In this document: positions 1 to 64,000 of the stretch, in pieces | Layout of the letters: each line of letters opens with the position of its first letter | Position numbering within the stretch: the first letter of the stretch is position 1 | Assembly: GCA_907165135.1 (NCBI GenBank) | Contig: OU015566.1 | Span: 6,262,001 to 6,326,000 of the forward strand | DNA from: Oikopleura dioica | Taxonomy: Eukaryota; Animalia; Chordata | Direction of reading: 5' to 3' | Length of the DNA stretch: 64,000 nucleotides | Notes under the pieces: generated by a model | Told to the model about the DNA's origin: nothing | The model's database searches: none | What the model saw: the letters and a program-made list of their open reading frames with translations, nothing else | Translations under genes and position numbers: made by a program

Positions 1-1652
1 TGGGGGTCGAGATATGATGGGTTGAGAATTCGACATGTTGTTCCCTGCGCTGCTGGAATGCCGTTTGTGATGCATTTCATGTTGGAATGATAGCAGTACA
101 GCTGCATGCAGATATTTCCATGCATACAGTGTCGGCTGGATGGACCGTAGATGAAGCGGCACTAAAAAATTATGGGTTAAGGATAAATTAAAATCGAGCA
201 TCTTGCAGCCAATCATAACCAAGTATGGTCAGGCTAAGCCAATCATAGACGAGCTACGCCCTTTCCTCCCACCCCATCTATTCCCTATTGTAAGAGCTAC
301 CTGAGCATCAGCATCGAAATTCCGTCCAACAAGGCCCGACCTCCCATCATTGGTATACGCAAGTCCATTCATATTAATCGGGTTATTGAGAAGACAGTGT
401 CCAGCACCCGAATCAAGAAAATTATTAATCGAGTATCGAGAGCACCTTGACCAGGAAAAAGGATACGCGCCGGAATTAATCTGCGGCGCCATGATTTGCT
501 TGTCCACGTCTTTCGAGCAACTCTTCGAGCTGCCATCTTCGTAGCCGTCGTGGTGCATTCCGAAGTTGTGGCCCATTTCGTGGGCGATGATGAATGCACT
601 TCCAAGGCCGACGTCCTGGTTGATGTTGCAGCTTTTCAACGGATTGCACATTCCGTTTCTATGGGCAATTCCAAGAGTGCCACAAGGAATGTTGTGCTGC
701 GAGCAAATGTTGTACCCAGTCAGCAGGATCGCATTGTCATGATGGAGGATTCCAGAGTCATCAGCGACAACAGAATCGACGTTTTTCAAGTTTTGAAAGT
801 TGCAAAATCCATGCAGCGAGTTTTCAGCGTGGTGGACTAGTTCGAGGGCTGGATTGTCTTCGACGAGGACGATGATTCGAACGAGAACGACCTTCACGCG
901 GTTGCCCAGCGTCGGATCGGCGTACAATTCGGAGACAATGTGCATGATCGTTTGTGTGTACAAGTCCACGTACTCGCGCCCGTGGGTCATGACGACTCGT
1001 TTGTCTAGAGTGACCATTGCTTCGACGATGTTTTCATGCGACTCGATAAGGCCATATCGCCTCTGGCTGTTCAAAGATCTTCGTTTTCTTCTTCTTCTTG
1101 GAGGAGGTTCCTCTTCTTCGTCGACTACGCTACAGCTTTCGACGGCGCTTTCAAAGCCCTCAAGCTGCATAAAACTAGATTCCTTTTCGATCATCACGTG
1201 GGGATGCTCCTCATGGTCTTCCATCGTCACATTCCAGAGCGGCTCGAGAAAGTAATCTTTTTCTCTCAGCCTCATAAAACCCTGGAGGCCGTTGCAATTG
1301 CTTATCGCGATTTTTGAATCTTGATGCTCTTCATTTGAAAATCGACCGGAAAAGTGGCAGTGTTGGTGGCGATTTCCAAAAAAGCGCTCAGTAGAATTTG
1401 AACTTTCGAACTCTATCGTGAAATTGGGGTGGATGAAATCGTCTCGCCGGGAGAGCTCCATCCGATGCTCAAGTCCATCGATTTCGACTTGGTAATAAAT
1501 ATTTTTTGGGCTTTCTTCACTCTCTGAACTCGAATCTCTTTTTCTCCGACTTCTTCCGCTTCTGAGGACATTTTTTCTGACAACTTCGCCAAGCTCGTCG
1601 ATTTGGACCGGATGAATGATGTGAAACGAATCTGATCGCTTCAGCAAATCAT
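1..1652 (-). CDS. ADAMTS: ADAMTS-family secreted metalloprotease, partial (runs off the window start; first exon unresolved)
   Basis: Exon 1652-301 encodes prodomain, furin site RRKRR, zinc motif HEMGHNFGMHHD and Met-turn IMAP. A GT-AG intron (300-162) follows NFDADAQ. Exon 161-1 encodes CRFIYGPSSRHCMHGNICMQLYC (disintegrin-like domain). Confidence 0.92.
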
Positions 1653-2826
1653 CTAAAAAAGAAGGATCATTCTGCGAGACAGAATAAGAGAGCGAAGCTA
1701 CGGCTTTCCATTACACAAACACTCGAACTTTTCAACATCAATCTTCTCTGCCGATCTTTCCGGCGCGTCTAACTAAGATGAATCTATAATTAGAAGCCAA
1801 GGTTGCCAGTCAAGTTTTTTTTTTCAAGTCAATTCTATCATGAACTAAGCAGATGATTGTTAATTAAATCAGTAGTCTATTAGACAAGAAAATTTTTACC
1901 TTGCCGTTTTCGAATTTCATCGGAGTACGCGTCAATTACCAGAGCTAAGTTTGACCAAAGTTTTATTGCTGAAAATTTGGTCAAAAAACAAAATATAATT
2001 TAAAAAATTTGACCTCTTGAAAGGACCATTTCGACGGATTTCGACGCAATTTCTTTACAGAATTTTCATTTTCAAAAATAATTTCTTCTTTTTTCTGTAT
2101 GTTTTTTCGTTTCTCGTTTGGTTCTTCTTTTTGAAGAGGTGATGTTCTCAATAATTAGATTTTTTTTTCAATTGTTGGGAAGGCTGAATGGGAAGATGTT
2201 TATCCTCTTCGGCGGCTGCCCTCCCGCGTCGATCACGGCCGCCCTTGTTTAGAGCGCTCGTCGGAATAAAGCTTTATGTATTTGAGAGTTCAATGTCTTG
2301 GCGAAACGACGATGAGGGCGAAGTAAGGCAAAAGTTTTGAATAAATGAGGAGAATTGAGGAATTTTGTTTTTGGGAGAATTTTCAGAGAAAAAAAAAAAT
2401 ATTTTTTTTACGAATAAAAAAAATTCTTGGTTTGAAAGCAACAAGGAATAAGCCTTGATCAAATTTAAACATCCCCTCGTCGAGCATTCCTGGCACACAA
2501 TCAGTTAAAAATCAAAATCACAAAAGATTTTTATTAGAGACAAATGCTTCCTGGAAAACGTAAAACAGAATCAAAGTGATAACCGCTTCATTGTAACCAT
2601 ATTTTCATAAGAAAAATCATCAGCTGTCGTTTTTTTTTCTTTTTGACTTTTCAGTGATTGAACTTTCGCACTTGTCAAATCGTAAATCAACACTCATAAG
2701 GACACATGTTTTTTTTTTAATTAATTTGAGTTCGAAAATTTATTGCTTTTGAATAATTTATTCGGTTGAAATCACGAATGTCAGGGTTAAGCAGTCAGAA
2801 CCACAGTGAAAATTTTGATCGATGAT

Positions 2827-4200
2827 TTAAATTGGGATTTCTTCGAAGGTTTGATAGTAGAAGTTTCGGACGAGCATGCCGGTAGCGGAAGCCATGAAGT
2901 TGTTCGAAACGAAAACTTGGAGATCGTAGCTCTTCAATTCCTCCGTCGCAGCGTAGGTGCCGGTGTGAAGTTGGGTCTCCCCATCTTCGTGGTGAATCGA
3001 ATCGTTGATGGATCTGCTTTTTCTTGGCGGACTTCTACAGAGAAGGTAGCCCATTCGCCAGGAGCGCACTCGTAATCGCCCGAGTACTGAAACTGCGAGA
3101 GGTCGGCAGGGTCAGTTACGGTCAAATGAAGTTTGGTGTCTTGGCCGGATCGCTTCCAAAGACCAAAAGTTCGATCGCCGAGGTTTTTCGCATTGTTTCC
3201 TCTCGTCACCTGGAAAAGATTCTCCCAATTTCCGGTTCGGTACAGATCGCAAAGGACGTCAGCCGAGAATTTGTAGTTGAAAGCTCAGAATCAATTTCAA
3301 TTAATATTTTTAAGATAAAAATTAACCCGATGAGTTTGATTATTATGAAATTGAAATCCCTTCCTGAGGAGACAGTTGCGAGCTGGTTATTTCTGATTGG
3401 CGCGATTTCGCAGCCATTAATGAAGGTTTGACAAGAGGCAAGCCCATCGCATGGGTCATTGTTTGCGCAGGGAGGAAGCGTAGTTGCTGCCTCAGTCGTT
3501 GGCTGGGTCGGCGGCTCAGTTGCTGGCGCAGTTGATGGTTCAGTCGGTGGCTCCGTTGGTGGCTCAGTGGATGGCGCGACGGTGGTTGTCTTTCCCACAC
3601 AAGAGCTCTTCCAGGCGTCTCTGTTCCATTTGGGATTGTTGAAGACTCCTTGGAAGCAGTGAACTCGACCACTGACGCTTCCATCTTCGCAGACAACCTG
3701 GTAGCTCGCTCGTTTCTTGTTGATCTTGTTGGCAAGCTCGAGTCTGCCGTCCGGGATAGCAATCGTCTCAGCTTTGGCGAGGCATGGATGAGCAGGCTTG
3801 GCGGAACATTTCAGCTCCATTCCGACCGGAAGATTTCTGAATTAAAAATCAAAAAATGATTTTGAAATTCGAAAACTTACTTTCTGACGATCGTAGCTGG
3901 ATCTCCGCATCGAGCCATAAATCGGGCGGCATCTTTTTTCGGCTTGGAAATCGACTTCTCTGTCCAGTCAGGAAGGTAGCCTTGGCCGCAAATTGGATGG
4001 CATCGGACCTTGGATCTGGTTTTTCCATAGCCTGGGCAAACCCACGATCCGTTCTCGACAGGAAAGGCAGCTCGAGTCTCGTCGACCTTGGAGTCGCAAA
4101 GGACTCGTCGACTCTCTCGTTCTTCGGCAGTCAACGAGGCGTACTGCTGGAAGTAGCCGGCGTTAGCGATTTGAGCCAAAAGACAATTCAGGAGCTTCAT
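2827..4200 (-). CDS. Secreted protein: signal peptide, CCP/sushi-like Cys modules, T/P/E-rich stalk, C-terminal lectin/LamG-like module; one apparent frameshift
   Basis: ATG 4200 MKLLNCLLAQIANAG; GT-AG intron near 3870-3830; PTEPP repeats; GA-AG intron 3363-3284; module WENLFQVTRGNNAKNLGDRTFGLW...FVSNNFMASATGMLVRNFYYQTF needs one extra base near 2986. Confidence 0.7.
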
Positions 4201-4450
4201 TTTCGAGATTTGCTTTTTGATGAATTTTCGTTTTTGACCGAGTTTTTAAAGGGAGCAAGCATGTTTTCACTGCAACTAGAACCGGCGGGGGCGACATAGC
4301 GCTCTTCCAGGGAAACACACATTTCGATAAGCTACAAGTGCTTCTCAAGAACAATTCCAAAATGATAGAAAATAGACATTTTTCGTAATATTTTTAAGCA
4401 TAAACTTTATTTTTTATCTTTTGCTGACGGTAGTTTTACAATAATATGAC

Positions 4451-4655
4451 TAGGGCCGACGCGCAAAAAATCAACCCCAAGAAAGCATCAACGTTGAGAG
4501 CTGAAACTTCGGGATATAATGTAGTTCGACCACGTGACCAGACCAAAAAATTTTCAATAACAATTTTTTAGTTGGGTCGAACTACATTATGTCCCGAAGT
4601 TTCAGCTCTCTACGTTGATGCTTTCTTGGGCTTGATTTTTTGCGCGTCGGCCCTA
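4451..4655. mobile_element. hAT-like MITE
   Basis: About 81-bp near-perfect TIRs starting TAGGGCCGACGCGC; perfect 8-bp TSD AATATGAC (4443-4450 and 4656-4663). Confidence 0.9.
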
Positions 4656-5561
4656 AATATGACCTGTTTAAATTTAAGTAAATTTTTGTTTTCTTAGAAA
4701 TTCTTAAAAATCTTCAGAAAATTAAATTCACTTTTGATAGCATTTTTGGTTTGGCAAATTTTTCCGGGCTGACGCATAACTAGAAACTGCGCTCGCCAAA
4801 AACGTTATTAGTGAGTACAACACGTTTTTCCCAAATTTTGTTTCGCTAATTCAGTTTCTAGTAATACGGGGTCTCAATTTTTACGCGGAATTTTCGATAT
4901 CTTGTTCAAAATTTGAGGAAGGTTATCCATATTGATTCTGCCGTTCATTCGAAATCTTCAGAAATTTTCAGAAAATTTTATTTTTTTCACCGGCGAGTCT
5001 TCTCAATCCTTATCTGCTCACTTTTTAGACATTTAATTTAGACACGATGTGACCTAGGTCTTCAAGCGAATATTGACTCGTAAAAGTAGACAAGCATCAA
5101 TGTTTCTCTCTTTGTAGCAAAAACACGGCCGCTTGTTTAGCCATAATCTCTTTACGAAAAGCAAGGCAAAAAAGAATTCAAGCACTCAATTATCCTCTCA
5201 AACAAAGTGCAGTGGAAAATTAGCCATATTGTGACCCACGTCTCCGAAGCAATTAGAATTTGGGTCAGATGTTTGTATATGGGACACAAGGTGTCTAAAA
5301 TCATTTTTTCTACTTATTTGAAGCAATGAAAATGTTGGTCATGCGTTTAAAAATGATCCGACAATACTTTTAAAGCATTTAAATTATTATCTAAATGCTC
5401 CCTTCCGGTCTGCGCGCAAAAACTAACAAACTCTACCATGAGTCGCTAAACTTATCGCTTCCGGTCTATTACTATATTATACTGCGACTCCAATTCAATT
5501 TCTAATTTCAAGAGTGAAGCAACAAAGAGGTAGGCATTGAGATGACGCTTTTTTGAGGGTT

Positions 5562-5837
5562 GGGGACTCGCAGTACCAAAGTTTTTTGGTACTGCCAGTA
5601 CCAATTTTGGTTTTGGGAATACCAATTTCGGCTTTTTGAGTGATATTTTAACGTAATATTTCAGTCGGAACAATAGTAGCCGGGTAAAAAGATGTGTATC
5701 CTGTCTGAATTAGTTAGTTTGTTACCACAGAACCCGCGGACCGGGTGTTCCTGGCTGACTAAAATTTTGCCTTGCCAAAATTGGTACTGGGAGTATCAAA
5801 TTGGTACTGGCAGTACCAATTGGTACTGGGAGTCCCC
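5562..5837. mobile_element. Inverted-repeat (MITE-like) element with internal CAGTACCAA/TTGGTACTG repeats
   Basis: Ends GGGGACTCGCAGTACCA and TGGTACTGGGAGTCCCC are inverted copies; several subterminal repeats; no clear TSD. Confidence 0.7.
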
Positions 5838-5954
5838 CCTTAGTCGGCTGTCTTCAACTTTCTTACTTCTGACTGCAGGATTCATAAGCCAGTTTTCCAA
5901 TATTTAAAATTTTCTATTCTTTTGCGAGGTTCAGGATTCTGCACCAATTACTTC

Positions 5955-6071
5955 GGGGGTACTGAATGTGCCGCCCTGCGCCGTCCGGTCCTAAACCTAC
6001 CCAAATATTTTCGGCTCCGGCGAGACCGGGTGACGCTGGGCGGCGAAGGGCGGCACAATTCAGTGTCTCCG
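5955..6071. mobile_element. Short internally deleted member of the GG-ended, 8-bp-TSD MITE family (also at 7883 and 16862)
   Basis: TIR GGGGGTACTGAATGTGCCGCCCTGCGCCG versus CGGCGAAGGGCGGCACAATTCAGTGTCTCC; flanks ATTACTTC / ATTTCTTC match 7/8. Confidence 0.75.
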
Positions 6072-6375
6072 ATTTCTTCTCATGATTTCCAAGACGGAAT
6101 CTACGAATCAGGAATTTTAAGAAGCGTAAAAACGATAAAAGCTTTGAACCCTTACCATAATGCCCACCCCTGTCCTGCGCGCAAAAGTAAACAAATTTCA
6201 AGACTCGCTTAGCGCACACCGTCGACTAAGCCGCTTCCGGTTTAGTACCTTTTTTATACTGCAGGGCTTATTTACTTTATAATTGCTAAGACTGAAGCAA
6301 CATAGAACTTAGCAACGAAAATCGGCTTTTTGGGTCCTTTCTTCTACATAAGATGAATGACTGATTTTAGGAAAA

Positions 6376-7498
6376 ATGGCCGATAATGAAATAAAAGACA
6401 ATTTCTACGACGACCATGATGATCCGTATGACGGATATCCTGAGTCAGAATCTGACAATTATTCGGACTCGGTGGATGGCCACGATGATACTTCTGAAAT
6501 CATCGATCTTTTAGGATTGCAACTTAATGAAAGCAATCAAAAGTAACATAGAAATTTTTAAGGATAAATTTTCATTAAAATTATAGCGCGGTATTCGGCG
6601 CGACCGTTGTTCCGGAGAAACAGGATGAAAATGAGGATACCGAGTTGGATGTCAATGCTGTAGTAGATCTTCTTAAGCTACGGGAAGAAGCTTTGGAAGC
6701 CGGGAGACAAGCCTGTTTAAAGGAGACCAATATGTATCGTTGGAGGCATAAGAGAACCGCTAGATTGGTAAGGAGAATATCAGAACAATAGCATTTTATT
6801 ATATCCAAGAACATTATATCGTCAAGTTCAAATGAAATAGCGCAAGCATGGGCAGAAGAGCTTGCATCTGGGGCCGAGTTTCGCAAACAAATACACAAGT
6901 ATGTGACTCTCTTTTTTACATTTAAGGCCCCCCCCCTTATTTTCAATTAATAAATTATCAATAGCGATTTTGAGGGTAAAGGAGTCGCCATAGACCCCCG
7001 AAAAATATATCCTAAAAATCCATTTTCGGAGTCAAGATTATGAAAAGCCGATTATCGATTTTTCGAAGAATGTTGACGGGAGGGGGGTTCCTTAACGCAG
7101 TTATTCGTAGGAGAAAATTTTATGATGACGGGCAAAATATCTACAGGGGCTCGATAGAGGGATCTGTATCCAACACAGGCTCAAAAGAACTTTACGAAAA
7201 AATTGCTAAAGAGGCCGTCAAAACATGGTATAGCCAAATCGATAACTACGATTTCGAGACGCAAGATAAAAAAGATCCCAATGGCGGAGAAGTCGACTCT
7301 TTCTGCCAAACAGTTTGGGGAGAGTGCCGCTTTTTCGGAGCGGGAATCGCGCTGTCCGACGACTTGAAAACTGCTTACGGTAAAAGTCGTTATTTCATCT
7401 TTTTGAACGATATAATTGAAGTTGTTTGTCGATACTTTCCGGGGAAACCAGTGCATACACCATACAATCGATACCGGAACGTTAACGTTTTAAAGTAA
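6376..7498 (+). CDS. CAP/SCP/PR-1 domain protein (GAPR-1/GLIPR2-like) with acidic N-terminus
   Basis: Five exons assembled: MADNEIKD...; CLKETNMYRWRH; AQAWAEELA; GQNIY...AVKTWYSQIDNYDF...FCQTVW...GAGIA; VVCRYFPG. Confidence 0.85.
6926..7091. mobile_element. Kolobok-like MITE inside a CAP-gene intron
   Basis: TTAA on both flanks (6922-6925, 7092-7095); ends GGCCCCCCC and GGGGGGTTCC are imperfect inverted repeats. Confidence 0.65.
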
Positions 7499-7536
7499 GG
7501 AGAAAATAGTTATAATGATTCAGTTATTTATGTCTA

Positions 7537-7541
7537 TTTAG
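7537..7541 (+). promoter_or_regulatory. Putative SL trans-splice acceptor for the second CAP gene (similar sites at 6365-6370 and 10829-10834)
   Basis: TTTAG lies 4 nt before ATG 7546, only 47 nt after the upstream stop; there is no upstream donor. Confidence 0.5.
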
Positions 7542-7545
7542 GGGG

Positions 7546-8748
7546 ATGAAAGATCCTACCCCGGTTGCCAAACCAGTGGAGCCAGTAGTTCAAATGTAAG
7601 ATTAAAGTAATTAAATATAATATTATAAGATTGTATTGATAAGAGACCCCTATAAAGAAGCTCAAACTGCTGCACGCGAAGAATGTTTAGCAGCGCACAA
7701 TGAATATCGTGGAAAACACATTACCGTTGGTGGAAGCAACATGGTATGAGCGATTTCAATGATAAGCTTTATTTTTTTAATTTTCAAGTATTTGTTTGGC
7801 CCGCAAACCAACAAAGCACAAAAGGTGGCCGACAAACTTGCCTCTGGTCGTAGCTTATTGAAAAGGTGAGAAAGCATTTTTTGGGGGGTACTGAATAGCG
7901 CCGCCTTGCGCCGCCTTGCGCCGCCTAGCGCCGCCTTGCGCCGCCCTGCGCCGCCCGGTTCGGTACAAAGCGGGTCTCGTCTGACCAAATCCTGACCAAA
8001 CTAAATGATCAGAACAAGAGCGAAAGTTGGGCCCCGCCAACCCGATGAGTTCTCTACCAGAAAATGCGCGCGTAAGGGCCTTTGGCCCGTCGCGTGCTTA
8101 ATAAATTGATGATTTGATGCGAAAATCTGGAAATAATTTAGACTCTCAATAATTACACCCTAAATTATTAGTTTTCTTTTTTCTGGTGGTCAGATTATTC
8201 AAATATACGAGAATAAACGTTTTGATAAGAAAACAGAAAAAAATCATCATGGAAACGCCGAAAATCTTCGATAAGAAAAAATTTAAGCAGGACTGGGCGG
8301 CGCAAGGCGGCGCTATTAAGTGACTCCCCATTTTTTCGTTATCTAATAGGATTTTTAAGGGAGCGGACTGGACATAGCATTTACGAAGCTTCAGTAGATG
8401 GTTCCGAGTCGGTTTCGACCAAAGAAATTTTGCAAGAAATTGCGAAAAATGCCGTGACAGATTGGTATAGCCAGATCGACAACTACGATTTTGAGACGAA
8501 TGGAAAGAAGGATGAAAATGGAGGAGAAGTTGACTATTTTACCAGACTTGTCTGGAAAAGCAACAAATGGATCGGCGTTGGGGTAGCGATGACGGAAGAT
8601 CGAAAATCTGCATACAGTGAGTAATCGTTTTTTAAGCAATGTCGGGATTACGAATTGAATTTTTAATTGTATTTTAGTTGTTTGCAATTACCGGGCGCAG
8701 AAGGGCCTTCCAACAGAGGAGCATGAGAACGTTCTTCCCGTCCAATAA
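7546..8748 (+). CDS. CAP/SCP/PR-1 domain protein, tandem paralog
   Basis: Exons: MKDPTPVAKP; CLAAHNEYRGKH; AQKVADKLA; SIY...AVTDWYSQIDNYDF...YFTRLVWKS...GVGVA; VVCNYR; TAA at 8746-8748. Confidence 0.85.
7883..8328. mobile_element. GG-ended MITE (Merlin- or hAT-type 8-bp TSD) carrying a conserved 88-nt structured core, in a CAP-gene intron
   Basis: TIRs with (GCGCCGCCTT)n subterminal repeats; perfect 8-bp TSD CATTTTTT (7875-7882, 8329-8336). Confidence 0.85.
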
Positions 8749-9052
8749 GAAAAAAGAAGAGACCTGACCAAACCGAGCAACAACTTTATTATCGGATACA
8801 GTCATTCTAACGCGAATAGAGCCGATATATTCAGATAAAAGTAAATGTTATAAATTCAATCAAAAATTCTGTTATATTTTCTTGTTTGTCTATATGTAAC
8901 TGGCTTTTTCAGGACTTAATAATAAGTTATTATTAATAACATGGAAGTGCATTTTTAAATAACCAACAAGATTGCTGTATTAGGCCTACCGACCAATCAA
9001 AATCCTGATTTTTTTCATGCTTTGATTCAAATTTATTTTCAAAAACAAATGA

Positions 9053-10648
9053 TTATTTCTGGATAACTGCGACAACGTCCGCGTAAACTAGAAAAAGATT
9101 TGCCACTAGTAGTGTTATTTCGAACTTACTTGGGGGAGGGTCGTTCTTGCCGACTTCGATGACGGTCAAATCGTCTATGATTGTATGCATCTTGTTGCCG
9201 GCTTCGATCCGGGCGAGTTCGCGCAAATGACCTCTTCGGTGTCGCTTTTGCCGGAAAATGCAGCGAACAATCGTCAGCAAGACCAAGATTGAGACCAAGA
9301 CTGGGATGACGATCACCATTGTCCTCGCAAAGGCATTATTTTCTGAAAAAAGGCTTTTGTTAAAATGAAAGGAAGAAACGTCGCTTACGAACAACTCGTC
9401 GACATTTGGGAATAATCTCATGATCCGTGGGGACCTTTGGATCGGTCATGAGCTTCGAGCACATTTCTAGCGTCGGTCGCTTCCCAAGACAGGTCTGCAC
9501 GAAAGTTGGCGGGGCTTCCGGTTTCGTGTGCATATCAAGTTTGCGCATCATCAACCAGTTTTCCCAAGTTGACAGTTCTCCGTTCTTTTGCGAGGTTCAA
9601 AAAATTTTGAAAAAAAAAATCTTGTCAAGAAAACCTAAAAAAAATGCACCAGAATTGTCAATATTCGGCGACAAGCAAAATCAAAAAATGAAAATCTGAA
9701 CCGTTCCGGAAAATAATCAGCATTCGCAGTGCCCCAATAGTAATCGCTGAATTCGTCGGCGGAGCTGAAAAGCATTTTCGGATCACTATCTTCGCTCATG
9801 GTAATCTCGACTTCGAACGCTTTGTTGATCTCCGCTTTTGCAACATGGATTCGGTCGTCGTCATTCTTGTGGAAGACCCAATCTACGAATAAATAACTCA
9901 AGGAAAGGGGAAATAAACTAACATCGCTGTGGCACAGCTGGTGATGGAAGTCGAAAGTCGATTCCAACAGCTGGATCGACAGTCATCGTCACATACAACT
10001 CTTGAAACGCCTGTTCTTGCTCGTCAGTGAGCTCGAATCGATGCTTGAGAATCGTCATATCAAACGCAGTAAAAGACTCGATAAAGCTCTCTAAGACCTT
10101 ATCTCCGATTGCCTTGTAGTTCTTCTCGTCGAGTTGGAACTCTTGAAAGAGACTCCGATGCATATCGAGGGTGTCGATGTAGTCATTGAGACTGATCGTC
10201 CCGAGAAAAAATTTATTCGCGCTCACCGTGTACTTCTCCATTTTTCACAAACTGAAGTAGTCGTAGCTGTGGATCGAAACCTTTTGCAAAAGGTCGAGGG
10301 ATTTTCTTTACGACTCCTGAGGTTTTGAGGAAGATATTTGGAACCCTGCTTACCCGTTAACAGAATCGCAAATTTGTTGAGCTGAGCTGGCTGAATGAGC
10401 TTATGAGTCACTCAGCTCAGCTCAGCTCAATGATTTTAACACAATTTCATTACTACAAATAGAGTAAAAAACAGCTCAATTCAGCTCACCCAGCTGAGCT
10501 CCAATGACGGTCTGCTCACCTCAGCTCAGCTCAATGACTCATTGACAACGACCTCTGAAAAAGTGCAGCTCAGCCCAGAGAATTTTTCACGCAGGTCAGC
10601 TCAGCTCAGCGAAAATAAAGCAAAATTTGCAACTCTGCCCGTAGACAT
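9053..10648 (-). CDS. Uncharacterised multi-exon protein with a C-terminal-region transmembrane helix (could be two genes; 5' end uncertain)
   Basis: Chained exons with GT-AG introns (e.g. VV|gtaagc...tttcag|); hydrophobic MVIVIPVLVSILVLLTIV followed by basic RCIFRQKRHRR. Confidence 0.5.
10361..10637. mobile_element. hAT-like MITE with CAGCT subterminal repeats
   Basis: Ends CAGAATCGCAAATTT / AAATTTGCAACTCTG; flanks CCCGTTAA / CCCGTAGA match 6/8. Confidence 0.75.
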
Positions 10649-10835
10649 GTCCGTATTACATCACTTTATTTAAAGGAAGAAAACCCGGTTGTTTTGAAAA
10701 TAATCGGAGTTCGATCAACCTATCACACTTCTGAAGCATGATCAGCTCAATATAAAATACTCCAATCTGTCCCGAGAGAGCCTTTCTTTATTTCTTAATT
10801 TCTTCAACTACCGTTTTCAAGAGATTTCTTTCAGA

Positions 10836-13692
10836 ATGCTATCAGTTATAAAATGGGCATTTCAAGTGAATTTCGCGCTCGCAGCTGTCTTTCGATGGAG
10901 CGAACTGCCGAAGCCTAATTGTACTGCGATGCCAACGCCACCTTGCTGTCCGGATACTCTTTGCACTCTTTCAATTTCGGGGGCAAATATTTTAATCCAT
11001 CCAAATTTCGGATTCCAAAGTCGTTTTTCAGAGTAAAATATGGAACTTAAAGCATAGGATAAATTAATTTTGGAACCTTTTTTCATAAAAAACGTTTTGA
11101 TTGGTCTGAAGGCGAAATATAGCAATCTTATTGGCCATACAAAAAATAGTACTTAAATATTGTATTTTCAATATAAGACCCATTTTTAGGTTCGATTTTG
11201 CATCCGAATTAAAAGATAAGCATACAATAATTTTAGACGAGTCCGCCACGTTGGGAACTCTTGAAATAGAAGGCAAAGTAATTTGGGACACAAACAAAAC
11301 AGATCTGGTCCTCAGCGTTCTGTATGTTCTCGTTAAGCCAGGAGGGCATTTCGAGCTTGGAACAGAGGCGAATCCGATGATGAACAATGCCGAGATTTAC
11401 ATCCGGAAGCCCTCGGAAGATTGGCATCCGAAACTGAGCGACTCTGGCAGTTTTGGATTTCACGAAAATTTTGGCAGCAGATTTTTTGTTGGTGATAGAA
11501 ACAGCAGTATTGTAATACATGGGCGGCCGCTTACCAGGTTCAATCTTCGGATCAAGTTTTGAATAAATTTTATTAAAATAGAACTTGGACGCTCTTGTCT
11601 GAGGATGCAGAGAAAGATTCTACAGAAATTGTTCTTCGAGATGATCCCATAGCGATGGGATGGAAAATGGGAGATCAGCTTGGGATTGCGATGACAAACC
11701 GGGATCTCGGCTCAATCGGGCACATTACTGCTATAAACGGCCGAGCAGTTACTCTTGATAAAGCACTTGCAAGCAGCCATTTGGGCGGAATGAGAGATGT
11801 CCAAGGATACATGTTGGAGCTAGCTGCGGAAGTCATCAACTTGTCGAGAAATATCAAGATCCACGGGCCAGACGAAAACTTTATGAACGCGTCTCACACT
11901 GATTGGCACAATGGCTTTCATTTCGGCACTTTCACGTCAGATCATCATGACGACTCCATTTTCGATGTTCGGTACATTCGAGCCCAAAACTGTGGTCAAT
12001 TTGACATAATGGGCCGCTATTGTTTCCATTTTCATTTGAAAAAACGCTGCCCAAGATGCAAGCTGATCGGCAATTCTGTCTATAACGCGATTCAAGGCGC
12101 GATGGTCATCCACGGAACTCATGAGTCCCTTGTCGAAAACAATGTCATGTGGAACACAGCTTCTGTCGGAATCTATACGGAAGATGGAAACGAAATGAAC
12201 AACACTGTTTCGAGAAATGTTATGTTATGCGAAAAAGTCGCGCTCTGCAAGTACAACACTCACAAGTGGCAAAAGAGTTCCGGCGTCAAAGAAGGGGGAC
12301 TCTTCTGGTTTGCTGCGTCGAATCACGCTATCGAAAATCGAGTTGCTGGACATGAACATGGCTTTTGGACTAGAACTATCGGAACTGGCAAAGGCGCCGC
12401 AAAAGGAAAAGTTTGTACTCAAAGTGCACCTTTCGGAACGATCCAAGGAAATGTCTGTCATGACAATGGTCGATTTGGAATTTACCCAGGCAATCAGCAT
12501 CCTCGCAGGCTCGATCGGGACAAGATGGGATTTGTTATAAAGGATGGTACGAGAATGCCATCATGCGATCGATTCACGGCGGATGGGGAAGATAATGGTC
12601 TCGTCAGCTACATCGACGATCAATTTGACTGGAACAACATCTTCAGTGGTCAATACGATGCGAGGGACATCTCCTACCGTCGAATGATTTCTGTCGATAC
12701 AAACAGTGCTATGTACTGGAAACGCTCAAAAACTATGGCAGATCCTAGTGCCTACCACATTGAAAACAGCCTATTCCTCGCTTTAGACGGCCTGCAGCAT
12801 TTGGCCATTCCAGGGATGAACCATATCTTTCGAGTCAAAAACGCAACATTCATTGGCACTCGTCAACATGCTGGAGGAGCGTCCTTGCAAGCTCCTCATC
12901 ATTGTGGTTTGCACATGAAGCAAGCCCCTTTTTGCATGGTCAATATTCTTCTTGAAGATGTCAAGTTCGAAACTCAACGACATCTGAAATTCGGCGCCGG
13001 AGGAGGCTATCCCGTCGCGCCGAGTTACATAACTACCGATAACTCATTGATGGGATATTCCCAGGTTGTCTCGCCAAAGATGACGGGATACAATGTTTTT
13101 CCGGGCTGTCGTAACGATGTGTCAGAGTATTTGGGTGGGTATGCCTGTGATGACAGCGTTAAGAGTAGGATCTTGATGATCTGGGGACCTGATATGGGCA
13201 ATTTAACCTTGCATGGACCAGGTTACGATTCGACGCATCCCTGTGAGGATGATATAGGATGCGCTAACAATGGAAACTTGATGTTCTCAACGCCAAAGGA
13301 AACGAGTAATCCTAAAGATCTCCTTTATGCTACTGGGTACGGCGGCTGGGTTAAAAATGGGGAACTGTATCATCTGCACGGATTGAGCTGGGAGGGCGAT
13401 ATTTACGTCATTTACTCTGACCCGTTGCTTGCAGAGCTTACTGGATCGGCTCCGGAAGAAGAGTACATTGACTTGATGATGCATACTGAGGATGATTACG
13501 TCACGTGCCGTGTTTATGCGTCTGATGATCGGCGTTTTGTTGCTCACGACGGTGTTGCTCCAAACGTATTGGATCGAGACTGCACTATCAAATTCCGCGA
13601 GTTATTTTCTGATCGTAAGTTTCTCATATTTATTTGTTTCCTCCTTACTGAAATCAGAAAGAACGTCATTCATCTTAAATTATAATTTCTAA
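10836..13692 (+). CDS. Secreted G8-domain / parallel beta-helix (PbH1) protein of the CEMIP/TMEM2/PKHD1L1-related superfamily
   Basis: Signal peptide MLSVIKWAFQVNFALA; G8 segment LEIEGKVIW...GGHFELGTEANP; GRYCFHFH motif; GIYTEDGNE; about 2-kb uninterrupted exon; short last exon ends at TAA 13692. Confidence 0.85.
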
Positions 13693-14107
13693 TAATGAAT
13701 CATTAAATGGTTTTCACAATAATCAAAATTTTTGATGATTGTCCCGAAAACTAGTGCCCGAATAAGCGACACCAAGCGATCACTTTCTCGTGCCTAGAAG
13801 AACTGAAGCCAAGATCATATAAGCAAATGTCGTTGAAATAACTGTCAGGTTCGAATAGTCCGAATAGCAAGCTATCATTTTTGTTGTTTGAGCGTCAATT
13901 ATTTATTCACTGCCAATTTGAGTAAAACTCGGGTGACCTGTGCCACTGGCTATTTAATGGATAACGCAATATTGAATTCGAATTCGAATATTGAGCAGTT
14001 TGTTTGCCGGTTCAGAAGGCAGACATTTACTGACCCGTTATCAAGATGCCGCTATAAAATGATCAACGCTTTTAAGATTTTCAACTTACTTCAAATTGTC
14101 CGAGAAA

Positions 14108-14924
14108 ATGGGACTTTTCGCCAGCAAATTTAAGAGAAAGAAGAAAAGGAGACCAAGAAATCCGTCTGAAAAACGAGTTCGATTTTTGCTCGACGAAGTG
14201 AGAAATTTCTCAAAAAGTATAAATTTGATCATATTTTCAGGAAGCAGAAGAGAATAGAATAATTAGAGGGATAGATGATAGTCTCAGAGAAATGGCAATC
14301 AAGGAAGAGGATGAAGAAGGGGAGATGGAGGAAGATGAGTCTGATTCTGGGGATGACAACTCGATGGCAGGAAGGAGTCTTTTCCATGATTTTTCACGGT
14401 TTTCAAAGATGGACTTTTTCTCCGATTAAGTGTGTCTCCAACGATTTTTTTAACAGCTCATAGTTTGAGCTAATAATAGCAGTCGAATCCGATCGTTAGG
14501 GACGCCCTTAATATTTTAAAAAGAGAAATTTTTTCACGAAATTCTGATTTTTCAGAATATTTTTTGAGAAAGCTTTTATTCATCCATGGCTTTTTGTGTC
14601 GAATATAATTTTTAAATTCTTTGGGAGACTTCAAATTGAGAGCAAATGGAAGACGAAGCAATTCTCCAAAATACGGATAACATGACAAATGATGTTGGAG
14701 ACAACGAAGAGGGCGAGCCAGATGGAGAAAATGACGATAAAAGCCTAGTTTTTTTAAGGTTTTTTTGTTGAAAATTGGACGATTTAAAAACTGAGAAACA
14801 GTGCTAAGAAACTCGCGGCCTTACAGAGTCACATGAAGTCAGACTGAGTATTCATTACTTTCCGAACAAAGGGCTTATTTGCTCCAACCTTTGTGCTTCA
14901 GAAGCCGAATGGAGACGCAAGTGA
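14108..14924 (+). CDS. Small N-myristoylation/polybasic/RVxF/acidic protein (about 140 aa; 3' end tentative); not captured by the ORF track
   Basis: Exon 1 14108-14197 MGLFASKFKRKKKRRPRNPSEKRVRFLLDE; GT-AG intron 14198-14240 in phase 0; exon 2 stays open in frame (EEDEEGEMEEDESDSGDD); later exons are conserved in the duplicate near 21150. Confidence 0.65.
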
Positions 14925-15430
14925 TTCTGTTTCTTCTCGGCCACGGCGCACAAGTGGAAGAATCGAATGAAGAAGACTCCATGGCAAAATGTTCAGAAAA
15001 ATCAAAATTAGCGAAAATTTTATTGACATTTGCTCTTTTTGAACCTTTTTTCAAAGAAGCGTCCGACGACATTTCCTCGATTCTTAGCGACTACAGTCTT
15101 TGAAGCCGGATCGCAAATAAGTGATGAAATTTGTCGATTAAATTTAGTTTGTCTAAACAGCACCTTATGATCCTTTTCAAAGCTCATCAATCTACTCGAA
15201 TTGAAAAAGGAGAAAAAAGGTCAACGGAAATTGCCACAAATTGTTCCCTTTTTATAAGTCTTTAAAAAAATAAATTAGCTCTACCTCGCTTATTTGAGTT
15301 TTACCGCAAACTTTATTCAGAAAAACTAGAATATTTTTTCAGAATTTTATCTTTGAGCCCTGATTGGCCGATCGGCCGAATGCTCAAATCTGATTGGTCA
15401 AAAATTTGACCAAAATTTTGGCGAATATCG
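14297..15430 (+). repeat. About 1.1-kb direct segmental repeat, copy A (copy B 21150-22275)
   Basis: Colinear near-identical blocks, e.g. GTGCTAAGAAACTCGCGG...CAGTCTTTGAAGCCGGATCGC and TGATTGG...AAAATTTGACCAAAATTTT in both places. Confidence 0.9.
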
Positions 15431-16469
15431 TCGCGGTTTCGGAAGGCTGCAATTATCCTGAGGATTATCCAAAAGCATCATTTGGATAAAATAAAGCTTT
15501 TGGATAAAAAGAAGACGAATCAATCATTGTCGTTCACTCTATGTCTCTCCAAAAACCTCTCTCCGTCGTCATCATTTCCACCGCGGTGACCACGTGACCG
15601 GTTGCTCCCAACATACCCGCGCCGCCTCGATGTAATATTTCCATTTTTATTTTCGCGTGTTCCGCGCCGCCGGACCTCAAATTGTGGTGCACCAATTTCG
15701 GTGAACATTCAACTTTATTAAAAAAAAGAAGAAGCGGAGGGTTGATTTTACTGGAATTGCCGATGATTCATCGGCGATGAACAAAGCTCATGATTTGCCA
15801 GGGTCGAGAAAGTTACGTCCGGGGTCAGGGTGACGCTCTTTTCGAGAATGTCGCTACAGCTAGGGCGGGCATCCGAAAAGCGCGTTCTCAACCTTTTGTC
15901 GTATTCAGAAAACGTTTTTCAGGAAATGCATAGTCTTAAGATAACGTAGATATCATATCGATCAAAAAAATTCTTTCTTTTTTTACGTTTTACGTCATAT
16001 TTAACAGTAACATATGCAACAAGCCAGCCTTGCCTGATAATCGAATGTGAAATCAACAAGAAGAAGCTTTTTGAGGAGGATTCGGAGAATTATCAAGAAG
16101 CCATCTAAAAAACGAATCTTGAGTCGATTTCTGTAATACTCATAAAAAGAAGATAATCATGAAATATTATTCATAAGGTCGAAAGACAGAGTTTGACTTA
16201 GGACTTTGACATTTCAATAAATGGAATCCCTTGATCTAAACAAACAAACACCAACGAATATCTTTCGTGAAGAATCGTAGAATTTAACATTCATGAGAGA
16301 CGTCGCGATACTCCAAATTCAATGAATGGGACAATTTTCTCACTACAGTGGGTTTCCATCTTTAGAGCGTTTTTCGGATAACAAGGGTTAATCAAATTTT
16401 AGAAATCCAGAAGGGAAAACTAGTATTATTTTAACGTAAATTTTGCGATTACGGGGGAGGACCCATTAA

Positions 16470-16846
16470 GGGGGTGGTGGTCGAGAATTCGACCCGGATT
16501 TTCATAAACTTCCAATAATTCCTTTAGTCGAGCAATTGTTTCTTTTCGAATGGATAGATAATGGTTAAATAAGTAAGTATGAACGAAAAATAAGGTTTCC
16601 CCCAAGTTAAAACCGATTATTTAGGCCGAAACATTCACAGGGCGAAGCAAAAATCCGCAAATTTCACTTTTTGGGGGTACTTTGAGCAATTTTTTCGCAA
16701 AATTTTTCAAAAATTTTTTTTAAAACTTCACGCGCCCACATCCGCTTAACCTTTATCTTATGAAAAACTAAAAGAAAATTCTGATATCTGAGGCGGTTTT
16801 TGCTCAATCTTGGTTTGAATGAACCCCATTCTCGACCACCACCCCC
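16470..16846. mobile_element. Kolobok-like MITE
   Basis: TTAA TSD; TIR GGGGGTGGTGGTCGAGAAT / ATTCTCGACCACCACCCCC. Confidence 0.85.
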
Positions 16847-16861
16847 TTAAGCTAATTTAAG

Positions 16862-17274
16862 GGGGCACTGAATTGTGCCGCCCTGCGCCGCCCTGGGCCG
16901 CCCAGCGTCGCCCGGTCCGGAACTAATCGACTCTCATTCGACCAAACTATGACCTAGGAAAGAAATCTGAACAAGAGCGAGAGTTGGGCCCCGCCAACCC
17001 AATGAGTTCTCTACCAGAGAATGCACGCGTAAGGGCCTTTGGCCCGTCGCGTGCTCAATATTTTAGTGATTTTATGCAAGATCTGAATTTGATTGAGATC
17101 AACGCTACTGGCACCCTAAATTATTGGTTTTACTTATTTTAACTGTTTGACAATATAAATAAGTGAGAATAACTAAGTTGACATAAAAAGCTTAAATTAT
17201 GGCCTTTGAAAGACCAAATATCTTCAAACCCGGTGAGGCTGGGCGGCGCAGGGCGGCACAATTCAGTGTCTCCC
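16862..17274. mobile_element. GG-ended MITE (same family as 7883) carrying the 88-nt structured core
   Basis: TIR CACTGAATTGTGCCGCCCTGCGCCGCCC; perfect 8-bp TSD AATTTAAG (16854-16861, 17275-17282). Confidence 0.85.
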
Positions 17275-17591
17275 AATTTAAGCCTAGAAAGCACTTAACT
17301 TAGCAATTGCAAATTGTTTCAGGTTGAAATTTAGGTTTTGCCGATTCCGAATAAAAAATCCCAAAAACGCTCTAGAGTTGGAATTTTTGCAGATGACAAA
17401 ATTTGCACATTGAACAGTGATAAGTTATCACTGATAACCAATTATAAGGCCGACCAATTTATACCACTTATTTTGAAAAATTCCCAAAATTTGTCATCCT
17501 CAAAAAATCCATTGTAAGACCATTTTTGATAATTTTATTTCATTTATTATCATTAATTTTCTATTTACAATTTAAAGCCGATTCATAAGGC

Positions 17592-18481
17592 CAGTGTTTG
17601 AAAAAATGATGAGCGCTCATGCTCACTCACTTACCTTAATTTCGAGAACCTCTGCTCGCGTTCACTCACTCACCATAATATTCCAAGGCCCCTGCTTACG
17701 TTCACTCGCGCTCGATCACAGTTAATTTTAGTGAATTAACCCTCAAGACAAAGTCATTTAAGAGGGGGTCGTCAATATGGATTTTCAGGGTTTATCAAAA
17801 TCCCACTTCTACATACATAAAGTGTGCATATGAAAATTATATTTTTGAAATCTACAGATCCTGACGAGTCTGTTGAGCCTACAATTATTATATAAAAATA
17901 AGTTTAAGGGGGTAAAATCGATGAATTTGTGACAAAAATGACCATTTTTGGTGAATTTTCGCGAAATGGTCCTACTTTGGCGGCATTTCTAACCGATTTT
18001 TTCTGGCCAAATTTTTTTCTCGTTTGCGCCGATAGAATTTTACAACCCTTTTCTTTCCCCCTAATAATTTTAGTTTTTTCTATCCAATCAGGTTTTTCCG
18101 CTTTTTTGCTCAAGAGAAACCCCGATATTGACGACCTCCCCCTTAATATTCATGTAATCTATCTTCATATTATCCTTTTATTTTGTTAGAATACTCATTA
18201 TTTACTTATGATAGGATTAAGTCCTTCAAACTGAAAGCATTAGAATTTTTTAGAAAAAACTCAATCAAAACGTTGCCTAAAAACTGCGAGTGAGCGCGAG
18301 CGAGTAAGCGAGCGCTCATGCTCGGTCACTCATAGAAAAATCCCGTTATCTGCGCTCGCGCTCGCTCGCTCAAGGAAAAATCAAACGGTTCTGCTCGCGC
18401 TTACTCACTCATGTTTTAATTCTTGGGCCTAAGCTCGCGCTCACTCGCTCGCGAGAGTTTTGACCATTATTTCAAACACTG
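17592..18481. mobile_element. hAT-like non-autonomous element with GCTCACTCGC subterminal repeats
   Basis: TIR CAGTGTTTGAAA(A/T)AATG; flanks CATAAGGC / CATCAAGC match 6/8. Confidence 0.8.
17762..18142. mobile_element. Kolobok-like MITE nested inside the hAT element
   Basis: TTAA on both flanks; GAGGGGGTCGTCAATATGGG versus CCCGATATTGACGACCTCCCCC. Confidence 0.75.
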
Positions 18482-18680
18482 CATCAAGCCAGATTCGCTC
18501 TTGAACAAAATAGAATAATGTTTGATTTCAAATTATCCAACCCTGATCTGCTTCTGGTTTGTATCTTTATTGTTATCTTATTATTGCTTGGTAAATGACA
18601 ACTAACAATAATTTTCTAATTTTTCTTGAGGATTATTTTTTCTGTCGTATATCTTTGAATCATTGGCTGGTTTATTGGCG

Positions 18681-19272
18681 ATTTTCAATAAGAATTTCTG
18701 AGTGAAATCCTGAACCCCCCTTTTTATAAGCTCATTAGAAAGAGCGTAAAAATTAACTCAAGTAAAACCCAAAAAAAAATCTTGAAATTTTGTCGAAAAT
18801 GGCGTCACAGCACGTGATCGAAGTTCCAAAGTACGGGATTTCTCCTACGTCCGCATTTCCAAGTACCTGGCGTGTAATACATGAAATGATCGTCTTATTG
18901 AGCTTTTGAACAGCATCGAGTTTTCGTCCCTTCTTGACCGTTTTCTCTCAAAATCAATATTTTATCATATATGTGATTTCAAAAAATAGGTAATTTCGAA
19001 AAACATGAGTAAATGAGATGAAAGTGAGATGCTGTTCTCGAGCTCAGTGAGACGATCATTTTCATGTACCACGCTCTCGGGTAGCTAACAGGACTTGTAA
19101 ATGCAGACGTAGGAGGAATCCTGTACTTTTGAACTTTGATCACGTGCTGTGACGTTATTTTCGACATAATTCCAAGATTTTTGGGTTTTTCTTGGGTAAT
19201 TTTTTACGCTCTTTCCAATGAGCTTATAAAAAAGGGGGTTCATGATTTCATTCAGGAATCCTTATTGAAAAT
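18681..19272. mobile_element. Foldback element with about 240-bp imperfect inverted arms
   Basis: TTTTCAATAAGAATTTCTGAGTGAAATCCTGAACCCCCCTTTTTATAAGCTCATT... is mirrored at 19210-19272; the arms align through ...GCACGTGATC...GATCGTCT; no TSD found. Confidence 0.8.
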
Positions 19273-19307
19273 AGTATGACTACAATGTCTTCAATAAGGA
19301 TTTTTTG

Positions 19308-20975
19308 ATGATTTTCTGGCCGATGATCGCTTTGTCGACCTTGGCCATAATAATATTTCTGTGGTTGAAATGCTGTCGAAGTTCGGAGAAGAAACGAAAT
19401 GAGTTTTACGTTGAAATTATCGAAAGCTTACAAAAAGAAGAAGTTCCTGATGAAGTGAAAGCAGATCTGAAGAAAATTTTTATCTCGAAGAGAATGCTCA
19501 AGGTTGAAAGTAAAGAAATTGGTGCTGGCCATTTTAGCAACGTTTTTTATGGGCAACTTAAATGCTATCAGGATAAGGTCAATTAATTCTGTGGGAGACT
19601 AACATCATTTCTATTTATTCCTTAATATGCTGATCCAAAACAGAACTCAATGACAAGCAGCCGAATTTCGGGTATTTCTGTTGCTGTGAAACGATTCAAC
19701 AAAGAAAAATGCTGTGCAAAACTTCGTCATAAAATTTTATGTCCGAACATCAGGGAATATTTTAAGGAGGCTTCTTTCGTGCTTCGAGCAAAGAGTAAAT
19801 TTGTTGTTGAAATTTACGGTATAGGAAATGGTCACCATTCTTTTGAAAACTATGATGCTCAGTAAATATTACATCAATTTTTATCATCAATTAGCAATCG
19901 AAGATGACAACCATCCTGTTATCGTGATGCCTTTATATAACAAAAACAAAAGTATCAGCGAGTATGTCAGTAATTCTTCAAACATCATACGATTTACAAG
20001 CGCTTTGAAACTTCTCTTTCAAGTTAGTTCAAGAAAGAAAGGCAGCAAATTCGTAGTTTAATTATTAGTGTGCTTCCGGTTTCGATTATCTCGCGCAAAA
20101 TAGAATTGTCCATCGCGACATATCGGCCAAAAACATACTTCTTGATGACAACCTTATTCCAAAAATATCGGATTTCGGCCTCTCATCTTGTGCGATGGAT
20201 GACTATGGAAGTTGTTACTATACTATGAGAACTACGGACAAGCCCCAACCACTCCGAAATTTTGCCCCGGAAGTATTTAATTTGGAGTTTTCTACGTATT
20301 CTGATATCTACTCCTTTGGATATGTTATCTGGGAAGTATTAAATAGAGGTGGACATCCTCTTGATGGTATAATAGGCTTGAATGATTGGCACTTGATGAA
20401 GAGATACAAACAAACCAAAAGAATTAAGCATAAACTGCCCCTTATCTTGGAAAAACATCAACATATTGAGGTTTCTACCTTGAAAAGATAATGATTTAAT
20501 TTTTGAGGTTTTTTCTGACGTAGCTTATCTTCTGCGCCAGACATGGAGCTACGAGCGGTCCGAGCGAAAATCATTCACACGTTATTTCGACGGTTTCAAA
20601 GCTGCGTACAACTACATCGGTCAAAAAAAGGGCAATATTCAATATAACTTGCTCAATATAAATTTACAAATACCTTCCATTCTCCGAGTGAAACTGAATC
20701 TTTCGTCGAACCACTACTTACATATTTCTGCAGCAGAGGTGAACAATGATTACAGAAATTGGCTTATTCAAACAGAATCTGCTCGATTTCTTCGGCCGGA
20801 AGATGTTACCTTTCCGAGAAGAAATCTTGTTTCAGCATCAAGCTCTGTTTCAAGTAAGGAAGTTTTCTTTATGCGTCACTCACGGCATCTTCGAATCCTA
20901 GACAGGGGATATCGGAATCAAATGAACGAGAACAGCAATAATTCCGATCGAGATCAGCACAGTGAAGCCAAATGA
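19308..20975 (+). CDS. Protein tyrosine kinase (MET/Axl-like catalytic domain) with an N-terminal transmembrane anchor and no visible ectodomain
   Basis: IGAGHFSNV, VAVKRF, HRDISAKN, KISDFG, NFAPE, SDIYSFG motifs across five or six exons; hydrophobic MIFWPMIALSTLAIIIFLWL at the start. Confidence 0.85.
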
Positions 20976-21149
20976 TAAAAACACATTTTCGATGACAAAT
21001 CATTATTAAAATTCTTTCATCTTAAATAAATCATAATTTGAATTAAATATCATCTCCTTACAAAACTAAAGAGAGACTCTAACTGCGTCAGACAGATGCG
21101 TTTGTTCCCACTAGGAAAATTCAACTGACGGAAAAAAACTGACTGAAAA

Positions 21150-22275
21150 AATCAAGGCAGAGGATGAAGAAGGGGAGCTTGGAGAGGACGAATCTGATTC
21201 TGGAGATGATAATTCGATGGCAGGAATGAGGCTTTCCCCTTGATTTTTGAGGGTTTTCAAAGTGCGAAGACGTCAAAACTGCTCTTTTTTCTCCGAATAA
21301 TATTTTGAGAATAAAAAATTTTCCGGAAAAAATCTGATTTTTAAGAATTTTTTTTGAGAAATAAAGCTTTTTTTCACCTATTTATGTCATTTTTTGTAAA
21401 TTCTAATGAGGACTTCAAAATTAGAGCAAATGGAAACGAAGCAATCCTCCAAAATACGGATAACTTGACAAATGATGTTGGAGACAACGAAGAGGGCGAG
21501 CGAGATGGAGAAAATGACGATAAAAGCTTAGTATTTTTAAAGTTTTTTCGTTGAAAAATCAGTCATTTTAAAAACTGAACAGTGCTAAGAAACTCGCGGT
21601 CTTACAGAGTCACATAAAGTCAGACTGAGTATTCATTACTTTCCGAACAAAGGGCTTATTTGCTCCAACCTTTGTGTTTCAGAAGCCCAATGGAGACCCA
21701 AGTGATTCTGTTTCTTCTCGGCCACGGCGCACAAGTGGAAGAATCGAATGAAGAAGATTCCATGGCAAAATGTTCAGAAAAATTAAAATTAGCGAAAATT
21801 TTATTGACATTTGCTCTTTTTGAACCTGTTTTGAAAGAAGCGTCCGACGACATTTCCTCGATCATAAGCGACTACAGTCTTTGAAGCCGGATCGCAAATA
21901 AGTGATGAAATTTGTTGATTAAATTTAGTTTGGCTAAACAGCACCTTATGATCCTTTTCAAAGCTCATCAATCTACTCGAACTAAAAAAGGAGAAAAAAG
22001 GTCACCGGAAATTGCCACAAATTGCTCTCTATTTAAAAAACTTCAAAAATAAATAAGCTCTACCTCGCCTATTTGACTTTTACCGCAACTTTTATTTATC
22101 AAAACCTTAAAATCTAGTAAATGTTTTTCGTGATTTTATTTATTAAAATTCCGACAAAATAGCAACAAAAAATTCGATTTTTCTCATTTTTTTTTTCAGA
22201 AGTCTGATTGGCCTATCGGCTAAATGCTCAAATCTGATTGGTCCAAAATTTGACCAAAATTTTCGCGGATATCGT
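21150..22275 (+). pseudogene. 5'-truncated duplicate of the RVxF/acidic gene region (copy B of the segmental repeat)
   Basis: Lacks the MGLFASK...RVRF exon; 1-nt deletion (GAAACGAAG versus GAAGACGAAG) near 21435 shifts the frame. Confidence 0.6.
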
Positions 22276-22355
22276 TGCATTTTCAATGTCAACTCAAGCA
22301 AGCATCCGTGATGATTCAACCCTTATTTTTTCATTTTTGCACTTATAGTCTATAA

Positions 22356-22666
22356 CAGGGTTCGGTAATTTGAGCTCAAGCTAAAACTCATTTTGGCTGG
22401 ACGCTCAAATTTCCTCAAATTGAGAACTCAAAGTGACTTGAGAAATCATTTTGAGAAGATTTGAGAGTTTTGAGAGTTTTGAGTTTTTGGGAGATTTGAG
22501 AGTTTTGAGTTTTCAAAACTCAAATTAAGCGAGCGCTTCCTTGATTGGCTCATGGATCGCCAGAATTGATTTTTCATCTCTGAGTTCTCAAAACTCAAAT
22601 TAAAAAACATGAGTCTCAAGCTTTGTTTCCTTGAGTTTTAGCGTGAGCTCAAATTACCGAACCCTG
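22356..22666. mobile_element. hAT-like MITE with internal GAGTTTTGA tandem repeats
   Basis: TIR CAGGGTTCGGTAATTTGAGCTCA; perfect 8-bp TSD GTCTATAA (22348-22355, 22667-22674). Confidence 0.92.
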
Positions 22667-22955
22667 GTCTATAAGTAGGGAAACTCGATGAAAAATGAGC
22701 TTTTTATTTTTTATAGAAAAAATAAGGGTGTCACTTTGTTATTCATAAGGTTCGTTTTTGTCAGTTTATTGGGCATATTTTTCAGTTTTTTTTTGTTAAT
22801 TTTGGTAGTTGTTGAAAGTAACATTATTTTTAAAAGCCTGATTCTTTAAAAGTCCAATTGTTAAATATCAACAAAAAGTGCTGGATGAATGGCCACTACT
22901 GAAAGTTTAACTGCGGTTGGACATTTTGTTTTCTGAGGAAGAGGGGAAGGGTTAT

Positions 22956-25850
22956 TTACATGAAGAAAGCGAGGGCGAGAAAAAGGGTGAAAGAGAAAAG
23001 GATGGAAGAGGCGGAGGACTCGGGCTCGTCGATTTGGGGGAGAAAGAGCTGCTCGATTTTCGATGGTTTGTAGTAGTTCTCCGCTTCGTGGAAGTTGCAG
23101 CCGTCTGAAAAAGGAGTTAATGAGGGCTGATCTTGAAATGAGGGGGTAGAAATGATGCCAAAGGGAACAATGTTCCCGGAACATCTGAGCGGTCTTTAGT
23201 CTAATTAAAAATCCAGGCCTAAATTTAAAGGAATCGAACAAAGAAGAAAAAAAGCGCCGCAATTAATTAAGGTCATGGCCGAAAAATAGGATGAATCGAG
23301 GAGCCAGGAATGCCACTGGGGAGCGATCTTTTTTATTGCTGTTTTATCATTATTCCCCAATTTGTCTCCTCGATCGATTTCTTTTCATGTAACGCGTCCT
23401 AAAGCCCAAATGATCAAACGAAGAGTCTTCCGACGATCGAATAAAAATCGAACTACGCGCACTTCAAAAAAAAAAAGTTTGAGACGCGTGAAAATTCTCC
23501 AAAATTCGCAATCTCGATTTTTCAAACCAAAATTTTACATTTTCAAAAATTTTTAAAAAATTTCGAAAAATTAAAAATCTCAAAAATTTTAAAATTTTTG
23601 GAAATGAAAAATTTTGGCACGCTCGCTCAAAATAATAATTTTTCAAATTTGAGCACTTGAAATGAAAATTGAGCGTTTGTGTAATTATTTGCGTTTAGGT
23701 CAATTTTCATTTTTGTCAATTTATTTACGCTTCACCACCAAATATTTAGGCCACACTTGACAATCGCCTCTGTGTGTAAATTAAGGGGGTACCACGGGAA
23801 AACAAAGGAAACAGTTGGATATTTCAAATTTGACCGTTGCTGTTTTTTCTTCTTATCGCAATCATGTGTTAGCTCTTATCCCCCGTATCATCCCTTTTTT
23901 AAAAACTTTGGCACTGACTTTCACACTTTCACACCTCTCTGTACTTGGCTGGAGACCTGTCACGTGATGATCCCTTTTTTAAAATTTTGGGTTGACGAAA
24001 GCGTGTGAAAAATTTTTTATCTGGTTGGAAAAAAATTGTCCGATAACCGCCAACTTTGTCAAAGTGTCGATAACATCGCCCCTGACATTTTCGCTTCGAA
24101 GAAATTTCGCGGAATGTTGTTTTTCCAGCGCTAGAATACCGGATTCCAGGGTGGGAGGTCACATTTTACACGCTTGTACCCACGTGACCGGAAAAGATCG
24201 ATTGAATATTCCTTTTTGGCTCCGAAATTACTGTAATCCCTGGTTTTTAGGGACCCAGGCTGCGAGCAGGCAAGGATTTGGGGATTGGAGTTTCCGACGC
24301 CTGGGTGGGGCTGGATGAGATCTCCGATTGTATTGATTTCGAAGAAGAGCTCCAGATGGCGAGCCTGGATATCTTTCATTAGAAATTCAAAGTTTACCGG
24401 ATAACGGGGAGCATATGCTTCTTCGCAAAATATTTGACGCCGCGTTTATTCGACTTTACAAATCGACGGAAAAAGAATTGGCGAGTTTCATTATCCGTTG
24501 ATTACTTGAAAAATAAGGGGGTTGACCCCGCTAAAATGATTTTTTCTATATTTGAGGATATAAATAAGGATCTAAGCGTCATTTTGGTGAGAAAAAATAA
24601 GGGGATCAGTATGATAAATTTTTCTTTAAAGCCCATTTTTCAATAAGGGTTTACACCTTAAATAACCCATATTTCGGACAATTTTTTAGCAAAAATTAAC
24701 GAAATGATCCCCTTATTTAATTCACCCAAAATCAAGCTAAAATCCTAATTCATACGCTAAAATGAAGAAAAAATAAGTTAACGACGTCTACCCCCTTATT
24801 TCAGCTTAGTTTTAGCGGCGAGAAAAGTAAGCTTGGCCCCCTCTTTAGCGAAGTTTAGTCAACCTTACTTTTTTGTGAAACAATAATACTTGTTCTCCCA
24901 TAAAAAAGAGAGCATTGACAAAAAATGTCTCTTCAATCCGTACTCCTCCCTTCGCAACAAGTGTCCCCTTGTTCCGCCTCATTAATTTTAGACAAGTACC
25001 CGCTGCTATTGTCAGCGGGGATGGCGACGCGCGCAAAAAAAAATGAAATGAGTAAATTTTCATGTTGATTCTCCTTTTCAACCCTCGTTACATACGGGCA
25101 GTGATGATCCCGCTGGGCGGGAAATTTGATTTCGTCGACAATTGCCCTAACTACCAGCGGGGCAGATTTCGATTACAGGCTCATCTGTCAGAGCAGAATA
25201 TTATTATTGTTATTGTATCAGTTGACGAAGTTGATCAAGAGTCTTTTAATTATTCAATTTTCATTTTAAGCCCTTGGCAACATTTTAGCAAATCAAATCA
25301 TCGCTGGGAACAAACCTTTGGTGCAGAAAACTTCTTCGATTTCAGTTTGAATTCGAGGGTCTTCTTCGCTGGGGTAGTGCTCCAAATATCGCATTTCTTC
25401 TTTAAACTGCTCGGGGGTTTCTTCCTTTGCCGCGCAGCTTCGTTCGATCGCCACTAGAAATGATGAGAAGGGAAGAATAATTGATGGTCTTACCAATTGA
25501 AGTGTTGGAAACGACATCATCGACGGTGATTGTTCTGGTGATTCGAGTTTTGCAGACGTCGGTGGCTCGCGGGCACGGTTTCAGGTGCTTCTGGGTGATG
25601 GTTGTTTGGCATTGGAGGGAAGCGCTGTCGTCGAAGGAATCGTAGCTGTCGAATGAGAAGAAGTCGGTCTGACCGCAGGTGAAGCATTGGAGAGTTCCCT
25701 CTGAAAAAAATGGATGAGATAAAAGAAGGGTGGAAAGATTATGGGCTAATTTCTACAGAATGTTCACTTTATAAGACCACCCCCAAATTTACCAAGTTGG
25801 CCGATCATGGCTTGTGCAAGAGCTGGGAAGAAAATGCTGGCGAATTTCAT
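22956..25850 (-). CDS. GPI-anchored Ly6/uPAR (three-finger) protein, four exons
   Basis: Signal MKFASIFFPALAQAMIG; LQCFTCG...C...PC...DVC...IERSC...FCTK; a 2.2-kb intron (25315-23105) joins in phase to DGCN...SSASSILFSFTLFLALAFFM* (GPI-type tail). Confidence 0.8.
24511..24801. mobile_element. Foldback/MITE remnant in the long Ly6 intron (another at about 23955-24190)
   Basis: AAATAAGGGGGTTGAC / GTCTACCCCCTTATTT outer IR and TTTTGGTG...AATAAGGGGATCA / TGATCCCCTTATT...CACCCAAAA inner IR. Confidence 0.65.
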
Positions 25851-26435
25851 CCTTCTTTTTTTTCTGCTTGTTTGAAACTTGTTTGAAGATCGTCTTTTTC
25901 CCTATCAAATTTTTCTTCTTTTGACGAAAAAAATTTTCAGCTTTTTTGAAGTTTTGAAGTTTTGAAAAGAGTAAATCGAGGAAGCGGTACTTCTGGCGTT
26001 TTGGGTTTGGCTCTTTCTCTCTCTTTTGTATTTTTGGAGTGAAAAGGGTTCAACAAAAATTAGTGATCTGGACAGGCTCGCCGCGCCGCCCAGGACCGAA
26101 AAGCGGGACGATGGCGGCGCCGCGAGATGGCGCGCTGCAGGGTTTGACGAAAAATTTTGAAGGGAGGAATGAGGAGCATCATAAATCCAAACAAACAAGG
26201 CGATTGTGACCTGCTTCAAAGGAGACTTGCCGGCAGCGGGAAATTGGGTCTTCAGTCGTGCTCCTGAAGTCGGAAATGCGAATCAGAAAGAAAAGGGTTG
26301 AAAAATGGCACTCGACGGGGCGCAGCGGATTTTGGGGAAGTCAAGGTCAAGACTTGAAATTTGTCTTTTCTGAAGGACGAAAATATAAAAAAATAATCTT
26401 TCCAAGCAGATTTCAGAAATCATGGAAGAGAAAGA

Positions 26436-26567
26436 CTGGTCTAGGAAAACCTGTGTAGAAAACCTGAGTCAGGGCCTGAAAGATCTCTAATGAAAAGCCG
26501 CTACGTCTAACCCTGTTTTTTTTTTCAGACCCTGACTCAGGTTTTCTACACAGATTGCTGAGTCCAG
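26436..26567. mobile_element. CTG...CAG TIR family copy 1
   Basis: AACCTGTGTAGAAAACCTGAGTCAGGG and its reverse complement flank a short spacer. Confidence 0.85.
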
Positions 26568-27145
26568 AAGTTAGACTTTCAGTAACAACAGTAAGAATTT
26601 TCGATACAAAAAAAAAATCCGTTATTAGCGAAAAGATGCAGTGAAAATCGTTTACCAGCCAAAAAGCGCTTTACAAGGCGAAATAATGAGATTTGTTGTT
26701 TATTCTGATTATCCCTCATTCACAATGAAAATACCAGTGAGCCATAAATGAGTGCACGCTTCGCCACCTTCCAAAAGAAGGCCTTCTGATGCTCGACAAC
26801 TTTCTTGTTTCTCCTCTGGCACCTTTCCAAAATCCTCCAAAAGTCGAGATGCTTCCTAAACCCATCACTGGCAGTTCATAAAAGAAGAAAGATTCTTGGC
26901 TGTCGAAAATAACGGAGGTATAAAATTTTTGGACGAGGAGATGGATCAGCCAAAATTTCACTCAAACCATCCTTCCTCAAAATCCCCTGGCTTTGAGGGG
27001 AAGTGGAAATTGACCGTGATTAGACCAAATTAGATGAGCTAAAGGGCGGAGGCAGGAGGAAGTCCCAAAGGCACAATTTGTCAAAAGCAGTAAAATGAGA
27101 CAAGGTTAAATTTAGCTGAGAAGGATGAATTTTCAAACTTGACTC

Positions 27146-27235
27146 GATGCTCGGCGGCCTGTGTAGAAAAACTGAGTCAGGATTTGAGATACTAAAGTCC
27201 TGACTCAGGTTCTCTACACAGGTTGCCGAGCAAAT
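27146..27235. mobile_element. CTG...CAG TIR family copy 2
   Basis: CTCGGCGGCCTGTGTAGAAAAACTGAGTCAGGA ... TCCTGACTCAGGTTCTCTACACAGGTTGCCGAG. Confidence 0.85.
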
Positions 27236-28196
27236 TCTTTGAATGTCATTTCGAGAATCTGGCTGTTAAGAGTCATCTGCTATCAATTTTTCCTACTCAT
27301 CAGATTCTGTTTCTTATCAGTCAGAATAAGACGCAATGGAATTTGTTCTGAGCTTTTTCTGATGCAGTTCAACTTCGATAAATTCGCGGCAACTTGACTA
27401 AAGATAAGAATTCCTTCCGCGACTTTTGTACATTCCCCATGTTCACTGCTGATTCATCCTCCCGAAGAAAAGCCAGTTCTGGGTACATTTTTGGAATTCG
27501 CCATTTCCGGAATTCGGCAAACCGGGAAACGAGGCAGAGTCTTGGATCAAAGTGTCTGTTCAATTTGTGAGATTTTCCACGTGACCGAGCTCCAGGTGCC
27601 GCGCGGGACAAATGATGAGACAAGGTTCTTTCTGCTTCGCAGCGTTTTTTGCCCTATCGCTGGGGTAATTGTAATGAGACTGATAAGGTGCGAAAAATTC
27701 CAAAAAAAATTGGCAAATTTGAAATTTGAAAAATTTTTTTAAAAGCAAAAATTTTCTAAAAAAAAAAGGTGATTTCAACCGTGCCACTGGTTTCTTTACC
27801 TGCTCGTTTTGAAGCAGTTGGAGATCAATATTCAGAAAACGGGATGAATTGGGGGATTAGTGGTGGTCCTCCCCGCTGGGCTTACTGAATTTGAATTCGA
27901 AATAAAGACTGATCCGAGGAGGAATTATCGAGCACCCGCCACAGCCGTCAAAACACGTCCACTCCGAGCTTTCTTTCCTCGACACTCGATTGTGAACAAC
28001 AAACTCGCAATTATCAGTTTCGTATCACTTTTTCAATAATTAAACCGACTTTCATCGGACAACCGACTCTTCGATGCCTCATTTCGTGTCAAAAAATATA
28101 CATTTTCTTCAACCTTATTTTCCAAAATTCCTTTCATTGAAACTCTCAATAAGCAGTCGCTAGGTTAGCCTTAAGTAAGCGTTTGAAATATTTTTC

Positions 28197-28585
28197 ATGA
28201 AAAGCCGCGCAGCGGCTCTTAAAAAACGAAGCCGCGGAGCGGCTTCGCAAAAAAAAACTTTATCAATGTATCATAAAATAACGGCGAAGGCGCTTTGCGG
28301 CTTCGTTTTATAAAAAAGCCGCTACGCGGCTTTTCATTTTACAGAAAATAATCCTGGTCTGGGACGGTCAAAAATACGCCTGGTTTGGGACGGTCGGGCC
28401 ATTTAAAGATCAAAGGCGCACGCCTGGGGGGTGCTTTTTAATATGAAAGTGGCGCCAGAGGCGAGAGCGAAAATAATCCTGGTTTGGGACGCTTTGGCTG
28501 ATTAAGACCGTCCCAGACCAGGCGTATTTTCTGTAACTCTTCAGAACCTGACTCAGATTTTCTACACAGGTTGCCGAGCCCATAT
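28197..28585. mobile_element. CTG...CAG TIR family copy 3 (left arm truncated, right arm interrupted by a pogo-like MITE)
   Basis: ATGAAAAGCCGC...GCGGCTTTTCAT palindromic interior, then TCAGAACCTGACTCAGATTTTCTACACAGGTTGCCGAGCCC. Confidence 0.7.
28342..28533. mobile_element. Tc1/mariner-pogo-like MITE
   Basis: TA|CAGAAAATAATCCTGGTCTGGGACGGTC ... GACCGTCCCAGACCAGGCGTATTTTCTG|TA. Confidence 0.8.
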
Positions 28586-29298
28586 CTAGATCTCCTAAGA
28601 TTTACTTATCTTCGCTTTCATATTGTCAACTAGATTAATATTTTGTCCTTTAGGGCAGCCATACTTCTAGCAAGAAATTAAAAATTCATGAGTTGTTGAA
28701 ATTTCTCGCACAAGGTGGCCCTAATTGCTCCCCATCGACGTTTTTTGGCCCTTGATCTAAGCGGCTCTGCTGATGAGCGTGAGCGGAAGGGTCTTGATCC
28801 CGATCCTTGTCGGAAATAAAGAGAAAAAAAATGCTCAAATAAGCGAGCTCCGACTTCACGCCAATTCCGGGCCTTCTTTCTCTCTTTGACAAATAGGTTT
28901 ATTGAGTACCATTCAAAATCTTAAACCTAGAAATAACTTTCATTGTTTGTTCAAAGTCCAGCGCGAAATTTTTATAAATTTGAGCAAAGCCACGGGAACT
29001 ATTCGCAAATTACACAAGCCCGAAAAGTTAAAAATCGAAATCAAAGAAATCGGTAATTCCAAAATAAACCTAGTAAAGAAATTTTCATAACATCGAAGAA
29101 CTACAGAGCCTGAGGCGTTAATAGTGCCCCGCTGGGAGTTTGAGCATTGATAAGCTTAGGCAAATTCAAATCCTCTAATCCTTATATTCAAATCTGGCCA
29201 AAGATTAGGGCAAATGGCACGTGAAATTGACGAGGGCATTCATTCCTCTATGTTCTTTTTATAAACAGCAATCAAGATGAAGACCTGGCTCAGGTCAC

Positions 29299-29427
29299 CT
29301 GAGTGCGGCAACCTGTGTAGAAAACCTGAGTCAGGGCGGCTTCCCCAGAAAAAGGGCTTCCCCAGAAAAAGGCATTCAAGATCTTGCAGACCCTGACTCA
29401 GGTCTTCACACAGGTTGACAAGCCCAG
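29299..29427. mobile_element. CTG...CAG TIR family copy 4
   Basis: Both arms are present; the spacer holds a tandem duplication of GGCTTCCCCAGAAAAAGG. Confidence 0.85.
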
Positions 29428-29695
29428 ATGGAGACTTTTATCAGAGGAGTCAAGTCTTGTAGAATTGAGCACTTGTCCTGATGTGAACTCAAACTCGAAG
29501 GAACCGAGAAAAGAGAGTAAAATCACCGATCTGTTAATGGAGCAGAAGCATTGTACTTTTCAACATGATTTGAATTAATATTCAGAATCAAGCCATCCAC
29601 CCGAGTAGGTCCTTCCTCATAAATAAAAAAGGAAAAGTATAAAAGGAATCATTTCCAACACGAGTTATCATTCAAAAATTCAGAAAAGAGAGAAA

Positions 29696-29884
29696 ATGCT
29701 TTTTTCCATTTTTATGCTTCTTGGACTCTGCGCCGGAGGATTAACGAAACGCTTTTCAACAAACTTTTTTGACACAGTGATGAGTGGAGATCCTTCTGCA
29801 CTGGATCAATACGATGCGAAGCAGCTAATGGAACATGCAAAGGAGATGCAGGAGTATGGAATTTTGCAAAAGGGGATAAATTAA
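29696..29884 (+). CDS. Possible small secreted peptide precursor
   Basis: MLFSIFMLLGLCAGG signal-like start and a KR site; exon structure beyond about 29855 is unresolved. Confidence 0.35.
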   Translation: MLFSIFMLLGLCAGGLTKRFSTNFFDTVMSGDPSALDQYDAKQLMEHAKEMQEYGILQKGIN

Positions 29885-30332
29885 GTAAAAGAATGAAATA
29901 ACCAAATTTACTTTTATTCAATTCTATCGTCGAAACAACACTATAAATTTGTAAATAAAAATATTTATCCTCTCAAAGACCGGTCAATTTAGATAAAATT
30001 ATAATTCAACATCCCTTTGATTAAAATGCTTCGACTCTGTACCTACGATTCTTCGAACTAAATAATCTATTTTATCCAATAAATAGTACCCATTCGCCAC
30101 CAGTTATGGTTTTTATGATTCAACATCGACTTCTTGGTTCAATTCAAAATTTTTTTCTGCTCTATTCTTTTTATCTTCTTGCCCATAAAAATTTGCCGGT
30201 CATTTCAGGCTTTCAGCATAAGCTTTTTACGTGAACTTTTGTCCATAGTCTATTTACATAAGCTTTGGTAAATATTTAAAAGATCGCCTATAATCTGGTC
30301 ACTGCCGAACATCTCCTTCAGTTCTGAGAAAA

Positions 30333-32423
30333 ATGAAGGAGTCTTCGTTATCTTCAAAATTTTTGATAATAGGAAATTGTCTTATCATCTTGATCTAATT
30401 CTTCGTTTTTTTCTTCTGATAAGACAGCTACAGGCATTGGTGCACCACTGACTCTTGCAGCAATCAAATATTTTTTGACAAAAAGAGAAAAGAAATTTCA
30501 TTTTGTGGATCCTATTCAAGGTTTGTCCAAAGATAAGTCTTTGTTATTGTGACTGAACATTCTGTAGGAATTGACGCTGATGGTCCTCTCTGGGCAATGA
30601 TAAGCTCTTTTCGCGAGAAGGAAAAAGGTCGAAAAATCTTTGAATACCCACTTCTTCGATCGCTTTTCTTCAACATAAATCAACTCGTCGTTGTTGATGC
30701 TCAATTGGCAAGAGAACTTTTTACGAAATCAAGCTTGAGGGTCTTGCATTTATCACGCACTTTTCTCAATAAAAATTATGAAAAAATAGACCCCTTATGC
30801 AGCAATTTTCAAGGACATGGAGAAATGAAAGGGTGGTTTCAACTTATAATCGACTACCGCGAACGTCTCGGATTGAAGCATGAGGCCGACGCTGCTACCT
30901 CCGTCGGGATCATGCGCGACTTCGACAACAACAACGAGCATGGAACGAAGATCGCCAAACATTACAGAAAGAGAGTGACTGAAAGAATGAACAAAAAGTC
31001 CCTGGAGAGTGAATGGGTGGAAGCGATCAACGGACAAGAAGATTTCATCCTCGACGAATTTCGACGAAGAGGAAAAGAGGGAAAACTTGCGATTGACCCG
31101 GCGCCGGTGTTTTGGGAAACGGCTTTAGGAGAGAGCTCAAAAAGTCAGATTCAGATCCGGGCAGACTGATGCAAGTATTTTTTAAAAAGCTCGGATAGTG
31201 GTTATGTTCAAATTCGCGATTGGAATCGATCTTAGGGAAAAGCCGAAACGCTTAGAAAAACTTATTCGTTGCGGAAAAGCGGGGATAGAAGCGTAAGGAC
31301 GGAAATTACCTTGATTAAAAAGGGTTCTTAAAAATCAACTGAGTTTAATCTTTTATTTCCAGATTTGATGGAATCGATCAGCATAGCCTCATCTTCGAAT
31401 GGATGCCAAAATTCATCCGAAAATTCATCCCCATCAGTCTCTGGCCTGATTACATAAAGGAGCAGAGCGAGCTTCTCGACGAGATCATCGAAATTGTGGC
31501 TGAAGTGAAAGCCGAAAATGAGCAAAATGAAAATGAGTCCTCTTTAATCTCAGTGTTCGGTAGAGATTGGCAAAAAATATATTCCGTTTTGATCTTTTTC
31601 AAAAGAAAATGACGTAAAACTCGGGAAGATGAATCACTGGGATGCGATTTGGACGATTCATCAATTGATAATCGCTGGAAATGATACTGTCGCCATCTCG
31701 CTGAGGACTTTTCTCATTAACATGGCAAAACATCAAGAAGAACAAGAAAGAATTCGGAATGCGCTAAAAGGTATTCAAGCTAGGGAAACTGACTGAAAAC
31801 TCAATTTAACTTTCAAATTTAGAAAGAAATTATGGTCAAAAAGAACTCAAAGACTGTCCGCGCTTATTTGCAGCAATTTACGAGTCGTTTCGATACTCCC
31901 CGACGGTGTCCGAATCGACTCCTTTTCACACGATTACAGAAGATACGACGATCAGGGACATGAAGTTCAAGAAGGGAGACCTCATTCGATCAGCCATCGG
32001 TAGGGCAGTTTCAAAAAGCAAGGAAATGATTTCGAAGGCGCGATGAGTTTTCATGTCGGCAAGGAGGACCCCTTTAAATTTGCATCGGACAGATTTCTGG
32101 ACGAAAATGGCGACTTTCGAAAATACGACGCTTCAGTTCCGTATCACGTTGGCCGTCGAGACTGTCCCGGCCAAATTCTTGCGAATATTCAGCTTTTTCA
32201 CATCTCGAAGATTATTCTCAAGTTTGACTTTGAGCAATGCTCAAAAAATAACTTTTAAATAATTTTTAGGCATTTTCGATTGACAACGAGTGAAATGAGC
32301 GTGTTCCAAAATCTTCAAGAATTTGAGAATATTTACAGCGGCGGAAAGTTTACCGATGCTGATCATTACTTGCCAAATTTGAAAGAAAATCGAGTTGTTT
32401 TCGTTCCGATTTCTGATGAATAA
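30333..32423 (+). CDS. Cytochrome P450 (clan-2-like), copy 1
   Basis: N-terminal anchor; I-helix AGNDT; ExxR (YESFR); PERF-like SDRF; heme motif PYHVGRRDCPG; about ten exons; TAA at 32421-32423. Confidence 0.92.
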
Positions 32424-32523
32424 ACATATGAATTAGAAGGATTACTTAATTCAGAATAAATTATTCTCCTTATTTTACGAATGAACAACTCATTTTTTGA
32501 ATTTCTTTTTATGCAGAGTTTTT

Positions 32524-33086
32524 TTACAAAATACAAATATTATATCTTACGAAGGTACCATAAGGTCCTTCTTTAAATTTCACATAATGGTTGCCATCTT
32601 CGTCTTTTTCGCTCGTGAGTTCGTGTTGGTGCCTCACTTTTCCGTTGTAGCAATGAATTTGTTCTGCGATTGCTTGAAATGGAACGCCTCCATCTAATTG
32701 ATAAAAAGTAAAATGATAACTGTTGGTATTGCCTACCACTGTTTGTAAGCGACAAGTAATAATAACTTCCATTTCCTCCATTTCTTTCCCAAGCCAATTT
32801 GAATCCGAGTTGCCATCCAGCTTCTTCGACTTCCCAGTTATTCTGCCACCAAAACTTATCGCCAAGTTTTTCGATCAAAAAATAAAGATCGTGTTAAAAA
32901 AAAGCACAAACTTTCCTTGAGATTAATTCTTTTTCCTCCAAGTGACAAAAGCTTCAGCACATTTCGGATATCCTCTTCTCTCATTGCATCTCTTTTTCCG
33001 AATTTCTTAATTCCTCGGTCGTTTTCGAAGAAATGCCCAGCTCCTCGAATTGCTCCCAGTTCTCTTTCCATCTTCAAAAGATCCAT
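32524..33086 (-). CDS. Uncharacterised two-exon protein between the P450 paralogs
   Basis: ORFs 32856-33086 and 32524-32865 can be joined across a short AT-rich intron; no recognisable domain. Confidence 0.4.
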
Positions 33087-33278
33087 TTTTCTAACAGTGA
33101 ATGGAATACTGTTTCAGGAAAGCAAAGATGATATTTGAAGAGGAACTGATAATTCCTATAAAATTGATGCTAGCAATCTTTTTACCAAGTCAAAGTCACC
33201 AAAACCATAATTTTGAGATAAGGCTGTTACAAGTTATTCAAATTTTAAGAAAAAAGTTATCTGTCAAATGAATTTTAT

Positions 33279-35378
33279 TCATTGTTCGAGAGGAACAAAC
33301 ACAACTCGATTTTCTTTAAACAGTGGCAAGTAATGATCATCATCGGAGAATTTGCCGCCGCTGTAAACATTCTCGAATTCTTCAAGGTTCTGAAACGTGC
33401 CCATCTCGTTTGTTTTCAATTCAAAATGCCTAAAAAACTATTAACGATTCAGCAAACGATGCCGGCAAATCCAACTTGAGAATAATCTTTGACATGTGAA
33501 ACAGCTCAATATTCGAGAGAATCTGCCCAGGACAATCTCGACGGCCGAGGTGATACGGAACTGAAGCATCGTATTTTCGAAAGTCGCCATTTTCGTCAAG
33601 AAATCTATCGGGCACAAATTTGAAGGGGTCCTCCTTGCCGACATGAAAACCCATCGCGCCTTGAAATGATGTCTATTTCCGAGGAAAGGGGTTATTCTTT
33701 GAGTCGAAGACTCTTTCAGGTTAGGGTCTTGAGGAAGAGTGTTAAACCCAAAGATGCCCTACCTATGGCTGATCGAATGAGATCTCCCTTCTTGAACTGA
33801 ATGCCATCAACAATTGCATCTTCAGTAATTGTGTGAAACGGAGTGGACTCAGACACCGTCGGCGAGTATCGAAACGACTCATAAATTGCCGCGAAGAGAC
33901 GCGGACAATCCTTGAGTTCTTTTTGTCCAAAGTTTTTCTCTAAATCTCGATCGAGCCATTTTTAAAATAGGCAAAAAAACCTTTGAGTTCGTCGCGGATT
34001 TTTTCTTGCTCAACAGGATGCTTCGCCAGATTTATTAGAAACGTTCTGAGGGAGACAGAGACAGTATCATTTCCAGCGATAACTAACTGATGCATTGTCC
34101 AAATCGCGTCCCAGTAGTTCATCTTGCCATTTTCGACGTCATTTTCTGAAAAGAAAATAGCACCGAAAATGTCCTCTTTTTTCACCGAAAATGGAGATCA
34201 AGGAGGACTCATCTCCAACTTGATCACTTTCTGCTTTCACTTCCGCCATTATTTCAATTATCTCGTCGAGAAGCTCGCTCTGCTCCTTTATGTAATCAGG
34301 CCAGAGACTGATTGGAATGAGTTTTCGGAGAAATTTCGGCATCCATTCGAAGATCAGACTGTGCTGGTCGATCCCATCGAATCTAAAGATTAATCTTAAT
34401 TTAAAGGGACCAGCGGCGGAAAGCCACAAAATTGGATAAAAAAATTGACCAATAAAACGCCCGTATGAAGCCTCTCTGCAAATACGAGGCTCCCCTTGCT
34501 TACGCTTCAATCCCAGCTTTTCCACAACGAAGAAGTTTCTCTAGTCGTTTTGGATTTTCACGAAGATCGATTCCCATCGCGAATTTGAACATCACCACTA
34601 GAGCAATTTCCAAAAATACTGGCGCTGAATCGAACGCTTGCTTTCCGTCATTTCCTCTTCGAAGCAATTCCCGAACCATGAATTCTTCTTGATCATCAAT
34701 CGTCTCAACCCATTTGCTTTCTAGTGATTTTTTGTTCATTTTCTCGATCACTCTTTTTCTGCAAAGTTTGCCGATTTTGGTTCCATTTTCATCATTTTTA
34801 TCGAAATCGCGCATGATCCCGACGGAGATCGCAGCATCGGCTTCATGCTTCAATCCGAGGCGCTCGCGATAGTCGATTATTAGTTGATACCAGCCTCTCT
34901 TGTCGCTGTGTCCTTGAAAGCTGCTGTTTTAAGGGTCTTTCCTCGGGCTCGCGGCTTTTCATGGCCCCAAAAAGAGACCCCTTAGCTTGATTTTGTGAAC
35001 AACTCTCTTGCAAACTGAGCATCGACGACAACAAGTTGGTTGATGTTGAAAAAGAGCGAACGAAGAAGTGGATATTCAAAAACTTTTCGACCTTTTTCTT
35101 TTTCTTGAAAAGAGCTAATCATTGCCCAGAGCGGCCCATCGTCATCGACTCCTATAAAGGAATTTTCTGAATTTCAAGCGTTCATGAACAAACCTTTAAT
35201 CGGATCCACATAATGAAAACTTTCTTCTCTTTTTGTAAAGAAATATTTTATGCCAGCTAATGCTACTGGTGCGCCAAGGCCTTAATATGTTTTCTTTTCA
35301 AATTATCAATATTTTATTTAGAGAAAATAAAACATTTCCTATAAAGATAAATTTTGGCGAAAAAATAAACTCTTTCAT
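33279..35378 (-). CDS. Cytochrome P450 (clan-2-like), copy 2, inverted paralog; possibly disabled at intron 3
   Basis: Exon-by-exon homology to copy 1 (MKE...IG(I/L)GAP start, AGNDT, YESFR, VPDRF, PYHLGRRDCPG); TGA at 33279-33281. Confidence 0.88.
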
Positions 35379-35474
35379 TTTCTATGAAAAAGATTGAACT
35401 GCTTGTCCGCCGATGGCACTTCGAATGCACACAAATGTTATGTCATTTTTGCGAGGGTGTTCATGGAAGAAAAG

Positions 35475-35935
35475 AAATTTCAAGTTAGAATAACATTCAA
35501 GATGGGGCAGTAAATCTTTTGTTAAGGAAAAATAAAATCTTTTCATCAAATTTTATAAACATGGCCATTTCACATGTTTAGCTAGAAATTACAGATTCTA
35601 ACAATATCGATTTCTTTTCTGAAATCTAATTGGTAAACCGACCGAATTAACGAATCTGATTCGAAATTTGCCGAAATTTTTGGAGAAACGGTCTGAATCG
35701 ATGAATTTTGGACAAAAATTTTGGTCAAAATTTTGATAAGATTCTGAACGAATCAAATTCACGAATTCAGTCGATGAACCAATGAGATTTTTGAAAAAAT
35801 CGATTATGTGGGAACCTGTGATTTCAAGCTAGACATGTTCCTTGTCCATAGAATTCGATTAAAGATTATATCTAATATATTTCCTAGACAAGAGATTTGC
35901 TGCCCCATCTTGAATGTTTATCGAACCGTATTTCA
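35475..35935. mobile_element. Foldback/MITE-like element upstream of P450 copy 2
   Basis: AACATTCAAGATGGGGCAGTAAATCT / AGATTTGCTGCCCCATCTTGAATGTT outer IR plus inner ACATGT...AGCTAG / CTAG...ACATGT IR. Confidence 0.7.
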
Positions 35936-36434
35936 TCTTTCAGCTTTTTATTCGTTGCAAAATCATTTTCCCTGAAAGTGATACTCGATTTCTTAAAAAC
36001 GTGAATGCATCTGAGACAATCAGTCACTGACTTTCTTTACTGGTTTCTTGACTTCCGGTCTTCCCAACCCCACCTTGATATTTTCATTTCAAAATAATCA
36101 CTTGTTTGGTTCATATAATTTTGTTTCTTCAAAAATGAAACTGGCTTTTCAAATTTCGTCGAAAAAAAAGAAAACTCGAAATTTTAACGTGGCTCTTCAT
36201 CGCAATCCCTTTTAGATGGCGGGATAAAGTTCAACTTGATTTTTGGTCATCCGTGGCAAAGTGATTTGAGGCCGAAGCCGTGTGCCCCAAAGTCGGAAAA
36301 TCAAAATGCTAACAGCGCTGCGCCAAAAAGGTTAACCCGAAGAGCGCTCCTTCAAAAGGGCCACAGTAGGTTCACTTCTCTCCACAATCCTTTTTGCAGC
36401 AATATCGGGGATAACTCGAAAATTGAAAATAAAA

Positions 36435-37035
36435 ATGAAAATTTTCAGCATTTTTACTTTCCTGCTTGTAGCAATGGCAAAAGCTCAGAATAGAAAAACA
36501 GAGACGGCTCTAAAAAGAGTCGAAGATACAAGAGATGCAGCTTTACAATGGATCGACGAGGAAATTCCACAGTTCAGAAAAGCAAAGAAGCTCCGATCAA
36601 GGTAATTCTAGCGCCTCAAAATGGAACAAAATCAGCTTCAGAATCAACACCATTTCTGCTCAAATGCTGGACTCGATCGAAAACGGCTGTAAATTATCCA
36701 AAAAGGTAAGATTCGATTTCAACACTGCTTAAATTCTTGAAGGCAAGAAATGAGCAGAAAGAAGACGACTACGAAGAAGAAACTTCGGAAATCGAAAAGC
36801 GACGATTCAAGCTTCCAGCGGATCCTTGGGAGAAAACGCTCAAATTCGCCAAAAGTGGTAGGCGTGTCAATAAAATATTTCTCTCAAACTGTGTCGGATA
36901 TCAACGGTAAAAGCGGAAATTAATTTCGTCTTTTGACAAGTTTTTAGAATCGAGAAAAAATGGAATCGAGTGAGAAATGGAATGCAAAAAGCATTTATCA
37001 GAGTCAACAAGCTTGGTCCCGATTTTAACCCCTAA
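36435..37035 (+). CDS. Small secreted helical protein (stand-alone form of a lineage-type Cys module)
   Basis: Four GT-AG-spliced exons give MKIFSIFTFLLVAMAKA...ENGCK...EDDYEEE...RRF...DPW...SNCVGYQRIEKKW...*. Confidence 0.7.
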
Positions 37036-37274
37036 AAAAATGATTTTTGAAGAGTTTCTGTGCACATAAGAATAAAAAAAAATAAAAACGAACTCTATTT
37101 AACCACATGGGACAGATCGGTTAAGGAGGTGTGTAACAACTTTTCAAAAATTGCCGATTTTAGATGGCGCTCAGTTTAACTTACGCTTACATACGTCTTA
37201 AAATTAAATTTTGAAAATAAAACTTAACAAATGGACCAACTGCAATTATTTTAAGAGTTAAGGTCGTTGGTTGT

Positions 37275-38400
37275 TTATTTTTTGGCGCAAAAACCAGCAG
37301 GAACTTCAAACATAACGGGCATAACATTACTTATGACGGTTCTGATGCCTTCGTGTCTGGTTAGCTGGTCATCTTCGAAATCGAGTCGCTCAATTTTGAA
37401 CCTACTTGAAGAGGCAAATTCTGGCCCAGAGGCGATAAAAATCGAGCGATCGAGGATCAGTGCAGACCTACACGGGTCAGCCTAAAATGTTATCGAGTAG
37501 TAACTTTCGAAATTCCAAAAGAGTACATTTTTCAGATCGCCAATCTTCTTCCAAACATCATTTTGTAGAAGCCAAATTGCTGTTTGTGGATGCCAATCAT
37601 AATTTTTATAAGTGAACCCTCCCGCAAGCAAAAGACTTCCACTCGGTAGACCCATCAACACGTGATGAGATATTGAACTGATATTATATGCTGTTCGTAT
37701 AAATTAAAGATTGTAACAAAATACCTTGGGAAATAGTTCAAAGTTGACCAGCCATTGGAATTCAACGTCTCTACCCTTAAGCTTCCCGAAGGTATACGCT
37801 TCCCAGAACCTCCAACAGCTGTTGGCTTCCCTCTGTAAAGTCCGAGTCCGCCACCCAAATGTTGATCTTTTAACTCATCAGTCGGAGTCGAAGATATTCC
37901 ATCGAAAACTTCACAAATATTCTCAAACATTGAATCGAAGCAGATTAATGCTTGCAGGCCGTTTTCGATTGAAAGTGCTGCAGAACGGCTTTCAAAAGTG
38001 TGTTTCATTCGAGCGGTCAATTCTTTTAATTCACAGACTTCAAATATGGCAATCTTAATGGTTTTTCAATTTAAAATTTTGGATTTTTCTTACTCTGCGT
38101 CCATTCCATGGTCCCACTCCACCAAAAATGTAGAAAAAGTTCTTGACAAAAGCATGCTTTGCTTCGTTGAAATAGTACTTCCTTGGTGCTTTTAATGCTG
38201 CCGATGTCGTTTTTGCCCCCGGAAAAGACATCAAAATTGCTGTGTCCATGATGCCTAAATAAGGCGAGTTGTCCGCCATTACTAACATTGTCTTTAAAAG
38301 GGTATCAACATTGACAGGGTCAGAGCGATTGTTCTCGGGCGCGAGTTACGATCGACCTCGTAACAATACACGGAATTACATACCGGAATTGCCCATGTAA
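37275..38400 (-). CDS. Kelch/beta-propeller-like protein of an appendicularian-type expanded family (5' end uncertain)
   Basis: FYIFGG, ALICFD, HLGGGLGLYRGKPTAVGG, VETL...GWSTL, LLLAGG, WKKIGDL, terminal PVMFEVPAGFC*. Confidence 0.7.
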
Positions 38401-38447
38401 GATTGCGGTTAATCGTTATGAAATGTATGGCACAGTAACAAATAGGT

Positions 38448-38511
38448 ATTGGGATAGCTTAATGGTAAAGCACTCGCCTCATGAGAAAGAGGTCCCAGGT
38501 TCTATCCGAGG
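38448..38511 (+). pseudogene. Degenerate tRNA-like sequence (CAT anticodon position); tRNA pseudogene or SINE head
   Basis: D arm GCTT-AATGGTA-AAGC, loop CT-CAT-GA, GGTTCTATCC B-box-like; anticodon, T and acceptor stems do not pair. Confidence 0.45.
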
Positions 38512-38572
38512 AAAAATCCTTAAAAAATATTCGTCATTTTGCTGATGTTTGTCTAAATCTGATTATCTTGAA

Positions 38573-40034
38573 TCAAGATTCTTGATCTATCAAGAAGTCA
38601 ATGATGACATCCTTTAATTTAGGATTCGGAGAGTAACCAAAATTCTTTATTTTCGTGCAATTGTCAAACTTGAAAATCCGGATTCTGCTTTGTTTCTTAT
38701 TTTCCAGGCCGGTTATCTCGATTTTTGAGTGAGTTTTCTTTTTTCGCTTATTACCCTTTATTAGTTTTTTAAGTTGTTGCCGAAAAATCATAGGCTTAAC
38801 TGGGATTGAACTTTTCCTGAGTGATTTCAATTGTGAACCTGGGCGCTCTACACCCAGATTTTTTGACTGCAAATGTCAGTTCTTCCAAATGTTTCAAATT
38901 TGACTTGGAAACATGTCGTTCATAAAAATAGTCGGAATTAATCCAAAGCGAGTAATTTCGGTAAAATCCAAAGCTGAGAAAATTCGATCCATCAATAAAA
39001 TCAAATTCGACAATTTTAGTTTCTTCTGAAACTTGAGATTCCTTTATAAAATCGATTTCGAGATTGAAAACATCTGTTCCAAGGAATTTCATGTCGATCG
39101 TTGAAATATGTTTTAATTCTGGAAACGAGGAAAAATAGTTATCCGGGATGATTGTTTTCCAACTATAGCTGTTTGTGCGGCGAAATTGCGGCTGAGAGAC
39201 GGCATTTTTGGAGAAAGCTGGAAACACATCGTCGTGAAACGCGAACAAGGGATTACTTGTCACATGCATTCTCTTGTGCGCTTTTTGCTGAACGAGTCCT
39301 ATCTCTACATTTTCTTTCTAAGGATTGAAGACGGTTGAAGATAATACAATTGACTCGCACAATTTGAACCCACACAATTCGGCCCTTTTTTCGAATTTCG
39401 CAAAAATTAATGAAATTCGCTCATTTAGCCATCTTTGTGAATTTCTGTAAAATTTGCTTGCTCAAACGTATTTTGTAGATATATTTACGAGAAAAATGCT
39501 ATTTTTAACCTTTTTTTCTAATAAACACGCAGAATTTACGGGGATAATTGACGAAAAAAGTGAGATTTTAACATTTTTGGGCTCCAAAATTGATCTTTTT
39601 TGAAGGAGTAGCAAATTTCGGACCCGCACGATTCGGCCCTTTTTCGAAAAATCTGTAAAACAAAAAAGGTCACAATTGTGCGAGTCAACTGTAAATCAAG
39701 CGATGTGAATGCGAAAATCTTCTGCAAATTTTCAATCTTTTCCGAAATCAAATTCAATTTCAAATGTGAGATCGAAAACGTAGTTTTGGAAGAAAACTCT
39801 CTCATTATCAAGAAAACCATTTCCTAAGTACTCACATTCGTCGTTATTCGTGCCAGTCTGATCAACATAGAAGCCATCGGAAGCGAACAGCTTCGAGTAA
39901 CAGACGGAACTTCTGGGGTATTTAACCAAAGAACCAATCCATTCCCGACCAAGAGTCAAGAACAGCCCTTCTGCTTCCATCAGAACTGAGTAAAACGTGT
40001 TTGAGAGCTTTACACTCCTTGTCACTAGTATCAA
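38573..40034 (-). CDS. Uncharacterised protein fragments (one or two genes)
   Basis: Co-oriented open frames 39732-40034, 38796-39269 and 38573-38872 with globular-looking composition; no motif recognised. Confidence 0.3.
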
Positions 40035-40364
40035 AAGAAGTCTGTCGACGTTAATCTCTCTTGAGTTTAAAAATATCTAGTTTATGATTTAAAGTTGAGA
40101 GGGCCACTACAACCACTATTTGATCTAACTTGATCTCTTTTCCCCAGGTGCATCCTAAAATATTGCCTTTACGCTCTCTGATTGGTTCGTTTGGCTTACC
40201 CCGACCATCACGGAGGCTCGTCGGGAGACAAGCCAATCAGAGAGCCAATATTTCGGTAATATCCAGGGTAAAAGGATCGAGGTTTGTCAATATTTCTTTC
40301 GATTGAGCAGTGCCTCTCGAGTAAATATTTTCAGTCTTTAAATAATATACGAACAAGTATAAAC

Positions 40365-42197
40365 TCATTCCAAAGGAACCACGTGAACTGGATCCAAATC
40401 TTTTTGATCAGTAGGCAGTTCAAAACTGCTTTTTCTCCATCCTTTCTCCAATTCTTCGTCTTTCCTTATGCGGTTCAAAACAATAGTCGTCGACAATTTG
40501 ATATAATGATCTCCGAGTCTTGCGCTCATCAAATAAAAGACTCCCTTGAAGCTGATCGAGGAGACTTTCGCGTTGATATGATTGCTGGCGATGAAACCCT
40601 GGGCTTCTTCAAAGCGGTCCAAATTGTAATCGGGAGCGTAGTAGTAGCACTTGTCTTCCCTTCCAATTGGACGGCTTGAGAGGGTCAAAGATATTTGCAT
40701 TTATAAAGAGATTTATTTTATTTCCGACCATTTCAGATAACAACGACTGGAAACACTTTTGTGTCCTTTTCTTTCCGACGAATCTCAATTTGATGTGTCC
40801 CGATCGACGAGCCAAAATGGAAAACGAAAAAATTGCTATTCAAAAATTGAATTACTTTTTTATGAAAATTGCCTTACATGTTTTTATATCGGCTGCGAAT
40901 GAAAATCGGACGATTGCTAGTTTCTTCGACTATCATCAGATTTCCCTTTGCATCGACTGAATCAGGGATGGAGATATGGCCGAATTTTCTGGCGGCACCG
41001 GCACGTGGTGTTGGTGGTAGTGGTTGTGGTACTACCAAAAACTATTCTTATTTTATTTAAAGAATGAACAATTTTAACCAGAAAAATTTCCGTTGTACCA
41101 TACCGTGCCGCTTTGCCATGCTGTGCCGTTCCGCTCATATTTCTATCCCAGGACTAAATAGTGCTTGCCATCGAGAAAAGTGGCACCAATCGACTTTTGC
41201 GGATTTATGAAATAAAAATTATTTTACGATTATATTTCAAAAGATTAAAACATTCATGAGAAAACAGATCATCCACGTGAGTTGAGTTGATTTTTCTTGA
41301 AATGAGTGGACCTTTTTCCTTGCTAATATCAGATAAAATAATCTGAAATTTGTTAAATGGAGCATCGCGACTATTCCATCTTCTCGAAATCAGTCGATTC
41401 TCCGTCTCAACTTTAAAAGTTGAAGGTAAATATGTCAAACGAGAATTTTTTTAGGTTAATAATAAAAACAACTTTCCTTGAATTTTATTGCTCTTCTTCA
41501 AGTCCCAAACAGGAACTAGTGTTTGCTCATTTTGTATTTTGTCGCAGCGATAAAAGACACAAGGGCATCCCGTTTTGCAATATTTTTCAAAGGGGCAAAT
41601 TTCTCCTGCAGAGTCATGTTTTCTTGTCAATTCAAAGCAAATTATTTCGCAGCTATTGAAAGTTTTCTTCTTTCTCGATTCCAAGACAAGAGACTCAGAG
41701 CACAAATGACGGCAAATGAAACGATCTATCTTTGATTTTTCTTTGGATTAAAAATTTTTTTTTTATTTAGCAAAATCAAATTCAATGATTTAATTGCCAT
41801 GGCATAGAATTTTTTTTTCTTGCATCTTTGTTGATTTATTTCATTTTCTCTGTCTGTGAAAGAGAGGGCTGGTTCGACGGGTCTTTCTTTTAACTCGACT
41901 ACAGCTGGTCGAGTAAAAATTCTTGTTCCAATGCAATCATGAAGGAGATGCCCGCAGTAATCCATTTCGTTTGTTTTGATGCATTTTTTGAAGCCCAATT
42001 GGCAAACATCAGTCAAATAACTAGGTTGGATCCGAGCTGCAAGCATTGAATAGTAATTCGCTTAAAATCGCTTCGTTTTCAGATGATTATTTTATTTTCT
42101 TACTAATGCCGACGATGGTTCCCCAGAAAACGCATCCGAACAACATGTAAACAGCAAATTGAGGCATTGTGGCAAAACCACTAAAACAAGTGGTCAT
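40365..42197 (-). CDS. Secreted/membrane protein with N-terminal Cys-rich domain (CPFEKYCKTGCPCVFYRC) and a C-terminal beta-rich region
   Basis: Hydrophobic exon 1 with a GT donor joined in phase to ARIQPSYLTDVCQ...C...C...C; further co-oriented exons run to 40365; junctions only partly resolved. Confidence 0.45.
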
Positions 42198-42247
42198 TTT
42201 ATGTATAGCAGTATACAATATAGCGGTATGTATCCTTCTTTGAATAC

Positions 42248-43291
42248 TCACTGAAACGCGAATCTTTTCTTTGATTTCCAAAAGTTATCTCCTTCGAACT
42301 CGTCCGAGAAAAAGCCCGTGAACCGGCAGGGATTATCTTGCGGCGGAGTTTTTGTTTCTTCTCGCTCCAGTCCCTCCATTATATTCATTAGTTCCGTTTC
42401 CTTTTCACTTCTCGCATTCTCTACTCCTCTTGCAAATCTCTCTCTGAATTTCTCTATTTCTTTGATCGATCTTTTGAAGAATCCGTTTTCTGATCCGTCG
42501 TCATTGTCGTTCTCAATGTTTTTGAAGCCTTCAATGAATTTCTTTGCTTTCTGACTGGCAGTCTTCACTGTTGGCTTGACTTTGTCGATATTTGGCATAA
42601 AAAATCCTCCACCGAGGTCAATAAGCGTCTTCTTCACTGTGTTCGGTCGGAGAACCACTTGATCTTTTGCCTTCATTACAGTTCCGACGCAATGGCATTC
42701 CAAACATTTTACATTCGCCAGTGGTTCTCCCTTCGCTCGCTTCTCTAAAGATTCTTTCACCTCTTCGGATGGGAGCAGAGAAGTATGCTTTTCCTCCTCG
42801 AGCGACGTCGCCTCTTCAACGGAGACGACCGCTTCGTCGATCCTCGACCGCATGAAAAATAGACTAGATTCAACAATAAAATTGAGGAGAAATACTTTTT
42901 GTGCTTGATAAAAACTCCTCTGGTAGTAAATATTATCTTCGAAAAGAGCCCTTTTTATTCCTGTTTCCGTGCCATCACTACGCTCAATGGGCTTACTCGA
43001 AGCCGGGTTGGTATTCAAGTCAAGGTGAAATGAAGAAAAAAGTTTGACGGAGGATTTGACATTTTTACACTCCTCGCAATGCCGAAATACCAAAACCGGC
43101 AAATTTTTGGGTTTTCACTTTATTTTTAAAAATGACTTTTGGAAAGACGGCACTTCTTCTGGGCTTTGCAGTTTACGTTCTTTCGATAATTGGAGTTGAA
43201 CTTCGCCGTAAATTTGGTGACGCCTTACCATGGTAATCGCGATTTCGTAATAACGAGCAAGGATTTCATGGGGATAAAATGGTACCATCAT
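42248..43291 (-). CDS. Uncharacterised protein
   Basis: Exon MMVPFYPHEILARYY... (43291-43138) plus the 284-codon open frame 42248-43102 with a probable internal intron. Confidence 0.45.
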
Positions 43292-44115
43292 GTCGTCAAA
43301 AATAATGATCGCGCGGAAAGTATCGTAAGCAACCAGCTGGTTGAACTTTGAAATGAAATTTTGTTAACTCGACGAGAATAAAAAATTTTTTGACTAAAAA
43401 TTTGGGAATACCAGATAAAAAAGGCTAAATCTGAATTATTTAGTGAATAGAAAAGGGCTGAAAAAATGAATTGGCGAGAATAACCAAAAAATTTTGCCAT
43501 TAAAAACGGCCAAAAATCCCGTCAATAGAGGGCCGTTTTCACGAAAATGTGCCAAAAATGGTCATTTTCAAACTATTTTGCCAAAATCTTAATTGGTTAA
43601 TATTTCTTGGAGTGACTATGCAAATCTGGCGACACAAAATCTGGCTAAAATAGCGATTTAAGCAAAGTCTACCTGCATCGACCAAAAAACCCTGTAAAAG
43701 TTTTCTTTGAAATTTCGAATTTCGAATCTTTCACAGACCCTTAGTTAGGGTTCAAAGTTTCCATTGAAAAATGAAAGATTGAAGTCAATATCAAAATTTA
43801 TTCAGAAAATTCCTCTCGCAAATCACCAGCGAGTCTACCCTCTAAAATTCCCTAATAAAATTAACCTGTATGCTACTGATGCGGTCTCTCTCGAATCTCA
43901 ACCATCAGAATTTAATTTTGTTCTTCATTCTAAAGATTTTTTTTATATGAATAAGACAAAACTAAAATTATACTCAAAGCAGGCGGGTAATTCGATTACG
44001 CGTCTCTGCTCTCATCTCGCTCTTGCGCACCAAAAAACGGTACAATTTGTACCGTATAAATTCGCGTACCGTCGGTTGAGCAATCACTTGATAAAAGTCT
44101 CTTAAATATCATAAA

Positions 44116-46213
44116 ATGCAAAGATTTTTTTGGTTATTAAGTTTATCAGCTGCTTCACATTACAGAGCCGGCAGTCTACAGGTATTTTTATAAGGAAAAT
44201 TTATCCTTATTAGAAAATTATCATGTTAACGGTGGGAATACAATCTTGCTGTGTTTTTTTTCTTGAGAATTAAATTAATCTTTTGCTTAGTACCGAAAAT
44301 CAGCGATTCCTGGACGCATGGAAGTAACTCGTTACATGGGCTGGCGACGAGGCAATGGTGGCTACAATGGCTGCATTCAAACCCATATCGATGAGAAGGC
44401 AGTGGCTACTATGGGTTCGGAAACTATAAGTGGAATCGGCAATGTTCCTGCGCAGTATATTGTGACAAATATTGAGGACTCTTCATCAATCGATCAAGGT
44501 ATCTTTTTTATTTTTTCTTGAATCATGCTTTTGATCGCCATTTTTGATAACCGTATTTAAGATACGGTATTTTGACCATGTTCAATCTGAAATCAGTTCT
44601 CAAAGTTGACGATATTTTAAGCATCTCACTTCTGCTTTGGAAGCTTCACTTTTGACATCGATGTCAGCAACGTTAACGACTTCGTACACTCATATGACGG
44701 CTGCTGCACAATTACCCTGACTGTTGATGACGGAAGCACATATAGCGGAAGTTTCGGATATACAGCCTACGTCCAAGATGTTTCCAACAGCTCGCCACAG
44801 TTCATTTCGCCACCGATTTGGTACATAATGGAGGGGTGCAGCGAACAAACGTACCATGTCAATCCGATTGATCCTGAAGGAGATACTGTTCGCTGTCGAT
44901 GGTCATCTGCTTCTGAGGCTTCTGCGTTCGCGAGAAACGCCACAACTCTGAAGCAATTTTCTCTCGACGAAGAAAATTGCATTGTTACATATCATCCTGA
45001 ATTTGACGAAGTTGGACGAGGTTCAAAGCCAATCGCTCTTCAGGTCGAGGATTTTGATTCAAACGGAAACCTCCTGTAAGTTACAAGTATTTTATGCATC
45101 TTAATTTTATTTTGAAGACACTCTGTTCCGCTGGGATTTGTCAGCGTCGTTTTCACACCAGACATCACTGCTGCTCCAAACTCGTTAACGCGAACATCTT
45201 CACGAAAGAGACCTCTTTACGCTGGTCTTATGGAGGAAATTGAGGATGAAAACGACCGCCGTAGACGCTCTTCCGAAAATCCTGATTTCATGCTTTCTCG
45301 GAATATCCGATCGACCGAGCCAAATCATTGTCTTGGTCGACCATCTTTCAGTCGTCAATCACCCGCTCAAGGAGAGGAACGAATTTTCATTTGGAAAGCC
45401 GGCTTGAAAATAATAATCGACTGGGAAGTCTCCTGGAGCATTGGAGACTCCATTTACTACAATATTCCTCGATACCAATTCAGTAGTCCATCGGGAATGA
45501 CATGCACCGCTTTCAATAGTGATGGAAAAGCAGTCTGCACATGGCTGCCAACGAGCCAGCAAGCAACTCAAGGCGAACATCCTCATTGCGTTGTCGCGTA
45601 CGACTACTTCGGAAGAGCTTCTGATCGACAATGCATCACTCTGCGAGTCTTTCTTCCATGTCCAGAGGGCACCCAGCGGGTCGGTTCAAGCTGCGAATCG
45701 AGGCTTCAAAGTTGCAAAAGCGGTTTCGAGCGAAATGATGAGGGCGAATGCGTGGACATCGACGAGTGCGCTCGAGAAATGGACAACTGCTTGGCAGATA
45801 AAGAAAAATGCGAAAACGAGGAGGGTTCATATATTTGTGTTGATCTACCAATGTCCGGCGAAGATGCTCTAGCAACTCTTGAGCAATGGATCAATATGAC
45901 GGCTGAGGTGATAGATGATCACCCAAGAGTGGGAAAATTCCGAATCCGGATTTACAAACTCATTCGAAACGCCATAACAAGCTTAGATGCGAATTGCATA
46001 AGCCCTTACAATCAAGAAAAATACGGGAAAAACGATTTTGCAATTTGGATAAAACAAGCAACTAAATCAGATGATCATTGCACCCAAACTTCGAGGCTTA
46101 AGGATGGCCTCTACTCTTGGGTGGACAACTACGCCTGTTCCGACACTCGATCAAGGCGTCAAACTCACAGAATCCACAAATTCATCGAAAAAATTACTAA
46201 CCCATACTGCTGA
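44116..46213 (+). CDS. Secreted SH(Y/F)RxG-family protein (NSSPQF/DPEGD cadherin-like repeat) with furin site, Ca-binding EGF and C-terminal helical Cys module
   Basis: MQRFFWLLSLSAASHYRAGS; NSSPQFISPP...DPEGDTVRCRW...LDEENC...IALQVEDF; RRRRS; CVDIDEC...C...C.NEEGSYIC. Confidence 0.8.
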
Positions 46214-46391
46214 CATCCTGTCTCTCCAATTGGTATTTTGGTGTATTCATGAATCTTCGCTTTCTCGTTTATTTTTTTCTTTGTTTTCAATAAAAAAATG
46301 AGAATAAATCATAAAAGTCCCTCTTTTACGAATATTCATTGCTACAAATATGCTTTTTAAAAGCCTAAAACGTCTTAGACGACCTTATTAA

Positions 46392-47070
46392 GGGATCCCC
46401 CGATTTCGTCAACTTTGACTTCGAACTACTTTTTTAGGGCTGAGCTTTTTACAAGTATGAGGGCTCATTTTGAAGCAAACGTTGAACAAACTCTAGTACA
46501 GAAATTAATTTTCATAAGGGGAAACACCTAGAAAAGACGGGCTGAAAACATTGATACTCGTGAAAAACCCCATTTTGGGCCATTTTCAAAATCGAACTTG
46601 TTTTTTCTGCTCTTAGATAGAGCCCTAAATCAATAACAACTGTCTTCCTTGATCCCTGATCTATAATCTCTAGTACAGGCATGTGATTCCGTCAAGGATT
46701 GTAGAATTTTTCTTAACAAGATGTTTTTTAACTGATTTTTGCCATTTTTTCGACTTTCTTTGCTCTCTAGCGCCTTTGAGTGGTTAGATGTTTCATTTAA
46801 TCTATTTTTTTCGAATTCAGTTTTCTCTAAGCTTTCTAAAGAGCCCTTATTCATCTGATTATGTCGACTTTGAAAAGTCGAAAAAATTGCGAATTTTTAC
46901 TAAGTAAAATTTTTCGTTCAAATAAGCCATTTTCAAAGCTGTGTCACGGTTAACCACGTGACGGACTCCCCTTGACATAATATATGAAAATGATCGCCAG
47001 ACAACGGAGATTCCGAAAATATATCACATAAAAGCCCTCGATGATATTTTTCAAATCGGGAGGGGATCCC
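46392..47070. mobile_element. Kolobok-like non-autonomous element between two convergent genes
   Basis: TTAA TSD; GGGATCCCCCGATTT / AAATCGGGAGGGGATCCC. Confidence 0.8.
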
Positions 47071-47155
47071 TTAAGGTATTTTTATTGAATTGTTAATTGA
47101 GATTGAACAAAAGAATAAAAAGAAGAAAAACACAGAATACAGAAAGACAGATTTT

Positions 47156-48524
47156 TCAGTTATTTGCGATTGTTTCTTGAATCCAAGATTTGGCAGCAAA
47201 GACAGAAGAGTAGAGACCGGGGTATCCTTCCCAGGCGCATCCGGTTCCTCTAGAAACAACGCCGCTAAGAGTGGCACGACCGTTGATTGGGCAGATGAGG
47301 GGTCCGCCAGAGTCACCTTGGCAAGCATCTTTGCCGCCGTCGATAATATCGTCTTCGTTGAGATCGGGGATTCCAGCGCAGATGTCGTCGGCGACCAAGA
47401 AGCTTTGGTAACTGTTGTTGAGGCAGTATTCCTGGCTCATGTAGTTGACTCCGACAGATTGGAGAGTGCTTGAGAGCGATCCACCTAAAGAAATAAAAAA
47501 ATGAAAAACAAACTCGATTTCAAAGTATCACCAGAAGAAGTAGTGCCCCAGCCGGCGACCCAGCAAGCTTCTCCATGGTCGGGCTCAGCATCGGGAAGGC
47601 AAGCAATCTCTGTCTTTCCCTCTGGGTCCGCAGCGATGATGTTCTGGTCGAATTTGATCAAGCACCAGTCTGAGTTTTGTCCAGTTCCATCGGAGCTGTT
47701 GCCGTATTCTGGGTGATTGAAGAACGTGCTGGATACGAGAGTGTACTCGTCTGATTCTTGAGCATTGGCATGAAGATCGCCGAAAGTAGCGAAAATCTCC
47801 GCCATGCCCTCGCAGCAATGAGCAGCGCTCAAAACCCAGTTCGTGTGAATGATGCTGCCGCCGCATCGGTATCCACCGCCGCTGCCGACCGTTTCTCGCA
47901 AGAAAAGACGAGTGATCCACGGCCACTCGTTGTCTCCAGCCGTGACGCCGCCGACGATCTTTCCAGATTCGAGACCGGGGAAGTTCAGCGCGTTGGAACA
48001 GGTGTCGAGGCCGGCGGTGATGAAATCAGTGAGCTCCTTGAACTCGGGACCGGGCTCTTCCGCATCACATTTTCGTCGGTGGAAATTCTGCTGAAGTCTT
48101 TTGCTTCGACGCGTTATTTGTCTGGGAACGTTTCCTCGCCCGTTGCAGGCATATTTTCGGGCAAAAGAGCGCAACGCAGACATGATCTGAGAGTTGAGCT
48201 TGCAGGGGTCGTTTTTGTCGAAGACATTGAGGTCATCACCAGCATCGACAGCCTCGTCGCACGGGGCTCCGTCTCGATCATTTGCGTCGATGACTCGTGC
48301 TGCCCATTTTTGGACTTTTGCTACGTGGCGGGCATCCTTCCGGTTTTCCATGTCCATGGACATCTCCGCCAGTCGCTAAATAATAGGTCAATACAAAACT
48401 ATATTCTCATTAAATAATTCCAAGACAGCAGTGTACTTACATCAAGGTGTCCCATAATTTTATCGTGCCGTTGCTGCATGTTTCCAGCATTAGCCATTGC
48501 CGCGAGTCCTATGAAAAGTTTCAT
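47156..48524 (-). CDS. Trypsin-like serine protease (S1A) with N-terminal helical Cys module
   Basis: Signal [14 protein letters not shown]; IVGG; LSAAHC; NSDWCLIKF; [11 protein letters not shown] (Asp in the S1 pocket); three exons. Confidence 0.93.
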
Positions 48525-49278
48525 GGTTTTATTGTTTTCTATAATTTAGTGACTTGATGGTCGAACAGCGGAACTTTTTATAGAACTTTTTTTTGGTGGC
48601 GATCGAGAGCGGTATCAAGGAGCGCAAACGGTTAATGTTTTGACCATTGATGGCAGACACGTTTGGCTTATATTGAGGAACCAATTACAGATTAACGGAG
48701 AATAGATATGGTCATTAACCGCCGGAGTACCGTACCACCGCCCTATTATATTGTCAAAATAAACGTGAGATATCAATAAGAGCTACCTTCCTGCCAGTGA
48801 TACGTTTTGCTTTGGTTGAGGAAGCGATTGTTGAAATGCAGAAAACTGATACTTTGCTGTGTATATTTTCCGCATCTCAATAATTTCGCTGACAGGAGCT
48901 CTCGCTGAAACGCTGTGCGTTCGGTACAAGCATAGATCCGGTTATATTCTTCGCAACAACGTGGCTCGGCAGCCAGATGGCAAATTTTCGAATAGCAACG
49001 CAGAAACTGAGCGAAATAATTGCGGCTTTCGGAATTTAAATTGAAAACATGAATGCTTTATAATTATTTTCATAGAATCAAGTGCCAAGCGCATTTTTTT
49101 TCATCCTGCAAGCCTTCAAAGTGAACCGTGTAAACTTTACATTACATTTGTAATGTAATAAGCTTTGCTTATAGTTTTCAATGTTTTTCTTTCGTTTTTG
49201 GAATGAGTAATTTTATTCTGATTGCAAGGAAGAAAGAAGAATAGTTAAATTAAGATAAGGAAGTATTGCATATCAACG

Positions 49279-52200
49279 TTAGTCGTCCCATTCCGAGTCG
49301 TTGTCGGAGTCGTCTTCGTCGTCCGAGCCGCCGACTGCTGGCCTCATCATTTTTAGTCTCTCCGCGAGTTGATCCACGATGGATGGTTCTGATGTTCAAG
49401 TTCAAAAAAGGATTCAAGAAGAATATTCCAAGTTTATGTTAAAAATAAAAAATGGAGAATATTTCTGTTACTTTGAACTTTTCCTGAGACAGATGCTCTT
49501 GGAGAGGGATCCTTCGTGACTTCAGAGCTCACTGGTCTCAGTTTATTCACACTCATTCCTTGAATACTTTGAAGCAGAGCGTTTCGACCTTCATCTGCTG
49601 GTGGTTTATTGTTTTGAGGAGGAGGTGGAGGCGGTCCACCGCCGCCGGTTGGCTTCATACTCGAAGGAGGGGGAGGTGGAGGGCCACCGCCAGCAGCTGG
49701 AGGTGCTGGTGGAGGAGGAGGACCACCACTGGGCGGAGGTGGCGGTGGAGGGCCTCCGAAGTTCGATGGAGGAGCTGGGGGAGTAAAGGTTGGTGGGGGC
49801 TTCGAATTGATTGGAGGTGGTCCTGGAGGTCTCCTGGCGTTTGGAGGCGGAGGCGGTTTCTTTCCATGAGTTGCTCTTGAACCGCTTGGCGAACCGTGGG
49901 GTTGAACTTGAGGAGGTGGCTTCGGAAATCCCTTCTGCTGAGGTCTCTAAAATTTGTATAAAATTCGAAGTATCAGAGAAATATTTGTTTTACGTGAATA
50001 GACTCTCGTCGAACTGGGAGAGCGGGTTTATGATCTACATGTGGAGGGAGCTGTGGTGGCGATTTCAACTGATTCGAAGGATAATTCGGAAAATTCGAAT
50101 TGATATTTCGATGTGCTTCAATTGGTGGTGCTGGGCGCGCCGAAAAGCCCGAAGGAACCTGTTTCAGAGCTGGCAATCAAATTACACAAAATTACAATTC
50201 AAAAAGCTTTCTTTGGAAGTCCAAGAAACCTTTCTACCGGTACAACTAGCAAAATCAAACTTTCGATTTACAATCTCGACCTGAGGAGCTGGTTGCTTCA
50301 CACTTTGAGCGCGGTGCTTTCGCTGAACGCTTTCGAGTCCTCCTTTTTCGTCGATGAATTGATAAATTTGCTTCCTTTGCTGATCGTTCTTCATCATTTC
50401 GTTGATGTCGCGCTCGTTCGCAAAGTTCATTTCTCGCAGCAATCTTACCACTTCTTCTTGGTCATTTCTAGGAACGTAAAATAAAGGGAATTGCAACTTA
50501 GCATCTGGGCTCGGCAACCTGCGTAAAACACCTGAGTCGTGGTACGCAGGAAAGCCGCGTTCAAACAAATCCACGACGAATTTTTAGAACCCTGACTCAG
50601 GTTTTTTTGCACAGCCAAGCCAAGCTAAACAACTCCTTACCCTATCTTCTTCATTCTTCCGTCAGGTCCAATATTCACTCCGTTCAAATGCTTGAAAGAA
50701 TTCTCTACCGGCCCAGAGATGTCGAGCTTCGTCAGCTTTCCCTTCTTCTTCCCACGCATGTTGCTGGTGCTGGTGTCTATTCCGGAGTCCAAACTCTGCT
50801 GCGAGCCATGGTGCAGTTGGCCGCTGCTCACGCTTTGAGAAAAGTAGCTGCTCGAGTTGCCCATGTTCGAGCTTACATGGGGCGGCTCGTTAATCGTCTA
50901 AAAGGGAAATTCAGTGTCAGAACACAGCGGTCTTTGCAGACTCGTGTTCGTTGAAAATTGATTTCTACGAACTGAATCTACAATTCTAACTGTAAATGAG
51001 AGACCTTCGAAAGTAGAAGATCCGAGAATAATTTTGTTTTTTAGATTTCTTTATAAATGACTAAAAAGAAAAGTTATTGATGGAAACCATAATTAAAATT
51101 CACACCAGAAGAATCAGATCAACTAACTACCACAACCAAACGCAGTGAAAAATAAGTGAAACTAAAATTTTTGACAGCTCATTTCTGGAAGTTCACAGAA
51201 TGAGCCCTACCCTCAACAACGCAAGACTTTATCTAAGCTGAAGATTCACCCTCGGGACTTCCGAAACCGGGACGTAATCAGTTCAAGAGAATCTACGGTA
51301 AAATACCGAATGAAAAAAGGTACCTTGACGACGAGTCCAGTAGCTTTTCGCGCCTTGAATTTCGCCGCTTTCTCTTTGATGATCTCGAGCGCGACTTGTG
51401 CTTCACTCTCATCGGCGAAATTGATGCCCATCTGAACGAAAACAAACCTCAATTAGAGCTTCAAAAGCAAACAAAATTTTAATTAAAGTACACATCTCCT
51501 TACTACTGAATCACTCAGAATCGAGCTGTACCTGACAATCTCGGCCAGAAAACTGCAAAAAGAAATTCCTCGTCATTTGGATATTCATGTCATCGTAAAT
51601 TTCCTCTTCCCAGAGCGGCTTTGAATCGTGCTGCAAAAGCGAGTAAAGAGACAGAAAATAGCCTCTTCGTCTGGAATCCTTGACGATGACCAGCGCTCCG
51701 ACGGCGACTTTCGCCCAGCTGTTTCGATCTGCGCGGAGAATTTGGGCAACTGCAGTTTGTAGAGCTAGTTGCTTTATTTCCAGCTTTTTGTGAACTCGCG
51801 CGTTTTCATTTTGATTCAGCCTCTAAGATGAATTCAATTACGAATATTTTCGTTAATTACTCTCAGTCTATAAAATTAGGGCTAGGCCCCCATATGAAAG
51901 GAGTTATCCAGTTTGACGACACTGTTCTTCAATATTTTTGATTTCCAGCCTAGACGAAATCAATAATAATGTAAATAGCCCCAAATAAAAAGCAAAGTTA
52001 TGATTTCCAAAAAACGACAATCTGTTCTCACACAAGGAGGCCCTCTTTCGATAGAATCTAGCAAATTGGACAAAAAAAATTTTGGTCGGCATTAAGAAAG
52101 CCCTTCCAGGACCCTGACTAAGATTTTCTGTGACTAAGACCTTCTAAGATGAAGGTTGCTAAGCCTAGAATTGGGACCGGGTTGGGAAGGTCGAGTAAAA

Positions 52201-52309
52201 TCGCTAAAAATTCTAGTCTATTCTTCACCCTCAATAATATCTGGATGAATAAACTCACCGATGATGATTTATGCTCCTGTGGAACTTTTTTCGGCCTCGC
52301 AGTTGTCAT
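49279..52309 (-). CDS. WASP: Wiskott-Aldrich syndrome protein family (WASP/N-WASP)
   Basis: WH1 (TAVAQI...ALVIVKDSRRRGYF...LWEEEIY...GINFADESEA), basic/CRIB (KKKGKLTKLDISGP...FKH), polyproline, WH2 GRNALLQSI, acidic DDSDNDSEWDD*. Confidence 0.92.
50505..50624. mobile_element. CTG...CAG TIR family copy 5, in a WASP intron
   Basis: CTGGGCTCGGCAACCTGCGTAAAACACCTGAGTC ... GACTCAGGTTTTTTTGCACAG; degenerate flanking duplication (5/8). Confidence 0.75.
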
Positions 52310-53581
52310 TTCAAACTTCTCTGTCGTAAAAGTTCATTCACGTCTTCAATTTACGCTTCTCTCTCTCTTTTCGTTTCTTTTGTCCCGCCTTCTCTTCTTG
52401 GTTACGATTCTCGCGTTTGTTTTACAATTTTCTGAAATCACGAGTCTCCTTATTTTTTTTTTATTTTCTCCAGTGAAGGGCAGCACGGGCGTTTTCGCCC
52501 GTTTCGTTACTCAATAAAAGCCGCAGAATGACTTTAGCGCCCGTCATCCATGAAATTTTCACAAAAATGCACCGGCGGAGCTATTATTAGCGCATTTCCT
52601 CAGCGCATTACCGGACAAATGAATCACAATTTACTGTTTCTCGTCGAAAAATGCGCAAAAGACAAAAATGGAAGAAATAAGGATTTAGTATTGAATTGCG
52701 ATTGATCGATTATTCGAATTGAAGTCGAAAGGAAAATTGCACAGAAAAAATAGGAGTTTTGAAATCACCAGGGTTGAAAAAGAAAGTGAGGGGTCAGAAG
52801 AAAGGTCAATGTCGTGAAAAAAGAATGGAAGAGGTTTTCTACAGAAAAAATTGATACTAGCACAAGAACAGCTACAAAATAAAGATAGGTTTTTAATCCC
52901 GGTACTGCTGATTTCTCTTAGTCCTAGTCTAGGACTCCTAGAGCCCTCTAGGCAAGAAGAAAGACTAGGAAATTAAGGCACCGTTGGTGGTTTGGAGAAA
53001 ATGTAGAACATCAAGCCGTACAATGCAAAAAGCAAACAGAGAATGCCTACTAATGCACTTCCCATCCATTTTGTCTCGTTCGTCACAGAAGTCGCTGAAT
53101 CATTTTCCTTAGTACAATCACTCCAAAATTAGTCAAAAGTTACATTTTCGAATGTCCGCTTTAGTTTTGAAGTCTCTAGTCGCATCTTTGTTTGAATTGT
53201 CCCGCTGGTAGGTTCCGATGTTCTTCCTGTACTTTGTGATTGGCGGCTACAGCCTTTAATTTATTTAAAGCCCCTGCAAGTTAACCTACCTGAGCCATTT
53301 GCGCCTTTCCACCTCCTTTGCTGCCTTGCCCACCGCGAGCCATTTTCAAACAAACAAGTCCGAGACAATTTTCTTTTGACAAAAAATTGAAAAATTTATT
53401 TCCGAGAATATCTGATTAAATAGAATACAGTGAGTTCTGAGTCAGACAGAAAGTTGCAACTTGAAACAGGAACGAATTGTTGAAACGGCAATGTATGTGG
53501 CTGAAGAAGCTTTTCTCGAGCGGTGGTCAAAAACAGTATAAATAATATCAAAATTGAAGAAGGGACGGCGGTAACAGTGGT

Positions 53582-54943
53582 TTACAAGTCAAGTTCAAGT
53601 CCAAGTCCGACTTTGAGGTCTTGTGGCTGGCCAGTTGTAATGAACTTGGAGCATTGAGCCGCGAATGTAGCAGTAATTCCTGGGAATTGCTAGAAAAAGA
53701 GGATAAGCAGCGAAAAGAGATGAAAATTGGGCGCGTGAGATAATAATATTCGCACCTACTTCTTCCCTACCTTTACATATTGAACATCGAGAAGATCCTT
53801 GTTTGAGACTCCGAGCTTGAGTTCTGATGAATCCGACAGAACATGCTCGAATCCAATCTTGTAATTGTCCCCAAAATCGGTTTTTACGCCAATAAGCGTA
53901 TTCGCATCTGTGCCCTTCGTTACGCAGAACTCGTACTTTTTCAGATCCCCGGTTGAGAGGATAGCCGAGAAGTATTTGTCCTCATAGCCAGCTTTGAGAT
54001 CCGGCAGTTGCTTGAATTTATCGAGTGTTATTTTCCACTTGCCCTTTTTACGACTTACAGTCTCCGCGATTTCGGGCAAATGCGCGGCGACGAAGTAGTT
54101 GTCCCAGTCGAGTTTGATCTGGCCGGAAACGCTGGTTCTGATGCTTCGATCGAGCGGGACTTCGAAGTCGAAGCCAGTGTGGAGTCGGCCGAAAGCATGG
54201 TTGTATTTCAACTCCGCCATGCCGTCGCGGAAGATGGAGCCGCCAGGAACGGCGTTGAAACGGACAGCTGCGTTTTCTGAGAACTCGACTCGTTTTGACC
54301 AGAGTTTTTCCGATGGTGTGTACGTCACGTGCGTCGGAATTGTTCTGTCAAAACTTTTGATTCCAAAGTCGCCGCAGACATCGCGCAGATTCTAAAAAAA
54401 TAATGAGTCTTAGCTGAAGATGCGATTTTTGCGTATTTATGTTCTAAAAAAGCCAGGAAAGCTTCAGAAAGCAGGAAATCGTTAGGCTAAGAATCATTTC
54501 CTTCGAGTATTTGTTTCTCTCAGTATTTTTCGCGAATTTTGTCCGCTTGAGGCATATCGAACCGCGGAAAAGCTGCTGTAAAATACAAAAAAATACAAAA
54601 AAATCGAAATGAAATGAATGCGAAATTTTCTCCGTCTGCCTCGTCTCTCAGAGAATAAATGAAAACTACTAACGCTGCCGATCACTGTTACTATAAGTTA
54701 TCCTCATAGAGCTGAAAATATATTTCAACAATCAATCTTAGCCTACTAGAGAGAGTAATTTTAACTTACCGGAAGGAATGTAATCTCAGCCTTTCGATCA
54801 TCTCCAAGAGCAGTAAGCTTCCAATGAACGGGAAATTGATTTCGAGCATCGGAGTGCCCAGAAACTCTGAATCCAATCTTCCCCAAAGTTTGCGACTCCT
54901 CAAACAGACTCGTGTGTCCGATACTTTCGAACAGCCGCGTCAT
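53582..54943 (-). CDS. Divergent VDAC/porin-family beta-barrel protein
   Basis: Three exons, about 290 aa of alternating beta-strand pattern; C-terminus KVGLGLELDL* resembles the VDAC terminal strand. Confidence 0.65.
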
Positions 54944-55578
54944 TTTTTCTAAAAAAATCGTCGGTTAATTCTTCGAAATTTGAAACATGTATCGTATATT
55001 CAGTAATCAGCAGATTCATTTTCATACATATTAATTTTTAACTAGTGATTTTTCGACGAGGATAGGAAAATGGAGAAAATGGAACAGGAAGCGCCAGAAC
55101 TTGGGCTTGCAACTGTGATTCTGTGACTGTAGCACTGGGACCAAACAATAAGTTATGAAAGTAATGGTGAAAGGACTTTTCTCTCGAAATCAAAATTATT
55201 TTGAGAAACAAAGAACAAAGCCAAGCCGGAAATGAGTAAAAATTGAGCGCCGCCGCGTATGGTTTTTCGATGAAAAATTGGATTTTTCTATTTTTGGGTG
55301 ATGAATACAGATGTTGGTTTCAACTGGATTTTTCGCATGTTTCAAGCTAGTTTTACAAATAAAGGATTCAGGGTGGACTTTCTGATGAAACAAAAAAAGA
55401 TGCGGACTTTTCATATTTTAGTGATATTTTCATTTTTCTGGACAGAAATTTTTGTGCCCATCGCGCTTCCACGAGTTAAAATGCATTTTCACCTTGCTCT
55501 TAGATTCTACGCAATCAACAGTCGAATTTAAACTAGATGAACTAGATTCGTCGACAAGATTGAAGATTATCTGATTAT

Positions 55579-55755
55579 CTGAGCTCGGCAACCTGTGTAG
55601 AAAACCTGAGTCAGGGTCTGAAAGATCGTAAATGGAAAACCGCGGCTTTTTCTAAACGAAGTCGGGAAGCGGCTTTGTCAGAATTTAAAATCGATGGAAA
55701 AGAGAAATTTGCAAGAGCCCTGACTCAGATTTTCGACACAGGTTTCCGAGCACAG
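55579..55755. mobile_element. CTG...CAG TIR family copy 6 (best preserved)
   Basis: Both TIRs plus perfect 8-bp TSD CTGATTAT (55571-55578, 55756-55763). Confidence 0.9.
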
Positions 55756-56053
55756 CTGATTATTGGTAGGATGCAGTACGGCTTGCTGGGATTTAGAATT
55801 TTTCCTTTGGATTTCAAACATTAAGTGCAATAAAATATATCTACGCGTAATAGTAATAAACTGTAACACTAACATCTTGGTTTGATGATAGAAAAATGGG
55901 ATGAAAGAAAGGACACGAAGGAATAAAAACTAGTTTTGACGCTCTGTTTTGATCAATTTTCACTCACAAAACGGGGCAATCGCGGCGGATGAGATTAAAA
56001 AGTGTGGTGAGTTTTTTTTCACATTTTCACGAATTTTTATTTGCAAAAGTCAG

Positions 56054-57701
<1,648 letters not shown>

Positions 57702-57907
57702 CTACCAGATACAACCGACTCAAACCTTCTAGAAAAAAAAACAATTAACAACCCACTAAAAACCCATCCCCGGCCACCCCGAACTTGCCTCGAGTAAATC
57801 GGTGAGAATACAGGACACTTTTTTGTAAACTAAGGGGGCAACTTGGGATGGCCGGGAAAATAAAAAGCGTTCTAGAGACAGAAAATGTTTTTCTTGGAAA
57901 TTGAAAT

Positions 57908-60900
57908 TCAGTCAAAATAGTCGGCAATGTCGATTTCTGGGTCCAAAAGACCGTCTTTTAACTCGCCAATATTAATTTCATTTGAGATAAGATTTTCTAG
58001 CGCTAGGGTCGGCAACAAAAATCTTTTCTGGAAAGAGACAGAAACCCAATTAGCCCGCTGGTGCGCAATTATCGCGGTCATAAATCGCCGACCCCATTTT
58101 CTATGACCTCCAGTAATTCACAGTCTTCTTTGTAAATCAGAATAGCTCCTCTCACGCGATCCTCATAGATCACCACTTTTATGAACTCGGCTCCCTTGGT
58201 TTCTGCGCGGACGGGTTCGAAAATATTAAAAAATATGGGAACTCGAAAGCCAAAATTAAGGGAATCGGTAAAAGGAAAAAAGATCGGGAAGGTAAATTGG
58301 TTCCGGATGGTTGGCAATAAGGCCACTGCAGCCGGGGATCACGCATAAGGAGAAAATCGAGCCACAAGTGGTTCGGACTGGCGCTATTTAGGCTTGTGAA
58401 CTTTGGAAAGAGGATCATAATGCATAGTTGCAGAATAAAAAATGGATCTTTTTAATAGGTTTTGTTTCGTTAAAAGGAATTTTTTGATGGATTAAATAAA
58501 CAGAAAATGAATGAATAAAATCCTTACTTTTTTCTTGTTTTCTTTTTTTAAGCAATAATTGAATTTTTCCGCGAGAAAATCAACAATTCTAGAGATTTAA
58601 AAAATCAATTAACAGCAATAGTTGAAGTTCAATAATTGAATGAACTTTAGACTCGATTCATTTTTATAAAAATATATTTTAAAGCAGCAAATTTCTCGGC
58701 GGTAAATCTCTTGATGCATAAGAGAGAATAAATAAGAAATTAATCCTCTAGGCTTCTTTAAAATCTCTTAAAAAGGGTGAAGCGGCGCTAATCCAGCGAT
58801 CTTGAGACGTTATTTATTGCTATATTTCAACCCATCGCCATTGAACTCGAATAGCCAAAAGAAAAAAATAAGTTATTTCGCAAAAGTAAAGCATAAATTA
58901 AAGATGCGCCTCTGAGATGTCTGAAAGCCACAGTAAGACGGAAAAGACACAGAAATCGCTGCTGAAAAGGTCTGAATAAGTTTTGCTTTGAATAATTGAT
59001 CGATTCAAGAGCGACTCTCTCTTTTGATAATGACAAAGGCGATGGATGAATATTCGATTGGGCCAGTTGATCTTGAACGATCTTTCTTCTCAACGAAAAA
59101 AAACTTGAATCAATTAATTAATATATTTGATTTAATAAAATAATATATTTTTCGAAAATAAAAGTTTTCAATGAAGAAAGTTTGATAAACCAATAAAAAG
59201 ACAAAAAAATGAAGATTTCTGATTGGCTAAAAATATCAGAAAGAGACAATCAAAAACAAGAAGTCAGAAATTTGAAAGAATGCTGTTACCTGGGGTCGGG
59301 AACTACCCACTTAAATTTGGTGGGTAGAGTAGGGTAGAGTAGGTCCGAATTTCGAACTGCTCTGGGTAGGGTAGGGTAGAGTAGAGTAGTTCGTGGGTAG
59401 TATATTCTAGAACAAAAAATATACAAAAAAATATTTTTTATTCACTGAAAAATGAGTTTTTTAGCGAAAATTTAAGTAAACAAACATTTCTAGTTGTGTA
59501 CTAGGAATTTTTACATGAATATTTCTTGCTCAAAGCCTATTCTTCTTGCTTTTCCTAGAATTTTGGCTCCAGAATCTCGAGAATATGAGACCTACCCACA
59601 TAACTACACACTCAAAAATAGTGGGTAGAGTAGGGTAGAGTAGATGGAACTACCCTACCCTACCCTACCCAGCCCAAATCTACCCACTTGGGTAGGGTAG
59701 ATCCCGACCCCAGCTGTTACTAACTAAGAATATCATAATGTTGAAAATTTAAAATAATAAGAAAATTGAAAAATAGAAGCTTATTTGCGTTTTGGCGTTG
59801 TTTTATTTTCGAACCCGTTCTCTCTGAAAATGATCTCAACTTGGCGCTGGGGAAGCGTTTGCGCATTGTACAATCCAAGAAGCGCCGTTCTATTCATTTG
59901 GGATTTGACTTTCGTGAGTAAAAAACGAGAATAGCGCATTTTGGCCAAGAGCGCGGCAAGAACGCGCAAATATTTGAATTTTTTTTTTCAACTATCAGAA
60001 GAATAAAATTTGTTAAAAAATGATTCATATTCTGAAACATCGTTTAATAAAATTGAAGTTTTAAAAGTCATTTGAATAAAAAAATAGAAGAAAGAACTGT
60101 CAAGAAAAACATTCAAAAATAAATCCCGTTTCCTGAAGCCAAAAAAGCTGGTACAATGAGTAAAAGTCGTAAAACAAAAATCAAGCAGTGCTTCTTGCTC
60201 GTCTAAATGACTGTTGCTTCGTTTCAGAAAGCAAAATATTTGAGCAGCTAAATCGCACAGTCCTACTGTAATTATCGAATTTCGGAATCGTCAACATCGA
60301 AAATTGAAAACTCATCGACAGGGAATCATGTTTGCTCTCTCGAAATATTTGATTTTGAATTAGATCGACAAATCTTCGATTTCCGAGTGATTTATACAAG
60401 CATTTACGACCATTTCTTTGCGTTAAATTCAAGTAAATACTTGAAATTCTCAGTTTTTGTAAAAGTTTTGTAATAAGAGACCTTGATTTCCTTTTAACCT
60501 GACTCGGGAACCTGTGTAGAAGCCTGAGCTACGATCCTGAAAAAGCTAAGATGACCATTTGTCTATTCGTGAAAGCGATTTCAGAGCTCTTACACAGGTT
60601 TCTACACATTTTTCCGAGCCACGTTCAAGGGAAATCAAGGTCTTTTGCTACATAATTTCGACAGAAATTGAGAATCCTTGAATTTGAGGTAAAGAAAAAA
60701 TTGTAAATGTTTATAGACACGAGAAAAAATTATAGAAGTCTGTAAAAATTTTCATTGTAAATCTTACACTGTAAAATAAAGCGGAAATCAGGGATTCGCT
60801 GATTGTAAAATCAAAGAAGGAAAAATCAAACAAAAATGGTCAAATAGATAACTCGGTTTCTGAAAAACTAGACTATCAAAATGCAAAACATCAAAAACTC

Positions 60901-63900
60901 GTTTGGACTTATTTGACATTCGCTTTTTCAAGCTTCTGAAACGCGCCTGACAAGACATCTGGCTGCATATTTACCCATTTGAATAGCCTGTGTCCATAGA
61001 CGCATCTACGGAAGGGGCCCATCAATATTCCGTCTCAGAAGACTCTTCTATGTTTTCACTATTTCTATTTACTATTTAGAGTAAATATATGAAAACTTGG
61101 GCTCCGATCGATTTTTCAGACGACTGGAGAAAACTAGTTTTACGAGGCAGCGGCGCGCACCGGAAAGTTATTAAAACAAAAAAATACTCAGGAGAGTAAT
61201 TGAAAATTTTACTAAAAAAACTATTTTCCCTTGAAAAAAATCCATTCAAAAAATTCTCTATTTTTGGAATTTTAGGACTTTATCAGTACGATTTTTGTCA
61301 ATTTTTAGAGATCGCTTTTTTTTGGGCAAAATTCAATAAAAAAGTGGCCAAAAATGGGCAAAATTGCCATTTTTTAGCAGAAAAATCGCAAAAGCGAAAA
61401 AACTGTGTTTTTTGTGGGCCGGACCTGAAACCAATTTGGGATCTCATCAGAGGGCCAATTATGCGTAGTACAGCAGTCTCCAGCTGCGTAAATGCATGGA
61501 TCAGAAATTGAACGCATGTTGGAATCGACTAAAATGCCTCTTAAAAGCGGGCTCTTCTTCTGTAAAACTGCTCTCTTCAAAATAACAAAAATCCATTTTG
61601 GTAAAAATTCTCTCAGCGTTTCAACTACTTGAATTCTGCTCTGGCAAGTTGAGCAAAGAAAGGGCCAAATTTGAACTGCTTGGTTCCGCCAGGCGTAGTA
61701 TTTACAATTGGAGCAAAAGCACACAAGCGCGTATTTACGAACTGATTAATGCTCCTCGCGCTTTTTTCTTTGAGTAGCGCCGCCCGCCGATCCTGTCTGC
61801 TTCGATTGAGATTTCAAATGACGTCATTTTCATTTCTTTACACATTTTTTCACAAAATACTCAGGTGATTTTCTCTCATTTTTGATGCTGAAATCCTCTT
61901 CCTGGACTAAGTTCCAAAATGCCATCGACCAGTTCTGTCTGTAAAAAGCTGTAAATCAATCTTTCTTTACATTCTTTCAACACAAGATGCACTCAACTTG
62001 GATTAAACTTGGATCACCCTTGTCAAGATTAGAAATACTGATTCCCCTGGAGACTACAGACACGGCATTGTTAAAACAAGACTCTTTCATTCTGAGACTA
62101 ATTAGTATTCAATCTCGAACTGAAAAGAGCTCCAGTAAAAAAGAACGGTCTAATTGCCCAAATCATAAATCTCGAATTTGTCCTTGAAGGTCGGTTTGAT
62201 TTAGATATTGCAGCATTCCTGAGCTTGTACTCCGATGGCGAGGACGACAAAATCGACGACGAATTTGTTCCCATTGGCTAGTATAACCTGGGCAGCGTTG
62301 GATTCTGTTTTCACGACGTCGCGCAGCTCAACCCCCGAATCTGAAATGGGCGTGAGATGATCCTCCCTTGAGCTGTTTGGCTCCAATTTATTCAGAACGG
62401 AAAATAGATACATTTGAACCCGCAATGAAGGTTCAACAAGCAGCAGTTCAAATCCTCTGCTCCTGTCCTCGGCAACCTGTGTAGAAGACCTGAGTCAGGC
62501 TTAAAAGATCTCCTATGAAAAGCGTCGTAATTTTCAATCGAGGTTGCCGAGCTCAAAATCCAGCCCCCATTAATCCCTTTTTTTGATAAAAGCCGCAGCA
62601 AAATTGATGCTTTTTTGGAGCCTCGGGCACTTACTTGGTTTTTTAAATCGATTTATAAGCCCAAGATAGCTGAAACCTGCAGCTGTTACTTACGATAAGT
62701 AATTTTCCTTTCCGATTCGTTCGATGTTCCAGCAAGCTTGAGGCCCTTGTGTTTGTACCAGGAGGGGCCGAGAGCGGCAGACTGGCAGACTTCTGCTCCG
62801 ATGACGTTTGGAACCGTGTACTCTGATTGAGTTAACTAAAGTAAAAAAATGCGCGGAAAACAAGTTTTCTCAAAGGGAAATAAAATGACTCACAATCAAT
62901 TTCCTCCCTTTTTCTGATAAACTTGAACCAAATAACAATTTTAACGCTCTCACCGTGATAAGAGCAATTTTTCGTTTCCACCTTTGGCTTTTTCTCGTCA
63001 TTTTTCTGCTCTGCCGATTCTAGCAAAAACTCCATGGCCACAGGATCGAGAAACTTTTGGCCAAAGCTTTTTTCTCTCGAGCACCAAACAATTTCCACAT
63101 GCTTGAGATTGTGCACCAGCTCAAGTGCTACAAAATGAAAGAAAGAGAGTCTTGCTTGAATAATTTTTCTTTCATTTCAAAATTTAAAATTCTCCTCCAG
63201 AGGATTAATTTATTAAAAAAATTAATGCGTACCTATACCCCCATCGCCAAAAATAGCAATTTTCTTGGAGTTCTTTTTTGCGGGTTCGGAAAAAGCTTTA
63301 ATACAGTCACATTATTCTGAGCCAATCAATAAGCGCCTTAGACCTGTATGTAACATTCCCCTGTCAGTACGCCTCCCATCCGAAAATGCTTCGGAAAAGG
63401 TGCTAGAAATGAAAGTTCTTAACCCAAAAGTGCCTGTAGCTTTCGCTCAAGAAGAAGTGCAGACTCTGTGTCACTGAAAGGTGTACCTGTTAGAAACAAG
63501 GTAAATAACTTCTTTCCACTGGCGCTGAAAATCAATGCCCGATCGATCAGAGGGCAACTCCTTCGCCCACGTCTCTTCTGACAAAAAAGACTGTATATAC
63601 AGTCCAGCAATAAATAAACATTTACCGTAAAGACAGAACAAGCTCTGGACTCGTCAGCGAAGGTACTTTTCGAGGAACGGCGCCGGTGCAGAGAACCAGT
63701 TTTCGGTAAAACAAGTCGTTTCCGCTCGCCAATCTGACGATTTTGTTCTCTTTGTTAATTGCAATAGCTCTTTCGCCGAAAACCTTTAATTCCGCCTCAT
63801 TGGATTTTTGACCAGTTTTGTTGTTTCGGTCGTTTGCTTTGGCAAAAGGCGCTTCTTGGACGAGACATTCCTCTAGGTCGTACTCTGGGAGAGAAAAAAG

Positions 63901-64000
63901 TTAGTATACACACACTTTGAATTTTTAATTATAAATAGAAAGCACTGAATATTTGAGCCTTCCACTTTCCTGTGAGAGGATGTAGCCTAGATCTACATGT
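57908..64000 (-). CDS. PYROXD1: Pyridine nucleotide-disulphide oxidoreductase domain 1, partial (5' end beyond the window)
   Basis: Exons EYDLEE; KIAIFGDGGIG; SAALGPSW; DFVVLAIGV; GILVD...IYAAGDC; MRLWTQAIQMG; LLGLYNAQ; EFIKVV...RVRGAILI; LLDPEIDIADYFD*. Confidence 0.88.
59290..59713. mobile_element. MITE with (GGGTA)n/(TACCC)n subterminal repeats in a PYROXD1 intron
   Basis: TIR CTGGGGTCGGGA; flanking duplication CTGTTAC (7 bp; 8 bp if the terminal G is counted). Confidence 0.85.
60498..60623. mobile_element. CTG...CAG TIR family copy 8 (degenerate), in a PYROXD1 intron
   Basis: CTCGGGAACCTGTGTAGAAGCCTGAG ... CAGGTTTCTACACATTTTTCCGAG. Confidence 0.7.
62463..62555. mobile_element. CTG...CAG TIR family copy 9 (right arm partly deleted), in a PYROXD1 intron
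   Basis: CTCGGCAACCTGTGTAGAAGACCTGAGTCAGG...GAGGTTGCCGAGCTC. Confidence 0.75.

Follow-up and report, generated by a model that had tools for sequence, protein, structure and literature searches.

A conserved block in two diverged MITEs

Why should one short internal block stay almost unchanged between two small transposons whose remaining sequence has drifted apart? The question arises from a 64,000-nucleotide window of the Oikopleura dioica genome (C4:6262001-6326000), where an initial annotation reported 83/88 identity between positions 8013-8100 and 16970-17057, and where we likewise find 5 of 88 positions to differ at exactly these coordinates. Both blocks lie within MITEs of one family, which we refer to as F1. 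Copy A (7883..8328, + strand, 446 bp, subfamily A) has the TIR tips GGGGGGTACTGAAT and ..AAGTGACTCCC and is flanked by an 8 bp TSD, CATTTTTT, read directly at 7875..7882 on the left and 8329-8336 on the right; eight near-identical relatives occur elsewhere in the genome. Copy B (16862..17274, + strand, 413 bp, subfamily B1; also locus L022) is flanked by the perfect 8 bp TSD AATTTAAG at 16854-16861 and 17275-17282, and both copies carry the subterminal repeat GCCGCCYTGC in arrays. Copy C (5955..6071, + strand) is an F1 derivative with an internal deletion, and the annotation was right that it lacks the core, as only the two ends are retained, with no module between them.

Aligned against each other, A and B share an identity of 0.94 in the core, falling to 0.67 in the left interior and to 0.65 and 0.54 in the right interior, with 0.78 and 0.68 in the TIR regions. 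The flanks are therefore as loosely alike as had been claimed by eye (interiors 54–68%, TIR regions 68–78%).

In the region 7642-8560, a gene with a CAP/SCP domain on the + strand has copy A inside one of its GT..AG introns (7867-8350). The host exons were read, and the module is in sense orientation relative to the gene; subtracting the MITE and one TSD copy would leave an intron of only ~30 nt. The AT-rich right interior of the same copy (8171-8257, - strand) yields weak C/D-box snoRNA-like matches (ATGATGA .. CTGA) with E-values of 0.5–9, far under gathering scores, which are probably due to chance. Some 115 nt upstream of copy C, three tandem ~20-nt units (CAAATTGGTACTGGGAGT..) with a C-run at the end occupy 5776-5839, and could be the terminus of a further small element.

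Genomic distribution of the module

We searched one assembly of 64,281,565 bp in 19 contigs, five of them large (17.09, 16.16, 14.53, 12.96 and 2.92 Mb). BLAST with the 88-base block returned 94 candidates, and the 40 of these 94 that were scored were 89–100% identical to it. Among 30 sampled F1 loci, ~10 copies belonged to the A-type subfamily and ~20 to the B-type. The substitution pattern separates the two subfamilies and is not a matter of chance. Inside each subfamily, core and flanks are similarly alike. Between A-type and B-type elements the core is 93–95% identical and the interiors 52–68%, so that the separate comparison of core and flanks which the annotation had proposed finds the core far less diverged between F1 subfamilies.

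A whole-element HMM matched some loci in the block alone, and all-against-all comparison and alignment identified these as other short TIR elements with unrelated flanks. We therefore refer to the block as a module, and represent it by a covariance model (R1) that places it at 8016..8105 in copy A (+ strand, 114.9 bits; 8013-8100 in the annotation) and at 16973..17062 in copy B (+ strand, 117.6 bits; 16970-17057 in the annotation). R1 found at least 143 matches at E ≤ 1 in the 64.3-Mb genome, a lower bound for which 150 candidates were scored. Clustering 120 loci on the sequence adjoining the module gave 10 multi-copy clusters and 8 singletons, and the module is thus carried by at least ten flank-defined MITE families, which differ in their terminal and subterminal repeats. 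For example, F1, X, Y, Z and F8 have tips of the ..CACTGA(N3-4)TG.. type but differ in their repeat units, F6, F7, F9 and F11 carry palindromic CAGAATAGTTCTG repeats, and F10 combines ..TAGGGCGGCTTCG tips with GAACGGCGTTCG repeats. The elements measure 413–551 bp, occur in families of 3 to ~50 copies and contain no long ORF. Short F1 derivatives that have no module differ in their junctions, and each was found once.

Matches are unevenly spread, with 34 of the at least 143 on the 2.9-Mb contig C3 (11.6 per Mb, vs. 1.2–3.3 per Mb elsewhere). The size of C3 is that of the Y-specific, repeat-rich region in the published assembly, and the published description of the O. dioica OKI2018_I69 assembly gives 44% of repeats as unclassified (PMC8008620). 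A metagenome scan with a degenerate 24-mer of the motif described below came back blank, and a literature search on strings from the module retrieved unrelated primers only.

The annotation had read the core as the 3′ signal of a rolling-circle element of Helitron/Helentron type, carried as a hitch-hiker by a cut-and-paste MITE, an idea that draws on the - strand of F1, and of F1 only, where a hairpin is followed by CTCTTGTT. This tail (the - strand of AACAAGAG) is confined to F1 and falls outside the part common to the families, which have unrelated sequence at that point, and it can hardly represent the 3′ architecture of DINE-1/Helentron elements. The block is internal in every family, with family-specific sequence on both sides, and homology runs on past it for 130–200 nt on one side and 70–300 nt on the other in every family. 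No copies end at the block, and the solo cores with TT-type insertion sites that might have been expected did not appear, there being no multi-copy solo module among the 120 loci. TIRs and 8 bp TSDs were present in every host element checked (24 F1 copies and the F7 copies, the TSDs perfect). With every structural test negative, the dual mobility suggested for these elements falls together with the rolling-circle reading, to which we assign next to no chance.

Several individual loci deserve mention. Four of them (L052, L053, L055 and L057; C4:9708825, C4:12238007, C5:12109866 and C5:15388802) hold identical 3′-truncated F1 copies with broken hairpins and common outside flanks, evidently a dead MITE copy riding inside a larger repeat. 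A GTTTTG ‘subfamily’ was rejected as evidence that broken hairpins can still amplify, since its four copies share flanks and hence form part of a larger repeat. At L118, 200 bp separate two F10 module copies (C3:167946 and 168146), and four module matches at C4:189894-198054 form two pairs ~6.2 kb apart; both arrangements suggest that DNA bearing MITEs has been duplicated locally, in tandem or as segments. L061 (C4:308480-309487) is an F1 element of 1 kb in which the ends are intact and an 8 bp TSD is present, while ~770 nt of unrelated DNA replaces the module and part of the interior, from inside hairpin 1 on. Finally, a 520-aa open frame at L049:457-2016 has no Pfam match, and the hairpin-1 pattern, which matches within it at 2 mismatches, probably does so by chance.

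Architecture of the module

The part common to the families is a near-invariant motif of ~24 nt (AATGAGTTCTCTACCAGAAAATGC) followed by a GC-rich hairpin. In copy A the motif, (G/A)ATGAGTTCTCTACCAGAAAATGC, occupies 8044..8067 (+ strand), comprises the most conserved columns across families and contains hairpin 2; written across families it reads AATGAGTT(C/T)(C/T)CTA(C/T)CAGA(A/T)(A/T)(A/T)TGC, with the GC-rich hairpin next. In that hairpin (hairpin 3, 8066..8097, + strand), a 7-bp outer stem that includes a conserved G.T is followed, after an internal loop, by a 5-bp inner stem (GGGCC/GGCCC), and the loop at its end is variable. Upstream of the motif, hairpin 1 (GTTGG-6 nt-CCAAC, 8026..8041, + strand) persists in F1, X, Y, Z and W.

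The triple hairpin of the annotation finds support for one hairpin out of three: all three hairpins can be drawn in A and B and hairpin 3 covaries, but hairpin 1 is replaced in families F6-F10 and hairpin 2 is mismatched. In family-level alignments fitted to the covariance model, which lean towards structure for that reason, helix 1 is paired in only 77–78% of cells, hairpin 2 has a C.A mismatch with pair 57-83 unpaired in 18/27 sequences, and hairpin 3 is paired in 88–93% of cells. Compensatory changes in hairpin 3 occur in X (C-G to T-A), Z (several pairs), F10/L128 (G-C to A-T) and L080, and one of its pairs is G.U in 16 family-level sequences, A-U in 6, G-C in 2 and U-A in 1, and unpaired in none. 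The proposed covariation check is thereby favourable for hairpin 3, whereas hairpins 1 and 2 gain nothing from it. The two stem substitutions described between A and B are also as claimed, hairpin 3 having G.T vs. A-T on the + strand, and hairpin 2 C.A vs. C-G on the + strand, which leaves a wobble on the - strand only. In the outer stem of hairpin 3, 20 cells are G.U on the + strand vs. 4 A.C cells (wobble on the - strand), although one ancestral pair supplies most of this G.U count. Folding of the + strand compared with shuffles gave z-scores of -3.3 (A) and -4.5 (B), against -0.6 (A) and -3.2 (B) for the - strand. RNAalifold, applied to a MAFFT alignment that is not structure-aware, returned hairpin 1 and part of hairpin 3 only, and single-sequence folds of the family consensuses showed no common fold beyond hairpin 3.

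Such features invite a reading of the module as a gene or element for a small structured RNA, for instance a Pol III unit or an RNA within host transcripts, which MITEs spread and which is maintained because it functions at the RNA level on the + strand. The compensatory changes of hairpin 3, its never-unpaired G.U/A-U/G-C/U-A pair (16/6/2/1), the excess of G.U over A.C cells and the better-than-shuffled folding of the + strand all point that way, as do T-runs 15–65 nt downstream of the module in several families and a weak A/B-box-like motif pair seen by eye in F6, F7 and F10. Yet T-runs are common anyway in DNA as AT-rich as this, most of the G.U count goes back to the single ancestral pair, the families have no fold in common outside hairpin 3, and the copies concentrate on the repeat-rich 2.9-Mb contig. 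Rfam gave nothing over the module, either in a gathering search of the whole window or in E-value searches of 601 nt, of six loci and of 176 nt, the last without a family even at E = 10; its matches elsewhere were weak, snoRNA-like or miRNA-like, and fell on AT-rich DNA and TIR foldbacks. ARAGORN likewise found no tRNA-like gene in 15 loci or the window. In addition, TIRs prove to be as conserved within families as the module (see below), something one would not expect from a host RNA function. The unrecognised small structured RNA proposed in the annotation thus finds no positive support in Rfam or ARAGORN, and we regard an RNA gene as decidedly unlikely. A hammerhead was considered separately and rejected, as CCGAUGAG / CCAAUGAG does not fit the CUGANGA core by eye, and Rfam was also negative for it.

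Conservation within families

The clearest view of constraint comes from F7, where sampling is complete: a spacer probe and the module model recover the same copies, 10 of them full. Counted per 20 nt, differences from the family consensus number 1, 2, 2, 7 and 2 across the left TIR and subterminal repeats, rise to 14 and 9 in the left spacer, drop to 4, 2, 1, 1, 0, 1 and 3 in the block around the module, climb again to 9–18 in the right spacer and end at 3, 2, 1, 0, 2, 5 and 0 in the right subterminal repeats and TIR. In substitutions per site per copy, the ends stand at ~1.2%, the module block at ~0.7% and the spacers at ~5.6%, the spacers being 5–8 times as variable as the module and the TIR/subterminal repeats. 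The module shows a deficit of private substitutions in F7 (p = 0.0004) and in F1B (p = 0.0009), which is present at G/C and at A/T sites. The dip over the module recurs in F1B1 and F1B2, for which ascertainment bias is limited because F1 copies sampled by TIR pattern make up nearly the same set as those sampled by the module, and in F8 and F9, although F8-F10 were sampled via the module itself and are biased towards intact modules. In F1A (8 copies) such a dip over the module is absent. F8 copies have retained an F8-specific module in flanks that are far more diverged. Within families, the module behaves like the transposon ends. The annotation's description of a selectively maintained cis-element accordingly gains ground, resting on at least ten MITE families and on within-family conservation like that of TIRs.

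Conservation of this kind could also be apparent only. Template switching during gap repair may have passed the block between families, or ectopic gene conversion favoured by its hairpins may have homogenised it, so that it looks conserved because it is young or overwritten. Point variants do recur across families (loop TTT/TCT, stem GCG/GCA and AGAAAA/AGAGAA), and rearranged copies are broken at the module or inside it. Quasi-palindromes can acquire changes that look compensatory through template switching. For SINE modules, moreover, mosaic evolution is the accepted picture in the account of PMC11481361. Against such a neutral mosaic, the families have diagnostic module versions (a 2-nt deletion in F7-F10, a differing hairpin-1 region, the ATTTTGC variant of F8) with no foreign patches in them. 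Conversion within families would also homogenise the spacers, which are 5–8 times more variable, and the TIRs vary as little as the module while not being common to families. We consider a mosaic origin of the pattern unlikely.

A further possibility is that the block is a leftover of autonomous parents, comprising a promoter, 5′ UTR and first short transposase exon (ATG..GCGCGC then GTAAGG) under conservation in those parents, which each MITE family inherited through internal deletion. Internal deletion is the normal origin of MITEs, an ATG begins the invariant motif with CCAAT directly upstream, and a good 5′ splice site follows 9 codons on in F1, Y, X and F6. In F7-F10, however, the putative splice site has lost its GT and the reading frame is shifted by the 2-nt indel, while the third codon may be Ser, Phe or Tyr. 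A MITE has no need of coding or promoter sequence, but its families conserve the block all the same, and a partial inspection around hAT and MULE matches found no autonomous copy with the module. A parental exon therefore seems very unlikely. The short ORF itself (MSSLPENAR..) was discarded as a candidate, the 2-nt indel between families shifting its frame.

Transposon class and possible autonomous partners

The elements have the hallmarks of MITEs, namely TIRs, a fixed 8 bp TSD, short length, multiple copies and no coding capacity. TSD length fits hAT, although the tips GGGGGGTACTG.. depart from the YARNG rule in all but F10 (..TAGGG); in MULEs, whose TIRs are long, the TSD usually measures 8–10 bp. 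The elements are not SINEs: ARAGORN and Rfam gave no tRNA-like match, and TIRs and fixed 8 bp TSDs are found where SINEs have TSDs of variable length. A central domain common to otherwise different families is SINE-HCD-like behaviour, which makes for an analogy and not for membership.

Ten places in the genome encode a hAT domain, none of them near module matches, and the four hAT loci examined contained neither the module nor the repeats of the MITE families. Seven near-identical hAT dimerisation-domain matches are found at L131-L134 (G000:C1:635414-643473 and 731134-739185), four of which form two pairs with a spacing of ~4.87 kb (4868 and 4860 bp), the pairs lying ~95.7 kb apart; the 3.2-kb pieces from these loci contained neither module nor MITE-family repeats. 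MULE domains occur in thirteen places, four of them inside open frames of 541–660 aa (G000:C1:5821086, C5:10116858, C2:8822519 and C2:2874461), which may be intact autonomous elements judging by their reading frames. A weak match to the module model lies ~150 nt from another MULE match, at C3:2065052-2065240. IS1595/Merlin domains were not found in the genome, nor was a P-element domain, the latter by a search that was silent in all control genomes too. Open frames in the loci examined encoded host domains only.

Discussion

We suggest that the block may be a cis-acting propagation module, a counterpart in DNA transposons to the highly conserved domains of SINEs, and on sequence comparison we give this reading about an even chance. 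The block would form the centre of a ‘highly conserved domain’, ~85–140 nt long, in the interior of elements from at least ten non-autonomous TIR families. The TIRs and subterminal repeats presumably serve mobility only, and since the TIRs, with mobility as their sole role, are as invariant as the module, the differences between copies appear to have been filtered by selection on element lineages. Such a filter would in turn mean that the domain is needed in cis for continued propagation. Insertions in so compact a genome are probably short-lived, with lineages surviving by moving, and if turnover is of this kind, private differences would have arisen in lineages that were still mobile. The module-less F1 derivatives, each a one-off, and a pile-up on C3 of the sort expected of selfish DNA are consistent with a requirement in cis, and are not proof of it.

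The working parts of such a propagation module would likely be the invariant ~24-nt motif and the adjoining GC-rich hairpin, and its likely role that of an internal transposition enhancer or of an accessory site for a host factor or transposase. The signal may be read on the + strand while the DNA is single-stranded. The subterminal repeats differ between families and the transposases presumably differ with them, so a transposase-specific site is no obvious fit. A second possibility is a signal that lessens the harm done by insertions in a gene-dense genome. More boldly, the module could be the first HCD to be described for DNA-transposon MITEs. It would then be a strand-specific structured signal, made up of the invariant 24-nt motif and the hairpin with its conserved G.U, which a transposition or host factor common to several transposase lineages could read in the form of RNA or single-stranded DNA, or else a Pol III-type small RNA carried by MITEs, a proposal that we hold to be improbable as it stands.

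The interior of a MITE is usually regarded as expendable, and it has long been asked what makes some families amplify. With the module there is now a concrete candidate, open to mutation, for a determinant in cis of how well MITEs succeed.

Among known systems, hAT- and MULE-type MITEs are similar in their 8 bp TSDs, TIRs, arrays of short subterminal repeats, size of 0.1–0.6 kb and want of an ORF, though outside F10 the tips do not follow the YARNG rule of hAT. DINE-1/Helentron-associated elements (HINEs) are likewise short and non-autonomous, with a stem-loop and subterminal inverted repeats, but their stem-loop stands at the 3′ terminus and they have no 8 bp TSD, whereas here the hairpin is internal to elements with TIRs and perfect TSDs. 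Internal cis-acting transposition enhancers are known from the 11-bp internal inverted repeats of the P-element, the internal domain of piggyBac and the internal sequences by which Stowaway MITEs are tuned. These resemble the module in being internal sequences, off the tips, that raise mobility and would be kept by element-level selection; they are however family-specific, while the module is common to families with different ends, and its role is a predicted one. In behaviour, the module is close to the HCDs of SINEs (CORE, V, Deu, Meta), described in PMC11481361 as a central block of tens of nucleotides, of unknown role, in otherwise different families whose modules undergo mosaic evolution. 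In both cases a central block is common to different non-autonomous families, but SINEs are Pol III-transcribed retroposons with LINE tails, whereas the carriers here are DNA transposons with TIRs and TSDs and the conservation is seen within one genome. If the parallel is sound, DNA transposons would have their own equivalent of the conserved SINE domains that await explanation, in the setting of a chordate with a tiny, gene-dense genome.
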